The notes below the pieces were generated by a model, which worked only from the letters and a program-made list of their open reading frames with translations, made no database searches and had not been told where the DNA came from. Both the position numbers and the translations under genes were made by a program. A DNA stretch of 64,000 nucleotides from Bacteroidales bacterium (GTDB lineage Bacteria > Bacteroidota > Bacteroidia > Bacteroidales > UBA1402): contig JAJFTH010000006.1 of NCBI GenBank assembly GCA_021373135.1, positions 388,119 to 452,118 on the forward strand. The letters are read 5' to 3'. Each line of letters begins with the position of its first letter. Positions within the stretch are counted from its first letter, which is position 1. This document shows positions 1-64,000 of the stretch, piece by piece.

Positions 1-1169
1 TTACGGAATATACAGATACAGTAAAACACTTGGAAGGCTTTTTTAAAGCAAAATATAATGGCAAAGTTCTCATTTGTGATGGTGGTATGACAGCAACTCT
101 TCATCATAAATTGAACGCTAATTTCAACGCTCAATTTAAAGGTGAACGAGATAATGATTACGACATACTGATTACAAGTGATAAGCTCTCAGAAGGCTTT
201 AATTTAAATCGTGCGGGTGTTATAATCAATTATGATATTCCGTGGAATCCAACAAGGGTAATTCAGCGTGTCGGGCGTATCAATCGTATTGGTTCAAAAG
301 TGTTCGATGAATTGTTTATTTACAACTTTTTTCCAAGTGAAGCTGGTTCAGGTGTAGTCCAGATTCGGGAAATTGCTATGCAGAAAATGTTTCTGATTCA
401 TAATGCTCTGGGTGAAGATTCCAAGATTTTTGACCCCAATGAAGAACCTACACCTGCTATGCTATTTAACAAGGTCAATGAAAATCCAGATATTGATGGA
501 GAGCAAAGCGTAGGAACACAGATAAGAAACAAGTATTTTGAGATTGAACAAACTCATCCAGAGATAATCAAGAAAATAGCTGATTTACCTACAAGGGTTA
601 AGTCAGGGAAACCATTTAGTCAAAATCAGGTTTGTGTTTTAAGGAGAAAAGGGTTGAGTTTATTTACTCATTTAATTTCAGATACGAATGCTGATAAACT
701 TGAAGTGAGCGAAATTACATTTGAGGAATTTTTGGACTTAGTTGAATGTGAATTTGATACACCCCAACTCATGCTTTCTTCAAAATTCTGGAAAGCATAT
801 AATGAAGTAAAAGATTTTAAAACAACAAGTAAGAAGGCCTTACCAGCAAAATCATTAGAAGCCAAAGCATTTGAAAATCTAAAATGTTCTTTAAAACTAT
901 TGAATCATACAGACGATAATCTTATTAATTTTATCAAGGTTCTTATTACTGATATTGATAAATACAAAACACTTTCAGATAGAACCCTAGGTCGTTTAGC
1001 CAGAAATCCATTGAACATTAAATCCCCCGAATCAGAAATAAAAACTTTTAAAGACGAAGTGCTTTGGATTAAAAACAGTTTGGGTGCCGATTACTTAGAT
1101 CGTATACTAAAACGAATTGAACATCAGAAAAATGAGGTGGTGATAGCTGTAGAGAATATGATAATATAG
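1..1169 (+). CDS. SNF2/superfamily-2 helicase-related protein, C-terminal part (5' end outside window)
   Basis: The frame is open from nt 3, with no stop before the listed TTG at 30. Helicase C-terminal motifs IV-VI are present: DILITSDKLSEGFNLNRAGVIINYDIPWNPTRVIQRVGRINRIGS (QRxGRxxR arginine finger). About 280 aa of unassigned C-terminal extension follows. Confidence 0.8.
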   Translation, partial: TEYTDTVKHLEGFFKAKYNGKVLICDGGMTATLHHKLNANFNAQFKGERDNDYDILITSDKLSEGFNLNRAGVIINYDIPWNPTRVIQRVGRINRIGSKVFDELFIYNFFPSEAGSGVVQIREIAMQKMFLIHNALGEDSKIFDPNEEPTPAMLFNKVNENPDIDGEQSVGTQIRNKYFEIEQTHPEIIKKIADLPTRVKSGKPFSQNQVCVLRRKGLSLFTHLISDTNADKLEVSEITFEEFLDLVECEFDTPQLMLSSKFWKAYNEVKDFKTTSKKALPAKSLEAKAFENLKCSLKLLNHTDDNLINFIKVLITDIDKYKTLSDRTLGRLARNPLNIKSPESEIKTFKDEVLWIKNSLGADYLDRILKRIEHQKNEVVIAVENMII

Positions 1170-1237
1170 AATGGAGATAAAATAGGGCTATCCCGATTTT
1201 GTGTAAAGGTTAGAGCAAGTCTTATGACTATTGTTAC

Positions 1238-1264
1238 AAAAAAAACGCAGCTTTACAACTGCGT
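1238..1264 (-). terminator. Rho-independent terminator closing the two-RT operon
   Basis: The minus strand reads ACGCAG-TTGTAAAG-CTGCGT followed by T8, about 100 nt downstream of the stop of the 730-aa RT gene. Confidence 0.7.
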
Positions 1265-1362
1265 TAAAATAATCTCGCTCAAGATTTTTTTTAAGGATTC
1301 TGCAAGCAGAATAAGAATAAACTTGTGTGTGAAGTCATTTCGAGCGGGTTTATTCTATATCT
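1238..1362 (-). ncRNA. Candidate DRT3-associated structured ncRNA (3' tail of the RT operon)
   Basis: The minus-strand RNA between the RT stop (1363) and the terminator has three structures. (1) A perfect 9-bp stem AGAATAAAC/GTTTATTCT (1348-1356 with 1314-1322) enclosing a 25-nt loop CCGCUCGAAAUGACUUCACACACAA. (2) A hairpin ATTCTG-CTTG-CAGAAT (1297-1312). (3) An A8 tract, then GAGCG (complementary to CGCUC in the first loop), then the terminator hairpin. There is no ORF. The assignment as a functional ncRNA is inference. Confidence 0.4.
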
Positions 1363-3555
1363 TTATGAGTACACCTCTTGGCATATTTTTGCATTTAATT
1401 CTTTTTCTAAATTAATCTTATCCCATTTTGTAAACCAATATTTCTGGTTCTTCTGAAAACCTATAATATCAGTTTGAATTGCATCATTAGGGATACCGTA
1501 CAAAGATAGTAGATTTTTCTTGTATACGCTTGCTATGTAAGGACATGTCAACAAATCAAACAGCAAAATTGTAAGTTCTGAACTTCTCCTTCGCTTCGTT
1601 TTATCTGTATTTTCTATCTTTAATGTTGTGTATGAAAGTATAGCTTCTTTAATACGTTGATATTGGCTATCATTGCCAACATAATAAAGTACTACTAATA
1701 TAGAAAAACAGTTTAAGTGATTCTTAAACATATATTCACCTGTTGTATTGTCTTTTGCACAATTAAAATATTCACAAAGTACAGGTTCGGAAAGTTGATA
1801 TTCATTTCCAAGTTCTTTCAAAACAATCAATAGATACAACGTTTCTACTTGCACATGTTCAACACATTTATTCTTTTCTAAAATTAATCGAATTTCATCT
1901 TGAATCTTTTTCAAGACTAAATCACGATTAACACTTTGGAATCTCAAAGCCTTTGACTTCTTAAAATTATAAATTCCTTTATAATAGTTGATTATAGTCG
2001 TGAGTATTACCGTCAATTTAATAGTAGAATTTACTTTGGGGTAAACCGTATAAAGAAAGAAGACGAAATCTAAAATATTGAGAATAAACGTTGTTAGTCG
2101 TTTTTCTAAGTTGTATTTTTTTCGACATTCTTTTTCATCGAATTTCCCTTCTTTTTCCAACTCAGCGTATTGCTTATACTTCAAATCAAACTTCTTGAAA
2201 ATGTTCTCTATCTTTCTTGAGATAACGACCAATGTGTAATTTAGCACATCTTTGTATTCAACGTTTGTTTCTTTGAGAATAGTTTTGAATTTTGCTGATA
2301 GTTTATTAGGATTAAAGTAAATCGTAAATTTATCAGCAATTTTTTCGAATGGGGTATCATCTTCGCAACCTTCTTCTAATTCTTCATCTTCTTTTTCTGC
2401 TTCATCTATCCTAAATTTTATATTATCATCGAGTAGATCAACTATTTTTAGCTTCGCCATAGTTAACTCGGTAATAATAGGTTTGCTATATGATTTAGTC
2501 TTTGATTCGCTAATCCACATTTTAAACTCACGAAGTTCCAGTTTAAAAGATTTTAGAATTTCATCTTTTACATTATCACCATTATAAAATAAGAAATAGT
2601 CGTCAACGTAACGATAACACTCATAATCTCTTCTAAGTACAAGCCCCTGTCTAAAAAGATGATCCTCAACGTTCTTATCTACCTGCTGCAGTATTAGTTC
2701 TGCGAATATTCTTGAAAATTCGGGTCCAATCAAAATACCATTAGTTTCTCCATAGTTTATATTCTGCATGAACTCATCAAATTTTCCAGCAAAAGTATTT
2801 TCAGACAATGTGAGGTTATCTTTTATTATTTCTTTATTCAATAAGGCCCAGGGAAGAGAATGCGTATAGATACTATCGAAACATTTGGATATATCAAAAC
2901 GTATTAATTTGTCATATTTCTTTTCGGCTCTTTGGTAACGGTAGTCTTCATAAAAGCGGAAAATATTTGTATATTTCTTATAGGTAAAAAAAGTTTTTAA
3001 GTGCTCATATTCATTAATATTAACCTCTATGCTATCATCCTTTAATCCTGATTTTTGCTTGTGTAACTTGTCATTATAGAATATGTATTTTGCTACCTCT
3101 GATGGTCGTCTAATTGAAAAACTACTAATATTGCAATAATACAATATCAATTCTTTATACTTTTCATAAAATTCTATAATGTCAATTTGGTTTTTAGGAT
3201 GAATAACTGCTAATTCACGAAATTCTTTCTCTTTATGGGTAATCTTATAAACAAATGGTATTCTACGTTGATTCCTATTCAAATCAAAACTGTTATTTTG
3301 AATAGGTTCATTTGGTTTACATCCGAAAAGGAGCTTGATTATGTGAAGTAAAGTGTCTTTTTTCTTTTCTGTCAACCCTTTTTTATTAGAATTCCAATAA
3401 ATTTTATTATCTCGAATCTCTACCCCATAGGTAACTAAGAACCGATAAAAATAACGATTTGAAAAAATAATAGGAATTTCAAACGGCAGGACATCGGATA
3501 GAACAACTCTTTCCTTCTTGTATTTTAATCGTATTTTTCTTTTATATCGTTTCAT
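1363..3555 (-). CDS. drt3b: Reverse transcriptase, UG/Abi defence-associated class; the larger partner of a two-RT module (UG8/Drt3b-like)
   Basis: 730 aa. RT motif A is LIRFDISKCFDSIYTH, the motif B region is NGILIGPEFSRIFAELIL, and catalytic motif C is YRYVDDYFLFY. A helical C-terminal extension of about 330 aa follows. The start overlaps the stop of the upstream RT by 14 nt. The symbol is assigned from architecture (two adjacent dissimilar RTs) and relative size, not from a sequence search. Confidence 0.65.
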   Translation of the reverse strand: MKRYKRKIRLKYKKERVVLSDVLPFEIPIIFSNRYFYRFLVTYGVEIRDNKIYWNSNKKGLTEKKKDTLLHIIKLLFGCKPNEPIQNNSFDLNRNQRRIPFVYKITHKEKEFRELAVIHPKNQIDIIEFYEKYKELILYYCNISSFSIRRPSEVAKYIFYNDKLHKQKSGLKDDSIEVNINEYEHLKTFFTYKKYTNIFRFYEDYRYQRAEKKYDKLIRFDISKCFDSIYTHSLPWALLNKEIIKDNLTLSENTFAGKFDEFMQNINYGETNGILIGPEFSRIFAELILQQVDKNVEDHLFRQGLVLRRDYECYRYVDDYFLFYNGDNVKDEILKSFKLELREFKMWISESKTKSYSKPIITELTMAKLKIVDLLDDNIKFRIDEAEKEDEELEEGCEDDTPFEKIADKFTIYFNPNKLSAKFKTILKETNVEYKDVLNYTLVVISRKIENIFKKFDLKYKQYAELEKEGKFDEKECRKKYNLEKRLTTFILNILDFVFFLYTVYPKVNSTIKLTVILTTIINYYKGIYNFKKSKALRFQSVNRDLVLKKIQDEIRLILEKNKCVEHVQVETLYLLIVLKELGNEYQLSEPVLCEYFNCAKDNTTGEYMFKNHLNCFSILVVLYYVGNDSQYQRIKEAILSYTTLKIENTDKTKRRRSSELTILLFDLLTCPYIASVYKKNLLSLYGIPNDAIQTDIIGFQKNQKYWFTKWDKINLEKELNAKICQEVYS

Positions 3556-4996
3556 CTGTCCAAATTCTTTTTAAAATATTCATCTCTTTAATTTTGAATT
3601 TATGGAACCTCTTATCTTCAAAGCCTTTTTGAAATGAAAAACTTTGTTTAATTTGACTTTTTAGTTTTTCAATATTAATGGGTAATTCTGAATAAGGTAC
3701 TAAGTTACTATGTACCATTTTTGTTAAGAAATCATCTAAAGATTTCAAGTCTTTCAGACCATTTTTTTCTTTATCAAGCAAGCTGTTTGAGAAATAAACG
3801 CCAATCTTAACGCCTTTTTTACTATTTATTAGATTCGTATTACCTGTAAGCATTCTTAAACAATCAAATAATATTTTTCGTGCCTTACGTTCGTCATACT
3901 TACTTTCATTATTATATGTGTCAAATGATAATTTTATACGTGATTTATACTTGTCAATCTTGTTCTCTGATAAATTTACAGATAGCCGATAATCAATAAA
4001 ATCCTCTTTTGCTTTAATCCCCAATGTATTAAACCTATATCCAAGATAGTTTATACTACTATTAAAACCATCAACCTTGTTAAGCATATCTACTAATTGT
4101 GTCTTAGGATCTGTCACAGGTTTTAATTCCAACCTCGCACTTGTTATAATTTTATTGACTTCCTCAAAATAGTTTGTACTGCTACTTTTTGTGTTCGGTG
4201 TAATGATGATAAATATGTCGTCAACATAACGGGCATAAAAGGTAACATGTTCAAGAGATTTGATTTTACTATCAATATCACGCATATAAAGCTCTACAAG
4301 ATATGCGCTTATTCCGATGCCTCTTGGTACTCCTTTTTTTACTTCAAATTCTCTTAGGTTTTTTTTTGCCTCATATTCTTCAATAATTTCTGCAATGAAT
4401 TTCTTTGACTGATAATTCAGTAATGTATTTTGTTCTACCTTCTCCAAAAGTTCTACTTGAGGAATGCTCTCATAGAAACTTTTAATATCAGTCCTGATTA
4501 TGTATTTTGGGAAATTATCGCTTAACAATAGTTTGATCTGCTTTAGAATGCTGTACCTGTCTGCTTGTTTTACTTTAAAAGTTTTTCTGATATTGTATTG
4601 TAGTTGTTTAATGGCATAAAACACTTCCAAACTATCCCCCAATTGATATACGGGCTTCCCTTTACGTTCTTCAATGTTTATAGTAAATCTAAAACTATCA
4701 TTATTTACATTTGTACTAATTCTCTTAACCTGATCATACAGAATGTCATCCTTCTTTTTCTTGCACTCTTTTATTTTGCAATTATTTTCATCCTTAATTG
4801 ATTGATACTCTTCCTTTGTAATTATACCATCTTTTCGCTCTCTTGATTTCTCATTAATCTCAGCCTTTAAAGATTTAATGTCCTTTATCAAATCAATATA
4901 CTTTGCAGGGAACATCTCTTTTTTGAGATTTCCCTTACGGTTCTCAATTTGAAAAATGTTCCGAAAATTCTCAGCAGAAAACGATTGATCAAGCAT
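3542..4996 (-). CDS. drt3a: Reverse transcriptase, UG/Abi defence-associated class; the smaller partner of a two-RT module (UG3/Drt3a-like)
   Basis: 484 aa. RT motif A is IIRTDIKSFYESIP, motif B is GVPRGIGISAYLVELYM, catalytic motif C is YARYVDDIFII and the motif E region is INYLGYRF. It is the first gene of the pair. The symbol is assigned from architecture, not from a search. Confidence 0.65.
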   Translation of the reverse strand: MLDQSFSAENFRNIFQIENRKGNLKKEMFPAKYIDLIKDIKSLKAEINEKSRERKDGIITKEEYQSIKDENNCKIKECKKKKDDILYDQVKRISTNVNNDSFRFTINIEERKGKPVYQLGDSLEVFYAIKQLQYNIRKTFKVKQADRYSILKQIKLLLSDNFPKYIIRTDIKSFYESIPQVELLEKVEQNTLLNYQSKKFIAEIIEEYEAKKNLREFEVKKGVPRGIGISAYLVELYMRDIDSKIKSLEHVTFYARYVDDIFIIITPNTKSSSTNYFEEVNKIITSARLELKPVTDPKTQLVDMLNKVDGFNSSINYLGYRFNTLGIKAKEDFIDYRLSVNLSENKIDKYKSRIKLSFDTYNNESKYDERKARKILFDCLRMLTGNTNLINSKKGVKIGVYFSNSLLDKEKNGLKDLKSLDDFLTKMVHSNLVPYSELPINIEKLKSQIKQSFSFQKGFEDKRFHKFKIKEMNILKRIWTDETI

Positions 4997-5806
4997 TATA
5001 GTTATTAGTTTTTTCGTTTAAACAAACAACTCTCTTACATCAACTTTTAGAGTTTTAGCTATTGTAAGAAAGTCTTGAATGAAGGTTGTGATTCATTTGT
5101 ACACCAATGAGAAATTGTTGCTTAATTTTTAAGGTTATCAGCTAGTCATTTTCCTGTACACTTTGCTCAGCTTAATTGATTCAGCTCCGTTTGTCAATTT
5201 ATTGATGTGCTTTGCAAATGTATTGATTTGCTTTCTATTTATAATAAATTACTAACAATTATGTTTTCAAGATATTCGAAAATATTAATAGTCTATACAA
5301 AATTTATCGTAATATTTTCACGTTTTTATCTATAAAACATCTCCTATGAAAAGAATTAATAATGCAATACATTCTTGAAATTGACTTTTCTCGGAACATA
5401 AAGGATGAAATTAAAAAGTAATTAGTGCAACTTGATGTCTTGAGATATATAAATCACTATAATCATTTAGGTAATACTGCTTCAATGCAAAGTAAGTCAG
5501 GTGTCTCAAAGTGGCTTTTTTCCCATTATTTTGATACATTTTTATATTGACACTAAATACTGGCAAAGCCAAGGTTTTGAGTAAATGATTAACACTTGAT
5601 CGGATTTTTCCCATCATTGAAAATTTTTCCTACAATTCAAACACCGAACCGTATTACACGGGATCTCTGTCCAGGAATGATCTCCAGTGATTTTCTGTAA
5701 ACGACTATTCATAGTACTTACGTGAGTTTTGTTGAGATAAAAGACTTGTTTGCAACTCCATATCCTGGACGTGCAGCTTTTCCGTCCAGAAGTGACGATC
5801 CTTAAC

Positions 5807-5846
5807 CAAAGATAAGGGGGCCAAATACACCGTACTCAGCCCCCCC
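5807..5846 (-). terminator. Probable terminator of the primase-helicase gene
   Basis: The minus strand just after the stop at 5872 reads GGGGGGGC-(17-nt loop)-GGCCCCC followed by TTATCTTTGG. The G:C stem pairs 5816-5820 with the C-run at 5840-5846. The U-tract is imperfect. Confidence 0.4.
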
Positions 5847-5871
5847 AACTATAAGTAATTTATTAGCCCCT

Positions 5872-8073
5872 TCAAAAATCTTCATCTTCGAGATGAGCTT
5901 TTCGAAAACTTTTATCATTGAGATCCCAAGATACTGCATCTGATGGTAGGTGCTTGATTATCTCAGAATTCGAGCCTATACAATAACAGGTTGATTTCTT
6001 CTTCCCGATTCGTACTCTATCAATTTTCAATTCAACCATCAGATTTCCAATTGATTTTGAATTGATCATCTTAGATAGTCTCCCGTATTTCTCGTTAAGA
6101 GTCTGAAGTAGATCTAAGCTGGTGATATTGAAAACGTCCTTTCCGTTCCTTGGTGCTTCGATATATTCATCAAAGATCAGATCCAAATCGGATACCTGAC
6201 GGTAATCTACAAACAACTCCTTTAGCATTTTATCGTCTGTATATTCATAAGAGTATTTGAAACCATTCTTGTACAGTCGATATGCTTCCATGAATAGTTC
6301 ATCAAGCTTTAACATGTCCAGGCTATTATAGTGGATTTTGCCTACCTCAATTGGTAGGATTCTTCGGTTCTGCTTTTCTTTTACTACGAAAAGGTTGTTC
6401 CCAGACCCAGCAAAGGATGCTCTCCTTTTAATATTGCTGATTCTTCTATCATATTTACGTCTTGTCGTTAGCTCCTTTGTGGATAATAGATTTTTGAATG
6501 ACTTCTCTGCTTCATAGGTTCTACCATCCATCTCGTCATCAATGATTAACAAGCCTTGCCCCATGATCACCTTGAAATCATCGTCAAACGTTAGTTCATG
6601 CTCCATTATGTACTGATGAAGGTCTACAGGTAGCACAAATTTTCTAAGCAATGTTGACTTCCCTATCCCCTGCTGGTTACTAAGGATTGAAAGGAAAAAC
6701 TCATTTGGATATTCACCGTCAAGAGCCTGAGCTATCATTCCAACGTACCACTTCCTAAAAAAATGAACCACTGTCGCTTTATTGACGCTATCGTTCTTCA
6801 GATCCATACAGTTGACCCATTGTTCGAAATTACCCTCCGAAACGCAGTTTTCATGCTTTTCGATGAAATCCAGTATGGGATTGAATTGTGTAATATAAGT
6901 TGACTTGATAACTTCCTCAAAACTCGATCTTGGAATAATCTTGCCGTAGTGCTTTTTCAGGTCTATGGATAATGTATTGTATTCCAGTTCTGTTATTATT
7001 TTGCCATTCAATGTAAGATCTTGAAGAAAGGTGTCATATCGAACCCCTCTTCCATTTAGGTATTCAGCAATTTGATCTTCCGATACTCTATCAGCCTTTC
7101 CCTGTCCTGTAGAAGATGTATTCTCCAATGGAAATCCGAGCTCTTCCAATTTTGTTAGGTACTTACGTTTGTCTTCTTCTTTTTCCAATACCTGTAGCAC
7201 CTGATAATGATTGTATGGCTTTGAAGGTTCAAAGTCGGTGGAAGAGCTGAAGCATATGAATGTTTTTGTGTCTTTATAGTAATAACCTGAGTGGGTACCA
7301 GTAGAATTCGGACGATTGAGATATACCTTTTCATCATCTTCTTTGGCAATTTCCCAGCCATTTTTCTCAAACAGCTCCAAAATATTGAATTCATCGTTGA
7401 ACCTGTTTATGGCGCTTTCCTTGTAACTACCAAAGGTCTTATTGTTTACTTTTCGGTTTAAAGACCTAGCTACAGTCAGCAGTTGGTCACGTTCTGATTC
7501 CGTAATGACGGGAATCTCGTAAACCAACTTTTCCATATCAAAGGTTCCATTTTTTACCAGATAGTGAGACTTCTGGTGGCAAAAGTAACCTCCCTCACCA
7601 CGGGTTTCGATGATTACTTCACCATCCGTGTTGTGTGCCAGCTTTTGATTCCCGTCAACTCCATCAGAACATCTATATATTAGGTGAAAACCTCCATTGA
7701 CAGTTGTCTGACAAACAAGTCTGCAAATCAAGTTTTCTGGTAAAAGCTTGACAAATTCATCAAATATTGTTTTCTCAGGATCATTTTTCAGATCAAAGTC
7801 CAGAACTTCAAGGTTTCCAGATACTTTTCCACAAATGATACCAATATACCCGCCACTGAGATAGTGATCATGCCATAATTCGATAGGGCTCTCTTCCTCT
7901 CTATACTGAACCCACTTGTCATAGGGCTTTTTCTCTGTACTTGTTTTAATGATGGATAGACCAAATTTTTGTTCTTGGCTTACTGGGTACTGATTGCCAG
8001 TTGCCTCCATTGTCTTTACTGCTACTTCCTCATTTTCCATTTTCGTTAAGGTTAATACTCGTGTTATTTTCAT
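5872..8073 (-). CDS. Bifunctional prim-pol domain / P-loop (VirE/D5-like) helicase replication protein of a mobile element
   Basis: 733 aa. The N-terminal prim-pol-like region is GGYIGIICGKVSGNLEVLDFDLK ... GGFHLIYRC ... ETRGEGGYF. The C-terminal NTPase has Walker A (SNQQGIGKSTLLRKF) and Walker B (GLLIIDDEMDG). The true start may be the ATG at 8040 (MENEEV) or 8010. Confidence 0.75.
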   Translation of the reverse strand: MKITRVLTLTKMENEEVAVKTMEATGNQYPVSQEQKFGLSIIKTSTEKKPYDKWVQYREEESPIELWHDHYLSGGYIGIICGKVSGNLEVLDFDLKNDPEKTIFDEFVKLLPENLICRLVCQTTVNGGFHLIYRCSDGVDGNQKLAHNTDGEVIIETRGEGGYFCHQKSHYLVKNGTFDMEKLVYEIPVITESERDQLLTVARSLNRKVNNKTFGSYKESAINRFNDEFNILELFEKNGWEIAKEDDEKVYLNRPNSTGTHSGYYYKDTKTFICFSSSTDFEPSKPYNHYQVLQVLEKEEDKRKYLTKLEELGFPLENTSSTGQGKADRVSEDQIAEYLNGRGVRYDTFLQDLTLNGKIITELEYNTLSIDLKKHYGKIIPRSSFEEVIKSTYITQFNPILDFIEKHENCVSEGNFEQWVNCMDLKNDSVNKATVVHFFRKWYVGMIAQALDGEYPNEFFLSILSNQQGIGKSTLLRKFVLPVDLHQYIMEHELTFDDDFKVIMGQGLLIIDDEMDGRTYEAEKSFKNLLSTKELTTRRKYDRRISNIKRRASFAGSGNNLFVVKEKQNRRILPIEVGKIHYNSLDMLKLDELFMEAYRLYKNGFKYSYEYTDDKMLKELFVDYRQVSDLDLIFDEYIEAPRNGKDVFNITSLDLLQTLNEKYGRLSKMINSKSIGNLMVELKIDRVRIGKKKSTCYCIGSNSEIIKHLPSDAVSWDLNDKSFRKAHLEDEDF

Positions 8074-8209
8074 TTGTCATCAAGGTCACGTAAAGCAACT
8101 GCTTGATAAATGCAGCCTTAGGTAAATAGCTTTCCTTGGCTTTCTTCCCAATTTTCTCCATTAGATCAGAGTCTAAATAAAGATTGATCCTTTTTTGATT
8201 CGTTTTCAT
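8030..8209 (-). CDS. Ribbon-helix-helix (CopG/Arc-like) small DNA-binding protein, 59 codons, not in the supplied ORF track
   Basis: My hand translation from the ATG at 8209 gives MKTNQKRINLYLDSDLMEKIGKKAKESYLPKAAFIKQLLYVTLMTNENNTSINLNENGK with a stop at 8030-8032. KRINLYLDSDL (beta strand) plus two short helices is the RHH pattern. The 3' end overlaps the primase start region, with ATG 8040 embedded in ...GAAAATGGAAAATGA. Confidence 0.55.
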   Translation of the reverse strand: MKTNQKRINLYLDSDLMEKIGKKAKESYLPKAAFIKQLLYVTLMTNENNTSINLNENGK

Positions 8210-8410
8210 TCTACTTTAATTTTATTTATTATTTATGTTCCCACATCTCTGTGGACTTCGACTATATATATTGTATTATAGTCTAGATTTTTATGTTTTA
8301 AACACTTAATGGAAATTTATTGTGCCATTCTAGCAATAAATATTACGATAAATGTTTTTTTATCTCAATTCGTGATATTTTTTTTCAATCAACCATCGTT
8401 TTTTTTCGAA

Positions 8411-8550
8411 TGGACAGGATGGACACGATATTTTTCACTTTTAAATGATTTTTTCTGTACTTGTACTTCAAAGGGCAGGTACCCGTATTCGGGAGTACAG
8501 TGTATATTTAAAGTTTTCAGAATGTATGAATTATCGTGTCCTTAGTGTCC
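8411..8550. repeat. Nested inverted-repeat element with iterated GGACA(C) boxes (candidate ori/oriT or protein-binding site)
   Basis: TGGACAggaTGGACACGATA (8411-8430) faces TATCGTGTCCttaGTGTCC (8532-8550); the outer arms GGACACGATA/TATCGTGTCC are a perfect 10-bp match. Inside are CTGTACT (8455-8461)/AGTACAG (8494-8500) and CCCG-TATT-CGGG (8482-8493). TGTACTT occurs twice in tandem. Confidence 0.4.
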
Positions 8551-9250
8551 GCATGTCTTTGGTGCTGCTGGGAACAAAAAAAATGACTATAATTTAGGAA
8601 GGGGCAAATTCTTCATCCTTGGTTATTTTTCAACCAAGTATTGATTCTTATACAGATCCCATTTTTAATTATACTGGCGTTATTGATCGCCAATTCTTTT
8701 GTACCATAGTTCTACACTTCCTTCCGTTTAAGTTGAAAGCAGCGTTGCCCTGGGTGATCTATATGACCGCCTATGGTTTCATCTTTATAGATTGATGCTG
8801 ATAAAGACCCAATGGTAAAAATAGCTATTGGTAACGGGTCTTAGTAGTGATTTTCATCACCTTTTTCGCAAATGTACTGTTCTGGATCGAAAAAAACAGT
8901 TTTTGAGTGTTAAATATTAGTTAATATTAAAAAGTAATTTAATTTAAATTCATATGGTTGATTAACAGGTATTTGAGCTTGAAATAAACTAGGCGTCTTT
9001 CTAAAAAAGTTGGAAAAAAATTTTGGAAATTTTAGACGTATAGCCGTCTATCCATATATAGGCAACATTTACCCCAGGGGATGGGTATAGGATTCCTTCC
9101 CCCTGGTACGGGAGGAAGCCCTTTTTAATGAGAAGCTTCTATAGAAAAGCAATAGTTAGGTTAACTTAAAGACTTGTTCTGTCTCAAATTTCTAGTGGAA
9201 ATGAACGGAATTTCATGATTATTTTCCTGAAAAAGTTTGAGAAAAGTTTG

Positions 9251-9290
9251 AGAAATAAAAAGCACCTACAAAAATTAATTTGTAAGTGCT
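9251..9290 (-). terminator. Terminator downstream of tRNA-Met
   Basis: The minus strand reads AGCACTTACA-AATTAATTTT-TGTAGGTGCT (10-bp stem with one mismatch) followed by TTTTATTTCT. It starts 11 nt after the tRNA 3' end. Confidence 0.55.
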
Positions 9291-9300
9291 TGATACTGAG

Positions 9301-9375
9301 TGGGCCCAACAGGGCTTGAACCTGTGACCCCCTGATTATGAGTCAGGTGCTACTAACCAACTGAGCTATAGGCCC
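9301..9375 (-). tRNA. tRNA with CAT anticodon, most like elongator tRNA-Met (tRNA-Ile2 with lysidine cannot be excluded)
   Basis: The reverse complement is GGGCCTATAGCTCAGTTGGTTAGTAGCACCTGACTCATAATCAGGGGGTCACAGGTTCAAGCCCTGTTGGGCCCA. It has a 7-bp acceptor stem, the anticodon stem-loop CCTGA-CTCATAA-TCAGG, and the T-arm CAGGTTCAAGCCCTG. CCA is not encoded. Confidence 0.9.
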
Positions 9376-9455
9376 GATTCGAGCGGGTGCTCGAAATCGG
9401 CTGCAATATTACGATAATTTTGGGAAACTGCCAAGAGGTGATGCTTAATTCTTTG

Positions 9456-9463
9456 TATATTTG
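9456..9463 (+). promoter_or_regulatory. Candidate Bacteroidetes -7 promoter box for the HAD-ribF gene
   Basis: TATATTTG matches the TAnnTTTG -7 consensus and lies 46 nt upstream of ATG 9509. No well-spaced -33 TTTG was found. Confidence 0.35.
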
Positions 9464-9508
9464 CACACTCTGAGTGTTATAAATCATCGTAAACAAAAGA
9501 CTTGCAGC

Positions 9509-11041
9509 ATGGTTCGTCTGAAAGGGATAAATAATATCATATTTGATCTTGGCGGAGTTTTGGTAGACTTGGATCAACAGGCGTGTATAGATGCATTTGC
9601 GGCATTGGGATTGCCTCAGGTGGCAGATTATCTGACGCCCTATGGACATCAAGGCCCTTTCGGACAAATAGAAGTTGGTGAAATTACCATCGCTGAATTT
9701 TGTGATGAGATCCGTAGGATATTCAATGTTTCTCTGACAGATGAACAGATTGAAAACGCCTGGGCTGCCTTTTTGATTCATATCCCTGAATATAAAATCC
9801 GTATGGTGCATGAGCTTAACAAAAAGTACCGCGTTTTTTTGTTAAGCAATACCAATCTCATCCATATACGTAAGCTTAAGGAATTTGACGATGCGGGATA
9901 TCCACTCAAAGAGTGTTTTGAAAAACTGTATTATTCTTTCGAGATAGGACTTTCAAAACCAGGTAAACCTATTTTTGAATATGTGATAAAGGATGCCGGT
10001 ATCAAACCGGAAGAGACCCTTTTTGTAGATGATAGTCCTGCCAACTGTAGGACAGCAGCCGAATTGGACATGAAGACCTATCAGCCTTTGCCATTCGAAG
10101 ATTTCACAGGAGAACTTCTGCAACCGGAAGCTTGTGTGGCTACCCTTGGATTTTTTGATGGGGTGCACCGCGGGCATCAGTTCCTGATTGAAGAAACCAA
10201 ACGGATTGCACGGGAAAAAGGATTGGAATCAATGGTTGTAAGTTTTTGGCCACATCCGCGCACGGTACTTCGTTCCAATTTTTGCCCTCAGTTGCTGACG
10301 GATCAAAAGGAAAAGGAAGAAAGGCTTGTAAAGACAGGCGTCGATTATGTACGTACGTTATCTTTTGATACGGATCTGTCCGGTCTTTGTGCCAGAACAT
10401 TCATGGATGAAGTCCTTAGTCAAGAGCTGCATGTGAAAGTCCTCGTCATCGGTTTTGACCATCGTTTCGGCAACAATCGGTCAGATGGTTTTGAAGATTA
10501 TCAAAGATATGGGAAGGAACTCGGTATGGAGGTGTTACAGGCAAAACCTTATCTGTTTAAGGAGGCCATCGGAAAGTTCAAGTCTTTTGAAGACGAAACC
10601 ATCAGTTCTTCTCTGATACGTCGTTGTTTGCTTGCCGGAAAAATAGAGGAAGCCAATGCTTCTCTGGGCTACATGTACAGGTTAAAAGGAACAGTGGTTG
10701 GCGGGCATCAGATAGGACGTACCATGGGATTTCCGACGGCCAATATTTCTCCGGCTGATCCGAATAAACTGATACCTGCTCCGGGAGTTTATGCGGTATG
10801 GGTTGAAGTGGAAGGGAAACGATACAAAGGCATGCTTGACATTGGCAGACGCCCGACATTACATGCTGATTCAGATATCAGCATAGAGGTTCATCTATTG
10901 AATTTTGAAGGAAGTCTGTATGCGAAAGAAATCAGTGTGGAATTTGTCCGGAGGTTCAGACAGGAAATAACTTTTCCGGATTTGGAGGCATTGATCGTAC
11001 AACTGGTAAAGGATAAGGATTACGTAGAAAATATTCTTTAA
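9509..11041 (+). CDS. ribF: Fusion protein: YihX-like HAD phosphatase + bifunctional riboflavin kinase/FAD synthetase (RibF)
   Basis: The N-terminal HAD motifs are NIIFDLGGVLVDLD, LLSNTN and LFVDDSPANC. The sequence continues without a stop or Met into the FAD synthetase motif ATLGFFDGVHRGHQFLI, then the riboflavin kinase region GGHQIGRTMGFPTANI ... IEVHLLNF. The listed start at 9461 is TTG; ATG 9509 is more likely. Confidence 0.85.
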   Translation: MVRLKGINNIIFDLGGVLVDLDQQACIDAFAALGLPQVADYLTPYGHQGPFGQIEVGEITIAEFCDEIRRIFNVSLTDEQIENAWAAFLIHIPEYKIRMVHELNKKYRVFLLSNTNLIHIRKLKEFDDAGYPLKECFEKLYYSFEIGLSKPGKPIFEYVIKDAGIKPEETLFVDDSPANCRTAAELDMKTYQPLPFEDFTGELLQPEACVATLGFFDGVHRGHQFLIEETKRIAREKGLESMVVSFWPHPRTVLRSNFCPQLLTDQKEKEERLVKTGVDYVRTLSFDTDLSGLCARTFMDEVLSQELHVKVLVIGFDHRFGNNRSDGFEDYQRYGKELGMEVLQAKPYLFKEAIGKFKSFEDETISSSLIRRCLLAGKIEEANASLGYMYRLKGTVVGGHQIGRTMGFPTANISPADPNKLIPAPGVYAVWVEVEGKRYKGMLDIGRRPTLHADSDISIEVHLLNFEGSLYAKEISVEFVRRFRQEITFPDLEALIVQLVKDKDYVENIL

Positions 11042-11046
11042 AAAAT

Positions 11047-11070
11047 GGAGGTTGCTCAAATGGGCAACCT
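11047..11070. terminator. Bidirectional terminator hairpin between convergent ribF and lrp-family genes
   Basis: GAGGTTGC-tcaaatgg-GCAACCTC is a perfect 8-bp stem. It is flanked by an A-run on the left (a T-run for the minus strand). Confidence 0.55.
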
Positions 11071-11076
11071 CAACTA

Positions 11077-11574
11077 TTATATTTCAATCGGAATATGTCT
11101 CTTAATGCTTTGTTCCAGTGAAATCAGTGTTTCAGTCGCCGTAACACCCGGTATTTCCTGAATTTTACGGTTTAACAGATCCATCAGGTGCTCGTTATCG
11201 CGGCAATGTAGTTTGACTAATATCGTATACGGTCCGGTGCAGAAGTGACATTCGATGATTTCAGGAATTTTTTCCAGATAAGGGATCACTTCCTTATACA
11301 TGGAACCTTTTTCAAGTTTGACTCCAATATAGGTGCATGTCTGATATCCAAGGGCTTTTGGATTGATGGTGTAACCTGAACCGGTAATGACATTCAGGTC
11401 AATCAATCTTTGTACACGCTGATGAATGGCAGCACGGGATACACCGCATTCAGCGGCAACATCTTTAAACGGAACGCGTGCGTTCTTTGTGATAATCTCA
11501 AGGATCTGACGGTCCAGGCTATCAATTTTTTCAACAGGGTAAAGTGAATTCATAGTAAGATTGTTTTCTTGCAA
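11077..11574 (-). CDS. Lrp/AsnC family transcriptional regulator
   Basis: 165 aa. The N-terminal HTH is LDRQILEIITKNARVPFKDVAAECGVSRAAIHQRVQRL and the C-terminal part is an RAM/AsnC_trans_reg-like domain. Confidence 0.85.
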   Translation of the reverse strand: MQENNLTMNSLYPVEKIDSLDRQILEIITKNARVPFKDVAAECGVSRAAIHQRVQRLIDLNVITGSGYTINPKALGYQTCTYIGVKLEKGSMYKEVIPYLEKIPEIIECHFCTGPYTILVKLHCRDNEHLMDLLNRKIQEIPGVTATETLISLEQSIKRHIPIEI

Positions 11575-11653
11575 AGAAAAGGTTTTTTTTCAAATCGAAC
11601 AATTTTGGTAGAAAAAAGTATTTAAATAGCCGGATTTTTTTTCGTTTTGACAC

Positions 11654-11690
11654 AAAAAAAGCGGTCAACCCATGATTTTGAGCTGACCGC
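11654..11690 (-). terminator. Rho-independent terminator of the FKBP PPIase gene
   Basis: The minus strand reads GCGGTCA-(16 nt)-TGACCGC followed by T7, about 20 nt after the stop at 11713. Confidence 0.65.
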
Positions 11691-11712
11691 CTTAAAATTT
11701 CTTTGTGGAATT

Positions 11713-12444
11713 TTATTGTTGCATTGTTGCTGCAGCTTCTTTTGCATCAAGAATTTTCAACAATTCAACTTCGAATACAAGAAGTTCACCCGGTTTGATT
11801 TTACCACCGGCACCATTGTCACCGTAAGCCAAATCAGAAGGAATCCAGAATTTATATTTTGCACCGACACTCATCAGTTGAATGCCTTCTGTCCATCCTT
11901 TGATAACACGGTTCAATGGAAATTGTGCAGGAGTACCGCGCTCGATAGAGCTGTCAAAAACAGTACCATCCAGCAATGTACCATGATAGTTTACACTGAC
12001 AACGGAAGAATCAGCAGGTTTTGGACCTGTTCCTTCTTTGATTGCTTGGTATTGCAAGCCTGAAGCAGTGGTTTTTACACCTTCTTTTTTACCGTTCTTT
12101 TCGAGGAATTTTTTAACTTCTGCTTTTGTTTTGACAGCAGCTTCTGCCTGAGCGGTAGCCATACAACGTTGGAAAACCGAATATGCCTTTGCTGGAGTAA
12201 TTGCTAATTTTGAAGTGTCATTTTTCAAAGCTTTTTCAAAGACGGCAAGGAAGAGGTCTACATTGATTTTAGCGGGAAATTGATCCAGGTTCTGAGCAAG
12301 GCTTGAACCCATTCCGACACCGTATGCATAGCTTAAGCTATCAACTGCGGTTTTCATTTTGCTACCAGAGGTCTTGCTGCAAGAAGCAAAACTCATGCCG
12401 ATAACCAGCATGGCAACAGTAAAAAGAATACTAATTTTTTTCAT
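11713..12444 (-). CDS. FKBP-type peptidyl-prolyl cis-trans isomerase lipoprotein (FklB/Mip-like)
   Basis: The FKBP domain is VSVNYHGTLLDGTVFDSSIERGTPAQFPLNRVIKGWTEGIQLM...IPSDLAYGDNG. The lipoprotein signal is MKKISILFTVAMLVIGMSFASC. Start chosen at ATG 12444. Confidence 0.85.
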   Translation of the reverse strand: MKKISILFTVAMLVIGMSFASCSKTSGSKMKTAVDSLSYAYGVGMGSSLAQNLDQFPAKINVDLFLAVFEKALKNDTSKLAITPAKAYSVFQRCMATAQAEAAVKTKAEVKKFLEKNGKKEGVKTTASGLQYQAIKEGTGPKPADSSVVSVNYHGTLLDGTVFDSSIERGTPAQFPLNRVIKGWTEGIQLMSVGAKYKFWIPSDLAYGDNGAGGKIKPGELLVFEVELLKILDAKEAAATMQQ

Positions 12445-12642
12445 TTCAAAATGTTTTGTTTTATAGTTAAGATTTTTCAAAAGTGAGGCAAAAGTAATAG
12501 AAATATTAGAGATTTGCACCTAAATTCCATTAAAAAACCTTACTAAGAAGAATGTGAGGTTTGATTCATGTGTTTTAGCAAAAAAACAAAGAGTTAATAC
12601 ATGTGCAGTGAAATATAAAAATTAGTAAATTAGAGCCTTGAA

Positions 12643-14322
12643 ATGTCAATAGAACCAACTATGGGGAAAACGATTCGTGTATTTTGTAAGAACACTGGTG
12701 AGTATGAACTGTTTCCAATGGGAACAAGTGCGAAGGAAGTGTATGAACACATGGCGGCAGATGTTGTTCCGCAAGCTATTGCGGTAAGTGTGAATAACAA
12801 GACCGTCAGCCTGAGTTATGAAATTTACAATCCAAAACAAATAGAATTTATCAATATTCACAGCAGTTCAGGAATGAGGGCGTATGTGAGAACTTTGACA
12901 TTCCTTTTATCAGCGGCTGTCAACGAACTGTATCCTGGGAGTATTTTCCGTCTGGAACATTCCGTATCAAAAGGATACTTTTGTGAATTGTTATTGGGAA
13001 GACCAACAACGCCGGAAGATTTGGCTGCAGTAAAAAAACGGATGAAGGAACTGATTCTGGCAGATAACCCCATCGAATATATAGAAGAAGAGACATCCGT
13101 CGTCATTGAGATGTTTCGGGAACGCGGAAGGCAGGATATTGTAGACCTATTGACAACCAAAGGCTCCATTTACAGTGGATATTGGAAGATGGGCTGGCAC
13201 ATTGATTATTATTATGGTGCTTTGGCTGTTTCCTCAGGAGCCATTTCCATTTTTGACATCACACCTTATTTTGATGGATTCCTTCTTCAGATACCCAACC
13301 GGGATAATCCTGTCGAATTGCAGGCCATTGTCCCTCAAGAAAAACTTTTGGGTGTGTTCACGGAATATCTGAACTGGAACATGATTATGGGTTTGTCCAA
13401 TGTGGGCAATTTGAATAAAGCCTGTCTTAGAGGAGAATCGACCAACCTGATCAATATTTCCGAATCTCTGCAGGAAAAGAAAATGGCGCAGATAGCCGAT
13501 GCTATCTATCAGAGAGGAAAAGTGAAGGTGGTGCTGATTTCGGGCCCTTCTTCTTCAGGAAAGACCACGTTCGCCAAACGTCTTTCCATACAACTGATGG
13601 TGCTCGGGCTTAAGCCGGTGTCCATTTCGCTTGACAATTATTTTTTGGATCGCGAAAATACACCGCTTGATGAAAGAGGAAATTACGATTTTGAATCTCT
13701 TTACGCTCTTGATCTTGAGTTGTTCAACAATCAATTGAAGGCTTTGATCAAAGGCGAGGAGGTTGAGATTCCAAGATTTAATTTCCCTTTGGGTAAAAAA
13801 GAATTTGTCGGCGATAAACTGAAAATCAATAATCAGACCGTTTTGATTCTGGAAGGTATTCATGCGTTGAATCCGAAATTGTTGCCCAAAATACCTCAGG
13901 AAGTTATGTACAAGGTTTACGTATCGGCTTTGACGTCCATGGCTTTGGATGACCACAATTGGATTCCTACTACCGATAACCGGCTACTTAGACGAATTAT
14001 CCGTGATTATCGGTATAGAAACTATTCTGCCCGTGAGACAATCTCTCGCTGGGACAGCGTGCGTATCGGGGAAGAAAAATGGATTTATCCTTATCAGGAG
14101 AATGCTGATGCCATGTTTAATTCTGCGCTGCTCTTTGAATTTTCTGTGCTCAGAAGCTATGCAGAGCCAATTCTGAGACAGGTGCCCCAGAATTGTCCTG
14201 AATATACGGAAGCTCATCGTTTATTGCGTTTTATTGAGTATTTTGTTCCGATTTCCGACCCTGAGATTCCGCCGACATCGTTGTTGAGAGAATTTCTTGG
14301 TGGCAGTAGTTTCCGTTATTGA
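12643..14322 (+). CDS. Uridine/nucleoside kinase family protein with N-terminal TGS-like domain
   Basis: 559 aa. The P-loop is LISGPSSSGKTTFAKRL in a uridine-kinase-like C-terminal half. This long Bacteroidetes form carries a ThrRS/TGS-like N-terminus. Confidence 0.7.
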   Translation: MSIEPTMGKTIRVFCKNTGEYELFPMGTSAKEVYEHMAADVVPQAIAVSVNNKTVSLSYEIYNPKQIEFINIHSSSGMRAYVRTLTFLLSAAVNELYPGSIFRLEHSVSKGYFCELLLGRPTTPEDLAAVKKRMKELILADNPIEYIEEETSVVIEMFRERGRQDIVDLLTTKGSIYSGYWKMGWHIDYYYGALAVSSGAISIFDITPYFDGFLLQIPNRDNPVELQAIVPQEKLLGVFTEYLNWNMIMGLSNVGNLNKACLRGESTNLINISESLQEKKMAQIADAIYQRGKVKVVLISGPSSSGKTTFAKRLSIQLMVLGLKPVSISLDNYFLDRENTPLDERGNYDFESLYALDLELFNNQLKALIKGEEVEIPRFNFPLGKKEFVGDKLKINNQTVLILEGIHALNPKLLPKIPQEVMYKVYVSALTSMALDDHNWIPTTDNRLLRRIIRDYRYRNYSARETISRWDSVRIGEEKWIYPYQENADAMFNSALLFEFSVLRSYAEPILRQVPQNCPEYTEAHRLLRFIEYFVPISDPEIPPTSLLREFLGGSSFRY

Positions 14323-14370
14323 GTAAAATCCGCCGGTTTTTTCTATTTTTGTATTCTATAAACATTAGGT

Positions 14371-15822
14371 ATGCTTCGCCAGACATTAACTCAAAAGTTG
14401 CAGCAAAAGTTATCTCCACAACAAATCCAGTTGGTGAAGCTTTTGGAAATTCCAGCAGTGGAATTGAGTGACCGGATCATGCAGGAAGTCGACGAAAATC
14501 CCGCCCTTGAATTTGGTGAAGACCCGCAGACCATGACAGAAGGTGACCTCCCTTTTGATGAGGGAAGTGAAGGAAGCAATGATGATTTTTCCATGGAGGA
14601 TTATGCGCCGGATGATGATATTCCTGATTACCGAACGAAAGATTTGGGAAGTGGAAGAAGTGAGGAACGGAGGGAAACGGTTCTGGTTTCATCCAATATG
14701 TCATTACATGATTTTCTACAGGAACAGCTGGATTTGCAAGATTTTGACCCGATACAAAGGAAGGTCGCAGATTTTATTGCCGGAAGTATTGACAACGACG
14801 GATATTTACGTAGAAGTTCAGAGGCCTTGTCTGATGATATTGCCATTCAACTTGGATTGGAATTTTCTATCAGTCAGATCAATAAAATCATCGGTATCAT
14901 TCAAAGCTTTGATCCTCCAGGGGTAGGAGCTGCTGATTTGCAGGATTGTCTGTTGCTGCAATTACGTCGTAAAACGCAAACAAGACTGATTCAAGAGACC
15001 ATCAGATTGATTGAAGATCTATTTGATGAGTTCTCCAAAAAACATTATGATTCCATTGTCAGACAAATGGGCTGTACGATGGAGGAATTGAAGTCCATGA
15101 TTCAGGAAATCGTGAAACTCAATCCGAGACCAGGCAGTGTGTACGGATCTTCCATAGAAGAATCTATGGAAGGAATAACACCTGATTTCCAAATAGATAA
15201 CAATGATGGCATATTGCAATTGGTACTAAATAACAGTAATATTCCGGAACTGCATGTGAGTCCCGGATATGCCAATATGGTCAAAGACTATCAATCCAAT
15301 ACGAAGAACCAGACCAGGGAAACAAAACAAGCCATACAGTTTGCCAAGCAAAAAGTGGATGCTGCACGTTGGTTCATTGATGCGGTACATCAACGTCAGG
15401 AAACCTTGATGCGGACGATGCAGGCCATTGTGGACTATCAGTACAACTATTTTATAGATGGAGATGAAAAAAATCTGAAGCCGATGATTCTGAAGGATAT
15501 TGCAGAAAGGACAGGATATGACATTTCCACCATTTCAAGGGTAAGCAATAGCAAGTATATCCAAACAGAATTTGGTATTTTTCCACTGAAATATTTCTTC
15601 ACAGAGGCCATGCAGACAGATAAGGGTCAGGAGGTTTCTGTGCTTGAAATAAAAAATATTTTACAGGAAAGTATTGATAATGAAAATAAGGACAATCCAC
15701 TGACTGATGAGGAACTATGTGAGATTTTGGCCAACAAAGGGTATGTCATAGCACGCAGGACCATTGCCAAATATAGAGATCAATTGGAAATTCCTGTAGC
15801 CCGCCTTCGTCGGGAAATTTAA
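14371..15822 (+). CDS. rpoN: RNA polymerase sigma-54 factor
   Basis: The N-terminal Gln/Leu-rich region is MLRQTLTQKLQQKLSPQQIQ. An acidic linker follows, then the C-terminal HTH and RpoN box ARRTIAKYRDQLEIP. Confidence 0.92.
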   Translation: MLRQTLTQKLQQKLSPQQIQLVKLLEIPAVELSDRIMQEVDENPALEFGEDPQTMTEGDLPFDEGSEGSNDDFSMEDYAPDDDIPDYRTKDLGSGRSEERRETVLVSSNMSLHDFLQEQLDLQDFDPIQRKVADFIAGSIDNDGYLRRSSEALSDDIAIQLGLEFSISQINKIIGIIQSFDPPGVGAADLQDCLLLQLRRKTQTRLIQETIRLIEDLFDEFSKKHYDSIVRQMGCTMEELKSMIQEIVKLNPRPGSVYGSSIEESMEGITPDFQIDNNDGILQLVLNNSNIPELHVSPGYANMVKDYQSNTKNQTRETKQAIQFAKQKVDAARWFIDAVHQRQETLMRTMQAIVDYQYNYFIDGDEKNLKPMILKDIAERTGYDISTISRVSNSKYIQTEFGIFPLKYFFTEAMQTDKGQEVSVLEIKNILQESIDNENKDNPLTDEELCEILANKGYVIARRTIAKYRDQLEIPVARLRREI

Positions 15823-15830
15823 AAAAGAAT

Positions 15831-16436
15831 ATGCAAACATTTCAGAAACTTGTTTCCGTCATTTTACATCCGTTGCTATTACCTCTTTATGGCACGATTT
15901 TACTTTTCACTGTTGGGATGTTCAGTGAACTCCAATGGGAGTACCGCTTGGTTATTGAAGGTGTAGTCTTGTTGTTTATGGGCATTGTACCTGGATTCGG
16001 AATCTGGTTGCTGAAAAAATCCGGCCATGTTTCCGATTTGGATGTTTCAGTTCGGTCAGAACGCATTTTTCCCTATCTGATAACAATACTTTCCTATATC
16101 ACGGCTTGCTATCTATTGTTTAACTTTCAAATGCCATGGTGGATCATCAAACTCTTTTTAGGGTCTGTTTTTGCTACGTTTATCGCTTTCTTTGTCAGCT
16201 TGAAGTGGAAAATCAGCGCACATACGATGGCATTCGGATGTTTGGTGGGATCGATCTTTTTGGTATGCATAAGCCAAGCTCTGAATCCTTTGGTCTTGTT
16301 TTCGGTGGTACTCCTGCTTTCTGGAATTCAGGCTGCAAGTCGCTTGTATCTGAAGGCCCATACACTTGGCCAGGTCTGTGGAGGTTTCTGTCTTGGGGTG
16401 TTTTCTGTCTGTTGTACGTTTTTCCTGATTCCTTAA
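15831..16436 (+). CDS. Integral membrane protein, PAP2-like phosphatase family (tentative)
   Basis: 201 aa with about 6 predicted TM helices. KISAHT and SRLYLKAHTLGQ resemble PAP2 motifs C2/C3. Confidence 0.45.
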   Translation: MQTFQKLVSVILHPLLLPLYGTILLFTVGMFSELQWEYRLVIEGVVLLFMGIVPGFGIWLLKKSGHVSDLDVSVRSERIFPYLITILSYITACYLLFNFQMPWWIIKLFLGSVFATFIAFFVSLKWKISAHTMAFGCLVGSIFLVCISQALNPLVLFSVVLLLSGIQAASRLYLKAHTLGQVCGGFCLGVFSVCCTFFLIP

Positions 16437-16470
16437 AATAAATATTGTCTAACAAATAATATCAAATTGT

Positions 16471-16848
16471 ATGAATGTCCCTGAAAATCTGAAGTTTACA
16501 AAAGATCACGAATGGATCAAAGTGGAAGGCTCTGAAGCTTTGGTTGGTATCACTGACTATGCACAGTCTGAACTCGGTGAGATTGTTTATGTAGAATTGC
16601 CTGCTGTCGGCGAATCCAGAGAAAAAGAAACGGTGTTTGGCACTGTTGAAGCGGTTAAGGCTGTTTCAGACTTGTTTATGCCGGTATCCGGAGAAGTTCT
16701 TTCAGTTAATAAAGAATTGGAAGATAAACCGGAATTGATCAACGAAGATCCTTATGAAGGTGGCTGGATGATTAGGATTGCTCTATTGGACTCTTCAGAA
16801 CTTGATTCGTTGATGAATGCTGAACAATATGCTGCCTTTATTCAATAA
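16471..16848 (+). CDS. gcvH: Glycine cleavage system protein H
   Basis: 125 aa. Contains FTKDHEWIK and the lipoyl-lysine motif VEAVKAVSDLFMPVSGEV. Confidence 0.92.
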   Translation: MNVPENLKFTKDHEWIKVEGSEALVGITDYAQSELGEIVYVELPAVGESREKETVFGTVEAVKAVSDLFMPVSGEVLSVNKELEDKPELINEDPYEGGWMIRIALLDSSELDSLMNAEQYAAFIQ

Positions 16849-16849
16849 A

Positions 16850-17362
16850 ATGAAAATGGAGCCGATTGTAAGTATTATCATGGGTAGTACCTCCGATTAT
16901 AAGGTGATGGAGAAAGCTGCCGGATTGCTGAATGATTTCGAAATTCCTTTTGAGATCAATGCTTTATCAGCACATCGTACTCCGGAAGAAGTGGAAACTT
17001 TTGCTAAAAATGCTTCCGGCAGAGGTATCCGTGTCATTATTGCCGCTGCCGGTATGGCTGCGCATCTTCCTGGTGTAATAGCCGCCTCTACGACTGTACC
17101 TGTAATCGGTGTGCCTATCAATGCCAGTCTGGGTGGTATGGATGCACTTCTTGCCATTGTTCAGATGCCTCCGGGTATCCCTGTTGCAACTGTAGGCATA
17201 AACGCCTCTCTGAATGCAGCCATTCTTGCCGTCCAATTTCTTGCGGAAGGAGATGCCGCCCTCCGAAATAGATTGGTAGTTTATAAAGAAAGCCTTAAAG
17301 AGAAGATTGTAAAGGCCAACGAAGAACTGAAGGACATCAAGTTCGATTATAAGACAAATTGA
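16850..17362 (+). CDS. purE: 5-(carboxyamino)imidazole ribonucleotide mutase
   Basis: Contains IIMGSTSDYKVMEKA, SAHRTPEE and AGMAAHLPGVIAA. Start taken at ATG 16850, directly after the gcvH stop. Confidence 0.9.
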   Translation: MKMEPIVSIIMGSTSDYKVMEKAAGLLNDFEIPFEINALSAHRTPEEVETFAKNASGRGIRVIIAAAGMAAHLPGVIAASTTVPVIGVPINASLGGMDALLAIVQMPPGIPVATVGINASLNAAILAVQFLAEGDAALRNRLVVYKESLKEKIVKANEELKDIKFDYKTN

Positions 17363-19240
17363 ATGAATTATTGCCCTGATTTGTTTCATTATTGCAGAAG
17401 AAAAAGCTCCACTGTCCGGATTGGCAATACGCCGTTGGGTGGATCGAACCCCATCAGGGTCCAGTCAATGACCAATACCTCCACGATGGACACTGCAGGG
17501 AGTGTGGAACAATGTAAGCGCATCATTGATGCAGGTGCTGATTATGTTCGTTTGACTGCACAAGGAGTCAGGGAGGCTGAAAATCTGGAGTTGATCCGAT
17601 CTGGTCTTCGTGCTCAGGGCTATCAAACTCCTTTGGTGGCTGATATCCATTTTAACCCCAAGGCAGCCGACGCTGCTGCTCAATATGTGGAGAAAGTCAG
17701 GATCAATCCCGGGAACTTTGTGGATCCGGTCAAGACTTTTAAACATTTTGAATACACGGAGGAAGAGTATGCCAAAGAATTGCAGAAAATAAGGGAGCGT
17801 TTTGTGCCTTTTCTCCATATTTGCAAGGAGCATCATACTGCTGTACGTATCGGTGTTAATCATGGCTCTCTTTCTGACAGGATATTGAGCCGGTATGGCG
17901 ATACACCGGCAGGCATGGTTGAATCTTGTCTGGAATTTTTGAGGATTTGCGTAGAGGAAAATTTCCCGGATGTAGTGATATCCATCAAGGCTTCCAATAC
18001 CTTAGTTATGGTGCAAACGGTGCGCTTGCTGGTGGTACGTATGGATGTTGAAAATATGCATTTCCCTTTACATCTTGGTGTCACTGAGGCTGGTGACGGT
18101 GAGGATGGACGTATCAAATCAGCTGTCGGCATCGGTACTTTGATGATTGACGGCATAGGCGACACCATCCGGGTGTCACTCAGTGAAGATCCTGAACTGG
18201 AAATTCCGGTAGCCAGGCAAATTGTCAGACTGATTCAGGAACGTAGCGAACATGCACACATTCAGGGTAAAGTTTTCCCCGGGTTTGATCCCTTTTCTTT
18301 CCATCGGAGGAAAACGGTGGCAGTCGGACCTTTCGGTGGGGGGCAGGTGCCGGTCGTCATTGTTGATTGCAGTTTGAAAAGCTTTGATTTCAGTGCAGTT
18401 GCTTTAAAACCGGATTTCATTTATGTCGGAAAAGACATTCGGAAACATACGGAAGGAATTCCGCAACTTTGTGATGCTTTTATATATGCAGGTCAGAAGG
18501 ATATTTATCCTGTTTTTTCTGTCGATCGGATTTCCGAATTGGAGGTTTGTTCTGCTTCTGTCAGGTACCTGAAGCTAAGCTACGATGATTTATCCGAATC
18601 ATTGGTTCAGCACATGAATCAGATACCCAACTTGGTCTTGATATTATACAGTCAACACGTAAATCGCGTGGCAGAACTGAGAGCCGGTTTTCATTTTCTG
18701 TTGAATCAAGGTTGCCACATTCCTGTAGTGATAGCCCAGTCTGTTTCCGCAAAAAAGGTGGAGGAGCAACAACTTATCGTAGGCTTGGATTTTGGTCCGC
18801 TACTGTTGGATGGCTTCGGTGACGGTGTCCTGATGTTTTCACCCATCGACAAAAACGACGTTTACATCAGCAATCCTGCCGATGACGTATCTGTCTTGTT
18901 TGGCGTTTTGCAGGCTACCCGTCTCAGAATAAGCAAGACAGAATACATTTCCTGTCCGAGTTGTGGTCGTACTTTGTATGATTTGCAGAAGGTCATTGCC
19001 AAAATCAAAGCCAGAACATCTCATTTGAAAGGTCTCAAGATAGGCATCATGGGTTGTATTGTCAATGGGCCAGGTGAAATGGCCGATGCTGATTACGGAT
19101 ATGTGGGGGCTGGAAGAGGTCAGGTTTCTCTTTATAAGGGACAGGAATGTGTGGAACGTTCTATTCCCGAAGAGGAGGCTATAGACAAACTGATTGAACT
19201 GATTCGCCGGAATGGTGATTGGCAGGATCCGGAAATCTAA
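17363..19240 (+). CDS. ispG: 4-hydroxy-3-methylbut-2-en-1-yl diphosphate synthase, long (insert-containing) form
   Basis: 625 aa. Contains PIRVQSMTNT, NPGN and the C-terminal Fe-S motifs ISCPSCGRT and GCIVNGPGE. The large central insert is typical of the Bacteroidetes/Chlamydia/plant type. Confidence 0.92.
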   Translation: MNYCPDLFHYCRRKSSTVRIGNTPLGGSNPIRVQSMTNTSTMDTAGSVEQCKRIIDAGADYVRLTAQGVREAENLELIRSGLRAQGYQTPLVADIHFNPKAADAAAQYVEKVRINPGNFVDPVKTFKHFEYTEEEYAKELQKIRERFVPFLHICKEHHTAVRIGVNHGSLSDRILSRYGDTPAGMVESCLEFLRICVEENFPDVVISIKASNTLVMVQTVRLLVVRMDVENMHFPLHLGVTEAGDGEDGRIKSAVGIGTLMIDGIGDTIRVSLSEDPELEIPVARQIVRLIQERSEHAHIQGKVFPGFDPFSFHRRKTVAVGPFGGGQVPVVIVDCSLKSFDFSAVALKPDFIYVGKDIRKHTEGIPQLCDAFIYAGQKDIYPVFSVDRISELEVCSASVRYLKLSYDDLSESLVQHMNQIPNLVLILYSQHVNRVAELRAGFHFLLNQGCHIPVVIAQSVSAKKVEEQQLIVGLDFGPLLLDGFGDGVLMFSPIDKNDVYISNPADDVSVLFGVLQATRLRISKTEYISCPSCGRTLYDLQKVIAKIKARTSHLKGLKIGIMGCIVNGPGEMADADYGYVGAGRGQVSLYKGQECVERSIPEEEAIDKLIELIRRNGDWQDPEI

Positions 19241-19284
19241 AAAACAGGCGATATCTTACTTTTTAGGACATGCTTCAGCATGTC

Positions 19285-19322
19285 ACAAAAAATGGCCATC
19301 CAGAAAGGATGGCCATTTTTAA
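19285..19322. terminator. Bidirectional terminator between convergent ispG and lipoprotein genes
   Basis: AATGGCCATCC-agaaa-GGATGGCCATT is a perfect 11-bp stem flanked by A6 and T5. A second hairpin, GACATGC-ttca-GCATGTC, lies just upstream. Confidence 0.8.
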
Positions 19323-19340
19323 TATTTCTAATCTGGAAGA

Positions 19341-21029
19341 TTAGTTCAACAATGCAGCAACAGAAGCATCTGTGATGTATTTGGAGAATTCCAGATCCTT
19401 AATAGCTTTTTTGGCATAGCTCTTGTCTGCATTGATGGCAGATTTCAAACCGCTAACAACCAAGTCTTTGTTGTTGGTCCTTGCGCCGATGATGGCTTTC
19501 AGATAGCTGGTTTCAGCAGTTGGGTTAGCAACAGCATCCAATGTTGATTTGGCTTTACTGTAATCTTTTGTCAAGAGTTGAGCCAAACCTGCGTTGTTGG
19601 ATTTGGTATCACCAAATGCTTCAACAGCTTTTGCATATTCACCTTTCTTGATGTATTGGATACCCATGGCTTCGTTCAAACCGGCAGCACCGGCAGAAGC
19701 ACCAAGATAAGAGTCAACAGTTGAAGCTGCAGCACCTGTAGCCATGGAATAAAGAGCAAGGTTGCTGCTTACATCGGCCGTTTTGCTTAAAGAGTAAGCT
19801 TTGTCAAGGTTTGATTTAGCTTGAGAAAGATTGCCGGCTTGCAATGCAAGACCACCTAAGTTGTTGTATGCGCGGTAATCGCTTGGGAAAAGTTCAGCAG
19901 CTTTTTGGTAGATGCTTTCTTTTTCAGCAGCGTTGTTGAACAAGGTTGCAGAATAAAGAAGTTCTTCAACGTTCAACTTGGAAGGATCATTAACTGCAAG
20001 ATCTTTGATTTGTTCATCCGTTTTTCCGATGATATCAACTGTCAACATCATTTTTGAACGTCTCAATTTAGGAAGGATGTCTTCAGCAAGGTTTTCAAAA
20101 ACAGATGACAGGTTCTTGATTTCCTGTTCCCGTTTTTCAGGATCTGAATACATGGACAATACACGAAGAATCAAGTCTTTATCTTGGATATTGGAGTTGC
20201 TTACCAATTCTTTGAAACCATCCCAGTCTTCAGCGGTGAATTTTGCGTCGATAGATCCGGTAGCTTTGGTTTTCTTCAATTCTTTTTCAAGGTAGCCAAC
20301 AGTCGTTTTTTCACGGTTTTCAGCCAGTTTTTCATTCAAGCTCATAGAGCCATCAGGAGAAGCGTAGGAAGATACTTCAATACCGGTGATTTTCTTGTTG
20401 GCATCGGTAGAAGTGGCAGCAATCTTTTCGTTGAGGGCTTTAACTGCGTCAGATTTGAGTTCTGAGTCGCGGAGTTTGGCTTGTTGAATAAGGAACAGGA
20501 TGCTGGCTTCATGAGCTTCTTGGATAACGCGTTGGAACTTGTCCTGAGAAAGGGTGGGAGTCGCAGAAGTGGCATCAGCCAGAGTTTCTGTAGCGATTAC
20601 TCCGTCAGCAACCTTGATTTCGGGAAGAGCAATGGATTTCTTTCCAATGGTTGTGTTAAACCTAAGAAATAGTTCCGATTTGCTCATTTCAGGAATATAG
20701 TTGTATATAGAGCTAACGCTGAATGAACCGCCTTCTTTGGCGATAACTTTGTTGTTTCCGGTCACTTTAGTGCCTTGGAGCGTGATAGGTGTGCCAAGAG
20801 CTTCACCGCCATCATATTTCAATACAGGGGTAATGGTAACCAAACCTTTTGCCGGAAAGGCTTTTGCCGGAAAAGTTCCATCAACTTTAGCGGGAACCTT
20901 GCCACCTTGTGCAACAAGCACTTGAGGTGTCACGGTGAAAAAGTCACTGGTGGGTGCAAACTTTCCCGCACAGGAAGTAAGCAATAACATGCTCGTCAAA
21001 AGAATTGACAGGGAAATTTTTTTGTTCAT
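19341..21029 (-). CDS. Lipoprotein with C-terminal TPR-like repeats, function unknown
   Basis: The signal/lipobox is MNKKISLSILLTSMLLLTSC. The C-terminal half is Ala/Leu/Tyr-rich with TPR-like repeats (YNNLGGLALQAGNLSQAKSNLDKA). Start chosen at ATG 21029. Confidence 0.6.
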   Translation of the reverse strand: MNKKISLSILLTSMLLLTSCAGKFAPTSDFFTVTPQVLVAQGGKVPAKVDGTFPAKAFPAKGLVTITPVLKYDGGEALGTPITLQGTKVTGNNKVIAKEGGSFSVSSIYNYIPEMSKSELFLRFNTTIGKKSIALPEIKVADGVIATETLADATSATPTLSQDKFQRVIQEAHEASILFLIQQAKLRDSELKSDAVKALNEKIAATSTDANKKITGIEVSSYASPDGSMSLNEKLAENREKTTVGYLEKELKKTKATGSIDAKFTAEDWDGFKELVSNSNIQDKDLILRVLSMYSDPEKREQEIKNLSSVFENLAEDILPKLRRSKMMLTVDIIGKTDEQIKDLAVNDPSKLNVEELLYSATLFNNAAEKESIYQKAAELFPSDYRAYNNLGGLALQAGNLSQAKSNLDKAYSLSKTADVSSNLALYSMATGAAASTVDSYLGASAGAAGLNEAMGIQYIKKGEYAKAVEAFGDTKSNNAGLAQLLTKDYSKAKSTLDAVANPTAETSYLKAIIGARTNNKDLVVSGLKSAINADKSYAKKAIKDLEFSKYITDASVAALLN

Positions 21030-21201
21030 GTGTCTTGATTTTATTGAGTTAATATACATTCGCAGCACAAAAATACTTATTATTTACAAATATAAAAGGG
21101 AAATGTTCATTTTCGAAATGACAAAATAAATAATTTAAAGATAGTTAAGACTCTCAAGCCAAATATAGACATATTTTGTGGATGGTAGCTATGATTTTCT
21201 T

Positions 21202-23556
21202 TTATTTTCCAATCATTAGCTTCAAAACATATACGAGTTTTTCGTTTCTCAGACGAATAATGAGGATTCTGTTTTTGTTTGAAGGAAAATATATAGTGGC
21301 AATTGGTGGTGAGACTTTTGTTTCCAAAATCTTGCGTCCGGTATAATCGAAAATTTCCACGTCTGTAATGCCAGCCCATTGATCGGGTAATGCAATTTTT
21401 ATCATGGACTCTTGTGCAGAATAAGCAATTATTGGACGTTTTTTTATGATGGAATCTTTGTCTTCGTAATAATAATTATTGGGTAAGGTGATGGTGTCAT
21501 TTGCAATGACAGGTTCTATCCATAAGGATGTATAAACTGGGGTGAAAGGGTGTTCCAAGTATGGGTACCAGAGTTCGTTCTTCATGAAGTATGCCGTGTT
21601 GAAACTATCATTTACTCTGATGGCAGAGTAAAGATAAAAAGTGTCTTCGACTGCATTGATTGGATAACTGATTTCATAACCCACATAAAAGTCCTTTCCA
21701 ACTGATATGGGCGTATTAAAGCGGATGTAATTCTTACGGTTGGAAAAATAGTTTTTTGTTTTTTTGATAAAATCCCCATTGACGTATTCCAGATAGTTTG
21801 GGTTTAGTAACGCTTTGCCCAAAATGCGGCCAGGTGTGTTTCCTCCTCCATAGACTCTGACGGTTACCGGCAATTGGCTGTTGTTATGTCCCTTGGCGGC
21901 AACCAGAAATACGCCTTGAATCATGCTTGAGTCTGCTGTGGTGAAATGTTCTGCAAAATGGGATGTTCCTATACTGCTATGACCAGAAATGGAACCCCAT
22001 TGAGAGGAGTCAAGCATGATGACTCCCATCGAATCGGAAGGCATGAGATTGTTGATGCATATAGATGGGTTTTCTTCATAAGGATCCAGACCGTCCAGGT
22101 TTGTAGGGCTCTGAATGCTATCTGGGGAAATCGGATCAAGCCAGTGCTTGAGTTGCATGGACGTATTTGGAAAAGAGTTCCACGCTTTGTCAAAGCGAAA
22201 ATAGAAATCGCCGGTGGCATAATTGTCGCAATCGGAATCTCCGCCGGAGAGACCTCCTCTGAGTCTGTTATATTTATCAAAGAGGGGTGAACCGGAAGAT
22301 CCTGACCAGGTGTGTCCAATGTTCCATTTCCTGATGTTCCAGTGATTGTTTGCACCAATTCCACTCCCGGAACTCCAGCTTTTCAACGTTACCGAGTCCT
22401 TTTCAACGCAGTATTTCTTCATTTCCCCGAATGGATGGTGTATGCCGGTAAAGGGAAGTGCTTTGTTCGTAATGGTGTCCAGAGACCATCCGGCCAGATA
22501 TGGACGGTAATCTGAAGGCGGCATTTCTGTCAGTTCAAGCAAGGCAAAATCTATCTCTTTGGAGATGGCTCTCGTGGTGCTTCCGGACAATGAAAATTCT
22601 TCCGACCCTCTGAGCCTTTTGTCGCAGCGGGGTGAAACATAGTTCATGAAAGCTACCACTCTTTTCCCCAATTCTGTTCTTTCTGTCAGGTCATTGTCGT
22701 TCGTTGACCCGCCAAAACAGTGAGATGCGGTCAATAGATAAGGAGTCCCGTCGTTGGCTGTATTGTTGATAAAGGTGCCTGTGCAATAGGTGTCCCCGTT
22801 GATGATCAACAAGCAGACGCTGCGCCCGATGGTGTCATAGGTACTGTCGCAACTTAAATCGGGAATGCAAGGCAAATCAGTTAGATTAAATCGTGTCCCC
22901 GCTCTGAAAAGGCCGCGATAATCATGATTGACTTCTGTAATTCGGATTTTGCCGGCAAAAGAGGCATCGGCCGGTTCCTGGTATTCTATGGTCAACTCAT
23001 CTCCATCAACGGGAGAAACAGAGAATTCTCCTCCTTCAGGATTGTTTTCATTGGTGAAACCACCCAGAACGGTAGAACGGTCTGAGTTGTATAAAAAGAC
23101 TTTCGCTCCGTCCGGCAGGTCAAAATCGCCGAACAGGACATTCAGGGAATATGCACCTTTTGATCGGATCCCAACTCTCCAAACGGTTGTTCCGTCTTCT
23201 GTATGAAACACCACTCCTGAATTTTCCGGTGAAAGGTTGACAAAGAATTTATGAGCAAATTTCAAACCTCCAGCCCTGTTCCCCGGCAGGCTGTCGATAG
23301 CCAAAACAGAATCGAGGTTAAAAGCAGGCATTTCAACAAAATAGTCCACGGAAGAGCTTAATATGGATGACTTTTTTGCTGTTTGCAATGCCCGGCTTCC
23401 TTGCTCAAGCGGCCAGCCTCCATGTGGAATTTGAGCCCGGACAAATTGTGTTGATATCACGGTTGCCCCTATCAACAAAATTTGTATCCATCTTCTGATC
23501 CTGATTTGCTTGTTCAGGCATGAAGTGCCGGTATGATCTTCTGAGCCAAAATCCAT
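21202..23556 (-). CDS. Secreted trypsin-like (S1 family, lysyl-endopeptidase-like) serine protease with T9SS C-terminal sorting domain
   Basis: The His box is YLLTASHCF and the Ser box is GHTWSGSSGSPLFD. There is an N-terminal signal and a C-terminal beta-rich ~80 aa (VEIFDYTGRKILE...IIRLRNEKLVYVLKLMI) of the Por/T9SS CTD type. Confidence 0.75.
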   Translation of the reverse strand: MDFGSEDHTGTSCLNKQIRIRRWIQILLIGATVISTQFVRAQIPHGGWPLEQGSRALQTAKKSSILSSSVDYFVEMPAFNLDSVLAIDSLPGNRAGGLKFAHKFFVNLSPENSGVVFHTEDGTTVWRVGIRSKGAYSLNVLFGDFDLPDGAKVFLYNSDRSTVLGGFTNENNPEGGEFSVSPVDGDELTIEYQEPADASFAGKIRITEVNHDYRGLFRAGTRFNLTDLPCIPDLSCDSTYDTIGRSVCLLIINGDTYCTGTFINNTANDGTPYLLTASHCFGGSTNDNDLTERTELGKRVVAFMNYVSPRCDKRLRGSEEFSLSGSTTRAISKEIDFALLELTEMPPSDYRPYLAGWSLDTITNKALPFTGIHHPFGEMKKYCVEKDSVTLKSWSSGSGIGANNHWNIRKWNIGHTWSGSSGSPLFDKYNRLRGGLSGGDSDCDNYATGDFYFRFDKAWNSFPNTSMQLKHWLDPISPDSIQSPTNLDGLDPYEENPSICINNLMPSDSMGVIMLDSSQWGSISGHSSIGTSHFAEHFTTADSSMIQGVFLVAAKGHNNSQLPVTVRVYGGGNTPGRILGKALLNPNYLEYVNGDFIKKTKNYFSNRKNYIRFNTPISVGKDFYVGYEISYPINAVEDTFYLYSAIRVNDSFNTAYFMKNELWYPYLEHPFTPVYTSLWIEPVIANDTITLPNNYYYEDKDSIIKKRPIIAYSAQESMIKIALPDQWAGITDVEIFDYTGRKILETKVSPPIATIYFPSNKNRILIIRLRNEKLVYVLKLMIGK

Positions 23557-23589
23557 TGTGAAATTTTAAATTTCTGAGTTGGCGCATCC

Positions 23590-24819
23590 TTAGACTTCTG
23601 TATTCTCTCTCTTTTTGAAGTAAGCCAGAACCGGCCACCAGGTAGAAGGAATACTCACAACCAGTACGGTTATGAAAATAAGAATGATATCTTTAAACAT
23701 CAGATTTACGGGATATGCATCTACAATATAGTTACCTCCGCCTCCCAGTTTCAGCAAGCCGAAGTGTTCTTGAAGGAAGCAAAGTGCTGCACCAATGATG
23801 ATGCCAAGAATGGCTCCAGAGAATGCAATCATTCTGCCTTCATACAGGAAAATCTTGCGGATCTTTTTATTGTCTGCTCCCAATTCACTCAGGGTTTGGG
23901 CGTCTTTTCTCTTTTCAAGGATCAACATGGACAAAGATCCTATAACGTTAAAAAGGGCTATCAGCAGGATGAATGACAAGATAAGGTAAGTCATCCATTT
24001 TTCAATTCTGTTGATGTTATAAAAATCAGCCTTTTGCTCCATGATGTTTTGTACGGTATAGTCTGGACCAAGCAATTTTTCAAAGGATTTTTTCACTGAT
24101 TCTTCATTTGCACCATCTTTCAGCTTGATTTCCACGGCGGTCACTTCATCGGTATATTCAAAAAGATCCCTGGCAAAGCTGATGGGGACCAGAACCAGGT
24201 GATTGTCGTAATCGGACTGATTGATCCCAAAAGTACCGCATAAAAGGATTTGGGATGTCTTGAAGGATGCCGCCGGGTTGGCAATGTTGATTGTACCATG
24301 ACGTTTGGGTGCATTGATGATGATGGGGTCTATAAAGGAATTTCCGGTACCAAGAAGTCCGGCCAGCCCGACCCCGATGGTGGCATAGTTGAAATCATAT
24401 TCATTGAGGGCAAATCGTCCGGAATAAAGCAATTGGTCGATTTTAGTCAATTCTCGAAAATTGTCGGATACTCCTTTGATGGTGGCACTGGTCTGGGCCT
24501 CTTTGTACTGCACCAAGGCATTTTCTTCAAGCGTTTCGCAGAAGACCGAAACATCCTTGTTTTTACGTATGGTTTCAAAAGCTTTGCTGTTGGTTCTGAA
24601 AGTCTTGCCTTCTACGACCTTGATCTTGAGTTGAGGATCGAAGCTGCTGTACATGCTTCCCAGAAGTTTCTGAAATCCGTTGTAGACGGACAAGGTGCAA
24701 ACCAGTGCGGCAACGGCCACGGCAATACCGAACACGGATACCATCGAAACTATATTGATGGCATTGTGTGTCTTCTTGGAAAACAGATAACGTTTGGCTA
24801 TGTGTAACGGTAGGTTCAC
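23590..24819 (-). CDS. FtsX-like ABC transporter permease (LolC/E family)
   Basis: 409 aa. The N-terminus LPLHIAKRYLFSKK matches the LolC/E start. A large periplasmic loop is followed by 3 C-terminal TM helices. GTG start. Confidence 0.8.
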   Translation of the reverse strand: MNLPLHIAKRYLFSKKTHNAINIVSMVSVFGIAVAVAALVCTLSVYNGFQKLLGSMYSSFDPQLKIKVVEGKTFRTNSKAFETIRKNKDVSVFCETLEENALVQYKEAQTSATIKGVSDNFRELTKIDQLLYSGRFALNEYDFNYATIGVGLAGLLGTGNSFIDPIIINAPKRHGTINIANPAASFKTSQILLCGTFGINQSDYDNHLVLVPISFARDLFEYTDEVTAVEIKLKDGANEESVKKSFEKLLGPDYTVQNIMEQKADFYNINRIEKWMTYLILSFILLIALFNVIGSLSMLILEKRKDAQTLSELGADNKKIRKIFLYEGRMIAFSGAILGIIIGAALCFLQEHFGLLKLGGGGNYIVDAYPVNLMFKDIILIFITVLVVSIPSTWWPVLAYFKKRENTEV

Positions 24820-24825
24820 CGGAGG

Positions 24826-25161
24826 CTATTTTTTCAGGAGGGCATCAATTTTCTCTGCATAATCGAGAGAATCATCAAGAAAAAAATTCAATTCAGGCAT
24901 TTTGCGTAATTGGAAACGTACACGACCGGCTACTTCGTAACGAATGGCGCGGGCACTTTCCCTGATGTTCTTGACCAGTTCTTCTCCTTTTTCTGAAGGG
25001 AAAATGCTCAGATAGACACGCGCAACGCTCAGGTCAGGGCTGACACGAACCTGACTGACAGAAACCAGGATGCCATGCATGGCTTTGGTTTGAAGCAGGA
25101 AAACGTCGCTCAGTTCCTTTTGAATCAGACGATTGATTTTATTTTGTCTGGTAGTTTCCAT
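24826..25161 (-). CDS. rbfA: 30S ribosome-binding factor A
   Basis: 111 aa. Contains RQNKINRLIQKELSDVF...VSVSQVRVSPDLSVARVYLSIF. Confidence 0.88.
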   Translation of the reverse strand: METTRQNKINRLIQKELSDVFLLQTKAMHGILVSVSQVRVSPDLSVARVYLSIFPSEKGEELVKNIRESARAIRYEVAGRVRFQLRKMPELNFFLDDSLDYAEKIDALLKK

Positions 25162-25166
25162 TTCTC

Positions 25167-25799
25167 TTATTTTTTGTAAATGATTGTCAATCCATCCCTG
25201 ATAGGCAGGATGATTTTTTCAACCCTTGAATCTTTCGCAAGGTAGTCGTTAAATTTCGAAACAGCAACACTCTGTGCGTCGTTTTTGGCAATTTCTCCAA
25301 GGACTTTTCCACCCCAAAGGGTGTTGTCTGCGAAGATGAAACCGCCTGATTTCACTTTTGGAAAAACAGCTTCATAATATTCCGGATATTGACGCTTGTC
25401 GGCATCGATGAACACCAGATCGAACTGCCCTTCCATCTGCGGAATCATCTCCAGTGCATCTCCGATATGAAGTTTGACCTTATGCCCTGATTCAGAACGG
25501 GAGAACCAACTTCTGGCCACGTCTTCCAACTCATCATTGTGCTCAATGGTATGGACTTCTGCATCCTCATCGGTACCTTCTGCAAAACACAAGGCAGAAT
25601 AGCCGGTAAATGTTCCAAGTTCAAGTACCCGTTTTGGCCGGATCATGTGACAGAGCATCACGATCAGGCGTCCTTGATAATGTCCTGAAACCATTCTTCC
25701 GTTCAATAACCTGACATGAGAATCCTTACTTAAAATTTTGAGCAATTCAGGCTCAGGATCTGTGTGAGACAATATGTAATTTTCCAAAAGTTCGTCCAT
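25167..25799 (-). CDS. Class I SAM-dependent O-methyltransferase (family 3, caffeoyl-CoA OMT-like)
   Basis: 210 aa. Contains VLELGTFTGYSAL and FDLVFIDADK. Confidence 0.8.
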   Translation of the reverse strand: MDELLENYILSHTDPEPELLKILSKDSHVRLLNGRMVSGHYQGRLIVMLCHMIRPKRVLELGTFTGYSALCFAEGTDEDAEVHTIEHNDELEDVARSWFSRSESGHKVKLHIGDALEMIPQMEGQFDLVFIDADKRQYPEYYEAVFPKVKSGGFIFADNTLWGGKVLGEIAKNDAQSVAVSKFNDYLAKDSRVEKIILPIRDGLTIIYKK

Positions 25800-25811
25800 G
25801 GATGGATGATG

Positions 25812-27275
25812 TTACTTGTCAACCGGAAAATTGGGTAACAAGAAGTGATCTGCGTTATTGATGATGGTATCAACGTGGTTGATTTCGAGGAAAGTAGTTC
25901 CTCCGGCTACGCCGAAACTGCTACTGAGGTAGATGACCATGTCTCCTCCTTCCATCAAGTTCTTTTTTTTGAGCATTTTGAGGGCTGCCACCAGATAGAC
26001 GCGGGTGTTCTTTCTGATTTCCTGATAGATGGGAAATACGCCATAAGAAAGGGCCAATTGCCGGACTGTTCGTTCTTTGTAACAAATGGCATAAACGGGG
26101 TTTTTCCCGCGGAAAGCCGCAATGTATCGGGCTGTGGTTCCGGTATAAGAATCTGTTATGATGGCATCTGCACCCAGTAGGCATGCTCCCCTAACGGCTT
26201 GCTGTGCGAGGAACGAAGTGGCATTCATGGTTGATTCCGGCATCGGCACTTGGATATCGTTGACTGTCTCTTTGGTCTTTTCTGCTTCTTCTGCAATTTT
26301 GGACATGGTTTTAACGGCCTCTACCGGATATTTTCCATAGGCAGTTTCCCCACTGAGCATCAAGGCATCGGTGCGGTAATAGATGGCATTGGCCACATCG
26401 GTCACTTCGGCGCGGGTAGGCCGCGGGTTCTGTATCATGGTGTGGAGCATTTGGGTGGCGACGATGACCGGTTTTTTGGCCTCCACACATTTTCGGATAA
26501 GCATGCGCTGGATGCCTGGTATCTTTTCCTGAGGAACTTCTATGCCCAGATCACCACGGGCAACCATAACGCCATAGGCTGCTTCGAGAATTTCGTCGAT
26601 ATTGTCCACACCTTCCTGATTTTCGATTTTGGCGATGATTTTGATCGGACTGACATTGTCATCGAGGATTTCCTGAATGGACAAAATGTCTTGTTTGTTG
26701 CGTACGAAAGAATGGGCAATGAAATCGACATTGTAATCGATGGCCAGAAGGATGTTCTTTTTGTCTTTTTCGGTGAGGGAGGGCAAATTGATACGGACAC
26801 CAGGAATGTTCACGCTTTTCCGACTACCTAACTTTCCGTCATTCTGGGCTTCGCAAACCAAATAGTCTGCGGCTTTTTCAACAACACGCAAATCAATTTC
26901 CCCGTCGTCAATCAGTAGGTCGGTGCCTACCGACAAATCTTCCACCAGACTGATATATGAGCAGTAAATACATTCTGAAGAGGTGATTCCGGCAGGATTT
27001 CCTGCAATACGAATTTTTTGTCCTGTATTGATTTGGATGGTTTCATCATCTTTGATGAAAGTGGTTCGAATTTCAGGACCTTTTGTATCCATTAAAATTG
27101 CAATTTCGGATGATACAGCCCTGACATTTGAAATGATTTTCTGAAAACCTTCTTCGGTAAGATGGGCGGAATTCATCCGAACAACGTTCATTCCTGCTTC
27201 AAATAATTCACGGAGAAATTCAACATCACAACGTTTGTCAGATATAGTTGCTACAATTTTAGTGTGTTTTGACAT
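25812..27275 (-). CDS. pyk: Pyruvate kinase
   Basis: 487 aa. Contains TKIVATI, NVVRMNSAH, DTKGPEIR, MVARGDLGIE and VIVATQML. Confidence 0.93.
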   Translation of the reverse strand: MSKHTKIVATISDKRCDVEFLRELFEAGMNVVRMNSAHLTEEGFQKIISNVRAVSSEIAILMDTKGPEIRTTFIKDDETIQINTGQKIRIAGNPAGITSSECIYCSYISLVEDLSVGTDLLIDDGEIDLRVVEKAADYLVCEAQNDGKLGSRKSVNIPGVRINLPSLTEKDKKNILLAIDYNVDFIAHSFVRNKQDILSIQEILDDNVSPIKIIAKIENQEGVDNIDEILEAAYGVMVARGDLGIEVPQEKIPGIQRMLIRKCVEAKKPVIVATQMLHTMIQNPRPTRAEVTDVANAIYYRTDALMLSGETAYGKYPVEAVKTMSKIAEEAEKTKETVNDIQVPMPESTMNATSFLAQQAVRGACLLGADAIITDSYTGTTARYIAAFRGKNPVYAICYKERTVRQLALSYGVFPIYQEIRKNTRVYLVAALKMLKKKNLMEGGDMVIYLSSSFGVAGGTTFLEINHVDTIINNADHFLLPNFPVDK

Positions 27276-27332
27276 ATATATTTTTATAATCGATGATCAC
27301 TATGTTAAATTCAAGCACTTGCAATTGGATGG

Positions 27333-27761
27333 TCAGGCTTTCAATGCGAGAATGGCATCAACTCCTCTTCGGTACGAATCCATGCCAAATCCGGCAAAAG
27401 TGCCTTTGCAGGCATCCTTAATCATTGATACCTGACGGAAAGCTTCTCTTTTGGTGAGGTCTGAAATATGCACTTCAATCACAGGTGTCGTAACGGCTTT
27501 GATACAATCACGCAAAGCAATGGATGTGTGGGTGTAACCGCCTGCATTGAGTACAATTCCATCAAAATCAAAGCCCAGTTCCTGAATTTTGTCTATGAGT
27601 GCACCTTCGTGATTTGACTGAAAATACAAAAAATCGACTTGAGGATAGCTGACTTTAAGTTTTTCAAAATATGCTTCAAAGGACTCATTTCCATAGATGC
27701 CTGGTTCTCGCGTGCCTAACAAATTCAGGTTTGGGCCGTTGATAATGGCAATTTTTGTCAT
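27333..27761 (-). CDS. aroQ: Type II 3-dehydroquinate dehydratase
   Basis: 142 aa. Contains IINGPNLNLLGTREP, QSNHEG and NAGGYTHTS. Confidence 0.92.
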   Translation of the reverse strand: MTKIAIINGPNLNLLGTREPGIYGNESFEAYFEKLKVSYPQVDFLYFQSNHEGALIDKIQELGFDFDGIVLNAGGYTHTSIALRDCIKAVTTPVIEVHISDLTKREAFRQVSMIKDACKGTFAGFGMDSYRRGVDAILALKA

Positions 27762-27901
27762 GGTTTGCTTTTTTTTATATACTTTCGTCTGCAGGATATT
27801 GAAAAATTTGGCTCAGAAATGGATGTTGCTCTTATAAAAAAACCTTCTATGCCAAATTATGCTGCAAAGGTAGGAAAATTATTTTATTCGTGTGATTAGG
27901 T

Positions 27902-28801
27902 ATGGAAACAACTCCTCAATGGCTAAAAAAATATGTTGCTTTCCTGAAACTGGAGAAATCTCTTTCTTCCAATTCGGTGTCTGCCTATTTGAGTGACTTG
28001 CAAAAGTTGATGGATTATGTCGGAGATGCAAAGGATATCCTTTTATTGGATGCTTCGGATTTGGAAGAGTTTCTATGTCAGCTCAGGGACTTGGGCATAC
28101 ATCCCCGCTCTCAGGCAAGGATACTGTCCGGTCTCAAATCCTTTTACAAGTTTCTGATCATCGAAGACTATATTCGGAAAGATCCGACAGAATTGGTTGA
28201 AGCACCCCAATTGGGGACACATTTACCCGAAGTGCTTAGCCTGAAAGAAATAGATGCTATTTTGGACAGTATCGATCTTTCTGTGAAAGAAGGCCAGCGG
28301 AACAAAGCCATGCTTGAAACACTTTACAGTTGCGGGCTTCGCGTTTCTGAACTTGTAAAGCTTAAACTTTCACAATGCTATTTTAAGGATGAGTACATTT
28401 TGGTGGAGGGCAAAGGCAGTAAACAACGATTGGTCCCGATTTCCAACAAGGCCATCAAGGAAATTGAACTGTGGATGCCGGACCGAAACTTGCTTTCGGT
28501 GCAAAAAGGAAGTGAAGACTATGTTTTCCTGAATCGTAGAGGAGCCGGTCTGACCAGATCCATGATATTCCGGATCATTAAGCAACAGGCGGCTTTGGCC
28601 GGTATTCAGAAAAATATTGGTCCGCATACTTTTCGACACTCTTTTGCCACTCACTTGCTGGAGGGTGGTGCCAATTTGCGCGTGATTCAACAAATGCTTG
28701 GACATGAGAGCATTCAGACCACGGAAATATATACGCACATGGATAAGACCTATTTACGAGAACAGATTCTGACCTTTCACCCGAGAAATCTTAGACAATA
28801 G
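27902..28801 (+). CDS. xerD: Site-specific tyrosine recombinase XerD (chromosome dimer resolution type)
   Basis: 299 aa. Contains GLRVSEL, HTFRHSFATHLLEGGANLRVIQQMLGHESIQTTEIYTH (R-H-R-Y catalytic set). The size and the core-gene context fit Xer rather than a mobile-element integrase. Confidence 0.82.
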   Translation: METTPQWLKKYVAFLKLEKSLSSNSVSAYLSDLQKLMDYVGDAKDILLLDASDLEEFLCQLRDLGIHPRSQARILSGLKSFYKFLIIEDYIRKDPTELVEAPQLGTHLPEVLSLKEIDAILDSIDLSVKEGQRNKAMLETLYSCGLRVSELVKLKLSQCYFKDEYILVEGKGSKQRLVPISNKAIKEIELWMPDRNLLSVQKGSEDYVFLNRRGAGLTRSMIFRIIKQQAALAGIQKNIGPHTFRHSFATHLLEGGANLRVIQQMLGHESIQTTEIYTHMDKTYLREQILTFHPRNLRQ

Positions 28802-28818
28802 GGATATATGATTATGAC

Positions 28819-28843
28819 GCACAAAGACAATTGATTTTTGTGC
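28819..28843. terminator. Hairpin between convergent xerD and GNAT genes
   Basis: GCACAAA-(11 nt)-TTTGTGC is a 7-bp stem. The flanks are only modestly T-rich. Confidence 0.4.
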
Positions 28844-28859
28844 TTTGCAGAAAGAAAAA

Positions 28860-29138
28860 TCATTTTACAAGCTGTTCGTATTCCGGATGTCGTTTGATGT
28901 ATGCAACGACATAGGGACAAGAGGGTGTGATGGGTATATTCATCTTTTGAGCATATTCAAGGCCAAATTTCACGAGTGAGGCCGCGACGCCTCTGCCTTC
29001 AAATGCTTTTGGGACATAGGTATGTGCAAAAACCAGTCCGACTTCTGTCTCGTCATAGTCCAGGTATGAGATTTGACCGTCATCCATCAGAATTTCAAAT
29101 CTGCAAGCATCGGTATTATGTGTGACAATATAATCCAT
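28860..29138 (-). CDS. Small GNAT-family N-acetyltransferase (YjdJ-like)
   Basis: About 92 aa. Contains HNTDACRFEI, VPKAFEGRGVAS and CPYVVAYIKRHPEY. The listed start at 29159 is TTG; ATG 29138 is preferred. Confidence 0.7.
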   Translation of the reverse strand: MDYIVTHNTDACRFEILMDDGQISYLDYDETEVGLVFAHTYVPKAFEGRGVAASLVKFGLEYAQKMNIPITPSCPYVVAYIKRHPEYEQLVK

Positions 29139-29231
29139 GGTTTGTTTCAATTTGAACAACTATAACAATTATTCAAGATCATTTGTTTGTATTTCTTGAT
29201 TGGATAGAAATAATTTTTTTGATCGGATTTG

Positions 29232-30179
29232 TCAAAAACTATGATCTGTGTTCTTTTTTTTTGTCATGTAAAAGGTACAACCGACCAACAGAAGGATAGA
29301 GACCAAGCAAAGCCACCAAGTGCTGTTCAGCCCGATTTGGTCAGGATCTTCCGTGATCAAGCCTTTGTTTTGTAAAAAGACCGCTATCGTGGAAACCGCA
29401 TTGTTTGTAAAGTGTGCCAACACCGGTACCCAAATGGAACCACTCCACCATAACAAATATCCGAACCATGCCCCTAAAAGTAATCTGGGAATAAAACCGT
29501 AAAATTGCATATGAATGGCACTGAACAAAAAGGCAACCAGCCAAATGGTGGTATGCATCACCCAATCCGGCATTTTCCCGGACTGGGTATTTGGCCACAG
29601 TCCTTTGGAAAATAAGCTTTGAAGAGCACCTCTGAAAAGAAATTCTTCGCCAATGCCGGCCAATGCACCGACAATGATCAGATTGACAATCAGTGTCCAC
29701 CATGAGGATCCATTTAACAGAATTGTTGTTACCTTTTCTGCTGTATCTTCTGATGTGCGCATCCAGGACTCCAACCCCTGCATGGATTCAGGCAGGTGCA
29801 ATCCGGCATTCCATTCGACCAGAGCATTGATGAGAGGTATCATTAAAATAATGCTAATGATTCCGAAGATTGCAAATGAAAAGCTTGGCCTCTTCAAATG
29901 GATAAAATCAGTGGAATTTTCTTTAAATAGTTTGGATAGGATGAACGGTGGAAATATAAAAACAAAAAAAGATTGCAAGGTTTGCATGATGCGCAAAAGA
30001 TGGGCATTATCATTCAATGCTGCAAGTCTTTCGTTGGTCATGGCAAGGTCAAATCCGGATATTGCAAAAACGACCACTAGAAAAACCGCATAGGTAATGA
30101 TCAGACCGGTGAAAATAACGCTCAGAAACATCAATATGCGATAAAATAAAGAAGTTTCGGGTTTGCAAAAGCTCCTCAT
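29232..30179 (-). CDS. CPBP family intramembrane glutamic endopeptidase (CAAX protease-like)
   Basis: Multi-TM protein with the motifs GIGEEFLFRGALQ and FSAIH...HFTNN. The listed start at 30257 is TTG; ATG 30179 is preferred. Confidence 0.75.
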   Translation of the reverse strand: MRSFCKPETSLFYRILMFLSVIFTGLIITYAVFLVVVFAISGFDLAMTNERLAALNDNAHLLRIMQTLQSFFVFIFPPFILSKLFKENSTDFIHLKRPSFSFAIFGIISIILMIPLINALVEWNAGLHLPESMQGLESWMRTSEDTAEKVTTILLNGSSWWTLIVNLIIVGALAGIGEEFLFRGALQSLFSKGLWPNTQSGKMPDWVMHTTIWLVAFLFSAIHMQFYGFIPRLLLGAWFGYLLWWSGSIWVPVLAHFTNNAVSTIAVFLQNKGLITEDPDQIGLNSTWWLCLVSILLLVGCTFYMTKKKNTDHSF

Positions 30180-30302
30180 CTTGTTTTTTCTACAAATATA
30201 ATCGGAAACGTAATATGATGTGCCGATGAGAGAAATAATGTTTCTTTGTTTTGTCAATTCAAAGAATAACAGTAATTTTGCGGCTCAAAAAAATGCATCA
30301 AA

Positions 30303-31643
30303 ATGAATGTAGATAAACAAGTTGTTGATTCGGTCAATGCCGTTGTCAAGATTCAGCTGCTGAAAGCTGATTATCAGGAAAAGGTTGAGAATACACTCAA
30401 AACCTATCGTAAAAAAGCCAATGTTCCGGGTTTCCGTCCTGGTAATGTGCCTGTAGGTTTGATTAAAAAGATGTATGGCAAAGCTGTTTTGGCTGATGAA
30501 GTTCAGAATGCCATATCTCAGGCTTTGTATGATTATATCAAGGAAAACAAGCTCAGCATCCTTGGTGAACCTCTGCCCAGCGAAACACAGGCAGAAATAG
30601 ATTTTGACAATCAGGAAGACTTTGAATTCTCCTTTGACATCGCATTGGCACCGGAACTCAACTTCACGCTCAATAAAAAAGATTCTGTACCTTATTATAA
30701 TATCCAGATTACAGACGAAATGGTCAATGAGCAGGTCAAAAATATGGCTGCCAGAAACGGTTCATACATCAAGGTTGAAAAATCAGAAGAAAAAGATATA
30801 CTCAAAGGAATGCTCACTGAAGTTCAACCGGATGGAACAGGTATCACTGTTGAAGATGCTGTCCTGATGCCTGCCTATTTTAAGGATGAGGAAGAAAAAA
30901 CCAAGATGATTGGTTTAGGAGTTGGTGATACAGTCGTATTCAACCCAGCCAAAGCTTATGATAATACCGAGAGTGAGATTGCGTCTTTGCTCCACATTGC
31001 GAAAGAAGTTGCAAAAGATATCACTTCAGATTTCAGCTTTGAAGTGAAAGAGATTACCAGATATAAAGATGGTGACCTGAATCAGGACTTGTTTGACCAG
31101 CTTTTCGGCAAGGATACAGTGAAGACAGAAGAAGAGTTCCGTATCAAGGTAAAAGAATCCCTCGAATCTCAGTTTGCTCCAGAAAGTGATTACCGCTTGA
31201 TGGTAGATGCAGAAAAAGCATTGGTGAAGAAATTAAGCGACATTCAATTCCCTGTAGATTTCCTGAAACGTTGGATGCTTTCCACAGACAAGAAACGTAA
31301 CGCAGAAGAAATTGAAACAGAGATGCCTAAGATGATTGAAGATCTGAAATGGCATCTGATGAAAGAAAAGATTGTCAAAGACAATTCATTGACCGTTTCT
31401 GAAGAAGACCTGATGGAAACAGCCAAGAAGGTTACCCGCGCACAATTTGCACAATACGGTATGATGTCTGTTCCTGATGACTTGTTGGCCAATTATGCGG
31501 CGGAGATGCTTAAAAAGGAAGAAACTAAGCGCAATATTTTGGATCAAGCGATGTCTACCATTGTTGCAGCATACTTGAAAGGTGTTATCAAACTCAACGA
31601 AAAATCGATCAGTGTTGAAGACTTCAATAAACTTTATGCCTGA
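30303..31643 (+). CDS. tig: Trigger factor
   Basis: 446 aa. The N-terminal ribosome-binding motif is VPGFRPGNVP. It lies immediately upstream of clpP-clpX, the conserved tig-clpP-clpX arrangement. Confidence 0.88.
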   Translation: MNVDKQVVDSVNAVVKIQLLKADYQEKVENTLKTYRKKANVPGFRPGNVPVGLIKKMYGKAVLADEVQNAISQALYDYIKENKLSILGEPLPSETQAEIDFDNQEDFEFSFDIALAPELNFTLNKKDSVPYYNIQITDEMVNEQVKNMAARNGSYIKVEKSEEKDILKGMLTEVQPDGTGITVEDAVLMPAYFKDEEEKTKMIGLGVGDTVVFNPAKAYDNTESEIASLLHIAKEVAKDITSDFSFEVKEITRYKDGDLNQDLFDQLFGKDTVKTEEEFRIKVKESLESQFAPESDYRLMVDAEKALVKKLSDIQFPVDFLKRWMLSTDKKRNAEEIETEMPKMIEDLKWHLMKEKIVKDNSLTVSEEDLMETAKKVTRAQFAQYGMMSVPDDLLANYAAEMLKKEETKRNILDQAMSTIVAAYLKGVIKLNEKSISVEDFNKLYA

Positions 31644-31664
31644 TTTTTCCTTGATCAAATAAAT

Positions 31665-31708
31665 AAATATGGCTGTGAATAATTTTTCACAGCCATATTT
31701 ATTTGTTT
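31665..31708 (+). terminator. Rho-independent terminator after tig
   Basis: AAATATGGCTGTGA-ataatttt-TCACAGCCATATTT is a perfect 14-bp stem followed by ATTTGTTT. Confidence 0.8.
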
Positions 31709-31778
31709 AAGTAATAAATTTATTTATACATTTGCTGTTCGGCTGTAAAGGCCTTGCAAACTAAACAAATAAATGTGT

Positions 31779-32444
31779 ATGAACGATTTCCGAAAATTTG
31801 CCACCGGACATTTGAACATGAGCGGGTCGGCTTTGGATGATTATATGAAAATTACCAGTAACTACATTTCTCCGACCATCATTGAAGAACGTCAGATGAA
31901 TGTAGCTCAAATGGATGTATTCTCTCGTTTGATGATGGACCGCATCATTTTTTTAGGCACACAGGTGGATGATTATACCGCCAATGTTGTACAGGCACAA
32001 TTGCTTTATCTGGACTCTGCAGATCCAGGCAAAGATATTTCCTTATATTTGAATTCACCTGGAGGAAGTGTTTATGACGGCTTGGGTATTTATGACACCA
32101 TGCAGTTCATTTCCAGCGATGTTTCCACCATTTGTACAGGTATGGCAGCATCCATGGCGGCAGTCTTGCTTGTCGCCGGAACAAAAGGCAAACGTTTTGC
32201 ATTAAAACATTCCAGAGTGATGATCCATCAACCGATGGGCGGTGCTCAGGGGCAAGCTTCTGATATTGAAATCACAGCCCGTGAAATTCAGAAGATGAAG
32301 AAAGAGTTGTATCAAATCATAGCCGACCATTCCGGAAAACCATTCGAACAGGTTGAGAAAGATTCAGACCGCGATTACTGGATGACTTCTTATGAAGCTA
32401 AAGAGTATGGCATGATTGATGAAGTAATGATTCGAACCAAGTAA
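31779..32444 (+). CDS. clpP: ATP-dependent Clp protease proteolytic subunit
   Basis: Contains DRIIFLG, the catalytic Ser in [12 protein letters not shown], and His in MIHQPMGG. Start taken at ATG 31779 (MNDFRKF). Confidence 0.93.
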
Positions 32445-32446
32445 GA

Positions 32447-33679
32447 ATGCCGAAATTAATCGAAAAATGTAGTTTTTGTGGACGTAGCCGTGATCAGGTC
32501 AGTTTATTGATTACCGGTGCTACCGGCAATATCTGTTCTGACTGTGCAGAACGTGCTTCAGAAATGATCCGTGAAACAGAAAAAAAAGGTCCGAATAAAG
32601 CATTCAGTCTAAGTAAGGAAGAATTACCAAAACCCAAAGAGATCAAACAGTTTCTCGATCAATATGTCATTGGTCAGGATGAGGCCAAGAAATATCTTTC
32701 CGTTTCGGTATACAATCACTATAAAAGACTTCTGCAAAAGGACAGCGGCGATGAGGTTGAGATTGAGAAATCCAACATCATCATGGTCGGTTCTACAGGA
32801 ACAGGAAAAACACTACTGGCCCGCACCATTGCAAAAAAATTGCATGTACCTTTTACCATTGTGGATGCCACGGTGCTGACAGAAGCCGGTTATGTGGGAG
32901 AAGATATCGAAAGTATCCTGACCAGGCTTTTGCAGGTGGCTGATTATGATGTGGCCAAGGCTGAGGTTGGTATTGTGTTTATTGATGAAATCGATAAGAT
33001 CGCCCGTAAAGGTGATAATCCTTCCATTACACGTGATGTAAGCGGAGAAGGTGTGCAGCAGGGACTTTTGAAGTTATTGGAAGGAGCTGTGGTGAATGTT
33101 CCGCCTCAAGGAGGCAGAAAACATCCGGATCAAAAAATGATCCCTGTGAATACAAAAAATATTTTGTTTATTTGTGGTGGTGCTTTTGACGGAATTGAGA
33201 AGAAAATTGCAGCACGATTGAACACAAAAGTGGTGGGTTATAGTGCAGCAAAAGAAAGCAATCAGGTTGACAGAACGAATTTTTTGCAATACATTGCTCC
33301 CCAAGATTTAAAAGCCTTTGGACTGATACCGGAAATCATCGGACGTTTACCGGTCCTGACCTATTTGAATCCTTTGGACAGAAAAGCACTTCGTGCCATT
33401 CTGACAGAACCGAAGAATTCAATCATCAGGCAGTATGTCAAATTGTTTGAGATGGATCATGTCGCATTGAGCTTTGAGCCCGAAGTTTTTGACTATATTG
33501 TAGATAAAGCGATAGAGTTCAAGTTGGGGGCTCGTGGTTTAAGAGCTATCTCGGAGAACATCATTATGGATTCGATGTACGAGATACCTTCCGGTTCGCA
33601 GGATAAGTTGTGCGTCACATTGGATTATGCGCGTTCAAAGGTCGAATCATTGACTCACACTCGTTTGATTAGCGCATAG
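32447..33679 (+). CDS. clpX: ATP-dependent Clp protease ATP-binding subunit ClpX
   Basis: The zinc finger is CSFCG...CSDC, Walker A is [11 protein letters not shown] and Walker B is IVFIDEIDK. Confidence 0.94.
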
Positions 33680-33693
33680 AGAAAAAATATATT

Positions 33694-35874
33694 ATGGGGA
33701 AATCGGATGAATTGACAAGATGTTTAAAAACTTATTTTGGTTTTGATTCATTTAAGGGAAGCCAGGAAGAAATAATCCGCAATGTCATGGCCGGGAAAGA
33801 CACTTTTGTGTTAATGCCTACCGGAGGTGGCAAATCTTTGTGCTATCAGCTTCCTTCATTATTGATGAAGGGTACTGCTGTGGTTGTTTCTCCCCTGATT
33901 GCCCTGATGAAAAACCAGGTGGACGCCATGCGGAATTTCAGCGATGAAGACGGCGTAGCACATTTTATCAATTCTTCCCTTAATAAAGCGGCTATCGATC
34001 AGGTTAAGGGTGATATTCTTTCCGGAAAGACCAAATTGCTTTATGTGGCTCCGGAATCTTTGACCAAAGAAGAGAACGTTGAGTTTCTGAAACAGATTCC
34101 CATTTCCTTGTTTGCAGTGGATGAAGCTCATTGTATTTCGGAATGGGGACATGACTTTCGCCCTGAATACCGGCGTATCCGTCCATTGATCAATGAAATC
34201 GGGAGGGCTCCGATCATAGCACTGACGGCTACGGCCACCCCCAAGGTGCAACATGATATCCAGAAGAATCTGGGCATGGCGGAAGCGACTGTTTTCAAGT
34301 CTTCCTTTAACCGGCCAAACCTCTATTACGAGGTTCGTCCCAAAACGGCAAACATTGACCGTGAAATCATCAAGTACATCAAGGCAAATCTCGGCAAGTC
34401 CGGCATCATTTATTGCCTGAGTCGGAAAAAGGTGGAAGAATTGGCCCAGACTTTACAAGTGAACGGCATTAAGGCTTTGGCCTATCATGCAGGGATGGAT
34501 TCAGCCGTACGTACAGAAAATCAGGATGCATTCCTGATGGAAAAAATAGATGTGATTGTTGCGACAATCGCGTTTGGGATGGGTATTGATAAACCTGATG
34601 TGCGTTTTGTCATTCATTATGACATTCCAAAAAGTCTTGAAGGATACTATCAGGAAACCGGAAGAGCCGGTCGTGATGATGGAGAAGGTCATTGTATTAC
34701 CTTCTATTCCAACAAGGATTTACAAAAATTGGAAAAATTCATGCAGGGTAAACCTGTTGCCGAACAGGAAATCGGAAAAGAGCTTTTGCTGGAGACCGCA
34801 GCTTATGCAGAGTCTTCGGTTTGCCGGCGAAAATTGCTCCTACATTATTTCGGAGAAATATATACGCAAGATAATTGCGGAAGCTGTGATAATTGTTCAA
34901 ATCCTAAAAAACAGGTGGAAGCAAAGGATTTATTATGTACTGTTCTTGAAACAGTCATTGCATTAAAAGAAAGATTTAAGACGGATCACGTCATTGATGT
35001 ACTCTTGGGTAAAGAAACTTCAGAGGTTACATCATACCAGCATGATGAGCTGGATGTATTTGGTAGCGGAACAGATGAGGATGAAAAGACTTGGAATTCT
35101 GTCATTCGTCAGGCACTTATCAGCCGTTTTCTTGATAAGGACATTGAAAATTACGGACTGCTCAAAGTTACTGCGAGTGGCAGGGAATTTCTCAAGAATC
35201 CTGTCAGTTTCAAAGTGGTTGAAGATTCTGACTTTGAAGATTCTGAAGAGGAAGTGCCGGTTCGTGGAGGAGCAGCATGTGCTGTTGACCCCGGTCTTTA
35301 TTCCATGTTGAAAGATTTGCGCAAGCGGGTATCCAAGAAACTGAATCTTCCTCCTTATGTGATTTTTCAGGATCCATCCCTGGAAGCTATGGCTACAACT
35401 TATCCCATCAATATGGAAGAGCTGCAAAATATACCTGGCGTTGGAGCAGGAAAAGCCAAACGCTATGGAGAAGAATTTCTGTCCCTGATCAAGAAACATG
35501 TCGAGGAAAATGAGATTGAACGTCCTGAAGATTTAAGAGTTCGTACCGTCGCAAACAAATCCAAAATGAAGGTGTCCATTATCCAGTCCATTGACCGGAA
35601 AATTGCATTGGACGATTTGGCCTTGACAAAGGGTCTTGATTTCGGAGAATTGTTGGATGAGATAGAAGCTATTGTTTATTCAGGAACCAAAATCAATATA
35701 GATTATTTTCTGAATGAAATCATGGATGAAGATCACATCGATGAAATCATGGAGTACTTCAAGGAATCCTCTACAGATAGCATTCAGGAAGCAATTGATG
35801 AACTGGGCGGAGATTTCACAGAAGAAGAGGTTCGTTTGGTACGGATTAAGTTTATTTCCGAGATGGGAAATTAA
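33694..35874 (+). CDS. recQ: ATP-dependent DNA helicase RecQ
   Basis: 726 aa. Contains MPTGGGKSLCYQLP, DEAHCISEWGHDFRP, the zinc-binding CRRKLLLHYFGE...CGSCDNC and a C-terminal HRDC-like region. Confidence 0.93.
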   Translation: MGKSDELTRCLKTYFGFDSFKGSQEEIIRNVMAGKDTFVLMPTGGGKSLCYQLPSLLMKGTAVVVSPLIALMKNQVDAMRNFSDEDGVAHFINSSLNKAAIDQVKGDILSGKTKLLYVAPESLTKEENVEFLKQIPISLFAVDEAHCISEWGHDFRPEYRRIRPLINEIGRAPIIALTATATPKVQHDIQKNLGMAEATVFKSSFNRPNLYYEVRPKTANIDREIIKYIKANLGKSGIIYCLSRKKVEELAQTLQVNGIKALAYHAGMDSAVRTENQDAFLMEKIDVIVATIAFGMGIDKPDVRFVIHYDIPKSLEGYYQETGRAGRDDGEGHCITFYSNKDLQKLEKFMQGKPVAEQEIGKELLLETAAYAESSVCRRKLLLHYFGEIYTQDNCGSCDNCSNPKKQVEAKDLLCTVLETVIALKERFKTDHVIDVLLGKETSEVTSYQHDELDVFGSGTDEDEKTWNSVIRQALISRFLDKDIENYGLLKVTASGREFLKNPVSFKVVEDSDFEDSEEEVPVRGGAACAVDPGLYSMLKDLRKRVSKKLNLPPYVIFQDPSLEAMATTYPINMEELQNIPGVGAGKAKRYGEEFLSLIKKHVEENEIERPEDLRVRTVANKSKMKVSIIQSIDRKIALDDLALTKGLDFGELLDEIEAIVYSGTKINIDYFLNEIMDEDHIDEIMEYFKESSTDSIQEAIDELGGDFTEEEVRLVRIKFISEMGN

Positions 35875-35952
35875 TCTGTGAAAAATGTGTTTTTACTCGC
35901 AAAGGACAGTTCCCTTGCTTGTCCATTAGAAAATTTAATAATATTATAAATC

Positions 35953-37866
35953 ATGAAAAAGACTGTTTTGTTTCTATTTTTTTCAGTTTGCCTTTCAATT
36001 TGTACAGCCCAAATCAAGGATCCTATTATTATGGACATCGGGGGAAATGCTGTCACGAAATCAGAATTTGAGTATATCTGGAACAAGAATAGTGCGAATG
36101 CTGTATCCGATCAGAAATCTTTGGACGAATACGTTGACTTGTTTGTTAATTTCAAACTCAAGGTTGCCGAAGCAAAAGCACAAGGAATTGATACCACCAA
36201 AGCATTTATCAATGAGCTAAGCGGATACCGTCGTCAGCTTGCAGCTCCTTACCTGACGGACAAAGATGTAGAAGAAGCACTGGTCAAGGAAGCTTATGAA
36301 CGTATCAAAACTTATGTGGAAACCAGTCATATCCTCGTTTCAGTCAGACCGGATGACTGTCCTGAAGATACCCTGAAGGCGTGGCAAAAAATTTCGAAAA
36401 TATATCAAAGAGCCATTCAAGGAGAAGACTTTGCAAAATTGGCCAAAGAAAATTCCGAAGATGGCAGCAAGAATAATGGTGGATATCTGGGTTGTACCAC
36501 AGGCGGTCATTTTGTATACGAATTTGAAAATGCGGCATTCAACACTCCTGTAGGAGAAATCAGCAAACCATTCCGCACTCAATTTGGTTATCATGTTGTA
36601 AAAGTGCACAGCCGTTATCCTGCAAACGGACTGTACCGTTCCGGACATATTCTGAAAATTGTTTCTCCCACTGCGACCGAAGAAGAAAAAGCGGCAGCAA
36701 AGGACTCCATATTTAAGATTTACAATGCATTAAAAAACGGTGAGGATTTCAGGTTGTATGCCACTAAGCACTCTGATGATAAGAATGCAGCATCACACAA
36801 TGGAGAATATGGTTTTTTGTTCTGTGGATCGTTACCCATTGAATATGAAAAGACTATATTTAAATTGAAGGTCGGTGAATATTCAGAACCATTCCAATCA
36901 AAATATGGTTGGCATATTGTAAAGGCACTCGAGTTTAAACCATATCCCGAAATGGATGCGCTTCGCGAAAATATCAACACGAACATAGCCAGGGATAAAC
37001 GTTCCGAGCTTGGAAAAAGGACCTTGGTTGAAAAATTGAAGAAAGAATACAATTATACCTGTAACAAGGAAAGTATTGAAGCTTTCTTCGAATCTTCAGG
37101 TTATACCATAGTGTTGGCAGAAAAGTCCGTATCCGATAGTCCATTGTTCACATTAAATGGCGTGACATTCACTCAGAAACAATTTGCTGCATTCTTGAAA
37201 AATAGGAAAAATCTTTATTCTTCAAATCTGAATGATGCTTTTGACAGTTTCGTTCAACAGGAAGTGTTATCTTATGAAGATAGTCAACTCGAAAAGAAAT
37301 ATCCCGAATTTGGACATCTGATGCAGGAGTACAGTGATGGAATCCTGCTTTTCGATGTCAGCAACCGCGAAGTGTGGGAAAAGGCATCCATCGACACGGT
37401 AGGTCTTGAGTCCTATTTTAACGCAAACAAGGCTAAATATGCATGGGATAAGCCTCACTACAAAGGTTTTATCATTCATTGTGCTGACGCACAGGTAGCA
37501 AAGAAAGCCAAAAAGATGATCAAAAAAATGCCGGCAGATTCCATCGCTGTTGTTTTAAAACGCACCTTCAATACAGATTCCACGACCTTGGTGAAAATGG
37601 AGCGAGGATTATATGCTCAGGGTAATAATGCCAATGTAGATTTTCTCGTATTCAAACAAGGCAAGTTGGAACCAAAAGAAGGTTTTCCGGAAATATTTAT
37701 TCAGGGTAAAAAGCTGAAAAAGGGTCCGGAATCTTATACGGATGTTCGCGGATTGGTCATTTCTGACTATCAAAATTATCTTGAACAAAAGTGGATTGAG
37801 AAGTTGAAGGGCAAATTTCAGGTGAACGTCTACAAAGATGTTGTAAATACGGTTAATAAAAATTAA
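35953..37866 (+). CDS. Periplasmic peptidyl-prolyl isomerase with two parvulin (PpiC) domains
   Basis: 637 aa with a signal peptide. Two rotamase signatures are present: SHILVSV...GYLGCTTGGHFVYEFENAAF...FGYHVVKV and GHILKIV...FQSKYGWHIVKAL. Confidence 0.8.
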   Translation: MKKTVLFLFFSVCLSICTAQIKDPIIMDIGGNAVTKSEFEYIWNKNSANAVSDQKSLDEYVDLFVNFKLKVAEAKAQGIDTTKAFINELSGYRRQLAAPYLTDKDVEEALVKEAYERIKTYVETSHILVSVRPDDCPEDTLKAWQKISKIYQRAIQGEDFAKLAKENSEDGSKNNGGYLGCTTGGHFVYEFENAAFNTPVGEISKPFRTQFGYHVVKVHSRYPANGLYRSGHILKIVSPTATEEEKAAAKDSIFKIYNALKNGEDFRLYATKHSDDKNAASHNGEYGFLFCGSLPIEYEKTIFKLKVGEYSEPFQSKYGWHIVKALEFKPYPEMDALRENINTNIARDKRSELGKRTLVEKLKKEYNYTCNKESIEAFFESSGYTIVLAEKSVSDSPLFTLNGVTFTQKQFAAFLKNRKNLYSSNLNDAFDSFVQQEVLSYEDSQLEKKYPEFGHLMQEYSDGILLFDVSNREVWEKASIDTVGLESYFNANKAKYAWDKPHYKGFIIHCADAQVAKKAKKMIKKMPADSIAVVLKRTFNTDSTTLVKMERGLYAQGNNANVDFLVFKQGKLEPKEGFPEIFIQGKKLKKGPESYTDVRGLVISDYQNYLEQKWIEKLKGKFQVNVYKDVVNTVNKN

Positions 37867-37925
37867 GCCGGATTTCGTTTGCATCTTTTTGTTTACCTTT
37901 GTATCTTTAAAGAGAGATTATAGAT

Positions 37926-38774
37926 ATGAAGCATGTCCTTTTGTTGTTGATGTTGATGCCGGCTCTGCTAAAGACATGCGGGAATTCCGGAGAGGAGGGA
38001 GACCGTATTCCTTTGGCGAAAGTCGGAAGCGAGATCATTTATAAGGACGAAGCTCTTCAGGGTATGCCTGCCGGACTTTCAGCAAAAGATAGCACGGCAT
38101 ATATAAAACAGTTTCTGAAGAATCGGATCAAGGAATTGTTGGTTTATGAAAAGGCCGTCGACAATATCCCTCAGAATCAGGAAATGAAGGATTTGGTTGA
38201 AAATTATCGCCGTTCTTTGATCATTTATGAGTATCAGCAGCAGGTTCTGAATGAGAAAATGCAGACTGAAATATCAGAATCAGAGATGATGGATTTTTAT
38301 AAATCCCATGCTGGCCGTTTCGTTACGGAACACAATCTGGTTAAAGGTATCTTTGTCAAGGTGCCGAAGAATGCTCCGGATCTGGAAAAGCTGAAAAAAC
38401 TGTACAAGAGTTCTTCATCCGAATCATTTGAGAAGATTGAAAAATATTGTGTTCAGAATGCTGGCCAATTCGAATACTTTTATGATAAGTGGGTCAGTCT
38501 TGACGATATCATGGATAACATTCCGTACACCCTAAGCAGCCAGTCTGATTTTTTAAGGACCAGGTCAACATTGGAAGTGGTTGAAAAAGATTTCTGCTAT
38601 TTACTTTATATTGATGACTATGTTCTTTCCGGAAATACGGCACCATTCGAATATGTTTGTGATGACGTAAAGAATATCATGATAAATACCAGAAAAACTG
38701 ATTTTATCCATCAGTTTGAGCAGCAACTTTTGAATGAAGCGGAGAAGAAAAGAAAAATTAAGTATTATAAATAA
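37926..38774 (+). CDS. Lipoprotein related to the SurA/PpiD N-terminal chaperone domain (no clear rotamase motif)
   Basis: 282 aa. The signal with Cys is MKHVLLLLMLMPALLKTC. It is sandwiched between two parvulin genes. The family assignment is from context only. Confidence 0.4.
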   Translation: MKHVLLLLMLMPALLKTCGNSGEEGDRIPLAKVGSEIIYKDEALQGMPAGLSAKDSTAYIKQFLKNRIKELLVYEKAVDNIPQNQEMKDLVENYRRSLIIYEYQQQVLNEKMQTEISESEMMDFYKSHAGRFVTEHNLVKGIFVKVPKNAPDLEKLKKLYKSSSSESFEKIEKYCVQNAGQFEYFYDKWVSLDDIMDNIPYTLSSQSDFLRTRSTLEVVEKDFCYLLYIDDYVLSGNTAPFEYVCDDVKNIMINTRKTDFIHQFEQQLLNEAEKKRKIKYYK

Positions 38775-38810
38775 ATAGACACATTTTCAGATGTGCGAAT
38801 ACGAAGACTA

Positions 38811-40154
38811 ATGAAAAAACTTTTTGCATTGCTTCCATTTTTGGCGCTTAGCGTTTTGCCTGTGATCTCTCAAGATAATGTGATAGATGAAGTGGTTTGG
38901 GTAGTAGGAGATGAGCCAATTCTGCGTTCTGATGTTGAAAAGCAACGTCTGCAGGCACAGTATGAAGGCGTGAAATTTAGTGGAGACCCCTATTGTGTTA
39001 TTCCTGAACAATTGGCCGTACAAAAATTGTATTTGCATCAGGCAGATTTAGATAGTGTTGTTGTAAATGAGAGTGATGTGATTCCCGATGTGGATCGTAA
39101 TATCAACAGAATTATCGCCCAACTTGGCTCCAAAGAAAAAATGGAAGAGTACTTTGGTATGCCTTTGTCCAAAATTCGTGAAACGCAACGGGAATCGGCC
39201 CGCAATCAAATGATTGTAAGAAGGGTGCAAAGTAAATTGGTGGATGATATTACCGTTACTCCTGCTGAGGTCCGCCAGTTTTACAATACTTTACCCCTTG
39301 ACAGCATCCCGGTGACGCCTGCTGAAATTGAAGTCGAGATTATCACAGTAGAGCCGAAATATGAACAAGCCGAAATAGGTGCCATCAAGGATCGTTTGCG
39401 TGAATTTACGGAACGTGTCAATCGTGGGGATAACTTTTCAACGTTGGCTGTGATGTATTCGGAGGACAGAAACTCTGCCAAGGTGGGTGGAGAACTCGGT
39501 TTTATGGGAAAAGGAGAATTGGTTCCTGAGTTTGCCAATGTTGCTTTTTCTCTGACAGATCCCAAAAAAGTATCAAAAATTGTGGAAACAGAGTTTGGCT
39601 ATCACATTATTCAGTTGATAGAAAAGAGAGGGGACAGAATTAATTGTCGCCATATTCTGCTCAAACCAAAGATCTCCGCTTCAGAACGAAATCAGTCATT
39701 ATTGAGACTGGATAGTATTGCAGATATTATCCGTAACCAAAAGATCAGATTTGAAGATGCCGCACAATATTATTCTTTCGACAAGGATACCAAGAACAAT
39801 GGAGGACTGATGGTTAATACAAACACTGGAACTTCGCGTTTCACCATGGAAGAATTGCCGCAAGAGGTCGGTAAAATGGCTTACCAAATGAATGTCGGAG
39901 AAATCTCAAAGCCATTTACCATGATTACATCTAAGGAAAAAGAAGTTTGTGCCATCATTCGTGTGAAGTCCAAGAGCAAAGCTCACAGAGCCAGCATTTC
40001 AGAAGATTTCCAGCAAATTCAGCAAATCGTTATGGGTAAAAAACGCGATAAGGTTCTGAATGAGTGGATTTTAGAGAAACAGAAGAAAACGTATGTACGG
40101 ATAGATGACCACTGGCGAAATTGCGAGTTCAAATATCCGGGTTGGATTAAATGA
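38811..40154 (+). CDS. SurA-like peptidyl-prolyl isomerase/chaperone
   Basis: Signal peptide MKKLFALLPFLALSVLPVISQ. The parvulin domain is GGELGFMGKGELVPEFANVAF...TEFGYHIIQLIEKR. The listed start at 38793 is GTG; ATG 38811 is preferred. Confidence 0.8.
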   Translation: MKKLFALLPFLALSVLPVISQDNVIDEVVWVVGDEPILRSDVEKQRLQAQYEGVKFSGDPYCVIPEQLAVQKLYLHQADLDSVVVNESDVIPDVDRNINRIIAQLGSKEKMEEYFGMPLSKIRETQRESARNQMIVRRVQSKLVDDITVTPAEVRQFYNTLPLDSIPVTPAEIEVEIITVEPKYEQAEIGAIKDRLREFTERVNRGDNFSTLAVMYSEDRNSAKVGGELGFMGKGELVPEFANVAFSLTDPKKVSKIVETEFGYHIIQLIEKRGDRINCRHILLKPKISASERNQSLLRLDSIADIIRNQKIRFEDAAQYYSFDKDTKNNGGLMVNTNTGTSRFTMEELPQEVGKMAYQMNVGEISKPFTMITSKEKEVCAIIRVKSKSKAHRASISEDFQQIQQIVMGKKRDKVLNEWILEKQKKTYVRIDDHWRNCEFKYPGWIK

Positions 40155-41953
40155 TAAAAATGGTAAAATATACACTATCAAAGGATTATAGGCATAAAAT
40201 ACAAGTGATTTGTTTTTTATGCCTTTTCCCTATTTTGATAGTTGCACAGTCTGGAAATTTTGGATTTTCTCCTTTGAGAATGTCAAAAAAGGCGGCGAAG
40301 CAAACAGAACAGGTAACAACCAAGCCAAAGAAGGCTGTGAAAAAAGTAAAGGAACAAGAAGCTCCGCTGATAGCTCCGCCTTCTTTTCCACGGGTAAAAA
40401 AAAGCAAGGAGACCATTAGCGGAAAAAAGATCAATCTGGAACATTCCGAAACACTATCTTATGATAAGTTTGTCAATCCGGATTATCAAATCTTGACCGG
40501 TGATGTGCGTTTTCGTCACGAAGGTGCTTATCTGTTTTGTGATTCTGCCCATTACTACACGAAAAGCAATTCATTGTATGCCTATGGGAATGTCCACATG
40601 GAACAAGGCGATTCTATTTTTTTGTATGGAGCATGGCTTTATTACGATGGAAACACCAAGTTGGTCATGGTTCGTGAGAAGGTGCGCCTGGAAAATAAGA
40701 AGGTTACCCTTTTTACCGATAGTTTGAATTACGACCGCATCTCGAATATCGGTTATTTTTTTGACGGAGGTTTATTAGTCAATGAAGATGGTGATGTGAC
40801 CAATGAATTGTCTTCAGAATATGGTCAGTATAGTCCTGCAACTAAAATGGCAGATTTTAAGCATGATGTCAAGTTGGTCCATCCGGAATTCGTCATGACC
40901 AATCAGGAACTTGAATACAATACAGCGACAGGCAAGGCGAGGATTTTTTGCCCGACGGAAATTGTGGCTGACAGTGGTTATGTGTATTCGGAGAATGGAT
41001 GGTATAACACCAAAACCGACAAAAGTTTGTTGTTGAAACCTTCATACATTCTCAACAATCACAGACGTCTCACCGGAGATTCCATCAACTATGACAATAA
41101 AAATGGTATAGGTGAGGCTTTCGGCAATGCTGTCTTGATCGATTCGACACAACAGGTGACGTTAAAAGGGAATTACGGTTATAGCGAGGAAAAGACCAAC
41201 TATGCCTTGATGTCCGATAGTGCCTTGATGATAGAGCATTCTTCCAAAGATACTTTGTTTCTGCATGCGGATACGCTCTTGGCCAGAAAAGATTCCATTT
41301 ATAATGAGGTGACAGCTTTTCATGGAGTAAGGTTTTTTCGTTCCGATGTGCAGGGTGTATGTGATTCCTTATATTATTCAACCCGTGATTCTGTGCTGAG
41401 TTTTTACTATAAACCAATCTTATGGTCGGAACAGCAACAACTGACCGGAGAATTCATGCAACTGTACACAAAAAACAAGGAGCCTGACTATCTACATATC
41501 CAAAAGGCTGCCATGGTCATATCCCAGGAAGGGGATTCGCTTTTCAATCAATCATCAGGAAAGGATCTGATTGCTTATTTTGATTCCAGCCAGGTGGTTC
41601 GTGTTGAAATAAAAGGCAATGCTGAAACCATCTACCTGCCTCGTGACGAAAGCAAAACAATCATTGGTCTGAACCATCTGGAAGGCAGTTCCCTGAACCT
41701 CTTTATGGAAAATAAGAAAATGAAGAAAATCATTGTCTGGCCAAAGCCTAAAGGAAAGTTTTACCCCATGGATAAGTTGCCGTCTGAAGATAGATATCTG
41801 AAAAACTTCGACTGGTACCAAAGTATTCGCCCTGTCGGGCCAAATGATGTTTTCAGAAAGATTATAAAAACTACGGCATCTGAAACCCAGAAGGTTCGCC
41901 TGAAAGCAAAGGCATCAGCCATTCCACCAGTTAAAAAAAAATCTAATAAATAA
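40151..41953 (+). CDS. OstA-like (LptD N-terminal-like) beta-jellyroll repeat protein
   Basis: 600 aa. The N-terminal signal/anchor is followed by repeated OstA-like segments (LTGDVRFRHEGAYLFCDSAHYY..., LTGDSINYDNKNGIGEAFGNAVL). The start overlaps the previous stop (ATGA). Confidence 0.5.
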   Translation: MIKMVKYTLSKDYRHKIQVICFLCLFPILIVAQSGNFGFSPLRMSKKAAKQTEQVTTKPKKAVKKVKEQEAPLIAPPSFPRVKKSKETISGKKINLEHSETLSYDKFVNPDYQILTGDVRFRHEGAYLFCDSAHYYTKSNSLYAYGNVHMEQGDSIFLYGAWLYYDGNTKLVMVREKVRLENKKVTLFTDSLNYDRISNIGYFFDGGLLVNEDGDVTNELSSEYGQYSPATKMADFKHDVKLVHPEFVMTNQELEYNTATGKARIFCPTEIVADSGYVYSENGWYNTKTDKSLLLKPSYILNNHRRLTGDSINYDNKNGIGEAFGNAVLIDSTQQVTLKGNYGYSEEKTNYALMSDSALMIEHSSKDTLFLHADTLLARKDSIYNEVTAFHGVRFFRSDVQGVCDSLYYSTRDSVLSFYYKPILWSEQQQLTGEFMQLYTKNKEPDYLHIQKAAMVISQEGDSLFNQSSGKDLIAYFDSSQVVRVEIKGNAETIYLPRDESKTIIGLNHLEGSSLNLFMENKKMKKIIVWPKPKGKFYPMDKLPSEDRYLKNFDWYQSIRPVGPNDVFRKIIKTTASETQKVRLKAKASAIPPVKKKSNK

Positions 41954-42009
41954 TTGGTAAATATTATTTCGGTAATATATTATCTTTGTGTATTGTTATT
42001 TATAGTTGA

Positions 42010-43923
42010 ATGGAAAATTTGATACGTGTTCTGCCTGATTCTGTCGCCAGCCAAATAGCTGCCGGGGAAGTGATCCAAAGACCAGCCTCTGTTGTGAAAG
42101 AATTGGTTGAGAACGCTATTGATGCAGGTGCTACTCAGATTGATGTTGCTTTAAAAGACGCAGGACGCAATCTGATCATGGTTCTGGATAACGGAAAGGG
42201 AATGTCTCCATCTGATGCCCATGTGGCTTTTGAGCGGCACGCCACTTCCAAATTGCGCCAGGCTTCTGATCTATTTCAACTCCATACCATGGGATTCAGG
42301 GGAGAAGCACTTGCCTCCATCGCTTCTGTTGCCCAAGTTGATTTGGTGACACGAAGACCAAAAGACGAACTGGCCTGGAAAGTGGAAATTGAAGGATCCA
42401 AGATCACCAATGAAGAACCTTCTCTTGCAGCACAAGGCAGCCGCTTTACCGTAAGAAATCTCTTCTATAACATTCCTGCGAGAAGAAAATTCTTAAGTGA
42501 AAATTCAAAGGAATTACGTTATATCAGGGATGAATTCATACAGATCGCATTGGTTTATCCGAATCTGAATATGAGTTTAACCCACAACGATGAGGTGTTG
42601 TATCAACTATCGCCTACTACTATCAGACAGCGGATTATCGGCATCTTTGGCAAACGTTCCGGTGGTCAACTCGGCAAGCAGTTGTATGCAGTTGATGTCA
42701 ATACCCAACTGATCAAAATTTCCGGTTTCATCGGAGATCCGGCAGCTTCTTGCCACCGGGATTCCATGCAGTATTTTTTTGTGAACGGACGTTTTATCCG
42801 GCACAAACTTTTCAGAAGTGCTGTGATGAAAGCCTATGAGACTTTGATTCCAACAGGTCAGCTACCTACCTATTTTTTGTATTTTGACGTCGATCCTGAG
42901 GCTTTGGATGTGAACATACACCCAACCAAGACAGAAGTGAAGTTTGAACATGAACAAGCCATATGGCCTATCATTCATGCAGCAGTGCGTGAGGCTCTTG
43001 GTAAAGCCAATGCCGTGCCATCCTTAGACTTTGACAGGGACGATGCTCCTGAAATTCGTGTTTTTACAGGAGATCGGGCGGTCGATGCGCCTCATGTCCG
43101 TTTTGACCCTACCTATAATCCATTTCATCCTTCACCAAAACAAACAGTACCTAATTGGGATGCTCTTTTTGAAGGTTTCGAAAAAGGTGCAGGAATGGGA
43201 AAATCGTATCAAAAAGTAGAAAACATTCAACCTGAAGAACAAAATAAATTGAAAGATTTGGCCTCTGCTTTTTCTGAAGGATTTGATATCTTGCCAAAAG
43301 ATGATTTTTTGAATGAGGTGCAGGATACCGCAGGACTATTTGCAAATGAGACCAATAAAATCGATGCCAATCTGACAAAATTTCAACTTTTTGGATCTTA
43401 TATTGTTCTCTATAGCTCACAATATCTTTCTTTTATCGATCAGCACAGGGCTCATGTTAGAGTGTTGTTTGAAAAATACCAGTCGATACTTGTAAACGGG
43501 ATAGCCCCATCACAGACTTTACTTTTTCCGGAAGAGCTTCAAATAGATGTTCTTCAAAGAAATGAATTGTTGGAAATGTTAGATGATATACAGGCTTTGG
43601 GCTTCAAGGTGAATTGTGAGGGAGATGATTTTTTTGTGGCTGCTGTTCCCAATGATCTGGACGATATTGATCCTTGTATCTTGATTCTTGACATGATGGA
43701 ATCCATGCACCATCCGGAGGTTGACTTTCAGGGTGACAGGCGCGATCGTTTGGCTTTACGTTTGGCAAATTCAGCTTCAATACCTAACGGACGAGTACTC
43801 AATGAAATTGAGATGGATAATTTGATCCAGAAGCTTTTTAGTTGCGCTGAGCCGAAATATACACCCGATGGGAAGAATATCATGCTTCAGATAATGGCAG
43901 AGGATTTGTTGAAGCGGTTTTAA
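42010..43923 (+). CDS. mutL: DNA mismatch repair protein MutL
   Basis: Contains IAAGEVIQRPASVVKELVENAIDAG, DNGKGM and GFRGEAL (GHKL ATPase), followed by the C-terminal dimerisation domain. Confidence 0.93.
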   Translation: MENLIRVLPDSVASQIAAGEVIQRPASVVKELVENAIDAGATQIDVALKDAGRNLIMVLDNGKGMSPSDAHVAFERHATSKLRQASDLFQLHTMGFRGEALASIASVAQVDLVTRRPKDELAWKVEIEGSKITNEEPSLAAQGSRFTVRNLFYNIPARRKFLSENSKELRYIRDEFIQIALVYPNLNMSLTHNDEVLYQLSPTTIRQRIIGIFGKRSGGQLGKQLYAVDVNTQLIKISGFIGDPAASCHRDSMQYFFVNGRFIRHKLFRSAVMKAYETLIPTGQLPTYFLYFDVDPEALDVNIHPTKTEVKFEHEQAIWPIIHAAVREALGKANAVPSLDFDRDDAPEIRVFTGDRAVDAPHVRFDPTYNPFHPSPKQTVPNWDALFEGFEKGAGMGKSYQKVENIQPEEQNKLKDLASAFSEGFDILPKDDFLNEVQDTAGLFANETNKIDANLTKFQLFGSYIVLYSSQYLSFIDQHRAHVRVLFEKYQSILVNGIAPSQTLLFPEELQIDVLQRNELLEMLDDIQALGFKVNCEGDDFFVAAVPNDLDDIDPCILILDMMESMHHPEVDFQGDRRDRLALRLANSASIPNGRVLNEIEMDNLIQKLFSCAEPKYTPDGKNIMLQIMAEDLLKRF

Positions 43924-43946
43924 GGTTTGACTATAAAAGTCACGAT

Positions 43947-44777
43947 ATGATGTCATCCGGAATTTGTACACAGCCTCTTTTACCTCTTCGTTCAGATCCA
44001 TCTGAACAATCGGAAATGATCAGCCAACTCCTTTTCGGAGAACTCTTTGAGGTTTTGGAAGAGCATGGGTCATGGAGTAAGATCCGTAATCTGTCCGACG
44101 ACTATCAAGGTTGGTGTACTACAAAAATGCTGCAATTACTGCCTCTCCCTTTTTTTGAAACCATAGAAAAGAAAGATCCGATCTTTACGAATGTTCCATT
44201 GTCTGCTTGTTTAAAACAAGGAGAGAGCGAACCTCGATTATTTTTACCAGCCGGAAGTCGACTTTACTTTTTTGATGAAGAATCAAAATTCTTCCCGATA
44301 TGGAGAACCAGGTTCCCTGGAGAGGACAAACCAGAAAAGGAATATTGGTCTATCAATCCTGATTTTCTTGGTTATACCGGAAAAACGACTGTTCAGGAAA
44401 TGATAAGGACAGCCATGCTTTTCATGAATGCACCCTATTTATGGGGAGGAAAGAGCATTCTTGGAATAGATTGTTCCGGCCTAACTCAATTGGTATATTC
44501 GATCTTAGGCATTAAATTGTCTCGAAATGCCTGTGATCAGGTCATTCAAGGGATGTCCGTCTCAAATTTATTTGAGGCAGAGCCCGGAGATTTGGCCTTT
44601 TTCTCCAATACCGAAGGTAAAGTAGTACATGTTGGTATTTTATTGGATCGAAATAGAATCCTTCATGCTTCAGGTTGTGTCCATATAGATCCTATTGATG
44701 CAGAGGGGATATATAATGAAGTTTTAGGCAGGTATACACATCACCTTTTTTCCATCAGGAGGATCATTGGTCTTTAA
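43947..44777 (+). CDS. NlpC/P60 (C40) family cell-wall peptidase with N-terminal SH3-like domain
   Basis: The catalytic Cys is in PYLWGGKSILGIDCSGLTQLVY. His residues are in VVHVGILL and ILHAS. Confidence 0.82.
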   Translation: MMSSGICTQPLLPLRSDPSEQSEMISQLLFGELFEVLEEHGSWSKIRNLSDDYQGWCTTKMLQLLPLPFFETIEKKDPIFTNVPLSACLKQGESEPRLFLPAGSRLYFFDEESKFFPIWRTRFPGEDKPEKEYWSINPDFLGYTGKTTVQEMIRTAMLFMNAPYLWGGKSILGIDCSGLTQLVYSILGIKLSRNACDQVIQGMSVSNLFEAEPGDLAFFSNTEGKVVHVGILLDRNRILHASGCVHIDPIDAEGIYNEVLGRYTHHLFSIRRIIGL

Positions 44778-45088
44778 TCTCTATGGGTAAATTTCCCGCC
44801 GCTTGGGGCGAAATCAGGGTTCAGGGCTTGCCCTGGGGTTCATAACTTTTAATGACTGATATTTGAATTTAACGCCAAGAATCTTTCCAATTTTGACTTT
44901 TAATATATATCATGGAAATATAATTTCCATCAAGTAAATAATTTGAACCAAATCGCATTGCCTCATCCTTTTTTGTAAGGTATTTTCATCCAAGATTATT
45001 TTTTTAGAAAAGGTCGGATGGAACGATGCATGATAAAAGTTCAAAAACGTGTTTCTCGTTGTTTTTACATGCTTGTTTCGTTAGATAA

Positions 45089-45442
45089 ATGAAACTTTAC
45101 GACGAGATGGCACTTAAGTTTGTAAATACTGATCTAAATAGGAACGTTGGTGGAAAATTGCTGAGGGTACGTCAGAGAGAAGGCGTATCGCAACAAAATG
45201 TGGCCGATGATCTGGGCTTTTCATCGACGACTTATTCCAAACTGGAGAATGGTAAGGTCGATTTTACCGTGACTCGCCTGGAACAGCTGGCCAATTATTT
45301 TAAAGTGAATGTCTGCGATTTCCTTGACTCGGATATAGATATTCCCAGACTCCTTCAGGATATGAAAATTCCTGCAGATTATAAAGTCCTTGAGGCAAAA
45401 TATGAACTGCTTCGGGAATTATATGAAGCGAAAAACAAATAA
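45089..45442 (+). CDS. XRE-family helix-turn-helix transcriptional regulator
   Basis: 117 aa. Contains LLRVRQREGVSQQNVADDLGFSSTTYSKLENGK (HTH_3 pattern). Confidence 0.8.
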   Translation: MKLYDEMALKFVNTDLNRNVGGKLLRVRQREGVSQQNVADDLGFSSTTYSKLENGKVDFTVTRLEQLANYFKVNVCDFLDSDIDIPRLLQDMKIPADYKVLEAKYELLRELYEAKNK

Positions 45443-45452
45443 GGTGTTTTTG

Positions 45453-46442
45453 TCAGAAGGGCTTGAATCCCATGATTTCTCTTACTGGAACGATTGTCTT
45501 TAAAGCACTTGCACGTGCTTTTTCTGCTCCTTCCGTCACTACTTTGTGCAAGTAGGCTTTATCGTTGCTGATTTCATTGTACCGTTCGCGTATCGGGGTA
45601 GTAACCTTGATGACGTCAGCTGCGAGTTGCTTCTTCAAATCTCCATAACGGATTTCGCATTTATTCCATTCTTCATTGAAATAATCATAGGTATCCGGTG
45701 TGGAGACCACTTTAAGGATGGTGAACAGATTTTCAATGTATTCGGGCTTGACAGAATTCATTTCTGTAGGTCCGCTGTCAGTCAGGGCTTTCATCATCTT
45801 TTTTTCAATGACCTTGGGCTCGTCGCAAAGGTAAACACAATTTCCTTCTGATTTCCCCATCTTGCCGCTGCCGTCGAGTCCGGGAATCTTGATGAGTTCA
45901 TGCCCGTAATTGTAAGCCTGTGGTTCCTTGAAAAAATCAACCCCGTAGAAATTATTGAACCGGCGTGCAAATCGGCGTGTCATTTCGAGGTGTTGTTCCT
46001 GGTCTTTTCCTACAGGCACCTTGTCTGCATTGTGTAATAGGATATCGGCGGCCATTAGGGTAGGATAGGTGAGCAATCCTGCATTCACATTTTCCGGTTG
46101 TTTCCTGGCTTTTTCCTTGAAAGAAGTGGTCTTGGCCAATTCGCCCATATAGGCGTGCATGTTCAGCATCAGGTAAAGTTCAATCACTTCCTTGACGTCA
46201 CTCTGGACGTAAATGGTTGCAATGTTTGGGTCAATTCCTGCTGCAAGGTATTCGCAAAGTACTTCCTTGACGTTTTCATGTAAAGTCTTTGGATCTGGTT
46301 GAGTGGTCAGCGAATGGTAATCTGCAATAAAGAAAAAGCAATTATTTTCATGTTGCATGCGTATAAAGTTACGCAAGGCTCCGTAGTAATTTCCGAGGTG
46401 TAAATTTCCGGTGGAACGGATTCCACTCAATACTGTATCCAT
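45453..46442 (-). CDS. trpS: Tryptophan--tRNA ligase
   Basis: 329 aa. The HIGH-type motif is TGNLHLGNYYGA and the KMSKS-type motif is KMGKS. The size fits TrpRS. Confidence 0.9.
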   Translation of the reverse strand: MDTVLSGIRSTGNLHLGNYYGALRNFIRMQHENNCFFFIADYHSLTTQPDPKTLHENVKEVLCEYLAAGIDPNIATIYVQSDVKEVIELYLMLNMHAYMGELAKTTSFKEKARKQPENVNAGLLTYPTLMAADILLHNADKVPVGKDQEQHLEMTRRFARRFNNFYGVDFFKEPQAYNYGHELIKIPGLDGSGKMGKSEGNCVYLCDEPKVIEKKMMKALTDSGPTEMNSVKPEYIENLFTILKVVSTPDTYDYFNEEWNKCEIRYGDLKKQLAADVIKVTTPIRERYNEISNDKAYLHKVVTEGAEKARASALKTIVPVREIMGFKPF

Positions 46443-46564
46443 ATTCTTATGATTCAGGATTCCCCGAAAACAGTACGGGGAATTGGTAGCGCAAAGTTAA
46501 TTCTTTTTGCGTGAATGTCAAAGTGCTATTCCTTCATGAATGGTTCTGATAATGAATAGAAGTT

Positions 46565-47521
46565 TTATTTTAGCCCTTCCAGGATTCTTTTGATGACGGT
46601 TTGTGCGGATATTTCGCGATTGGCAGCTTCCGGAATGACAAGACTGCGTGGACTTTCAATCACATCGTCCGTCACAATCATGTTGCGTCTGACCGGCAGG
46701 CAATGCATAAAGTGGGCGTTGTTGGTGACTGCCATCTGGCGGTCACTGACTGTCCAGCTCCTGTCTTTGCTCAGGATCTTCCCATAGTTTGGATCCTGAA
46801 AGGCCGACCAGTTTTTGGCGTAGATAAAATCTGCACCTTCGAAGGCTTTCATTTGGTCATATTCCACGCTGGCACCACGGACAAATTGTTCGCATAACTC
46901 GTAACCTTTGGGGTGGGTGATGACAAAGTCGACATCGGCCTCGTTCATGAAATCGGCAAAACTGTTCGGCACTGCCTGAGGCAAAGCTTTTGGATGAGGA
47001 GCCCAGCTAAGGACGACTTTTGGTCTGGCTGTTTCCTTGTGCTCTTCAATGGTGATAAGGTCCGCAAAAGCCTGTAACGGGTGACAGGTTGCTGATTCCA
47101 TACTGAAAACAGGTCTTCCAGAATATCTGATGAACTGGTTGATGATGGTTTCTTCGTAGTCGAATTTCTTGCTTTCAAAGTTGGCAAAAGAGCGAACGCC
47201 GATGATGTCGCAGTAACTTCCCATAACCGGGATGGCCTCCAGGAGGTGCTCGGATTTGTCACCGTCCATGACCACGCCGCGTTCTGTCTCCAGTTTCCAG
47301 GCACCTTGATTGACATCTAAAACCATGGTGTTCATGCCGAGGTTCATGCCCGCTTTCTGTGTACTCAGGCGGGTGCGGAGACTGGAGTTAAAGAAGACCA
47401 TCAGTAAGGTCTTGTTTTCACCAAGGTTCTTATAGGCATACCTGTTTTTCTTTATTTCGAGAGCCTCTTTGACCGCTTCGTTCAGATTGCCGAGGTCTTT
47501 GACACCGGTGTAATTTCTCAT
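46565..47521 (-). CDS. argF': N-succinyl/N-acetyl-ornithine carbamoyltransferase (Bacteroidetes ArgF'-type)
   Basis: The carbamoyl-phosphate motif is NSSLRTRLS. CHPLQAFADL and HCLPVRRN are also present. The N-terminus MRNYTGVKDLGNL...EIKKNRY resembles the Bacteroides ArgF' type. Start taken at ATG 47521, 10 nt after the cinA stop. Confidence 0.8.
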   Translation of the reverse strand: MRNYTGVKDLGNLNEAVKEALEIKKNRYAYKNLGENKTLLMVFFNSSLRTRLSTQKAGMNLGMNTMVLDVNQGAWKLETERGVVMDGDKSEHLLEAIPVMGSYCDIIGVRSFANFESKKFDYEETIINQFIRYSGRPVFSMESATCHPLQAFADLITIEEHKETARPKVVLSWAPHPKALPQAVPNSFADFMNEADVDFVITHPKGYELCEQFVRGASVEYDQMKAFEGADFIYAKNWSAFQDPNYGKILSKDRSWTVSDRQMAVTNNAHFMHCLPVRRNMIVTDDVIESPRSLVIPEAANREISAQTVIKRILEGLK

Positions 47522-47531
47522 ATTGCTTATA

Positions 47532-48812
47532 TTATTTCGTTGATTTTTCAATGATTTCCTTAATCATGGCAAAAGCTGAAAGTGTAGCTCTGCTGATGTT
47601 GATGTTGCGCAAATGTCCGAACTGGAACCTGCGGCTAATCATATCTGTTTGGGTGCAGACGCATATCCAGACGGTACCGACCGGCTTTTCCTCCGTTCCT
47701 CCGTCAGGACCTGCAATACCGGAAACAGAGACAGCCACATCTGCGTTCAGTTGTTTCAAAACACCTTTGGCCATTTGTTCCACCACTTCCTGACTGACAG
47801 CCCCGAATTCATCAATGGTAGCCGGTGATACACCCAGTACCTTTTCTTTAACTTCATTGCTATAAGCTACGACTGAACCTTTGAAATAGGCTGAGCTTCC
47901 GGCAACGGATGTAATCGTATGGGCGATGTTACCTCCTGTACAACTTTCTGCTGTGGCCAGTCGCAGGCCTTTTTCTTTCAGTAGTTTGCCGATAATGACT
48001 TCTTCGGAGGCGTCTTCTTCTGCAAGAATCGCTGTTCCGAGAATTTGTCGCAATTTGACCAATTCCTGACCGATGATGTCTTTTAATTGATCTTTGTCCG
48101 GAAGAAATCCGGTCATGCGTAATTTGACCAATCCGGGTTTGGGCAGGTAGGCCAGCCTGATGAAGGCAGGTAATGCGTTTTCCCAATCTGTCAATTTGAT
48201 AGCAAGGGAGGATTCCGGAATACCATACACCAAAACGGTCTGGTGCATCAGTGCCGGTGTGCTGAAATGGGCTTTCAGGCGAGGCATAATTTCATTGCTC
48301 ATGATCCACATCATTTCCGAAGGGACACCGGGCATGGAAACCAATATCTTGTTGTTTTTGTCAAACCAGGTGACTGGTGCCGTGCCCCGTTTATTCTGGA
48401 TAATGGTGGCTGATTCAGGAACGTTTGCCTGGCCGTAAGTCAGTTCGTTCAGTACGTTTGGCCTGTCGGCGAAAAGTTCGTTGATATTGTCGATAACCTC
48501 TTGGTTAAAGATCATTTTTGTGTGAAAATATTTGCAGAGTGTCTGTTTGGTGATGTCGTCTTTTGTCGGACCGAGTCCGCCGGTGACGAGAATGATGTCC
48601 GCTCTCTTGAAGGCCATATCAACGGCTTCCATGATGCAACTTTCATTATCCGGGACTGTCGTGATCTGTACAATCCGAAAGCCGTCTTTGTTCAGTTCTT
48701 TGGCCATCCAGGCAGAATTGGTGTCGACAATCTGTCCAATCAGGATTTCATCTCCGATTGTGATGATTTCCACCAACTGTCCATCGTTCAATTTTGATTT
48801 TTTTGGAGACAT
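47532..48812 (-). CDS. cinA: CinA family protein (MoCF-binding domain + nicotinamide-nucleotide amidohydrolase PncC domain)
   Basis: 426 aa. Contains IITIGDEILIGQIVDTNSAWMA, VTGGLGPTKDDITK and the C-terminal ATAESCTGGNIAH. Confidence 0.85.
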   Translation of the reverse strand: MSPKKSKLNDGQLVEIITIGDEILIGQIVDTNSAWMAKELNKDGFRIVQITTVPDNESCIMEAVDMAFKRADIILVTGGLGPTKDDITKQTLCKYFHTKMIFNQEVIDNINELFADRPNVLNELTYGQANVPESATIIQNKRGTAPVTWFDKNNKILVSMPGVPSEMMWIMSNEIMPRLKAHFSTPALMHQTVLVYGIPESSLAIKLTDWENALPAFIRLAYLPKPGLVKLRMTGFLPDKDQLKDIIGQELVKLRQILGTAILAEEDASEEVIIGKLLKEKGLRLATAESCTGGNIAHTITSVAGSSAYFKGSVVAYSNEVKEKVLGVSPATIDEFGAVSQEVVEQMAKGVLKQLNADVAVSVSGIAGPDGGTEEKPVGTVWICVCTQTDMISRRFQFGHLRNINISRATLSAFAMIKEIIEKSTK

Positions 48813-48813
48813 A

Positions 48814-50061
48814 TCATTTTCTAATTTGACCGTTTCCGTGAATCAACCACTTGTAGGTGGTCAATTCTTCCAGAGCCATGGGGCCTCTTGCATGCAATTT
48901 TTGGGTACTGATGCCAATTTCAGCTCCCAATCCGAATTGCGCTCCATCCGTAAAGGCTGTGGAAACGTTTGTATAGACGCAGGCGGCGTCAATAGCCCGT
49001 TCGAAAAGGGCACAGGAATCAGCATTTTCGCTGACGATGCTTTCGCTGTGTTTGGAACCGAATCTATCAATGTGATCCAAGGCTGCATTCAGGTCTGGAA
49101 CGGTCTTGATGGCCATCTTGTAGTCAAGGAATTCTGTACCGAAACTTTCTTCTGTCGCTTTTTGAAGCAGTTCGGAAGGATAGCGGCCCAATAAAAAGGT
49201 ATAAGCCTTGGTGTCGGCATAGATGATGACTTTGCTTTCCGCCAGTTTTTCGCAGAGGGCGGGAAGGTCGGCCAGTCTTTTCTCGTGAATGAGGAGGCAG
49301 TCCAGAGCGTTGCATACGCTGACCCGTCTGGTCTTGGCATTGTTGACGATCGCTGCTCCTTTGGTCACATCGCCTTCTGCGTCAAAATAGGTGTGACAAA
49401 TGCCTGCACCTGTTTCGATAACAGGAATCTTGGCATTTTCACGTACAAAATTGATCAGATTGGCACTGCCTCTGGGAATAATCAGGTCGACATAGCCTCT
49501 GGCTTTCATCAGTTCGGCTGTGGCTTCTCTTTCAGCAGGCAACAAGGTGCATACTGCAGGATCTATTCCGAATTTCTTAAGAACTTCGTGAATCACGGAG
49601 ACGATGGCGACATTTGATTGATGGGCATCGTGGCTTCCTTTGAGCAGGCAGGCGTTTCCGGATTTCAAACAGAGTGAAAAGACATCGAAGCTTACGTTTG
49701 GTCTGGATTCATAGATGATTCCGATAACACCGAAGGCAACACTGACTTTTTTCAGTTTTATTCCGTTGGGACGGGTGGTCTCCATCAGGGTTCGTCCGAG
49801 CGGGGATGGGAGAGCGGCCACATTCCGCATATCTGCTGCGATGCCGGAAATCCGTTCATCCGTCAGTTTGAGACGATCGTATTTTGGATCGGCTACATCC
49901 ATCAATGCCAGATCTTTCTTGTTTTCGGCCAAGATGAAAGAAGCCTTGTCTTCGGCTGCATCAGCTACGGCCAAAAGAACATCGTGAATGGTCTTTTCGG
50001 TGACGAAGGCGAGACTTCTGCTGGCCTTGCGTACGGATTCAAAAGTAGCATTTAGGTTCAT
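48814..50061 (-). CDS. proA: Glutamate-5-semialdehyde dehydrogenase
   Basis: 415 aa. Contains [21 protein letters not shown] and [11 protein letters not shown] (catalytic Cys). Confidence 0.92.
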
Positions 50062-50071
50062 CTTCTTATGT

Positions 50072-51154
50072 TTAATCCAGATACAAATAATCGTAATGTA
50101 TCAAAGGCTTTTCTCCTTTTTTGCCGATCAATTCGTAGGCACTTTCGCTTCCGTATTGAGCCTTGCCTACACCAATCTGATGTCCGGCCTGGTCGAAGAT
50201 ACGGACGATATCGCCTTTTTCAAAGGAGCCTTCGATGCTTTTGATCCCGACAGGAAGCAAACTGTTTGCGTCATTTTTCAACAATGCTTCCAGACAGCCT
50301 TGGTTGATATACACCTTGCCTTTGGCAAAACCTTCAGAATGGGCGATCCATTTCTTGACGGCAGAGGCTTTCTTGTTGGCTACAAAGGTTGTGCAAATAA
50401 TATCTTTCGAAGCATCCAGCAGATCCGGCAGGATGTTCTCTTTTTTCCCGTTGGCAATATAAACGGCAATACCTTCTTCTGCAACTTTTCTGGCGATGTT
50501 TGATTTGGTCAGCATACCTCCTCTTCCGAAAGAGGATTTACTGGAGGCAATGTATTGTTTGAGATCCGTATCCGGTAAAATTTTTCGGATCACTTTTGAT
50601 TCCGGATCTTTGGGGTCTCCGTTGTAGATTCCATCGATATTGCTCAAAATAATCAGGGCTTCTGCGTCCATCATGGATGCAATCAGTCCGGAAAGTTCAT
50701 CATTGTCCGTGAACATCAATTCTGTTACGGAGATGGTGTCGTTTTCGTTGACGATGGGTATGACGCCGTTTTCGAGCATCACTGTCATACAGTTCTTTTG
50801 ATTCAGATAGTGTCCGCGACTACTGAAACTTTCTTTGGTGGTGAGCACTTGTCCGCAGGTAATCCCGTTCTTTTGGAAAAGGTCGTAGTAACGTTTGATC
50901 AGAATGGCTTGACCGACAGCCGAATAGAGTTGCCTTTGATCAACGGAATCAAGTTTTCTGGAGGCTTTGACTTCACTGCGTCCTGCGGCGACAGCTCCTG
51001 ATGAAACGAGAATAATTTCCACGCCTTTTTTTTGTAAATCGGAAACCTGATTTACCAAGGCCGACATCCTAATCATGTCGAGTGTCCCGTCTTCTTGAGT
51101 CAGGACGTTGCTGCCGATTTTTACGGCAATTCTCTTATATCGGTATGGTGTCAT
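50072..51154 (-). CDS. proB: Glutamate 5-kinase with PUA domain
   Basis: 360 aa. Contains [29 protein letters not shown] and a C-terminal PUA domain ([17 protein letters not shown]). Confidence 0.92.
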
Positions 51155-51330
51155 TCTTCAATTTTTTTATTTTCGCGGCGGTTGTAAGCTTTCTTGCTGG
51201 AATGAATCTTATGGGTGGATATCCAGCCCGGGGTATCAGCTTGTTGTATTTCCCGATCGGCAATTTTCACGGCTTTGATATAATCATCCACCGTCACTTT
51301 CATCGATATCTTTTTCTTCCGCTTTTTCAT
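51151..51330 (-). CDS. Unlisted 59-codon basic small ORF translationally coupled to proB
   Basis: My hand translation from ATG 51330 gives [59 protein letters not shown]. Its TGA (51151-51153) overlaps the proB ATG (ATGA). It starts 11 nt after the proC stop and fills the whole proC-proB gap. No family was recognised. Confidence 0.4.
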   Translation of the reverse strand: MKKRKKKISMKVTVDDYIKAVKIADREIQQADTPGWISTHKIHSSKKAYNRRENKKIEE

Positions 51331-51341
51331 CGCGAAAATAG

Positions 51342-52139
51342 CTATTCGATCAGACTGGCTTTTAATCCGCGAATAATGGAAGAAGAAAATCCGGCATTTT
51401 CCATTTCGTTCAAACCTTTAATGGTAACACCGCCTGGTGTTGTCACCTTGTCCACTTCCACTTCAGGGTTTGTTCCGTTGGCTTCAAGCAAAGCAATCGC
51501 CCCCTTCAGGGTTTGCATGACGACTTCTTTGGCGATATTCGGATAGATGCCCATTTCGACTCCGCCTTCGGTCGCTGCACGGATGTAGCGGAAAGCGTAT
51601 GCGATTCCACAGGAAGATAGAGACATGAATGCATTCAGTTGTGATTCAGGCACTAGCATGGCTTTTCCCAACTCGTTAAAGATATTTACCAATAATTCTT
51701 CCTGATCTGCGCTTGCATTGTATGATGTGATACATGAAAAGCTTTCGAGAACATCAATGGCCGTGTTGGGAATCATGCGGAAAAGTATTGGAACCTGAGC
51801 GTTTCTGGCAGGGAAATAGGTTCTAAGTTTTTCCAAAGATACTCCTGCAGCTATAGAAAGAATGATTTGGTTTTCATAATCCAGCTTATCCAGAATTTCT
51901 GAAGCAATGCCTTCCACCAACCAAGGTTTTACCGCCAAAACAACAATGTCTGCTCCCTGGATACTTTCACGGTTTGATGTGCTGCAATGAATTTCAGCGT
52001 TAAAGTTTTTGATATTCTGCAGACTTTTTTCATTAATATCACTTACATAAATTTCATTGGCTGCAAAATGGCTGCTTTTGCTTAAACCGCGGGCTATGGC
52101 ACCACCCATATTCCCTGCACCGATAATACTGATTTTCAT
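51342..52139 (-). CDS. proC: Pyrroline-5-carboxylate reductase
   Basis: 265 aa. The NAD(P) fold is ISIIGAGNMGGAI. The C-terminal motif is VTTPGGVTIKGL. Confidence 0.92.
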   Translation of the reverse strand: MKISIIGAGNMGGAIARGLSKSSHFAANEIYVSDINEKSLQNIKNFNAEIHCSTSNRESIQGADIVVLAVKPWLVEGIASEILDKLDYENQIILSIAAGVSLEKLRTYFPARNAQVPILFRMIPNTAIDVLESFSCITSYNASADQEELLVNIFNELGKAMLVPESQLNAFMSLSSCGIAYAFRYIRAATEGGVEMGIYPNIAKEVVMQTLKGAIALLEANGTNPEVEVDKVTTPGGVTIKGLNEMENAGFSSSIIRGLKASLIE

Positions 52140-52422
52140 CTCATTATTTTTTTATTCAAACATTTTGGTATTCGATGGAACTCGCCAAATAATTGTTCAC
52201 TTGTGTGAGCGATAGATCATGGGCTCGTTTCATATGATAATAATTTTTTCGTTAAAGGTCATATGGAACTCGCATGTCAGATTGTTGTCCCTTCGGAACA
52301 GAAGTTTTGCGTGACTCGGCATAGTCGAAGTAAACTTCGCCTCTGTTCTCGCTACTTAAAACTTCCATAAACTTGGACGTTTTTATAAACATGCTCGTTT
52401 CATCTCATTATTTTTATTTTCA
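52140..52422 (-). promoter_or_regulatory. Structured 283-nt intercistronic leader between argD and proC with duplicated proC start context and uORFs
   Basis: The minus strand carries AAAAATAATGAGATGAAA twice: at about 52398-52415 and at the real proC start. ATGAAACGAGC and GCGAGTTCCAT also each occur twice. Nested helices are TATGGAA/TTCCATA, GAACAGAGG/CTTCTGTTC and CGAAG-TTTA-CTTCG. See the finding for this region. Confidence 0.4.
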
Positions 52423-53544
52423 TTAAAGGACTTCATCCAATGCTTTCAAAAACACTTTGGCTTCTTCAATACTCAGGCAAAGAGGTGGAAGCAACCGGAT
52501 GACATTTGTCCCGCTGACACCGGTAAAGATATGTTTTTCGAAGAGCAGTCTTTGTCTGATTTCTTTGATGGGATTTTCAAATTCCAAACCGATCATCAAT
52601 CCGCGACCGCGAACTTCTTTGATTTTTGAATTTTTTTTGAGTTCGCCGATCAGAAAATTTCCTACATTGAGCGCATTTTCAATCAGATGCTCTTTTTCCA
52701 TGATTTCCAGAACGGCGATACCTGCTGCACAGGCCAGATGATTTCCGCCGAATGTGGTTCCCAACATTCCGTAAACTGGTTTGAACATGGGACTGATCAT
52801 CAGTGCGCCCATTGGAAAACCGTTACCGATACCTTTGGCTAAGGTAATTAAATCAGGACGAATATCGGCATACTGGTGAGCGAAAAATTTTCCGCTTCGG
52901 CCGTAACCGGACTGGATTTCATCCAAGATCAGGACTGTACCCGTTTCGGTGCAGATTTGGCGTAACTCTTGCAGAAATTGAGGGTTTGGCACTTGAATGC
53001 CTCCAATGCCCATGATGCCTTCAATGATGACGGCGCAGACATCTTTTGGAGCTAAAGCTTTTTTGACGGCTTCAATATCGTTTAAAGTAATGAAGGTCAC
53101 ATCAATGCCTTCGTTGATGGGGGCAACAATTTTTGGATTATCCGTTACACGGACAGCTGCTGATGTACGACCATGGAATGATTTCCTGAAAGCGACCACC
53201 TTTTTTCGTCCGGTATGGAAAGAGGCCAGTTTCAAGGCATTTTCATTGGCTTCTGCTCCTGAATTGATCAAAAACAGGCTGTAATCTTCGTAGCCGCATT
53301 GTTTTCCCAATTTTTCAGCGAAGTCCCTTTGCAATGTATTAATCACGGAGTTGGAATAAAATCCCATCTTAGCTACTTGCTCAGAAATTTTCTGAACGTA
53401 GTGCGGGTGTGAGTGACCTACTGAAATCACGGCATGGCCTCCGTAGAGATCTAGATATTCTGTCCCTTTGTCATCATAGGTATGGCAACCTTTGCCTTTT
53501 ACGATATTGATGTCAAACAGGGGATATACGTCAAATAGATTCAT
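52423..53544 (-). CDS. argD: Acetyl/succinyl-ornithine aminotransferase (class III PLP aminotransferase)
   Basis: Contains MNLFDVYPLFDINIVKGKG, FLINSGAEANE, LILDEIQSGYGRSGKFFA and the PLP lysine in LITLAKGIGNGFP. Start taken at ATG 53544. Confidence 0.88.
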   Translation of the reverse strand: MNLFDVYPLFDINIVKGKGCHTYDDKGTEYLDLYGGHAVISVGHSHPHYVQKISEQVAKMGFYSNSVINTLQRDFAEKLGKQCGYEDYSLFLINSGAEANENALKLASFHTGRKKVVAFRKSFHGRTSAAVRVTDNPKIVAPINEGIDVTFITLNDIEAVKKALAPKDVCAVIIEGIMGIGGIQVPNPQFLQELRQICTETGTVLILDEIQSGYGRSGKFFAHQYADIRPDLITLAKGIGNGFPMGALMISPMFKPVYGMLGTTFGGNHLACAAGIAVLEIMEKEHLIENALNVGNFLIGELKKNSKIKEVRGRGLMIGLEFENPIKEIRQRLLFEKHIFTGVSGTNVIRLLPPLCLSIEEAKVFLKALDEVL

Positions 53545-53566
53545 TGTTCCTTTGTTTAAAAAATAA

Positions 53567-54535
53567 TTAAAAGGCAACAGGCTTCAGATTCAGACCGGTT
53601 TTTTCATCTATTCCGAATAGGAGATTCATATTCTGGACGGCTTGTCCGGAAGCACCTTTAAGCAGATTGTCGATCACGGAAAGGATCAAGAGCTTTTTAC
53701 CGTGCTTTTCAAGGTGCAACAGGCACTTGTTGGTGTTTATGACTTGTTTCAGGTCTATATTTTTTCCGGTAACGAAAGTGAAAGCGGCGTCTTTGTAGAA
53801 ATCTTTATAAATGAATTCTGCTTCTTCGAGACTTCCATCAAAGTTGGTGTATGCACTGACGAAAATGCCTCGTGCAAAATCACCCCTGACTGGAATGAAA
53901 TTGATATCCTGGCTGAAATCCTTCTGAAGTTGTCTCATGGATTGCCTGATTTCCTGCAGATGTTGATGCTCAAAAGCCTTGTACACGGAGATGTTATCGT
54001 TTCTCCAACTAAAATGGGTGGTTGAGGATGGTTTGACTCCTGCCCCTGTCGAACCGGTGATGCCGGTGACATTGATTTCCGATTTTAGCAGTCCTTTGGC
54101 GGCAAGCGGTAAAAGTGCCAGTTGTATACAGGTGGCGAAACATCCCGGGTTGGAAATATGTTTTGCCTGGAGGATGGCTGCCTTGTTCATTTCAGGCAAG
54201 CCGTAAACAAAATCGTGGTCATCTCTTTTCTGCCGGTAATCGGTGGAAAGATCGATGATCTTCACTTGAGCAGGTATATCATTCGCTTCTATAAATTTCT
54301 TGCTGTCTCCGTGGGCTGAGCAAAGAAACAGGACATCAACGCGATCCAAAGGCAAGGCGTCGGTAAAAACCAGGTCGCATTCACCTATAAGTCCGCCGTG
54401 GACATCGGTCACATCGTTTCCGGCGTTGCTGCTGCTGTTGACAAACACGATCTCCGCTTGCGGATGATTCAGTAACACCCGTAGCAATTCGCCGGCTGTA
54501 AAACCGGCTCCACCTATTATTCCAATTTTAATCAT
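53567..54535 (-). CDS. argC: N-acetyl-gamma-glutamyl-phosphate reductase
   Basis: 322 aa. Contains IGIIGGAGFTAGELLRVL, the catalytic Cys in ISNPGCFATC and DNLLKGASGQAVQNMN. Confidence 0.9.
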   Translation of the reverse strand: MIKIGIIGGAGFTAGELLRVLLNHPQAEIVFVNSSSNAGNDVTDVHGGLIGECDLVFTDALPLDRVDVLFLCSAHGDSKKFIEANDIPAQVKIIDLSTDYRQKRDDHDFVYGLPEMNKAAILQAKHISNPGCFATCIQLALLPLAAKGLLKSEINVTGITGSTGAGVKPSSTTHFSWRNDNISVYKAFEHQHLQEIRQSMRQLQKDFSQDINFIPVRGDFARGIFVSAYTNFDGSLEEAEFIYKDFYKDAAFTFVTGKNIDLKQVINTNKCLLHLEKHGKKLLILSVIDNLLKGASGQAVQNMNLLFGIDEKTGLNLKPVAF

Positions 54536-54542
54536 TCAGGAT

Positions 54543-55745
54543 TTATTCTTTACCGTTTTTCTTTTGAACTGCATGGAAGATTTTGATGGAATTACCGTAA
54601 ATTTTGGTAAAACCTTTGGCGTCTTCGGCGGTGAACGCGGTCTGTGTTTCACCGTATTCACCAAATTCGGATTTCATTAGGTCAAATGGACTTTCAATGC
54701 CAACCAGTACATAGTTGTATGGACGTAATTTGATGAAAACTTTTCCTGTTACATTTTCCTGAGAGTTTGTCAGGAAAGCTTCGCAGTCGCGCATAACGGG
54801 ATCCAGATATTCTGCTTCGTGCAGGAACATGCCGTACCAGTTGCCTATTTGGTCTTTCCAATATTGTTGCCATTTGGTCAGGGTATGTTTCTCAAGCATT
54901 TTATGTGCATTGATGATGACGATGGGAGCTGCAGCTTCAAAACCGACCCGGCCTTTGATGCCGATGATGGTATCTCCGATGTGCATGTCACGACCGATGG
55001 CATAGCGGGATGCAATGGCTTCCACCTTTTGGATGGCTTTTACCTTATCCTTGAATTTTTCTCCGTTTACAGCTGCGATTTCACCTTTTTCAAAATCAAG
55101 TGTCAGCATTTCTTCACCTTTTGCAGTGAGTTGGGAAGGATAGGCTTCTTCCGGCAATGTCTGGTCTGATTTCAAAGTTTCTTTTCCACCGATGGAGGTA
55201 CCCCAAAGGCCTTTGTTGATGGAGTATTCCATTTTCTTGAAATCAGCTTCGAAACCATGTTCCTTCAGATAGTTGATTTCATAGTCTCGGGTCAGAACCA
55301 TGTCACGGGTAGGTGTGATGATCTTGATATTCGGAGCAAGTACATTGAATGTCAGGTCGAAACGGATTTGGTCATTGCCTGCGCCTGTTGAACCGTGTGC
55401 GACACAGTCTGCGCCGATAGACTTGGCGTACTCAATGATGGCAATGGCCTGGAAAATACGTTCTGAGCTGACGGATATGGGGTAAGTTCCGTTACGCAGT
55501 ACGTTTCCGAACACCATATATTTGATGCTTTTTTCGTAATAATCTTTGGTTACATCGAGGGTTACGTGTTTGACAGCTCCCAGTTTGTAGGCATTTTCCT
55601 CAATTTTCTTTAAGTTCTCAGGAGAGAAACCGCCCGTATTGGCTACTGCTGTGTAAACGTCATAACCTTTTTCTTCTGATAGATACTTTGCACAAAACGA
55701 GGTATCCAAACCTCCGCTGAATGCTAATACAACTTTTTCCTTCAT
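54543..55745 (-). CDS. argG: Argininosuccinate synthase
   Basis: 400 aa. Contains VVLAFSGGLDTS and AHGSTGAGNDQIRF. Confidence 0.92.
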   Translation of the reverse strand: MKEKVVLAFSGGLDTSFCAKYLSEEKGYDVYTAVANTGGFSPENLKKIEENAYKLGAVKHVTLDVTKDYYEKSIKYMVFGNVLRNGTYPISVSSERIFQAIAIIEYAKSIGADCVAHGSTGAGNDQIRFDLTFNVLAPNIKIITPTRDMVLTRDYEINYLKEHGFEADFKKMEYSINKGLWGTSIGGKETLKSDQTLPEEAYPSQLTAKGEEMLTLDFEKGEIAAVNGEKFKDKVKAIQKVEAIASRYAIGRDMHIGDTIIGIKGRVGFEAAAPIVIINAHKMLEKHTLTKWQQYWKDQIGNWYGMFLHEAEYLDPVMRDCEAFLTNSQENVTGKVFIKLRPYNYVLVGIESPFDLMKSEFGEYGETQTAFTAEDAKGFTKIYGNSIKIFHAVQKKNGKE

Positions 55746-55783
55746 AATGATTTTTTCTTCTGTGCCAAAAGGCTTATATATGA

Positions 55784-56335
55784 TTATTTTTTTTCTTCGT
55801 GTTCTTTGGGATCATAAAGCATGGCTGTACACATGCAGAATCTCCTTTTTTGTCTTTGCAGGATGTCATAGTTGACACAACTTTGGCAACCTTTCCAGAA
55901 AGACTCATCATTGGTCAACTCTGCAAAGGTAACCGGACGGTATCCCAATTCATAATTGATTTTCATGACGGCAGCTCCTGTGGTCAGACCGAACAGCTTT
56001 GCTTCCGGGAATCTGGTTCTTGAAAGTTCGAATGCTTTCCTCTTGATCCTTTTGGCAAGGCCGTGACCTCTGAATTTTTCCACAACGATCAAACCTGAAT
56101 TGGCAACAAATTGCTTGTTACCCCATGATTCAATGTAACAGAATCCGGCAAATTCTTCGCCTGCCAATGCTAAAATGGCTTTGCCTTCCAGTATCTTTTG
56201 AGATACATATTCTGGATTCCTTTTGGCAATACCGGTACCTCTGACTTTTGCAGCGTTTGCTATTGTTTCCAATATGGTATCGACGTATTTTACGTGTGAT
56301 TCGTTGGCAATTAATACATCAATTTGAGTGTCCAT
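55784..56335 (-). CDS. GNAT-family acyltransferase of the arginine operon (probable glutamate N-acyltransferase)
   Basis: 183 aa. The acyl-CoA binding motif is VVEKFRGHGLAKRIKRKAFE. Its position between argR and argG matches Bacteroides arg operons. The substrate (acetyl or succinyl) cannot be told from sequence. Confidence 0.6.
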   Translation of the reverse strand: MDTQIDVLIANESHVKYVDTILETIANAAKVRGTGIAKRNPEYVSQKILEGKAILALAGEEFAGFCYIESWGNKQFVANSGLIVVEKFRGHGLAKRIKRKAFELSRTRFPEAKLFGLTTGAAVMKINYELGYRPVTFAELTNDESFWKGCQSCVNYDILQRQKRRFCMCTAMLYDPKEHEEKK

Positions 56336-56422
56336 TTTTTATTCGATAAGTTTCATTTGTTTACATTGTCAAATTGCCTGGAAAAAGATAGGGTGTAAGG
56401 CCTGTTTTTTTCAGTGTTTTAA

Positions 56423-56893
56423 TCAGAGAGGCAAAATCTCCGCCAGGATCCGAGTCAGCTCCGTTCGCGTAATGTGCTCTCTGGGGATGATCAGAATGGT
56501 ATCATCTCCGGCAATAGTGCCGAGAATTTCGGCAGAAGCCTTTTGGTCAATATCTGCAGCAATGCCTCCTGAATAACCGGGTTTGGTCTTGACGACGGCA
56601 AAGACACCGCAGAAATCAATGGAAATAAAACCATTGGCTATATAGGAAGCTTCGGGAATTTTTGACCATGATGGCTTGATCATGTTGACTCCATCTGGTA
56701 GAACATATACGTATCCACCTTCATAGTCGGGCATTTTGGCAACTTTCAATTGTTTTAAATCCCTTGATAATGTAGCCTGAGTCAAATCAAAGTTGTTCTT
56801 TTGCAAAAAGGAAAGCAGTTCTTCCTGACTTCCGATTTTGTTGTCCTTAATGATTTCTTTGATTAACAGTAGTCTGTTTGATTTGTCTTTCAT
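56423..56893 (-). CDS. argR: Arginine repressor
   Basis: 156 aa. The winged-helix N-terminus is RLLLIKEIIKDNKIGSQEELLSFLQKNNFDLTQATLSRDLKQL. The C-terminal arginine-binding domain contains GTIAGDDTILII. Confidence 0.9.
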   Translation of the reverse strand: MKDKSNRLLLIKEIIKDNKIGSQEELLSFLQKNNFDLTQATLSRDLKQLKVAKMPDYEGGYVYVLPDGVNMIKPSWSKIPEASYIANGFISIDFCGVFAVVKTKPGYSGGIAADIDQKASAEILGTIAGDDTILIIPREHITRTELTRILAEILPL

Positions 56894-56940
56894 TGGAGAA
56901 TGATTTGTCTATTTCTTGAATAAAAATACAAATATCTCCA

Positions 56941-56971
56941 CAAAAGTAGCTAACATATACGTTTTTACAAA
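56941..56971 (-). promoter_or_regulatory. Candidate Bacteroidetes promoter of the argR operon (-33 TTTG / -7 TAnnTTTG)
   Basis: The minus strand has TTTG (56968-56971), a 19-nt spacer, then TACTTTTG (56941-56948). The -7 box ends 47 nt upstream of ATG 56893. Confidence 0.5.
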
Positions 56972-57003
56972 ATATTATGTGTATTTTTTTTCATAAAAAG
57001 CGT

Positions 57004-57058
57004 ATTTATGCATAAATCACCCCCTTAAGGAGGTCCTTATATGCAAAAATATGCAAAA
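57004..57058. promoter_or_regulatory. Candidate ArgR operators (ARG-box-like TGCA-core palindromes)
   Basis: ATTTATGCATAAAT (57004-57017) is a perfect 14-nt palindrome. TATGCAAAAATATGCAAA (57039-57056) aligns to the ARG-box pattern TnTGnAT-W4-ATnCAnW with symmetric G/C substitutions. Both lie upstream of the predicted argR promoter. Confidence 0.4.
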
Positions 57059-57136
57059 GGTTGTTTGGAAGTTTTACATAGACTATTTAAACCAATGGAT
57101 GTAATGAATAGAAATCGGATCAAATCAGACGTAAAT

Positions 57137-58165
57137 TCATACCGCTTTCCAACCCTGTGCAATCAGGTCAAATTCATTTCCGTCTCTGGTTATGAGCCGG
57201 CTGCCTTTGTCTTTTGAACAAATGTGGCCAATCACACGGATGCCCTCCAATGCAGAAATCTCATCGTGCATGCTTAGTGGAACGGTAAACAGGAGTTCGT
57301 AATCCTCTCCTCCGTTCAATGCTGCGGTGCTTAGGTTCATATTCATTTCTTCAGCTTGGGCTGCTGTTTGATATTCGATGGGAATTTTGTCTTCATAAAT
57401 TCGGCAACCGCAGTTGCTTTTCTTACAGATATGCAGCATTTCTGAAGAGAGACCGTCGGAAATGTCAATCATGGAAGTGGGAACAATGTTCTTCCTGGCA
57501 AGGAGCTCAACGATATCCTTGCGGGCTTCAGGCCTGAGTTGACGTTCCAAAAGATATTCCTTTCCGGTAAAATCGGGATCAATGTCAGCGGCATGGTCGA
57601 ATACCCTTTTTTCTCTTTCCAACAGCTGAAGCCCCATATAGGCTGCTCCAAGGTCTCCGGAGACACAGACCAAATCGTTTTCTTTGGCTCCGCTTCTTAA
57701 TACTGCTTTTCCTTTTTCAACTTCCCCCACACAGGTGATGCTGATCAGCATGCCGGTCAATGAAGCGGAAGTATCACCTCCAACCAAATCTACTCCGTAT
57801 TTTTCACAGGCGGTCTGCAAGCCACCGTAAAATTCTTCCAGGTCTTCCACGCAAAAGCGTTTTGAAATGCCGATTGAAACGATGATCTGCTTTGGTCTGC
57901 CATTCATGGCGTAGATGTCGGAGAAATTGACGACGGCCGATTTGTACCCCAAATGCATGAATGGAGTATATGTCAGGTCGAAATGGATGCCTTCAAGTAG
58001 CAGGTCGTTGGTAACCAGAATGTCTTTTTCCGGATATTCCAGTACGGCTGCATCATCTCCGATACCGACGCGGCTGGAATTGTTATTTAATTTGATGTTT
58101 TCAGTAAGATGCTGAATAAGGCCGAATTCGCCGTATTCGCTGATTTCTGTTCGTTTTTTTTCCAT
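57137..58165 (-). CDS. thiL: Thiamine-monophosphate kinase
   Basis: 342 aa. Contains IGDDAAVL, the AIR-synthase-like fold region GGDTSAS and DISDGLSSE. Confidence 0.88.
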   Translation of the reverse strand: MEKKRTEISEYGEFGLIQHLTENIKLNNNSSRVGIGDDAAVLEYPEKDILVTNDLLLEGIHFDLTYTPFMHLGYKSAVVNFSDIYAMNGRPKQIIVSIGISKRFCVEDLEEFYGGLQTACEKYGVDLVGGDTSASLTGMLISITCVGEVEKGKAVLRSGAKENDLVCVSGDLGAAYMGLQLLEREKRVFDHAADIDPDFTGKEYLLERQLRPEARKDIVELLARKNIVPTSMIDISDGLSSEMLHICKKSNCGCRIYEDKIPIEYQTAAQAEEMNMNLSTAALNGGEDYELLFTVPLSMHDEISALEGIRVIGHICSKDKGSRLITRDGNEFDLIAQGWKAV

Positions 58166-58171
58166 TGTTAG

Positions 58172-58984
58172 CTAAGAGCGATTAATCAATTCCCGCATGA
58201 TTTGCGTCATTTTTGGTTGTGCAGCCAAAGCGGCTTTTTGGACTTTTTCGTGAGATACCTCCACGATCTTGCCTTTCAGACCGATATCTGTGATGACCGA
58301 TATGGCGAAAACTTCAAGCCCTGCATGACGCGCAACAATGACTTCCGGAACGGTTGACATGCCAACCGCGTCACCACCGATCATTTTAAAATACTGAAAT
58401 TCGGCAGGGGTTTCAAAAGTAGGGCCTGAAGTACCGATATAAACCCCCTGATGTAATTTGATGTCCAATTCAGCAGCAATCTCGAGAGCCTTTTTTCGCA
58501 GGCGCGGAGAGTATGCGTCACACATATCCGGAAAGCGTGGTCCCAGCTCTTCGTAATTGGTGCCTCGAAGCGGATGTTCAGGAAAATGATTGATGTGATC
58601 GGTAATCATCATCAGGTCTCCGATTTCAAATTCTTCACGCATGCCGCCGGCTGCATTCGATACAAACAAGGTCTTGATTCCGACGGCCTTCATGACCCGA
58701 ACCGGAAAGGTGACCTGTTTCATATCATAACCTTCATAATAATGGAAACGGCCTTGCATGGCCATAATATCTTTGTTGCCCAGCTTGCCGAAGATAAGCT
58801 TTCCGATGTGCCCTTCAACAGTTGATACCGGAAAATTCGGTATATCTTTATAAGGTATTTCCAGGCTTATTTTTATTTCTTTAACGAGTTCCCCCAGACC
58901 TGTTCCCAGGATGATGGCTGTTTCCGGACGACTGGTCACCCGTTCTTTAAGCCATTCTGCGGTGTCGTTTATTGATTCGTACAT
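58172..58984 (-). CDS. Purine nucleoside phosphorylase (PNP/MTAP family, PunA-type)
   Basis: Contains AIILGTGLG, RFHYYEGY, VSNAAGG and GDAVGMSTVPEV. Start taken at ATG 58984; upstream in-frame ATGs exist. Confidence 0.85.
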   Translation of the reverse strand: MYESINDTAEWLKERVTSRPETAIILGTGLGELVKEIKISLEIPYKDIPNFPVSTVEGHIGKLIFGKLGNKDIMAMQGRFHYYEGYDMKQVTFPVRVMKAVGIKTLFVSNAAGGMREEFEIGDLMMITDHINHFPEHPLRGTNYEELGPRFPDMCDAYSPRLRKKALEIAAELDIKLHQGVYIGTSGPTFETPAEFQYFKMIGGDAVGMSTVPEVIVARHAGLEVFAISVITDIGLKGKIVEVSHEKVQKAALAAQPKMTQIMRELINRS

Positions 58985-60170
58985 AATCCAGTATTTTTTG
59001 ATCGAATAAAGAGCCTTGTTCATCAAGGAAACGAACCTCAAGAGCAGGGTAATATATATAATGAGCCAAAGTCTCCATGTATGAATTGTTGTGAATGCGC
59101 ATCACATCCTTTTCCGTTGAGATGATGACTCCACCGGCTGCTTTTATCTTTTCGAAAGCCTGCCCAATCTTGCGTACATCTTTTTTCTTAAATTCGTGGT
59201 GATCCGGATAAATCATGGCTTCTGCATCCGGACAATATTGATGGACATAGTCGACCAAACTGTCGGGAGAGGCAATACCGGTGAGAATCAGAACTGGCTT
59301 TTTCTCTCTCTTTATCTGATCCATGGTCAGGTTTTCGTAAGAGAAGTCAACTTCCGTATTTTCGGTCTCTTCTGTATTTTCTTCATGGGTGGATTGTTTT
59401 CCGACAGGAGGAATCGATGATAACATGGTTTTCAGCTCTCCATATATCATCGTTGTATAAAATAAGGTTTGATAAGGCTGCAATTTGATGTTGTTTGTTA
59501 AAACACGGAAGTCTATAGGTTTCAGATCGGTTGGACATTTACTGACGATGACGATTTCTGCCCGTTTCATCTGTCCTGCCGGTTCTCTAAGGTTTCCTAC
59601 AGGTAACAGGTGATCCTCTTTCAACATCCTGTTGAAATCAATGAGCAAAATGGAGATGCTCGGATTGACGTACCGATGTTGAAAGGCGTCATCCAGCAAA
59701 ATGATATCGATGAAAGGTTTCATGGATGCGTCCATCAAACTGTGTATGCCTTTTCTTCTGCTTTCATCAACAGCTACAACCAGATTGGAAAATTTCTTTT
59801 TCATCTGTAAAGGTTCGTCGCCTAAATCCGCCAAATTCGATTGATCGTTTGCCAGAAGAAAACCTTTGCTTTTACGCTTGTATCCGCGACTTAACACAGC
59901 GACTTGATAATCCTTGCTTAATAGTCTGATCAGATATTCCGTGTGTGGTGTTTTGCCTGTACCACCAATGGTAATATTCCCGATTGAAATAACAGGCATG
60001 TTGAAATTTTCTGACGGGAGCAACTCAATATTAAAAAACATGTTGCGAAACCAAATGATGATTCCGTAAATCCATGCGAATGGAAACAGATAATAACGCG
60101 CTTTAGATTTTGACACAATGTTGGAATTAATAAACGGTTCAATGTATATCCATATTTTCCATACGGGCAA
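58947..60170 (-). CDS. lpxK: Tetraacyldisaccharide 4'-kinase
   Basis: 407 aa. The P-loop is ISIGNITIGGTGKTP. LSRGYKRK and DDAFQH are also present. It contains an acidic insert (THEENTEETENTE). Confidence 0.88.
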   Translation of the reverse strand: MPVWKIWIYIEPFINSNIVSKSKARYYLFPFAWIYGIIIWFRNMFFNIELLPSENFNMPVISIGNITIGGTGKTPHTEYLIRLLSKDYQVAVLSRGYKRKSKGFLLANDQSNLADLGDEPLQMKKKFSNLVVAVDESRRKGIHSLMDASMKPFIDIILLDDAFQHRYVNPSISILLIDFNRMLKEDHLLPVGNLREPAGQMKRAEIVIVSKCPTDLKPIDFRVLTNNIKLQPYQTLFYTTMIYGELKTMLSSIPPVGKQSTHEENTEETENTEVDFSYENLTMDQIKREKKPVLILTGIASPDSLVDYVHQYCPDAEAMIYPDHHEFKKKDVRKIGQAFEKIKAAGGVIISTEKDVMRIHNNSYMETLAHYIYYPALEVRFLDEQGSLFDQKILDYVRINKRHRRMA

Positions 60171-61896
60171 GTATGCCTGTTTGGATTTTAGCTTCTTTCA
60201 GTTTGAGAAGAGGGGCGTATTCTTCTCCAAAATAACTCAGAGCAATATGCATTTTAGTTTTACCTTCAAATTCTTCCATGAGTTGAGTCATGAAGTTTTT
60301 CTTCTCAGGAAAGCTTACCATGCGATAATTTTTGACTTTCCCAAGTTTGGCTGCGACTTTGATGGCATGGTCGATTCCTCCCAATTCATCAGCAAGACCC
60401 AATTCCACAGCCTTTTCACCTGTCCAAACACGGCCTTCCGCAATTTCCCTGAGTTTTTGGCTATCCATTTTTCGACCTTCGGAACAACGTTTCACGAAAA
60501 GATCATAGCCTTTTTCAATATAGTTTTGTATCTTATGTTTCTCTATTTCAGTCATGGGACGTGTGATGTTTCCAAGATCAGACATATCGTTGGTTTTGAC
60601 AACATCAAAGCTTAGACCAACCTTATCGGCCAATTTGTCGAGAATAAAAAATGTACCGAAAATGCCGATGGATCCGGTAATGGTGTTTGGTGAAGCGATG
60701 ATCTTGTTTGCGTTGCAGGAAATATAATAACCGCCGGATGCTGCATAATCACCCATGGAGACAACCACAGGTTTGACAGCCTTCAAATCGGAGATGGCTT
60801 TCCATATTTGTTCGGAAGCATAAGCACTGCCACCGGGAGAATTCACCCTGAAAACGACAGCCTTGATGGTTTCGTCTTTTTTGATTTTCTCAATTTCTGA
60901 AATCATGTCATCTCTGACGATGCCTTCTGTTCCTTCGTCAAAGATTTCGCCTTCTGCATAGAGCATGGCTATTTTATCTTGCACAAATTTGCTGCTTTTT
61001 TCCGGAACAGTCAGAAAATCACTGACAGAAACCAAATTCAAGTCGTCGATGTCATCCACTCCAGCTTTTTTTGCCAGAAAAGTCCGCATACCAGATTCGT
61101 ATAGGATGCTATCAACCAGTTTGTTCTTGATTAATTCTTCTGTGGGTTGAAACAACATATTCTTGTTTGCCAAGGTGTTCAGTTCATCCGTGGAAATATT
61201 TCTGGATGCAGAAATACCCTTAAGCAAATGCCCCCAGATGCCGCCGATATATTCCTTGGTCTGTAGTCTGCTGGCTTCGCTCATCTTCGTATTGAGATAG
61301 GGTTCGACAGCAGATTTGAAAGTACCGACTCTGAAGATTTCAGCTTTTACACCAAGCTTGTCAAGTGTCCCTTTATAAAAAACAGGAGTTGCAGCCAGTC
61401 CGCAAAAATTCATCATCCCCTGAGGATTAATGAAAATCTTGTCAGCGACTGAACAGATATAATATTCGCGTTGGTCGTAGGTGTCGCCATAGGCGTATAC
61501 CTTTTTCCCGGATTTCTTAAACTCGATCAACGCATTCCTGATTTCTTCAACGCTGGAAAATCCGGCGGACAGCGTCTTGACATCTATATAAATGCCTTTA
61601 ATCTGATCATTGGTCTTAGCCTTGGAAATGGCGGACAAGATGTCATCCAAACCTTGACTTTCCATTTTGGTGTCCACCGGTAACCCCGGTATTGTTAGGT
61701 TGAAAGGATTATCAACAGATTGTTCCTTCAATTCTCCGTTCAGAGAAATTTTCAGAAAACTGTTGTCCTTCAAACGATATTGCCTGTCTGTACTCGAAAT
61801 CGCACCGGCTATAGAGATAATGATCAGGGAAAAAAACAAGAGTGCGATGATAACTCCAACGAAAGATGCCAAGGTGAATTTGAAGAACTGCTTCAT
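60139..61896 (-). CDS. sppA: Signal peptide peptidase SppA, 67K type
   Basis: Two ClpP/crotonase-like halves. The catalytic Ser region is MGDYAASGGYYIS. VNSPGGS is also present. Start taken at ATG 61896 (MKQFFKF, TM anchor). Confidence 0.88.
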   Translation of the reverse strand: MKQFFKFTLASFVGVIIALLFFSLIIISIAGAISSTDRQYRLKDNSFLKISLNGELKEQSVDNPFNLTIPGLPVDTKMESQGLDDILSAISKAKTNDQIKGIYIDVKTLSAGFSSVEEIRNALIEFKKSGKKVYAYGDTYDQREYYICSVADKIFINPQGMMNFCGLAATPVFYKGTLDKLGVKAEIFRVGTFKSAVEPYLNTKMSEASRLQTKEYIGGIWGHLLKGISASRNISTDELNTLANKNMLFQPTEELIKNKLVDSILYESGMRTFLAKKAGVDDIDDLNLVSVSDFLTVPEKSSKFVQDKIAMLYAEGEIFDEGTEGIVRDDMISEIEKIKKDETIKAVVFRVNSPGGSAYASEQIWKAISDLKAVKPVVVSMGDYAASGGYYISCNANKIIASPNTITGSIGIFGTFFILDKLADKVGLSFDVVKTNDMSDLGNITRPMTEIEKHKIQNYIEKGYDLFVKRCSEGRKMDSQKLREIAEGRVWTGEKAVELGLADELGGIDHAIKVAAKLGKVKNYRMVSFPEKKNFMTQLMEEFEGKTKMHIALSYFGEEYAPLLKLKEAKIQTGILARMENMDIH

Positions 61897-61994
61897 AATG
61901 CTGTGAGTTAATAGGATACAAATTATTGACCTAAAATCTGAAATGGAAGACAAATATGACTCAAAATTCCGGATATAACAAGAATTCTTTTAGC

Positions 61995-62033
61995 TAAAAA
62001 ACGATTCGGAATGAGAACATCATTCCGAATCGT
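61995..62033 (-). terminator. Strong rho-independent terminator after the outer-membrane protein gene
   Basis: The minus strand reads ACGATTCGGAATGA-tgttc-TCATTCCGAATCGT (perfect 14-bp stem) followed by T6. Confidence 0.85.
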
Positions 62034-62055
62034 CTATCGTAATTTAATGGGGAAA

Positions 62056-63468
62056 TTAATGCTTGTCAGGCAAATGACCCAGTCCAAGTGGTATACTTAC
62101 ACCAAGTTGGAAGTTTGAGGTCATGGTATTAAGTGGTATGTACTGAGGAGTAACTTTCAGGAAAGTATAGTCACAAGCCATGAAGATATTGATGATGCCT
62201 GGCATAAAGCCAAGGGCAAAACCGAAAGTTTCGCCTTTTCCATGCATAAAGGAGTAACTTCCTGACAGATTAAACCACTTTGAAGGTCTCAGATTGAGTG
62301 ATCCCATCAACTCCGAGTAGTTTTCATCTTCCATCATTCGGGTGGTATAAAGCACACCTAAGCTTAACTTGTCTTTTAATACGGAATATTCGACACCGGC
62401 ATTGATGGTCGGGAAAAGTTTCTGCGTATAGTCTCCGGAAGCAGCCTGTTCTTTGAAATTAGCCATTTCTATCAAATCGTCTTTCAACTCTTCAAGCTGA
62501 TCTTCTGTTGAATTAGATTCATTTTCATCCTGATTTCCGATGTTTTCAAATCCAGTGTATGTCGTTGTCCCTGAAGATTTTGCCTGAAGGATATTATCCT
62601 TTTTCCATTTGATACTACCCAAATCTACAATTGCTGCAGAAATATCAAGGTCGCGAATGGGGGAATAGGTGACTCCCAGGTCAAAGGCCATTCCTGAACC
62701 CCCCATGCCTGGAGAGTCGATATTGACTCCATTGATATTTTGGTCTTCATCTTTTTCGAAGGTCAGACCTTTCCCATAGACATCCATTTGTCCTTCTGTC
62801 GTGACTGTCCATGCTGCATCGCTCATGTAAATATCCATCTTTTTCAGACAGGCTTTGATGTTCGCTCCGCCTGCCAGATATTTAATCTTGCCGCCAACCC
62901 GTAAATTGTTCATGATGTTGCGGGAATATCCCAATGCAACTTCTGCAAACGCTCCAGCCTCAATAGACAGGTTGTCAAGATGATACTCGTTTACAGAATT
63001 TGCCTTACCTACCTTAGCAAACGCAAACAGATCGTAAGGTAGATTCAGGCTCATATTTACACGGCTGGCTACATCAAATGTCCAGAAGTCTGTTCCGGAA
63101 TAGAATCCGAGAGACAAGATGCTTGTCCTTATGTCCATTCTCAGAAAGTTGTTGGGGTCAATTCGGGAAAGGAAATCGGCGGCATCAACATCAGGGCTGA
63201 GAAAGGAAAGGAGCTCTCCGCCTGGTGTGACAGCAGGATAAATAAAATCTGTAAATGCCATATTGGATTCAACACCTAAAGATAATTCTCCAACGACTGG
63301 TAGACTGAAATAACCCCTTGTCGGCGTAAGTGCAGGATTCATCAAATGCCTGTTGGTCGCATTATCCATGAAGTAAGCTGTACGTGCAATTGATTGTGCA
63401 TTTGCAAACTGTGAGGCAACACATAAAACCAGTGACCAAAATCCGTATCTTAAGATTTTCTTTTTCAT
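62056..63468 (-). CDS. Putative outer-membrane beta-barrel protein, family not recognised
   Basis: 470 aa. The signal peptide is MKKKILRYGFWSLVLCVASQFANAQ. Alternating beta-strand-like segments with aromatic girdle residues run through the protein, and the C-terminal strand is FQLGVSIPLG. Confidence 0.5.
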   Translation of the reverse strand: MKKKILRYGFWSLVLCVASQFANAQSIARTAYFMDNATNRHLMNPALTPTRGYFSLPVVGELSLGVESNMAFTDFIYPAVTPGGELLSFLSPDVDAADFLSRIDPNNFLRMDIRTSILSLGFYSGTDFWTFDVASRVNMSLNLPYDLFAFAKVGKANSVNEYHLDNLSIEAGAFAEVALGYSRNIMNNLRVGGKIKYLAGGANIKACLKKMDIYMSDAAWTVTTEGQMDVYGKGLTFEKDEDQNINGVNIDSPGMGGSGMAFDLGVTYSPIRDLDISAAIVDLGSIKWKKDNILQAKSSGTTTYTGFENIGNQDENESNSTEDQLEELKDDLIEMANFKEQAASGDYTQKLFPTINAGVEYSVLKDKLSLGVLYTTRMMEDENYSELMGSLNLRPSKWFNLSGSYSFMHGKGETFGFALGFMPGIINIFMACDYTFLKVTPQYIPLNTMTSNFQLGVSIPLGLGHLPDKH

Positions 63469-63482
63469 ATCGCTTGCATATT

Positions 63483-64000
63483 TTATTTATCACCAATGTT
63501 TATTCCTCCTTTGAGGCGTACTTTTAAATCAGCTTTGATATAGTTCTCCGGTTTGATAGCGGTTCCGGCTGGTGTACCGTTTGTACAGGCTTTAAATACC
63601 AACTCAAAACCTCTTACATCTTTCATCAATCCATCAGGGTCTTCAAATTTGAGGGATATCTTGGATGAAACCGCACTTCCGTCGAATGCACCTGATTTAA
63701 TCACCTGTGAAACAGAGTCGACGGCTATATAGTTGTTGTCTTTGTCCAACGGATACATGGTGAAATCAAGTTGGAGAGGAATGGAATTGAGGACGTCTCC
63801 GAATATTTCAAGACTTTTCCCTGAGAATGCGAGATCTCCGATGGATTCATCCAAATCTGAAATGGTGTCACGTATTTCAATATTCAATTCATCTCCGAAA
63901 GCCATAGGAACTCTGACATCATATTTGATCTTCATCTTGTATTCTGCATTCAGGTCGATATGGTGTTTCTCTTCGGTATTTGCCTGTGCATCAACAACGA
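63483..64000 (-). CDS. Hypothetical protein, C-terminal part (5' end outside window)
   Basis: The reading frame stays open upstream of the listed Met (63935) to the window edge (…VVDAQANTEEKHHIDLNAEYKMKIKYD…). It is co-oriented with the beta-barrel gene and 14 nt upstream of it. Confidence 0.5.
   Translation of the reverse strand, partial: VVDAQANTEEKHHIDLNAEYKMKIKYDVRVPMAFGDELNIEIRDTISDLDESIGDLAFSGKSLEIFGDVLNSIPLQLDFTMYPLDKDNNYIAVDSVSQVIKSGAFDGSAVSSKISLKFEDPDGLMKDVRGFELVFKACTNGTPAGTAIKPENYIKADLKVRLKGGINIGDK

Follow-up and report, generated by a model that had tools for sequence, protein, structure and literature searches.

E. coli DRT3 was reportedly described by Gao et al. in 2020, and the DRT3 proteins of Deng et al. 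(2026, Science; PDB 9z6y/9z6z) are said to assemble into a 6:6:6 Drt3a:Drt3b:ncRNA complex. In E. coli DRT3 (Wang et al. 2026, PMC13174585; PDB 26cz; our locus L091), drt3a, drt3b and an ncRNA are tightly packed on one strand, the YVDD boxes of both reverse transcriptases (RTs) are required, and the role of an ACACAC stretch of the ncRNA as template has been shown experimentally. The published trigger is the phage protein Gam, which inhibits RecBCD. A commentary on the DRT3 of Deng et al. places Glu26 and Arg253 in base selection (PMC13213688). A conserved CACACA-like motif downstream of UG8 had been reported earlier; the UG3 + UG8 ncRNA groups 1–17 of that study (Mestre et al. 2022, PMC9226505) expose this motif, lie at variable distances from the end of the RT gene and show little similarity between groups, as is also seen in the 88 related loci compared here.

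Other RTs share parts of this design. DRT10 (UG17) and DRT9 (UG28) are Class 2 RTs that copy a short ncRNA template into tandem-repeat or homopolymer DNA, using the telomerase-like logic proposed for Drt3a, in which a short loop template lies beside a stem. AbiK, DRT4 (UG15) and DRT6 are Class 1 protein-primed, template-independent RTs with random or unpatterned single-stranded DNA as product.

The window, the whole 64-kb stretch of DNA analysed, shares the gene order of E. coli DRT3 on its minus strand. We consider it about 92% probable that positions 1235–5229 are an intact DRT type 3 (UG3 + UG8 + ncRNA) anti-phage cassette of a gut Bacteroidales bacterium, on the grounds of gene identity, residue conservation, linkage, a conserved template, RNA helices that covary among relatives, and purifying selection. 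From 5′ to 3′, the features are as follows.

5215–5222, minus strand: candidate Bacteroides-type −7 promoter box TACATTTG (TAnnTTTG), from consensus match and conservation
5009–5187, minus strand: leader with a decayed ~66-aa Cro/C1-type HTH gene (pseudogene), from translations and tblastn
3542–4996, minus strand: drt3a (UG3, Class 2 RT), 484 aa, YVDD box intact
1363–3555, minus strand: drt3b (UG8, Class 1 RT with an α-helical repeat domain and C-terminal tail), 730 aa
1238–1362, minus strand: DRT3 ncRNA, the 3′ tail of the operon up to the terminator, from covariance model and conservation
1348–1356, minus strand: stem P1, 5′ strand AGAAUAAAC, pairing with 1322–1314
1340–1346, minus strand: pseudoknot 5′ strand CGCUCGA, pairing with 1282–1276
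1325–1330, minus strand: putative template 5′-ACACAC-3′ for poly(dTdG) synthesis by Drt3a, from sequence, with the role taken from E. coli DRT3
1314–1322, minus strand: stem P1, 3′ strand GUUUAUUCU, beginning 2 nt past the template
1298–1311, minus strand: hairpin UUCUGC-UU-GCAGAA, from the predicted fold
1276–1282, minus strand: pseudoknot 3′ strand UUGAGCG, within a weak AAUC/GAUU hairpin (1286–1271)
1238–1265, minus strand: intrinsic terminator, 9-bp stem AACGCAGUU/AGCUGCGUU and eight-U run, from terminator scan, fold and sequence

Both RT ORFs start with ATG, and the coordinates given for them by the first-pass annotation, which did not state the strand, are exact. The 14-nt overlap that it described is borne out by the positions of the Drt3b ATG (3555–3553) and the Drt3a TAA (3544–3542). 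Homology with close relatives stops at 1235–1237 on the ncRNA side; in BLAST comparisons, the 5′ limit is found at ~5229 with L010–L012 and at ~5114–5118 with L001 and L009.

The 484-aa protein contains the RT motifs IIRTDIKSFYESIP (residue 166), GVPRGIGISAYLVELYM (222), YARYVDDIFII (254) and INYLGYRF (315). Its best PADLOC match is Drt3a (E = 9e-109), followed by RT_UG17 (5e-29), and it covers positions 1–412 of the 412-position NCBIfam profile NF041747 with 381 bits (cut-off 200). It also matches the Drt3a chain 9z6y_A (3e-27), and its exact sequence is GenBank MCE5175506.1, named Drt3a. The 730-aa protein, with motifs LIRFDISKCFDSIYTH (217), NGILIGPEFSRIFAELIL (272) and YRYVDDYFLFY (314), is matched by PADLOC Drt3b (E = 4e-195; runner-up Drt6, 3e-42), by NCBIfam NF041748 (714.5 bits, cut-off 350), and by PDB entries 26cz, a SUMO-fused E. 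coli Drt3b (4e-81), and 9z6y_H (4.5e-59); its exact sequence is likewise named Drt3b in GenBank. The likeness to the chains of Deng et al. is at the sequence level. The RT motifs quoted in the first-pass annotation are all present in the two proteins, its Drt3a/UG3-like and Drt3b/UG8-like assignments hold, and its suggestion that both RTs may polymerise agrees with the published need for both YVDD boxes (PMC13174585).

Similar to the E. coli pair, both window proteins have YVDD boxes, and Drt3b has the E, R, R gate residues, a penultimate priming Tyr and an α-repeat domain. By alignment, window E26, R113, D221, F226, R282, Y316-V-D-D and Y729 correspond to E. coli Drt3b E22, R71, D182, F187, R241, Y276VDD and Y666, and all are invariant in 18 Bacteroidota homologues. 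The window protein thus has E26 and R282 where E. coli Drt3b has E22 and R241. Y729 is the Tyr at the penultimate, priming position, and among the 88 loci no complete drt3b gene lacks the C-terminal Tyr. The proteins differ in sequence and length: identity to the E. coli pair is 30–31% (30% for Drt3a). Drt3b exceeds its E. coli counterpart by 63 aa, has insertions at ~41–92 and 475–496, and carries ~38 extra residues between E26 and R113. Drt3a is 86 aa longer, with ~55–85 extra N-terminal residues according to whether 9z6y_A or E. coli Drt3a serves as reference.

The folding z-score of the 141 nt past the drt3b stop is −2.75, and a terminator-like hairpin at 1265–1244 is followed by eight U to 1238; the structured tail and strong terminator noted at first pass are real. 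DRT3 requires an ncRNA, and one carrying the published ACACAC template is found here. In this ~125-nt RNA, ACACAC (1330–1325) starts 32 nt past the drt3b stop; the fold prediction leaves it unpaired, and stem P1 closes the loop that holds it. Among related loci, ACACAC is found 24–129 nt past the drt3b stop in 81 of 82, where ~0.03 occurrences are expected per 130 nt; relative L052 has ACACGC in its place. A search of the 64-kb window with a covariance model of 27 ncRNAs from a different clade gave a single significant match (1357–1239, minus strand; 26.6 bits, E = 2.4e-4, full model length), which we regard as moderately significant.

Support for the helices comes from relatives. P1 scores 20 with its own partner and at best 12 with partners from 11 other families, and in a comparison of 12 families pairing is better with the own partner than with a foreign one (P1, p = 3e-4; pseudoknot, p = 2e-5). 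The pseudoknot strands change together in L014 (CACUCG with UGAGUG), and L002, L016 and L013 show single changes compatible with wobble pairing. Within the largest ncRNA family, pairing holds in 92% of cells versus 40–50% with the partner slid, and changes on both sides occur at 23 of 30 pairs; the pseudoknot helix is 96% paired (both-side changes at 5/6 pairs), and the equivalent of the 1298–1311 hairpin has both-side changes at 10/11 pairs. Most other clades have the pseudoknot 3′ strand in the terminator hairpin's own loop; in the window lineage, the hairpin around it is down to 4 bp. CMfinder, the method of Mestre et al., does not predict pseudoknots.

In both the E. coli and window ncRNAs, ACACAC is found at the 3′ edge of the P1-closed loop, and the P1 3′ strand begins 1 nt past it in E. 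coli rather than 2 nt. The E. coli ncRNA is longer (~165 nt); its hairpins lie within the P1 loop and its template ~128 nt past the stop, whereas in the window the hairpins follow P1 and a pseudoknot forms with a downstream hairpin. A model built from Bacteroidota ncRNAs did not detect the E. coli ncRNA, so homology between the two RNAs rests on the template motif and the shared P1–template layout.

The candidate box upstream of drt3a (5222–5215) fits the Bacteroides promoter consensus TAnnTTTG. It is conserved, reading TACATTTG in the window, TACCTTTG in L010 and TATCTTTG in L001, and lies just inside the 5′ homology limit with L010–L012 (~5229). In the window, the HTH gene behind it has ACG at the start-codon position, is interrupted by three stops and carries both a frameshift and a 12-nt deletion; it has one in-frame stop in L010–L012 and a frameshift in L001 and L009. 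The repaired peptide matches HTH_26 (2e-10) and HTH_3 (3e-9). The window copy lies on a low-GC island adjoining tRNA-Met and the E. coli copy on a P4-like satellite, both being mobile elements. The prim-pol and helicase neighbours that the first-pass annotation saw as island context are present near the cassette, but they are not conserved partners: close relatives hold the same cassette in other flanks.

Could the two RTs be unrelated single-gene systems side by side, or RTs of retron, group II intron, DGR or CRISPR type? They do match RT_UG17, Drt2, Drt4, Drt6 and AbiK in PADLOC, and RT_UG17, the DRT10 family, is the second-best match of the 484-aa protein, while the 730-aa protein shares with AbiK, DRT4 and DRT6 an RT + α-repeat fold family and tyrosine priming. 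These UG/Abi matches, however, fall short of those to Drt3a and Drt3b by ~80 to 150 orders of magnitude. DRT10 and DRT9 each rely on one RT, alone or with a SLATT effector, and have other template sequences and no second, protein-templated RT; AbiK, DRT4 and DRT6 have neither partner RT nor ncRNA. The NCBIfam group II intron RT model gives 66.6 and 38.9 bits, far under its cut-off of 300; RVT_1 is the sole Pfam domain in each RT, with no endonuclease, maturase or Cas domain; and an Rfam scan of 1–9000 (E ≤ 1) found no group II intron, retron or other relevant RNA, in line with the first-pass annotation. Besides the 14-nt overlap, drt3a lies immediately upstream of drt3b in every one of the 88 related loci with upstream DNA, the five that lack drt3a each being on a contig cut just upstream of drt3b; the expected co-occurrence is observed. 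PADLOC, Rfam, NCBIfam and linkage refute these other RT types and a chance pair, and the probability left to such a reading is close to nil.

It is highly improbable that the locus is a decaying relic, DRT3 by descent with its function lost. The HTH pseudogene shows decay in part of the cassette, and all close relatives have a broken copy too, with lesions of their own; leader identity with L010 is only 65%, and the hairpin holding the pseudoknot 3′ strand is weakened. Decay is limited to the HTH gene, though: neither RT ORF is truncated relative to its HMM, no catalytic, gating or priming residue is missing, dN/dS against close relatives is 0.11–0.12 for drt3a and 0.08–0.10 for drt3b, and the ncRNA core, 93.5% identical to L010 at a gene dS of ~0.42–0.46, is more conserved than synonymous sites. 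A DRT3-like pair with a different product or mechanism, such as another repeat or a single-stranded product, is less probable still. The ~30% identity to the E. coli pair, the insertion between two Drt3b gate residues, the changed ncRNA topology and the ACACGC of L052 speak for it; yet the window template is exactly ACACAC, and E26, R113, R282 and Y729 are invariant, so neither determinant of product sequence differs from that of E. coli. The proposal of a distinct subtype is weakly true with respect to sequence identity and the rearranged ncRNA; the defining features are kept, and GenBank already carries the names Drt3a and Drt3b.

For the intact DRT3 cassette, the published mechanism (PMC13174585, PMC13213688, PMC13314766) is most likely. 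A single transcript would probably start near the TAnnTTTG box and run through the dead HTH gene, drt3a, the overlapping drt3b and the structured RNA to the terminator (1238). By homology with the E. coli systems, Drt3a would bind the ncRNA and produce poly(dTdG) by repeated copying of the loop template; stem P1, immediately 3′ of that template, would set the register. Drt3b would use no nucleic-acid template, priming on Y729 and making protein-templated poly(dCdA), in which E26 and R282 with R113 would gate the alternation of dC and dA. The DNA product would normally be kept in check by a host exonuclease; a phage block of this control would let DNA accumulate and abort the infection. The Gam/RecBCD trigger may not transfer to Bacteroidales.

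The DRT3 system itself is already characterised, and the exact proteins are already named. What appear to be new are the compact ncRNA with a covarying pseudoknot, the decayed HTH regulator gene in the leader, and the occurrence of the 1235–5229 cassette in differing flanks among close relatives.

The DRT3 locus of the window consists of two overlapping reverse transcriptase (RT) genes followed by a structured RNA tail. The genes lie on the same strand in the order drt3a and then drt3b, with the ATG of drt3b 14 nt ahead of the end of the drt3a stop codon:

4996-3542, minus strand: drt3a, 484 aa
3555-1363, minus strand: drt3b, 730 aa

The first-pass annotation had described these ORFs as a Drt3a (UG3)-like and a Drt3b (UG8)-like enzyme, both with an intact YVDD catalytic box and neither with an endonuclease, maturase, or Cas domain, and its observation and its interpretation are both right. 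The two ORFs and their 14-nt overlap were found, as was every RT motif that had been quoted, each in its place and including YARYVDD in Drt3a and YRYVDD in Drt3b, and RVT_1 is the sole Pfam domain in each protein. The PADLOC and NCBIfam profiles agree on the identity of the pair. With PADLOC, the 484-aa protein matches Drt3a, a Class 2 RT (E value of 9e-109), and the 730-aa protein matches Drt3b, a Class 1 RT (E value of 4e-195), with other RT models far lower. The NCBIfam equivalog models align over their full length with scores of 381 bits for Drt3a (cut-off of 200) and 714.5 bits for Drt3b (cut-off of 350). NCBI equivalog models set product names in PGAP, and an exact-sequence look-up shows the window proteins to be identical to GenBank MCE5175506.1 and MCE5175505.1, which are named [quoted passage not shown]. 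The Bacteroides intestinalis members of the 90% cluster bear the same Drt3a and Drt3b names, and drt3a and drt3b are also annotated by NCBI on a Bacteroides finegoldii plasmid.

The mechanism of DRT3 was solved in 2026 by two groups, Wang et al. (PMC13174585) and Deng et al. Drt3a templates poly(dTdG) on the loop sequence 5'-ACACAC-3', and Drt3b works without a nucleic-acid template, primed by Y666, the penultimate residue of the 667-aa E. coli enzyme, and yielding poly(dCdA) under the control of the gates E22 and R241, with R71 contributing (PMC13174585). The two strands form double-stranded DNA, and the YVDD boxes of both RTs are required for defense in E. coli (PMC13174585). As relayed by PMC13314766 and PMC13213688, Deng et al. 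(Science 2026) describe a 6:6:6 Drt3a:Drt3b:ncRNA complex with poly(GT/AC) DNA.

The E. coli locus used for comparison (L091; drt3a at 3001-4197 and drt3b at 4201-6204, on a P4-like satellite) was obtained by searching E. coli genomic DNA with a drt3b fragment from L090, a Klebsiella pneumoniae subsp. ozaenae contig. In L090 (4824-5660), an IS1 element interrupts the E. coli-type drt3b after codon 244, a natural DRT3 inactivation. The window proteins are 31% (Drt3b) and 30% (Drt3a) identical to those of L091. In comparison with the E. coli enzymes, window Drt3b has an insertion of ~38 aa between E26 and R113 and ~22 aa more in the helical domain, and window Drt3a has a longer, charged N-terminal part. 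The functional residues of Drt3b correspond as follows:

Drt3b residues in E. coli and in the window
E22 in E. coli, E26 in the window: gate
R71 in E. coli, R113 in the window
D182 in E. coli, D221 in the window
F187 in E. coli, F226 in the window
R241 in E. coli, R282 in the window: gate
Y276-V-D-D in E. coli, Y316-V-D-D in the window: catalytic box
Y666 (of 667) in E. coli, Y729 (of 730) in the window: priming tyrosine, both penultimate, matched by position

These residues are invariant in 18 aligned Bacteroidota homologues that are 47-80% identical to the window protein; the match of the C-terminal tyrosine rests on position because the last 50 residues are unaligned by BLAST. Drt3b also matches PDB 26cz (4e-81), in which the 667-aa E. 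coli enzyme is fused to SUMO, in an alignment that covers residues 93-686, and a C-terminal α-helical repeat domain is present. Further matches were obtained to PDB 9z6y, for Drt3b to chain H (4.5e-59) and for Drt3a to chain A (3e-27). Such sequence matches to solved DRT3 structures settle the predicted fold of both RTs.

DRT type 3 was reportedly defined by Gao et al. in 2020 as UG3 and UG8 together with a required ncRNA, and the three components remain linked in relatives of the window locus. Among 88 loci from scans of reference genomes and metagenomes, a Drt3a homologue is found directly upstream of drt3b, on the same strand, in every one having DNA upstream. The five loci without Drt3a are on contigs cut just ahead of drt3b, with 52-233 nt left to the contig end. 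Every complete Drt3b has Tyr as its final or penultimate residue. An ACACAC is found 24-129 nt past the drt3b stop in 81 of the 82 loci that extend 100 nt or more beyond it, against ~0.03 per 130 nt expected from base composition. Viral contigs scanned with Drt3a gave no match.

Other readings of the RT pair fit this evidence poorly. As a group II intron RT or maturase, the two proteins score 66.6 and 38.9 bits against the TIGR04416 cut-off of 300, and an Rfam scan of 1-9000 at E ≤ 1 is without an intron, a retron or another relevant RNA, in keeping with the earlier remark that intron-like RNA is absent. The sole Rfam match is a sub-threshold snoRNA inside drt3b, attributable to chance, and the same scan yields no family for the DRT3 tail RNA. 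Among retron models, the best, RT_Ec107-like, reaches only 20.8 bits (PADLOC). As a DRT10 (UG17) enzyme, the 484-aa protein scores 99.5 bits for RT_UG17 versus 362.6 bits for Drt3a (PADLOC); a SLATT gene is absent from the cassette, the flanks of which are a helicase fragment and a primase. The PADLOC, Rfam, NCBIfam, and linkage evidence together lead to rejection of a retron, a group II intron, a DGR RT, a CRISPR-associated RT, and two independent single-RT systems. In the Terrabacteria-type layout outlined by Mestre et al. (2022, PMC9226505), UG3 and UG8 frequently lie on opposite strands and the ncRNA precedes UG8; the window genes are same-strand and overlapping with the ncRNA downstream. 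As judged from sequence, the window locus has each feature of DRT3 membership that is open to such testing, and its conserved determinants suggest the biochemical feature as well.

Mestre et al. (2022, PMC9226505) place the ncRNA downstream of UG8 and describe a "CACACA"-like motif, exposed and conserved throughout 17 groups, the spacing of which from the gene varies. In the window, the 125 nt past the drt3b stop are structured (z = -2.75) and end in a 9-bp hairpin with eight U, in line with the structured tail and strong terminator noticed at first pass, where the left limit of the module was drawn at 1238, the exact end of the U-run. The elements of this tail are as follows:

1356-1348, minus strand: 5' strand of P1, the stem closing the template loop
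1346-1340, minus strand: 5' strand of the pseudoknot
1330-1325, minus strand: template ACACAC, 32 nt after the drt3b stop, unpaired in the predicted fold
1322-1314, minus strand: 3' strand of P1
1311-1298, minus strand: hairpin
1282-1276, minus strand: 3' strand of the pseudoknot
1265-1238, minus strand: terminator, a 9-bp GC-containing hairpin, and U-run of eight U

When the tails of related loci are lined up on the ACACAC template, a common plan is apparent. The 5' strand of P1, a few nucleotides past the stop, pairs across clades with sequence starting 1-3 nt after ACACAC, which puts the template in a closed loop, at its 3' edge. Immediately past the P1 5' strand, a further run of nucleotides pairs with sequence lying ~40-55 nt 3' of the template; this partner is, in most clades, the loop of the terminator hairpin (e.g. 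L025, 3950-4054), and thus the long-range helix is a pseudoknot. One hairpin lies between P1 and the terminator, and some clades have an additional hairpin just 5' of the template. In the window lineage, the hairpin around the pseudoknot 3' strand has shrunk to AAUC/GAUU and is followed by a separate strong terminator. Because P1 starts 7 nt past the drt3b stop, the ncRNA would arise either as the 3' end of the operon transcript or from an internal drt3b promoter.

The sequences of P1 and of the pseudoknot vary between clades, and complementarity is kept. P1 pairs include AGAAUAAAC/GUUUAUUCU, UCAUGC/GCAUGA, AGGACGC/GCGUUCU, and GUGCAGACC/GGUCUGUAC. More than 15 different pseudoknot helix sequences are observed across clades, among them CGCUCGA/UUGAGCG, CCGUCC/GGACGG, UUCGUCC/GGACGAG, AAUCUCCAG/CUGGAGAUU, CAAACUUCAAA/UUUGAAGUUUG, and CCGGCAAAU/GUUUGCCGG. 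Covariation was counted in a MAFFT alignment, not fitted to structure, of the 27 sequences of the largest family. In this family, 92% of cells pair, versus 40-50% with the 3' partner slid by 1-3 columns; both sides have changed at 23 of 30 pairs, and the observed values are reached by 0 of 500 shuffles. The pseudoknot helix of the same family is 96% paired, with both-side changes at five of its six pairs. The MAFFT alignment of the window clade shifts the helices of two members, L013 and L014, by one column, and the pairs were counted on the well-aligned largest family instead.

Across families, wide-window RNA duplex energies were too noisy in AU-rich sequence to tell true partners from false, and a contiguous-helix search under positional limits was used instead, with partners from other families as the null. 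With single-linkage clustering, all of the ncRNAs fell together in a single family; the 12 families obtained by greedy clustering are rather coarse, and over them the mean score with the own partner is 16.2 versus 11.5 with other-family partners for P1 (p = 3e-4) and 17.9 versus 14.5 for the pseudoknot (p = 2e-5). The P1 of the window scores 20 versus a null maximum of 12. A covariance model was built from the same 27 sequences, none of which is from the window's clade, with the pseudoknot left out. Its single significant match in the 64-kb window is 1357-1239 on the minus strand (26.6 bits, E value of 2.4e-4), over the full model length, and the model recovers the tails of most other clades too. 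The best score, 83.7 bits, belongs to L052 (4154-4258), the lone locus with ACACGC rather than ACACAC at the template position; the ACACGC is due to an assembly error or is a genuine variant of the template, and in the latter case the repeat would be altered.

The E. coli ncRNA of L091 shares the template-P1 core with the window RNA and is otherwise arranged differently. Its template is ~128 nt past the stop and ~25 nt before the terminator, and hairpins sit inside the P1 loop. The predicted P1 is formed by GUUAAAGGGU with GCCUUUUAGC, the 3' strand of which follows right after ACACAC, starting 1 nt past it in one fold and 4 nt past it in another helix listing; it is this position of the 3' strand that indicates a shared core. 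A segment overlapping and extending past the end of the P1 5' strand, GUUGCGA (6228-6234), can pair with UCGCGAU (6301-6307) in the loop of the hairpin that precedes the template. In this single sequence, the pairing may correspond to the Bacteroidota pseudoknot. The Bacteroidota covariance model fails to pick up the E. coli ncRNA, which fits the account of the ncRNA groups in Mestre et al. (PMC9226505), where the motif is all that they have in common, and fits the small yield of the published E. coli-based model, which found only 32-41 ncRNAs (PMC13174585). That published model is, by the same token, likely to miss the window ncRNA. At somewhat less than even odds (about 0.45), Bacteroidota DRT3 systems, that of the window included, may have a compact ncRNA subtype of ~100-125 nt that is uncaptured by the published E. 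coli-based model, together with, in the gut Bacteroides lineage of the window, loss of a leader regulator. In such a subtype, the template may lie ~30 nt past the drt3b stop in a loop closed by P1, and the strand just 5' of the template may form a pseudoknot with the terminator-hairpin loop; in the window lineage, the pseudoknot partner may be a degenerate hairpin with a second terminator after it. If this is true, proper formation of the RNA 3' end would be coupled to how the template loop folds, and the Bacteroidota ncRNA would be the smallest natural scaffold for Drt3a.

The coding and RNA parts of the locus are both constrained. In comparisons with L010 and L001, close relatives at 88% nucleotide identity, drt3a has a dN/dS of 0.11-0.12 and drt3b one of 0.08-0.10; the identity of the ncRNA core is 93.5%, at a dS of ~0.42-0.46. 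The ~88% homology with L001 and L009-L012 ends sharply at 1235-1237; on the 5' side, the BLAST limit is ~5229 in L010-L012 and ~5114-5118 in L001/L009, with a separate leader alignment following L001 further, to the promoter box. The flanks of these five relatives are unrelated to those of the window, and with the sharp homology ends this marks 1235-5229 as the moving unit. The promoter-to-terminator DRT3 unit thus appears to behave as a portable cassette. Its head contains two features:

5222-5215, minus strand: candidate promoter box TAnnTTTG, conserved in three lineages, just inside the 5' limit
5009-5187, minus strand: HTH pseudogene (L010, 1341-1538; L001, 2342-2538)

The ~215 nt from the TAnnTTTG box to the drt3a ATG are the remains of a 66-aa Cro/C1-type HTH gene (HTH_26, 2e-10). 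The lesion is one nonsense codon in L010-L012 and a frameshift in L001/L009. The window copy is the most decayed: it has lost its start codon and carries three stops as well as a frameshift and a 12-nt deletion. Intact HTH homologues head other defense-like cassettes on Bacteroidales plasmids, encoding type I restriction-modification or an RNA-binding protein and an SNF2 protein. The gut Bacteroides lineage of the window has lost the Cro/C1-type regulator at the head of the cassette, and its loss through different lesions in three lineages suggests that the DRT3 cassette may now run unrepressed.

The cassette resides in a low-GC stretch (window 1-9375, 29-39% versus 40-47%), in which the prim-pol and helicase neighbors recognized at first pass are present:

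1-1169, plus strand: C-terminal part of an SNF2-family helicase, frame open to the window's left edge
5847-5813: terminator-like 16-bp hairpin, following the prim-pol gene
5872-8073, minus strand: prim-pol and VapE/D5-type helicase gene, 733 aa, N-terminal primase-polymerase (PHROG 19930, 2e-40)
8030-8209, minus strand: ribbon-helix-helix (Arc/CopG-like) ORF, preceding the prim-pol gene and overlapping its start
9300-9375, minus strand: tRNA-Met, closing the low-GC stretch, 3' end facing the island
from 9461: housekeeping genes ribF, FKBP, rpoN, and ispG

An integrase was not found within the 64-kb window, which places the island's other end beyond the left edge. The VapE/D5-type helicase part forms the C-terminal portion of the 733-aa protein, and with the ribbon-helix-helix ORF the set resembles an integrative element's replication module. 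The SNF2 fragment converges tail-to-tail on the DRT3 terminator, and its best PADLOC matches are to the HKD+Snf2, BrxH, and DrmD families, all far short of full length. The prim-pol, ribbon-helix-helix, and SNF2 neighbors are not conserved partners of the cassette.

Because the family, the mechanism, the conserved ncRNA motif, and the names of the exact proteins are all public, the locus is already known as a DRT3 system. The compact pseudoknotted Bacteroidota ncRNA, the repeated loss of the leader HTH gene, and the sharp cassette limits appear to be new and may be worth specialist attention. DRT3 is of note in that one enzyme writes a defined DNA repeat without a nucleic-acid template, as established in E. 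coli in 2026, and the window locus brings no new principle; its value is comparative. In E. coli, RecBCD limits the DRT3 double-stranded DNA, and the phage RecBCD inhibitor Gam leads to abortive infection (PMC13174585); for Bacteroidales, the window locus raises the question of what substitutes for the RecBCD/Gam trigger logic. The locus, from a human-gut Bacteroidales genome, is an intact DRT3 under strong constraint whose enzymes are ~30% identical to the characterized ones; it shares the template and the gating and priming residues of E. coli DRT3, and its noticeably smaller ncRNA could help to define the minimal RNA scaffold and the truly essential protein features.

What the first reader, a model, noticed from the sequence alone, without database searches (positions are those of the whole stretch)
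1238..1362. Structured 3' tail with a hairpin displaying a CACACACA loop: candidate ncRNA/template of the two-RT system
Seen: on the RT strand, the 125 nt between the stop of the 730-aa RT and the T8 terminator contain no ORF but fold convincingly. A perfect 9-bp stem AGAAUAAAC/GUUUAUUCU (1348-1356 with 1314-1322) presents a 25-nt loop CCGCUCGAAAUGACUUCACACACAA. A second hairpin AUUCUG-CUUG-CAGAAU (1297-1312) follows, then A8, then GAGCG, which can pair with CGCUC in the first loop (a possible pseudoknot), then the terminator hairpin (1238-1264). The (CA)n run at 1324-1331 is the only such dinucleotide run in the island's non-coding DNA. Established: DRT3 activity requires a ncRNA encoded in the locus. 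My recollection, which I cannot verify here, is that recent biochemical work reported DRT3 making alternating GT/AC dinucleotide-repeat DNA from a short AC-repeat template in the ncRNA. If that is right, this exposed CACACACA loop is the obvious template candidate. Inference only: the boundaries and the function.
Basis: partly seen in the sequence, partly recalled or inferred. Interest (0 to 1): 0.7.

Follow-up and report, generated by a model that had tools for sequence, protein, structure and literature searches.

The report
DRT3 defence ncRNA with ACACAC template
The structured tail after the second reverse-transcriptase gene is this locus's copy of the non-coding RNA of the DRT3 anti-phage system, whose exposed ACACAC stretch is copied into poly(GT) DNA; it is a compact, pseudoknotted version of an RNA already described in E. 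coli, so it is a sound call but not a new kind of thing.

Summary
The two upstream genes are Drt3a and Drt3b.

All 80 Drt3b loci fetched from other genomes carry an ACACAC run within 24-131 nt after the drt3b stop, on the same strand. The background chance is about 2% per 150 nt. ACACAC is the only invariant block in a 66-sequence alignment.

Compensatory changes support four helices:
- its second hairpin (P2)
- its proposed CGCUCG/UGAGCG pseudoknot
- a 5-bp hairpin it missed (P3, AAUCU/AGAUU), which presents UGAGCG in its loop

A covariance model built without the window's clade finds 1239-1358(-) as the best hit in the 64-kb window (E 2.6e-4).

Published work (Wang et al. 2026, PMC13174585; Mestre et al. 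2022, PMC9226505) shows that the DRT3 ncRNA lies downstream of drt3b, carries a conserved exposed CACACA/ACACAC motif, and templates poly(dTdG) synthesis by Drt3a in E. coli.

This RNA is smaller than the 161-nt E. coli RNA and folds differently. My model does not detect the E. coli RNA, and that RNA's terminator loop (GAAA) cannot form the equivalent loop-loop pseudoknot. Neither DRT3 paper text I could search mentions a pseudoknot.

Verdict: new member of a known kind, modest interest.

The parts
3542..4996 (-). drt3a (UG3, class 2 reverse transcriptase, 484 aa). It is the enzyme expected to copy the ncRNA template.
   Evidence: PADLOC Drt3a E 9e-109. Pfam RVT_1. 30% identical to EcoDRT3a, with the YVDD motif (RYVDDIFII) aligned.
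1363..3555 (-). drt3b (UG8, class 1 reverse transcriptase with alpha-repeat domain, 730 aa). It is the expected protein-primed, protein-templated poly(dCdA) synthase.
   Evidence: PADLOC Drt3b E 4e-195. 40% identical to EcoDRT3b over the RT domain. By my position count on that alignment, E26, R113, R282 and YVDD 316-319 correspond to Eco E22, R71, R241 and YVDD. The penultimate Y729 matches Eco Y666 by position only, because the Eco sequence available was truncated. All these residues are invariant in the 21-sequence alignment A1. Their roles are taken from PMC13174585.
1238..1360 (-). Whole non-coding tail: the DRT3 ncRNA core plus an intrinsic terminator. The exact 5' and 3' RNA ends are not known.
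   Evidence: Model R1 hit at 1239-1358(-), 31.2 bits, E 2.6e-4, the top hit in the window. No Rfam family matches. Cassette homology with related loci ends at 1235-1240.
1348..1356 (-). P1 5' arm, AGAAUAAAC
   Evidence: Pairs with 1314-1322. In A4, 5 of 9 pairs change on both sides and 86.5% of cells are paired. Relatives have AAAUAAGC/GCUUAUUU and AGUCCCGU/ACGGGUCU. A P1 closing the template loop is found across the family.
1341..1346 (-). Pseudoknot 5' strand, CGCUCG, inside the P1 loop
   Evidence: Pairs with UGAGCG at 1276-1281. In A4, 98.8% of cells are paired and 3 of 6 pairs change on both sides. In A2, 5 of 6 pairs change on both sides. Examples: CCGUCU/GGACGG, CCAGA/UCUGG, AAUCCUC/GAGGAUU, CAAAUCAC/GUGAUUUG.
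1324..1331 (-). CACACACA, the putative template for poly(dTdG). The invariant core ACACAC is at 1325-1330.
   Evidence: Present in 80 of 80 related loci at 24-131 nt after the stop, against a background of about 0.02 per 150 nt. ACACAC forms the only invariant columns of A2. The template function is shown for E. coli in PMC13174585.
1314..1322 (-). P1 3' arm, GUUUAUUCU. It starts 1 nt after the CA run.
   Evidence: Same evidence as the P1 5' arm.
1297..1312 (-). P2 hairpin, AUUCUG-CUUG-CAGAAU
   Evidence: 5 of 6 pairs change on both sides in A4. Relatives have GAUCCUU/AAGGAUU and CCUUCAU/AUGAAGG. All 11 pairs of the family-wide P2 helix change on both sides in A2.
1271..1286 (-). P3 hairpin, AAUCU-UGAGCG-AGAUU. 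The loop (1276-1281) is the pseudoknot 3' strand.
   Evidence: 5 of 5 pairs change on both sides and 97.1% of cells are paired in A4. It is homologous to the long P3 hairpin of other clades (GACACC/GGUGUC, AGCACC/GGUGCU), which there doubles as the terminator.
1238..1265 (-). Intrinsic terminator: a 9-bp hairpin at 1244-1265 followed by a T-run ending at 1238
   Evidence: Terminator scan. The stem and loop differ freely among relatives whose Drt3b is 87-92% identical, while the core is unchanged. It is therefore a generic terminator and not part of the conserved fold.

Best explanation
The segment from about 1360 to 1238 on the minus strand encodes the non-coding RNA of a DRT3 (Drt3a + Drt3b + ncRNA) anti-phage system.

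The fold, as supported by comparison:
- P1 is a 9-bp closing helix.
- The P1 loop holds, from 5' to 3', a pseudoknot strand (CGCUCG), a 9-nt linker and the CACACACA run. The run ends 1 nt before the 3' strand of P1.
- A short hairpin P2 and an A-rich linker follow.
- A 5-bp hairpin P3 comes next. Its loop, UGAGCG, pairs back to CGCUCG.
- A separate intrinsic terminator ends the transcript.

The mechanism, inferred by homology with E. coli DRT3:
- Drt3a binds this RNA and copies the ACACAC stretch repeatedly, realigning after each pass, to make poly(dTdG).
- Drt3b, primed from its penultimate tyrosine and gated by E26 and R282, makes poly(dCdA) without a nucleic-acid template.
- The two strands anneal into a GT/AC duplex.
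- In E. coli, accumulation of this duplex is reported to be restrained by RecBCD and to trigger abortive infection when phage Gam inhibits RecBCD.

What is shown here: the gene identities, the position and invariance of the template motif, and the four covarying helices.

What is inferred: that the RNA is expressed, where its ends lie, that it is used as a template, what the product is, and that P1 and the pseudoknot position or bound the template.
For: - Gene identities: PADLOC hits for Drt3a (9e-109) and Drt3b (4e-195).
- Catalytic, gating and priming residues are conserved.
- ACACAC occurs downstream of drt3b, on the same strand, in 80 of 80 loci drawn from Bacteroidota, Alphaproteobacteria, Cloacimonadota, Omnitrophota and other groups, against about 2% expected.
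- ACACAC is the only invariant block in the 66-sequence alignment A2.
- Structure counts on A2: 72% of cells paired against 49% or less when partners are slid, 0 of 500 shuffles reach the observed value, and 32 of 33 pairs change on both sides.
- Structure counts on A4, the window-type alignment: 92% paired against 45% or less when slid, and 18 of 26 pairs change on both sides.
- Model R1, built without the window clade, hits 1239-1358(-) with E 2.6e-4 as the top hit in the window.
- R1 also hits just downstream of drt3b in nearly all of the 80 genome loci (no hit in L077 and L079, a partial one in L040; most were seeds) and in 21 of 22 further loci.
- Cassette homology with other genomes ends exactly at the terminator T-run.
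- Experiments on the E. coli homologue are in PMC13174585.
- The conserved exposed CACACA motif was described in PMC9226505.
Against: - There is no expression or product data for this locus or for any Bacteroidota DRT3.
- Model R1 does not detect the E. coli ncRNA. The best overlapping hit scores 7 bits, E 2.4. Homology of the two RNAs therefore rests on position, the closing helix with an adjacent template, and the motif. It does not rest on an alignable fold.
- The window clade lacks the hairpin that abuts the 5' side of the template in many relatives. That hairpin may be the counterpart of SL4 in E. coli, so template-boundary control may differ.
- The single-sequence minimum-energy fold prefers a different arrangement.
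- CACACACA occurring once in 64 kb is within chance.
Confidence: 0.88

Rival explanations
1. The RNA is a genuine DRT3 ncRNA, but the CA run is a protein recognition or attachment site and not a copied template. This was the original speculation of Mestre et al. 2022.
For: PMC9226505 proposed this reading. Nothing in the sequence alone separates binding from templating. The motif is invariant, as a binding site would also be.
Against: In E. coli the product is exactly the complement, poly(dTdG). It depends on the ncRNA and on the motif, and it is made by purified DRT3a plus ncRNA with only dGTP and dTTP (PMC13174585). The run length varies from 6 to 10 nt but always in AC register. That fits a repeat template better than a fixed binding site.
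Confidence: 0.05
2. The segment is only the 3' untranslated region and terminator of the drt3ab operon. The stems and the CA run are there by chance or only for mRNA stability.
For: A canonical intrinsic terminator is present. One CACACACA per 64 kb is expected by chance. AT-rich DNA forms hairpins easily.
Against: The motif is conserved in 80 of 80 loci against about 2% expected. Compensatory changes occur in four helices, including a long-range loop-loop pairing. Among close relatives the terminator is the variable part while the core is constant. That is the opposite of what a plain terminator region would show.
Confidence: 0.03
3. The region encodes a small protein: the 63-aa ORF at 1224-1415 on the plus strand.
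For: The ORF is listed mechanically.
Against: Insertions and deletions of 1-2 nt among close relatives break the frame (A4). More distant relatives conserve the base pairing and not the sequence. The ORF runs antisense into the end of drt3b.
Confidence: 0.01
4. It is a cis-regulatory RNA, such as an attenuator or riboswitch, that controls a downstream gene.
For: It is a structured RNA that ends in a terminator.
Against: The next gene (30-1169) is on the opposite strand and convergent. The DRT3 cassette, with its RNA, sits in different flanks in other genomes. No Rfam family matches.
Confidence: 0.01

Closest known systems
EcoDRT3 ncRNA (E. coli ECOR12, 161 nt; Wang et al. 2026, PMC13174585; also Deng et al. 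2026 as cited in PMC13213688 and PMC13314766)
   Same: - It is encoded immediately downstream of drt3b on the same strand.
- A closing helix encloses a loop in which 5'-ACACAC-3' lies a few nucleotides 5' of the helix's 3' strand. In E. coli this is GUUAAAGGGU/GCCUUUUAGC with ACACAC-UAUU before it. Here it is AGAAUAAAC/GUUUAUUCU with CACACACA-A before it.
- It ends in an intrinsic terminator.
- The partner proteins are homologous and keep all key residues.
   Different: - The core here is about 85-95 nt, against 161 nt in E. coli.
- In the predicted fold, the E. coli RNA fills the P1 loop with several stem-loops, including the SL4 that Wang et al. place next to the template. This RNA has only a pseudoknot strand and a 9-nt linker there.
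- This RNA has P2 and P3 after P1, and a loop-loop pseudoknot. The E. coli terminator loop is GAAA and cannot form the equivalent pairing.
- Model R1 does not detect the E. coli RNA.
- The published model recovered only 32-41 RNAs close to E. coli.
UG8-downstream ncRNA groups 1-17 with the 'CACACA'-like motif (Mestre et al. 2022, PMC9226505)
   Same: The definition fits: a structured RNA downstream of UG8 (Drt3b) with a globally conserved, exposed CACACA motif at a variable distance from the RT stop, and little sequence similarity between groups elsewhere. The window fits this description fully.
   Different: That work gave group-wise structure predictions and read the motif as a binding site. 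I could not read its supplementary figures. I therefore cannot say whether a Bacteroidota group with this fold, or the pseudoknot, was drawn there.
DRT10 and DRT9 ncRNAs, and telomerase RNA (repeat-addition templates)
   Same: This is a functional analogy. A short template inside a structured RNA is copied over and over by a dedicated RT to make tandem-repeat DNA (PMC12632851 abstract; PMC13174585). Telomerase RNA also combines a template with a nearby pseudoknot; that point is from my own knowledge.
   Different: The RT clades differ (UG17, UG28, TERT). According to Mestre et al. 2022, the DRT9 (UG28) ncRNA lies upstream of its RT. The repeat units differ. No sequence or model similarity was tested or is claimed.
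Retron msr-msd RNA
   Same: An RT-associated non-coding RNA in a defence locus that is reverse-transcribed.
   Different: Retron RNA lies upstream of its RT and yields a branched msDNA of defined sequence. Here the RTs score as Drt3a and Drt3b. The only retron-RT match is weak and belongs to Drt3a (4.9e-05).

Membership tests
DRT3 defence system (UG3 + UG8 + ncRNA) | A Drt3a (UG3, class 2) RT gene | tested here: met
   ORF 3542-4996(-): PADLOC Drt3a 9e-109. 30% identical to EcoDRT3a with YVDD.
DRT3 defence system (UG3 + UG8 + ncRNA) | A Drt3b (UG8, class 1, alpha-repeat) RT gene directly downstream of drt3a | tested here: met
   ORF 1363-3555(-) overlaps the end of drt3a by 14 nt. PADLOC Drt3b 4e-195.
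DRT3 defence system (UG3 + UG8 + ncRNA) | Drt3b residues for protein priming and alternating dA/dC selection (Eco E22, R71, R241, YVDD, Y666) | tested here: met
   The window has E26, R113, R282 and Y316-V-D-D319 at the aligned positions, by my count on the alignment. Y729 is the penultimate residue, as Y666 is in the E. coli protein; this one is matched by position only. All are invariant in A1. Their roles are from PMC13174585.
DRT3 defence system (UG3 + UG8 + ncRNA) | Protection against phage that requires both RT active sites and the ncRNA | not testable with these tools
   Needs plaque assays.
DRT3 ncRNA (as described for E. coli and UG8 groups 1-17) | Encoded in the non-coding stretch just downstream of drt3b, on the same strand | tested here: met
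   P1 starts 6 nt after the stop codon. The same holds in 80 of 80 related loci.
DRT3 ncRNA (as described for E. coli and UG8 groups 1-17) | A conserved 5'-ACACAC-3' exposed in a loop | tested here: met
   CACACACA at 1331-1324 lies in the P1 loop. ACACAC forms the only invariant columns of A2. Present in 80 of 80 loci.
DRT3 ncRNA (as described for E. coli and UG8 groups 1-17) | A match to the published DRT3 ncRNA covariance model, or a curated Rfam family | not testable with these tools
   The published model is not available here. The Rfam 15 E-value scan of 1-9000 found no DRT3-related family and nothing significant (best E 0.21, all far below gathering scores).
DRT3 ncRNA (as described for E. 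coli and UG8 groups 1-17) | The same secondary structure as the E. coli RNA | tested here: inconclusive
   The closing helix with the template next to its 3' strand is shared. The internal stem-loops are not. R1 does not score the E. coli RNA.
DRT3 ncRNA (as described for E. coli and UG8 groups 1-17) | A stable RNA that is bound by the RTs and copied into poly(dTdG) | not testable with these tools
   Needs RIP-seq, cDNA sequencing and in vitro reverse transcription.
Compact pseudoknotted DRT3 ncRNA (the family delimited here by model R1) | A significant hit to a covariance model built from other clades | tested here: met
   R1 was built from 66 sequences that exclude the window, L001, L002 and L003. 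It hits 1239-1358(-) with 31.2 bits, E 2.6e-4, the top hit in the window.
Compact pseudoknotted DRT3 ncRNA (the family delimited here by model R1) | P1, P2, P3 and the loop-loop pseudoknot supported by compensatory changes | tested here: met
   A4: 92.1% paired, 18 of 26 pairs change on both sides, slid controls 45% or less. A2. Loop-swap test.
Retron msr-msd | A retron-type RT with the ncRNA upstream of it | tested here: not met
   The RTs score as Drt3a and Drt3b. The only retron-RT match is weak and belongs to Drt3a (4.9e-05). The RNA lies downstream of the RTs.

The most novel reading that the evidence does not exclude
Most DRT3 systems outside the E. coli group may use a structurally distinct, minimal ncRNA class. 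These systems are found in Bacteroidota and in many other phyla. In this class a loop-loop pseudoknot ties the template-bearing P1 loop to the loop of the 3' hairpin, which is usually the terminator itself. The searchable text of the DRT3 papers I could read (Mestre 2022 main text; Wang 2026 main text and supplements) does not mention a pseudoknot, and this class is not alignable with the E. coli RNA. If so, the pseudoknot would take over the template-positioning and template-boundary role that stem-loops play in E. coli. The core of about 85 nt would be the smallest known scaffold for RT-driven repeat synthesis.
Probability: 0.45. Interest if true: 0.45.

Novelty: new member of a known kind. 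Interest (0 to 1): 0.3.

Why it matters
- For annotation: the stretch 1238-1360(-) should be labelled as the DRT3 ncRNA, and 1325-1330 as its template. Rfam has no family for it, so it goes unannotated at present.
- For the field: the comparison shows that the ACACAC template is universal across more than 100 DRT3 loci from many phyla. It also shows that most of them use a compact P1-P2-P3-pseudoknot fold and not the E. coli architecture.
- That gives a ready covariance model and concrete mutants for testing how Drt3a positions and bounds its template. It also offers a smaller RNA scaffold for structural or engineering work.
- It does not change the known picture of what DRT3 does.

Tried and rejected
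- **Rfam E-value scan of 1-9000.** Only sub-threshold chance matches appeared, such as tsr26 and L20_leader on the terminator.
- **RNAalifold on the MAFFT alignment A2.** It recovered only P3, because the other helices are shifted in a sequence-only alignment. I derived the helices from per-sequence constrained folds and column votes instead.
- **Single-sequence minimum-energy fold.** It nests the pseudoknot pairing and drops P1. I rejected it as the native fold because P1 covaries.
- **R1 against the E. coli locus.** No hit on the ncRNA, so I do not claim the two RNAs are alignable.
- **Metagenome scan with the single protein.** It returned only 19 loci. Most were either very close relatives or partial or distant ones of little use for window-type covariation. 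The informative intermediates came from the look-up of encoding contigs.
- **Loop-swap test for the pseudoknot.** The first version chose P3 partly by pseudoknot score and so was biased. I repeated it choosing P3 by stem strength alone. The signal was weaker but still present: own loop 12.6 against 8.7 for foreign loops.
- **Supplementary figures of Mestre et al. 2022.** They are not held, so earlier drawings of this fold could not be checked.
- **Promoter for the ncRNA.** The sigma-70 scan is not informative, with 30 sites found against 24.5 expected. Bacteroidota promoters are not covered by it. The 5' end is left open.
- **Plus-strand ORF 1224-1415.** Rejected as coding because indels among relatives break the frame.

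Full report
**Observation.** On the minus strand the drt3b stop codon is at 1363-1365. It is followed by:
- AGAAUAAAC (1356-1348)
- a 25-nt loop, CCGCUCGAAAUGACUUCACACACAA (1347-1323), with CACACACA at 1331-1324
- GUUUAUUCU (1322-1314)
- the hairpin AUUCUG-CUUG-CAGAAU (1312-1297)
- an A8 run (1292-1285)
- UGAGCG (1281-1276)
- a terminator hairpin (1265-1244) with a T-run ending at 1238

Every coordinate in the finding is right. The segment folds better than shuffles, with z = -3.0. CACACACA is unique in the 64-kb window, but one copy is what chance gives: 1.6 are expected. The run is therefore meaningful only through its position and conservation.

**What the genes are.** ORF 3542-4996(-) is Drt3a (PADLOC 9e-109). 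ORF 1363-3555(-) is Drt3b (4e-195). Both contain RVT_1. Against the E. coli proteins studied experimentally, Drt3b is 40% identical over the RT domain. By my position count on that alignment it keeps E26, R113, R282 and YVDD. Its penultimate tyrosine, Y729, matches by position. These correspond to Eco E22, R71, R241, YVDD and Y666, the gating, stacking, switching, catalytic and priming residues. All are invariant among 21 diverse homologues. Drt3a is 30% identical to EcoDRT3a and has YVDD.

**What is known.**
- Mestre et al. 2022 (PMC9226505) predicted structured RNAs downstream of UG8 (Drt3b). They noted a globally conserved, exposed 'CACACA'-like motif at a variable distance from the stop.
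- Wang et al. 2026 (PMC13174585) mapped the E. coli ncRNA just downstream of drt3b. They found a conserved 5'-ACACAC-3' in a loop and showed that mutating it abolishes defence and poly(dTdG).
- They also showed that purified DRT3a needs the RNA to make poly(dTdG), and that DRT3b makes poly(dCdA) by protein priming and protein templating.
- The two strands form dsDNA. RecBCD restrains it, and the phage protein Gam triggers the response.
- Reviews cite Deng et al. 2026 for a 6:6:6 Drt3a:Drt3b:ncRNA complex.

**Comparative test.** Drt3b has thousands of homologues.
- I fetched 80 loci from one-genome-per-species contigs, at 41-92% protein identity. They come from Bacteroidota, Alphaproteobacteria, Cloacimonadota, Chlorobiota, Omnitrophota and other groups.
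- All 80 have an (AC)3 or longer run 24-131 nt after the drt3b stop on the coding strand, median 41 nt. Elsewhere in these loci the rate is 0.018 runs per 150 nt.
- The commonest form is CACACACA, as in the window (46 of 80).
- In a MAFFT alignment of 66 non-redundant tails that excludes the window's clade, the only invariant columns are ACACAC.

**Structure.** Anchoring on the motif shows a common plan:
- P1 closes a loop that holds a pseudoknot 5' strand, an optional hairpin, and the template 1-3 nt before the 3' strand of P1.
- P2 follows.
- P3 comes last. Its loop is complementary to the pseudoknot strand.
- In most clades P3 plus a U-tract is the terminator.

On the sequence-only alignment A2 the four helices are 72% paired, against 49% or less when partners are slid. 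No shuffle of 500 reaches this, and 32 of 33 pairs show changes on both sides.

For the window's own architecture I added intermediate relatives (55-71% protein identity) through the look-up of encoding contigs, and closer ones from metagenomes.
- In the 14-sequence alignment A4 the window's P1, pseudoknot, P2 and P3 are 92% paired, against 45% or less when slid. Eighteen of 26 pairs change on both sides.
- Examples for P1: AGAAUAAAC/GUUUAUUCU becomes AAAUAAGC/GCUUAUUU or AGUCCCGU/ACGGGUCU.
- Examples for the pseudoknot: CGCUCG/UGAGCG becomes CGUACAAA/UUUGUACG or CCACUCGA/UUGAGUGG.
- Examples for P2: AUUCUG/CAGAAU becomes GAUCCUU/AAGGAUU.
- Examples for P3: AAUCU/AGAUU becomes GACACC/GGUGUC.

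A caveat applies to A4. The structure was read from the window sequence, which favours it over the slid controls. The double-sided changes do not depend on that.

A loop-swap test with P3 chosen blind to the pseudoknot still favours each locus's own loop, 12.6 against 8.7.

Among relatives with 87-92% identical Drt3b the core is nearly unchanged, while the terminator hairpin differs completely. The terminator is therefore generic.

**Model test.**
- A covariance model (R1; P1, P2 and P3 only) was built from the 66 tails without the window clade.
- It finds 1239-1358(-) as the best hit in the window: 31.2 bits, E 2.6e-4. The next hit has E 0.22.
- It finds a hit just after drt3b in nearly all of the 80 loci, most of which were seeds. 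The non-seed loci are included, L077 and L079 have no hit, and L040 has only a partial one.
- It also hits in 21 of 22 further, unseen loci.
- The model places the window's terminator in the P3 position, because it cannot see the pseudoknot. The A4 analysis corrects this.

**Relation to the E. coli RNA.** The 161-nt EcoDRT3 ncRNA also has a closing helix with ACACAC four nucleotides before its 3' strand, and a terminator.
- Its loop is filled with several stem-loops.
- Its terminator loop is GAAA.
- It has no P2 or P3 and cannot form this loop-loop pseudoknot.
- R1 does not score it.
- The published model was seeded on close relatives of E. coli and recovered 32-41 RNAs.

The window RNA is therefore the same functional element in a different, more compact fold.

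**Cassette.** DNA homology with other genomes runs from 1235-1240, the end of the T-run, to 5114-5229. The promoter region, drt3a, drt3b, the ncRNA and the terminator thus travel as one unit of about 4 kb.

**Mechanism and confidence.** I conclude with about 0.88 confidence that this is the DRT3 ncRNA and that ACACAC (1325-1330) is the Drt3a template for poly(dTdG). P1 and the pseudoknot would hold the template in place.
- Shown here: gene identity, motif invariance and helix covariation.
- Inferred from the E. coli work: expression, RNA ends, templating and product.
- The window clade has no hairpin abutting the template, so how the 5' template boundary is set here is open.

**Novelty.** The RNA class, its motif and its function are published. 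This is a new, unannotated member. The pseudoknotted compact fold may be undescribed, because neither DRT3 paper text I could search mentions a pseudoknot. I could not see the 2022 supplementary figures, however. Interest is 0.3.

Noticed in passing
window 1235-5229: DNA homology with DRT3 loci from other genomes starts at the end of the terminator T-run (1235-1240) and stops 120-230 bp upstream of the drt3a start codon. DRT3 therefore behaves as a discrete cassette of about 4 kb inserted in unrelated flanks.
   Followed up: partly
window 4997-5871: An 875-bp gap upstream of drt3a has no convincing ORF. One frame ends ...FIQDFLTIAKTLKVDVRELFV* at 5018. It looks like the C-terminal remnant of an XRE-type helix-turn-helix gene and is broken by stops. 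Its 3' part, up to about 5229, is conserved with the cassette.
   Followed up: no
window 5813-5847 (-): A long G+C-rich hairpin of 16 pairs lies just after the VapE-like/DUF5906 gene at 5872-8073(-). It is probably that gene's terminator.
   Followed up: no
window 30-1169 (+): The convergent neighbour is the C-terminal part of an SNF2-type helicase (Pfam Helicase_C), with PADLOC hits to DrmD, BrxH and similar models. The DRT3 cassette therefore sits next to other defence-like genes. The ORF starts near the window edge and may be longer.
   Followed up: no
window 11657-11774 (-): A weak second hit of the ncRNA model (16.5 bits, E 0.22). The alignment is carried by a terminator-like hairpin and has no CA template. 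It is probably chance.
   Followed up: no
L004-L007, L005, L040, L078 (downstream of drt3b): In a Flavobacterium clade and a few other loci the CA template lies 117-130 nt after the stop, behind extra 5' hairpins. These are larger variants of the same RNA.
   Followed up: partly
L022 5796-5901; L109 3685-3782: In this clade the pseudoknot strands (CUGAAC against the loop GAACAG) are not properly complementary. The sister loci L087 and L088 have CUGUUC/GAGCAG. This may be an exception or a shifted pairing.
   Followed up: no
L077, L079 (Capnocytophaga, Hoylesella), L107: These loci keep the CA run after drt3b but are not hit by model R1. L107 has a long insertion between P2 and P3. L077 and L079 seem to have a different 3' domain.
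   Followed up: no
L110 (E. coli 13P460A) 1-8161: The E. coli DRT3 cassette lies between a tyrosine integrase gene and genes annotated as ogr/Delta-like zinc finger, phage polarity suppression protein and Icd-like. That suggests a P4-like satellite context. The ncRNA is unannotated in 4 of the 5 records listed; in the fifth the drt3b annotation overlaps it.
   Followed up: no
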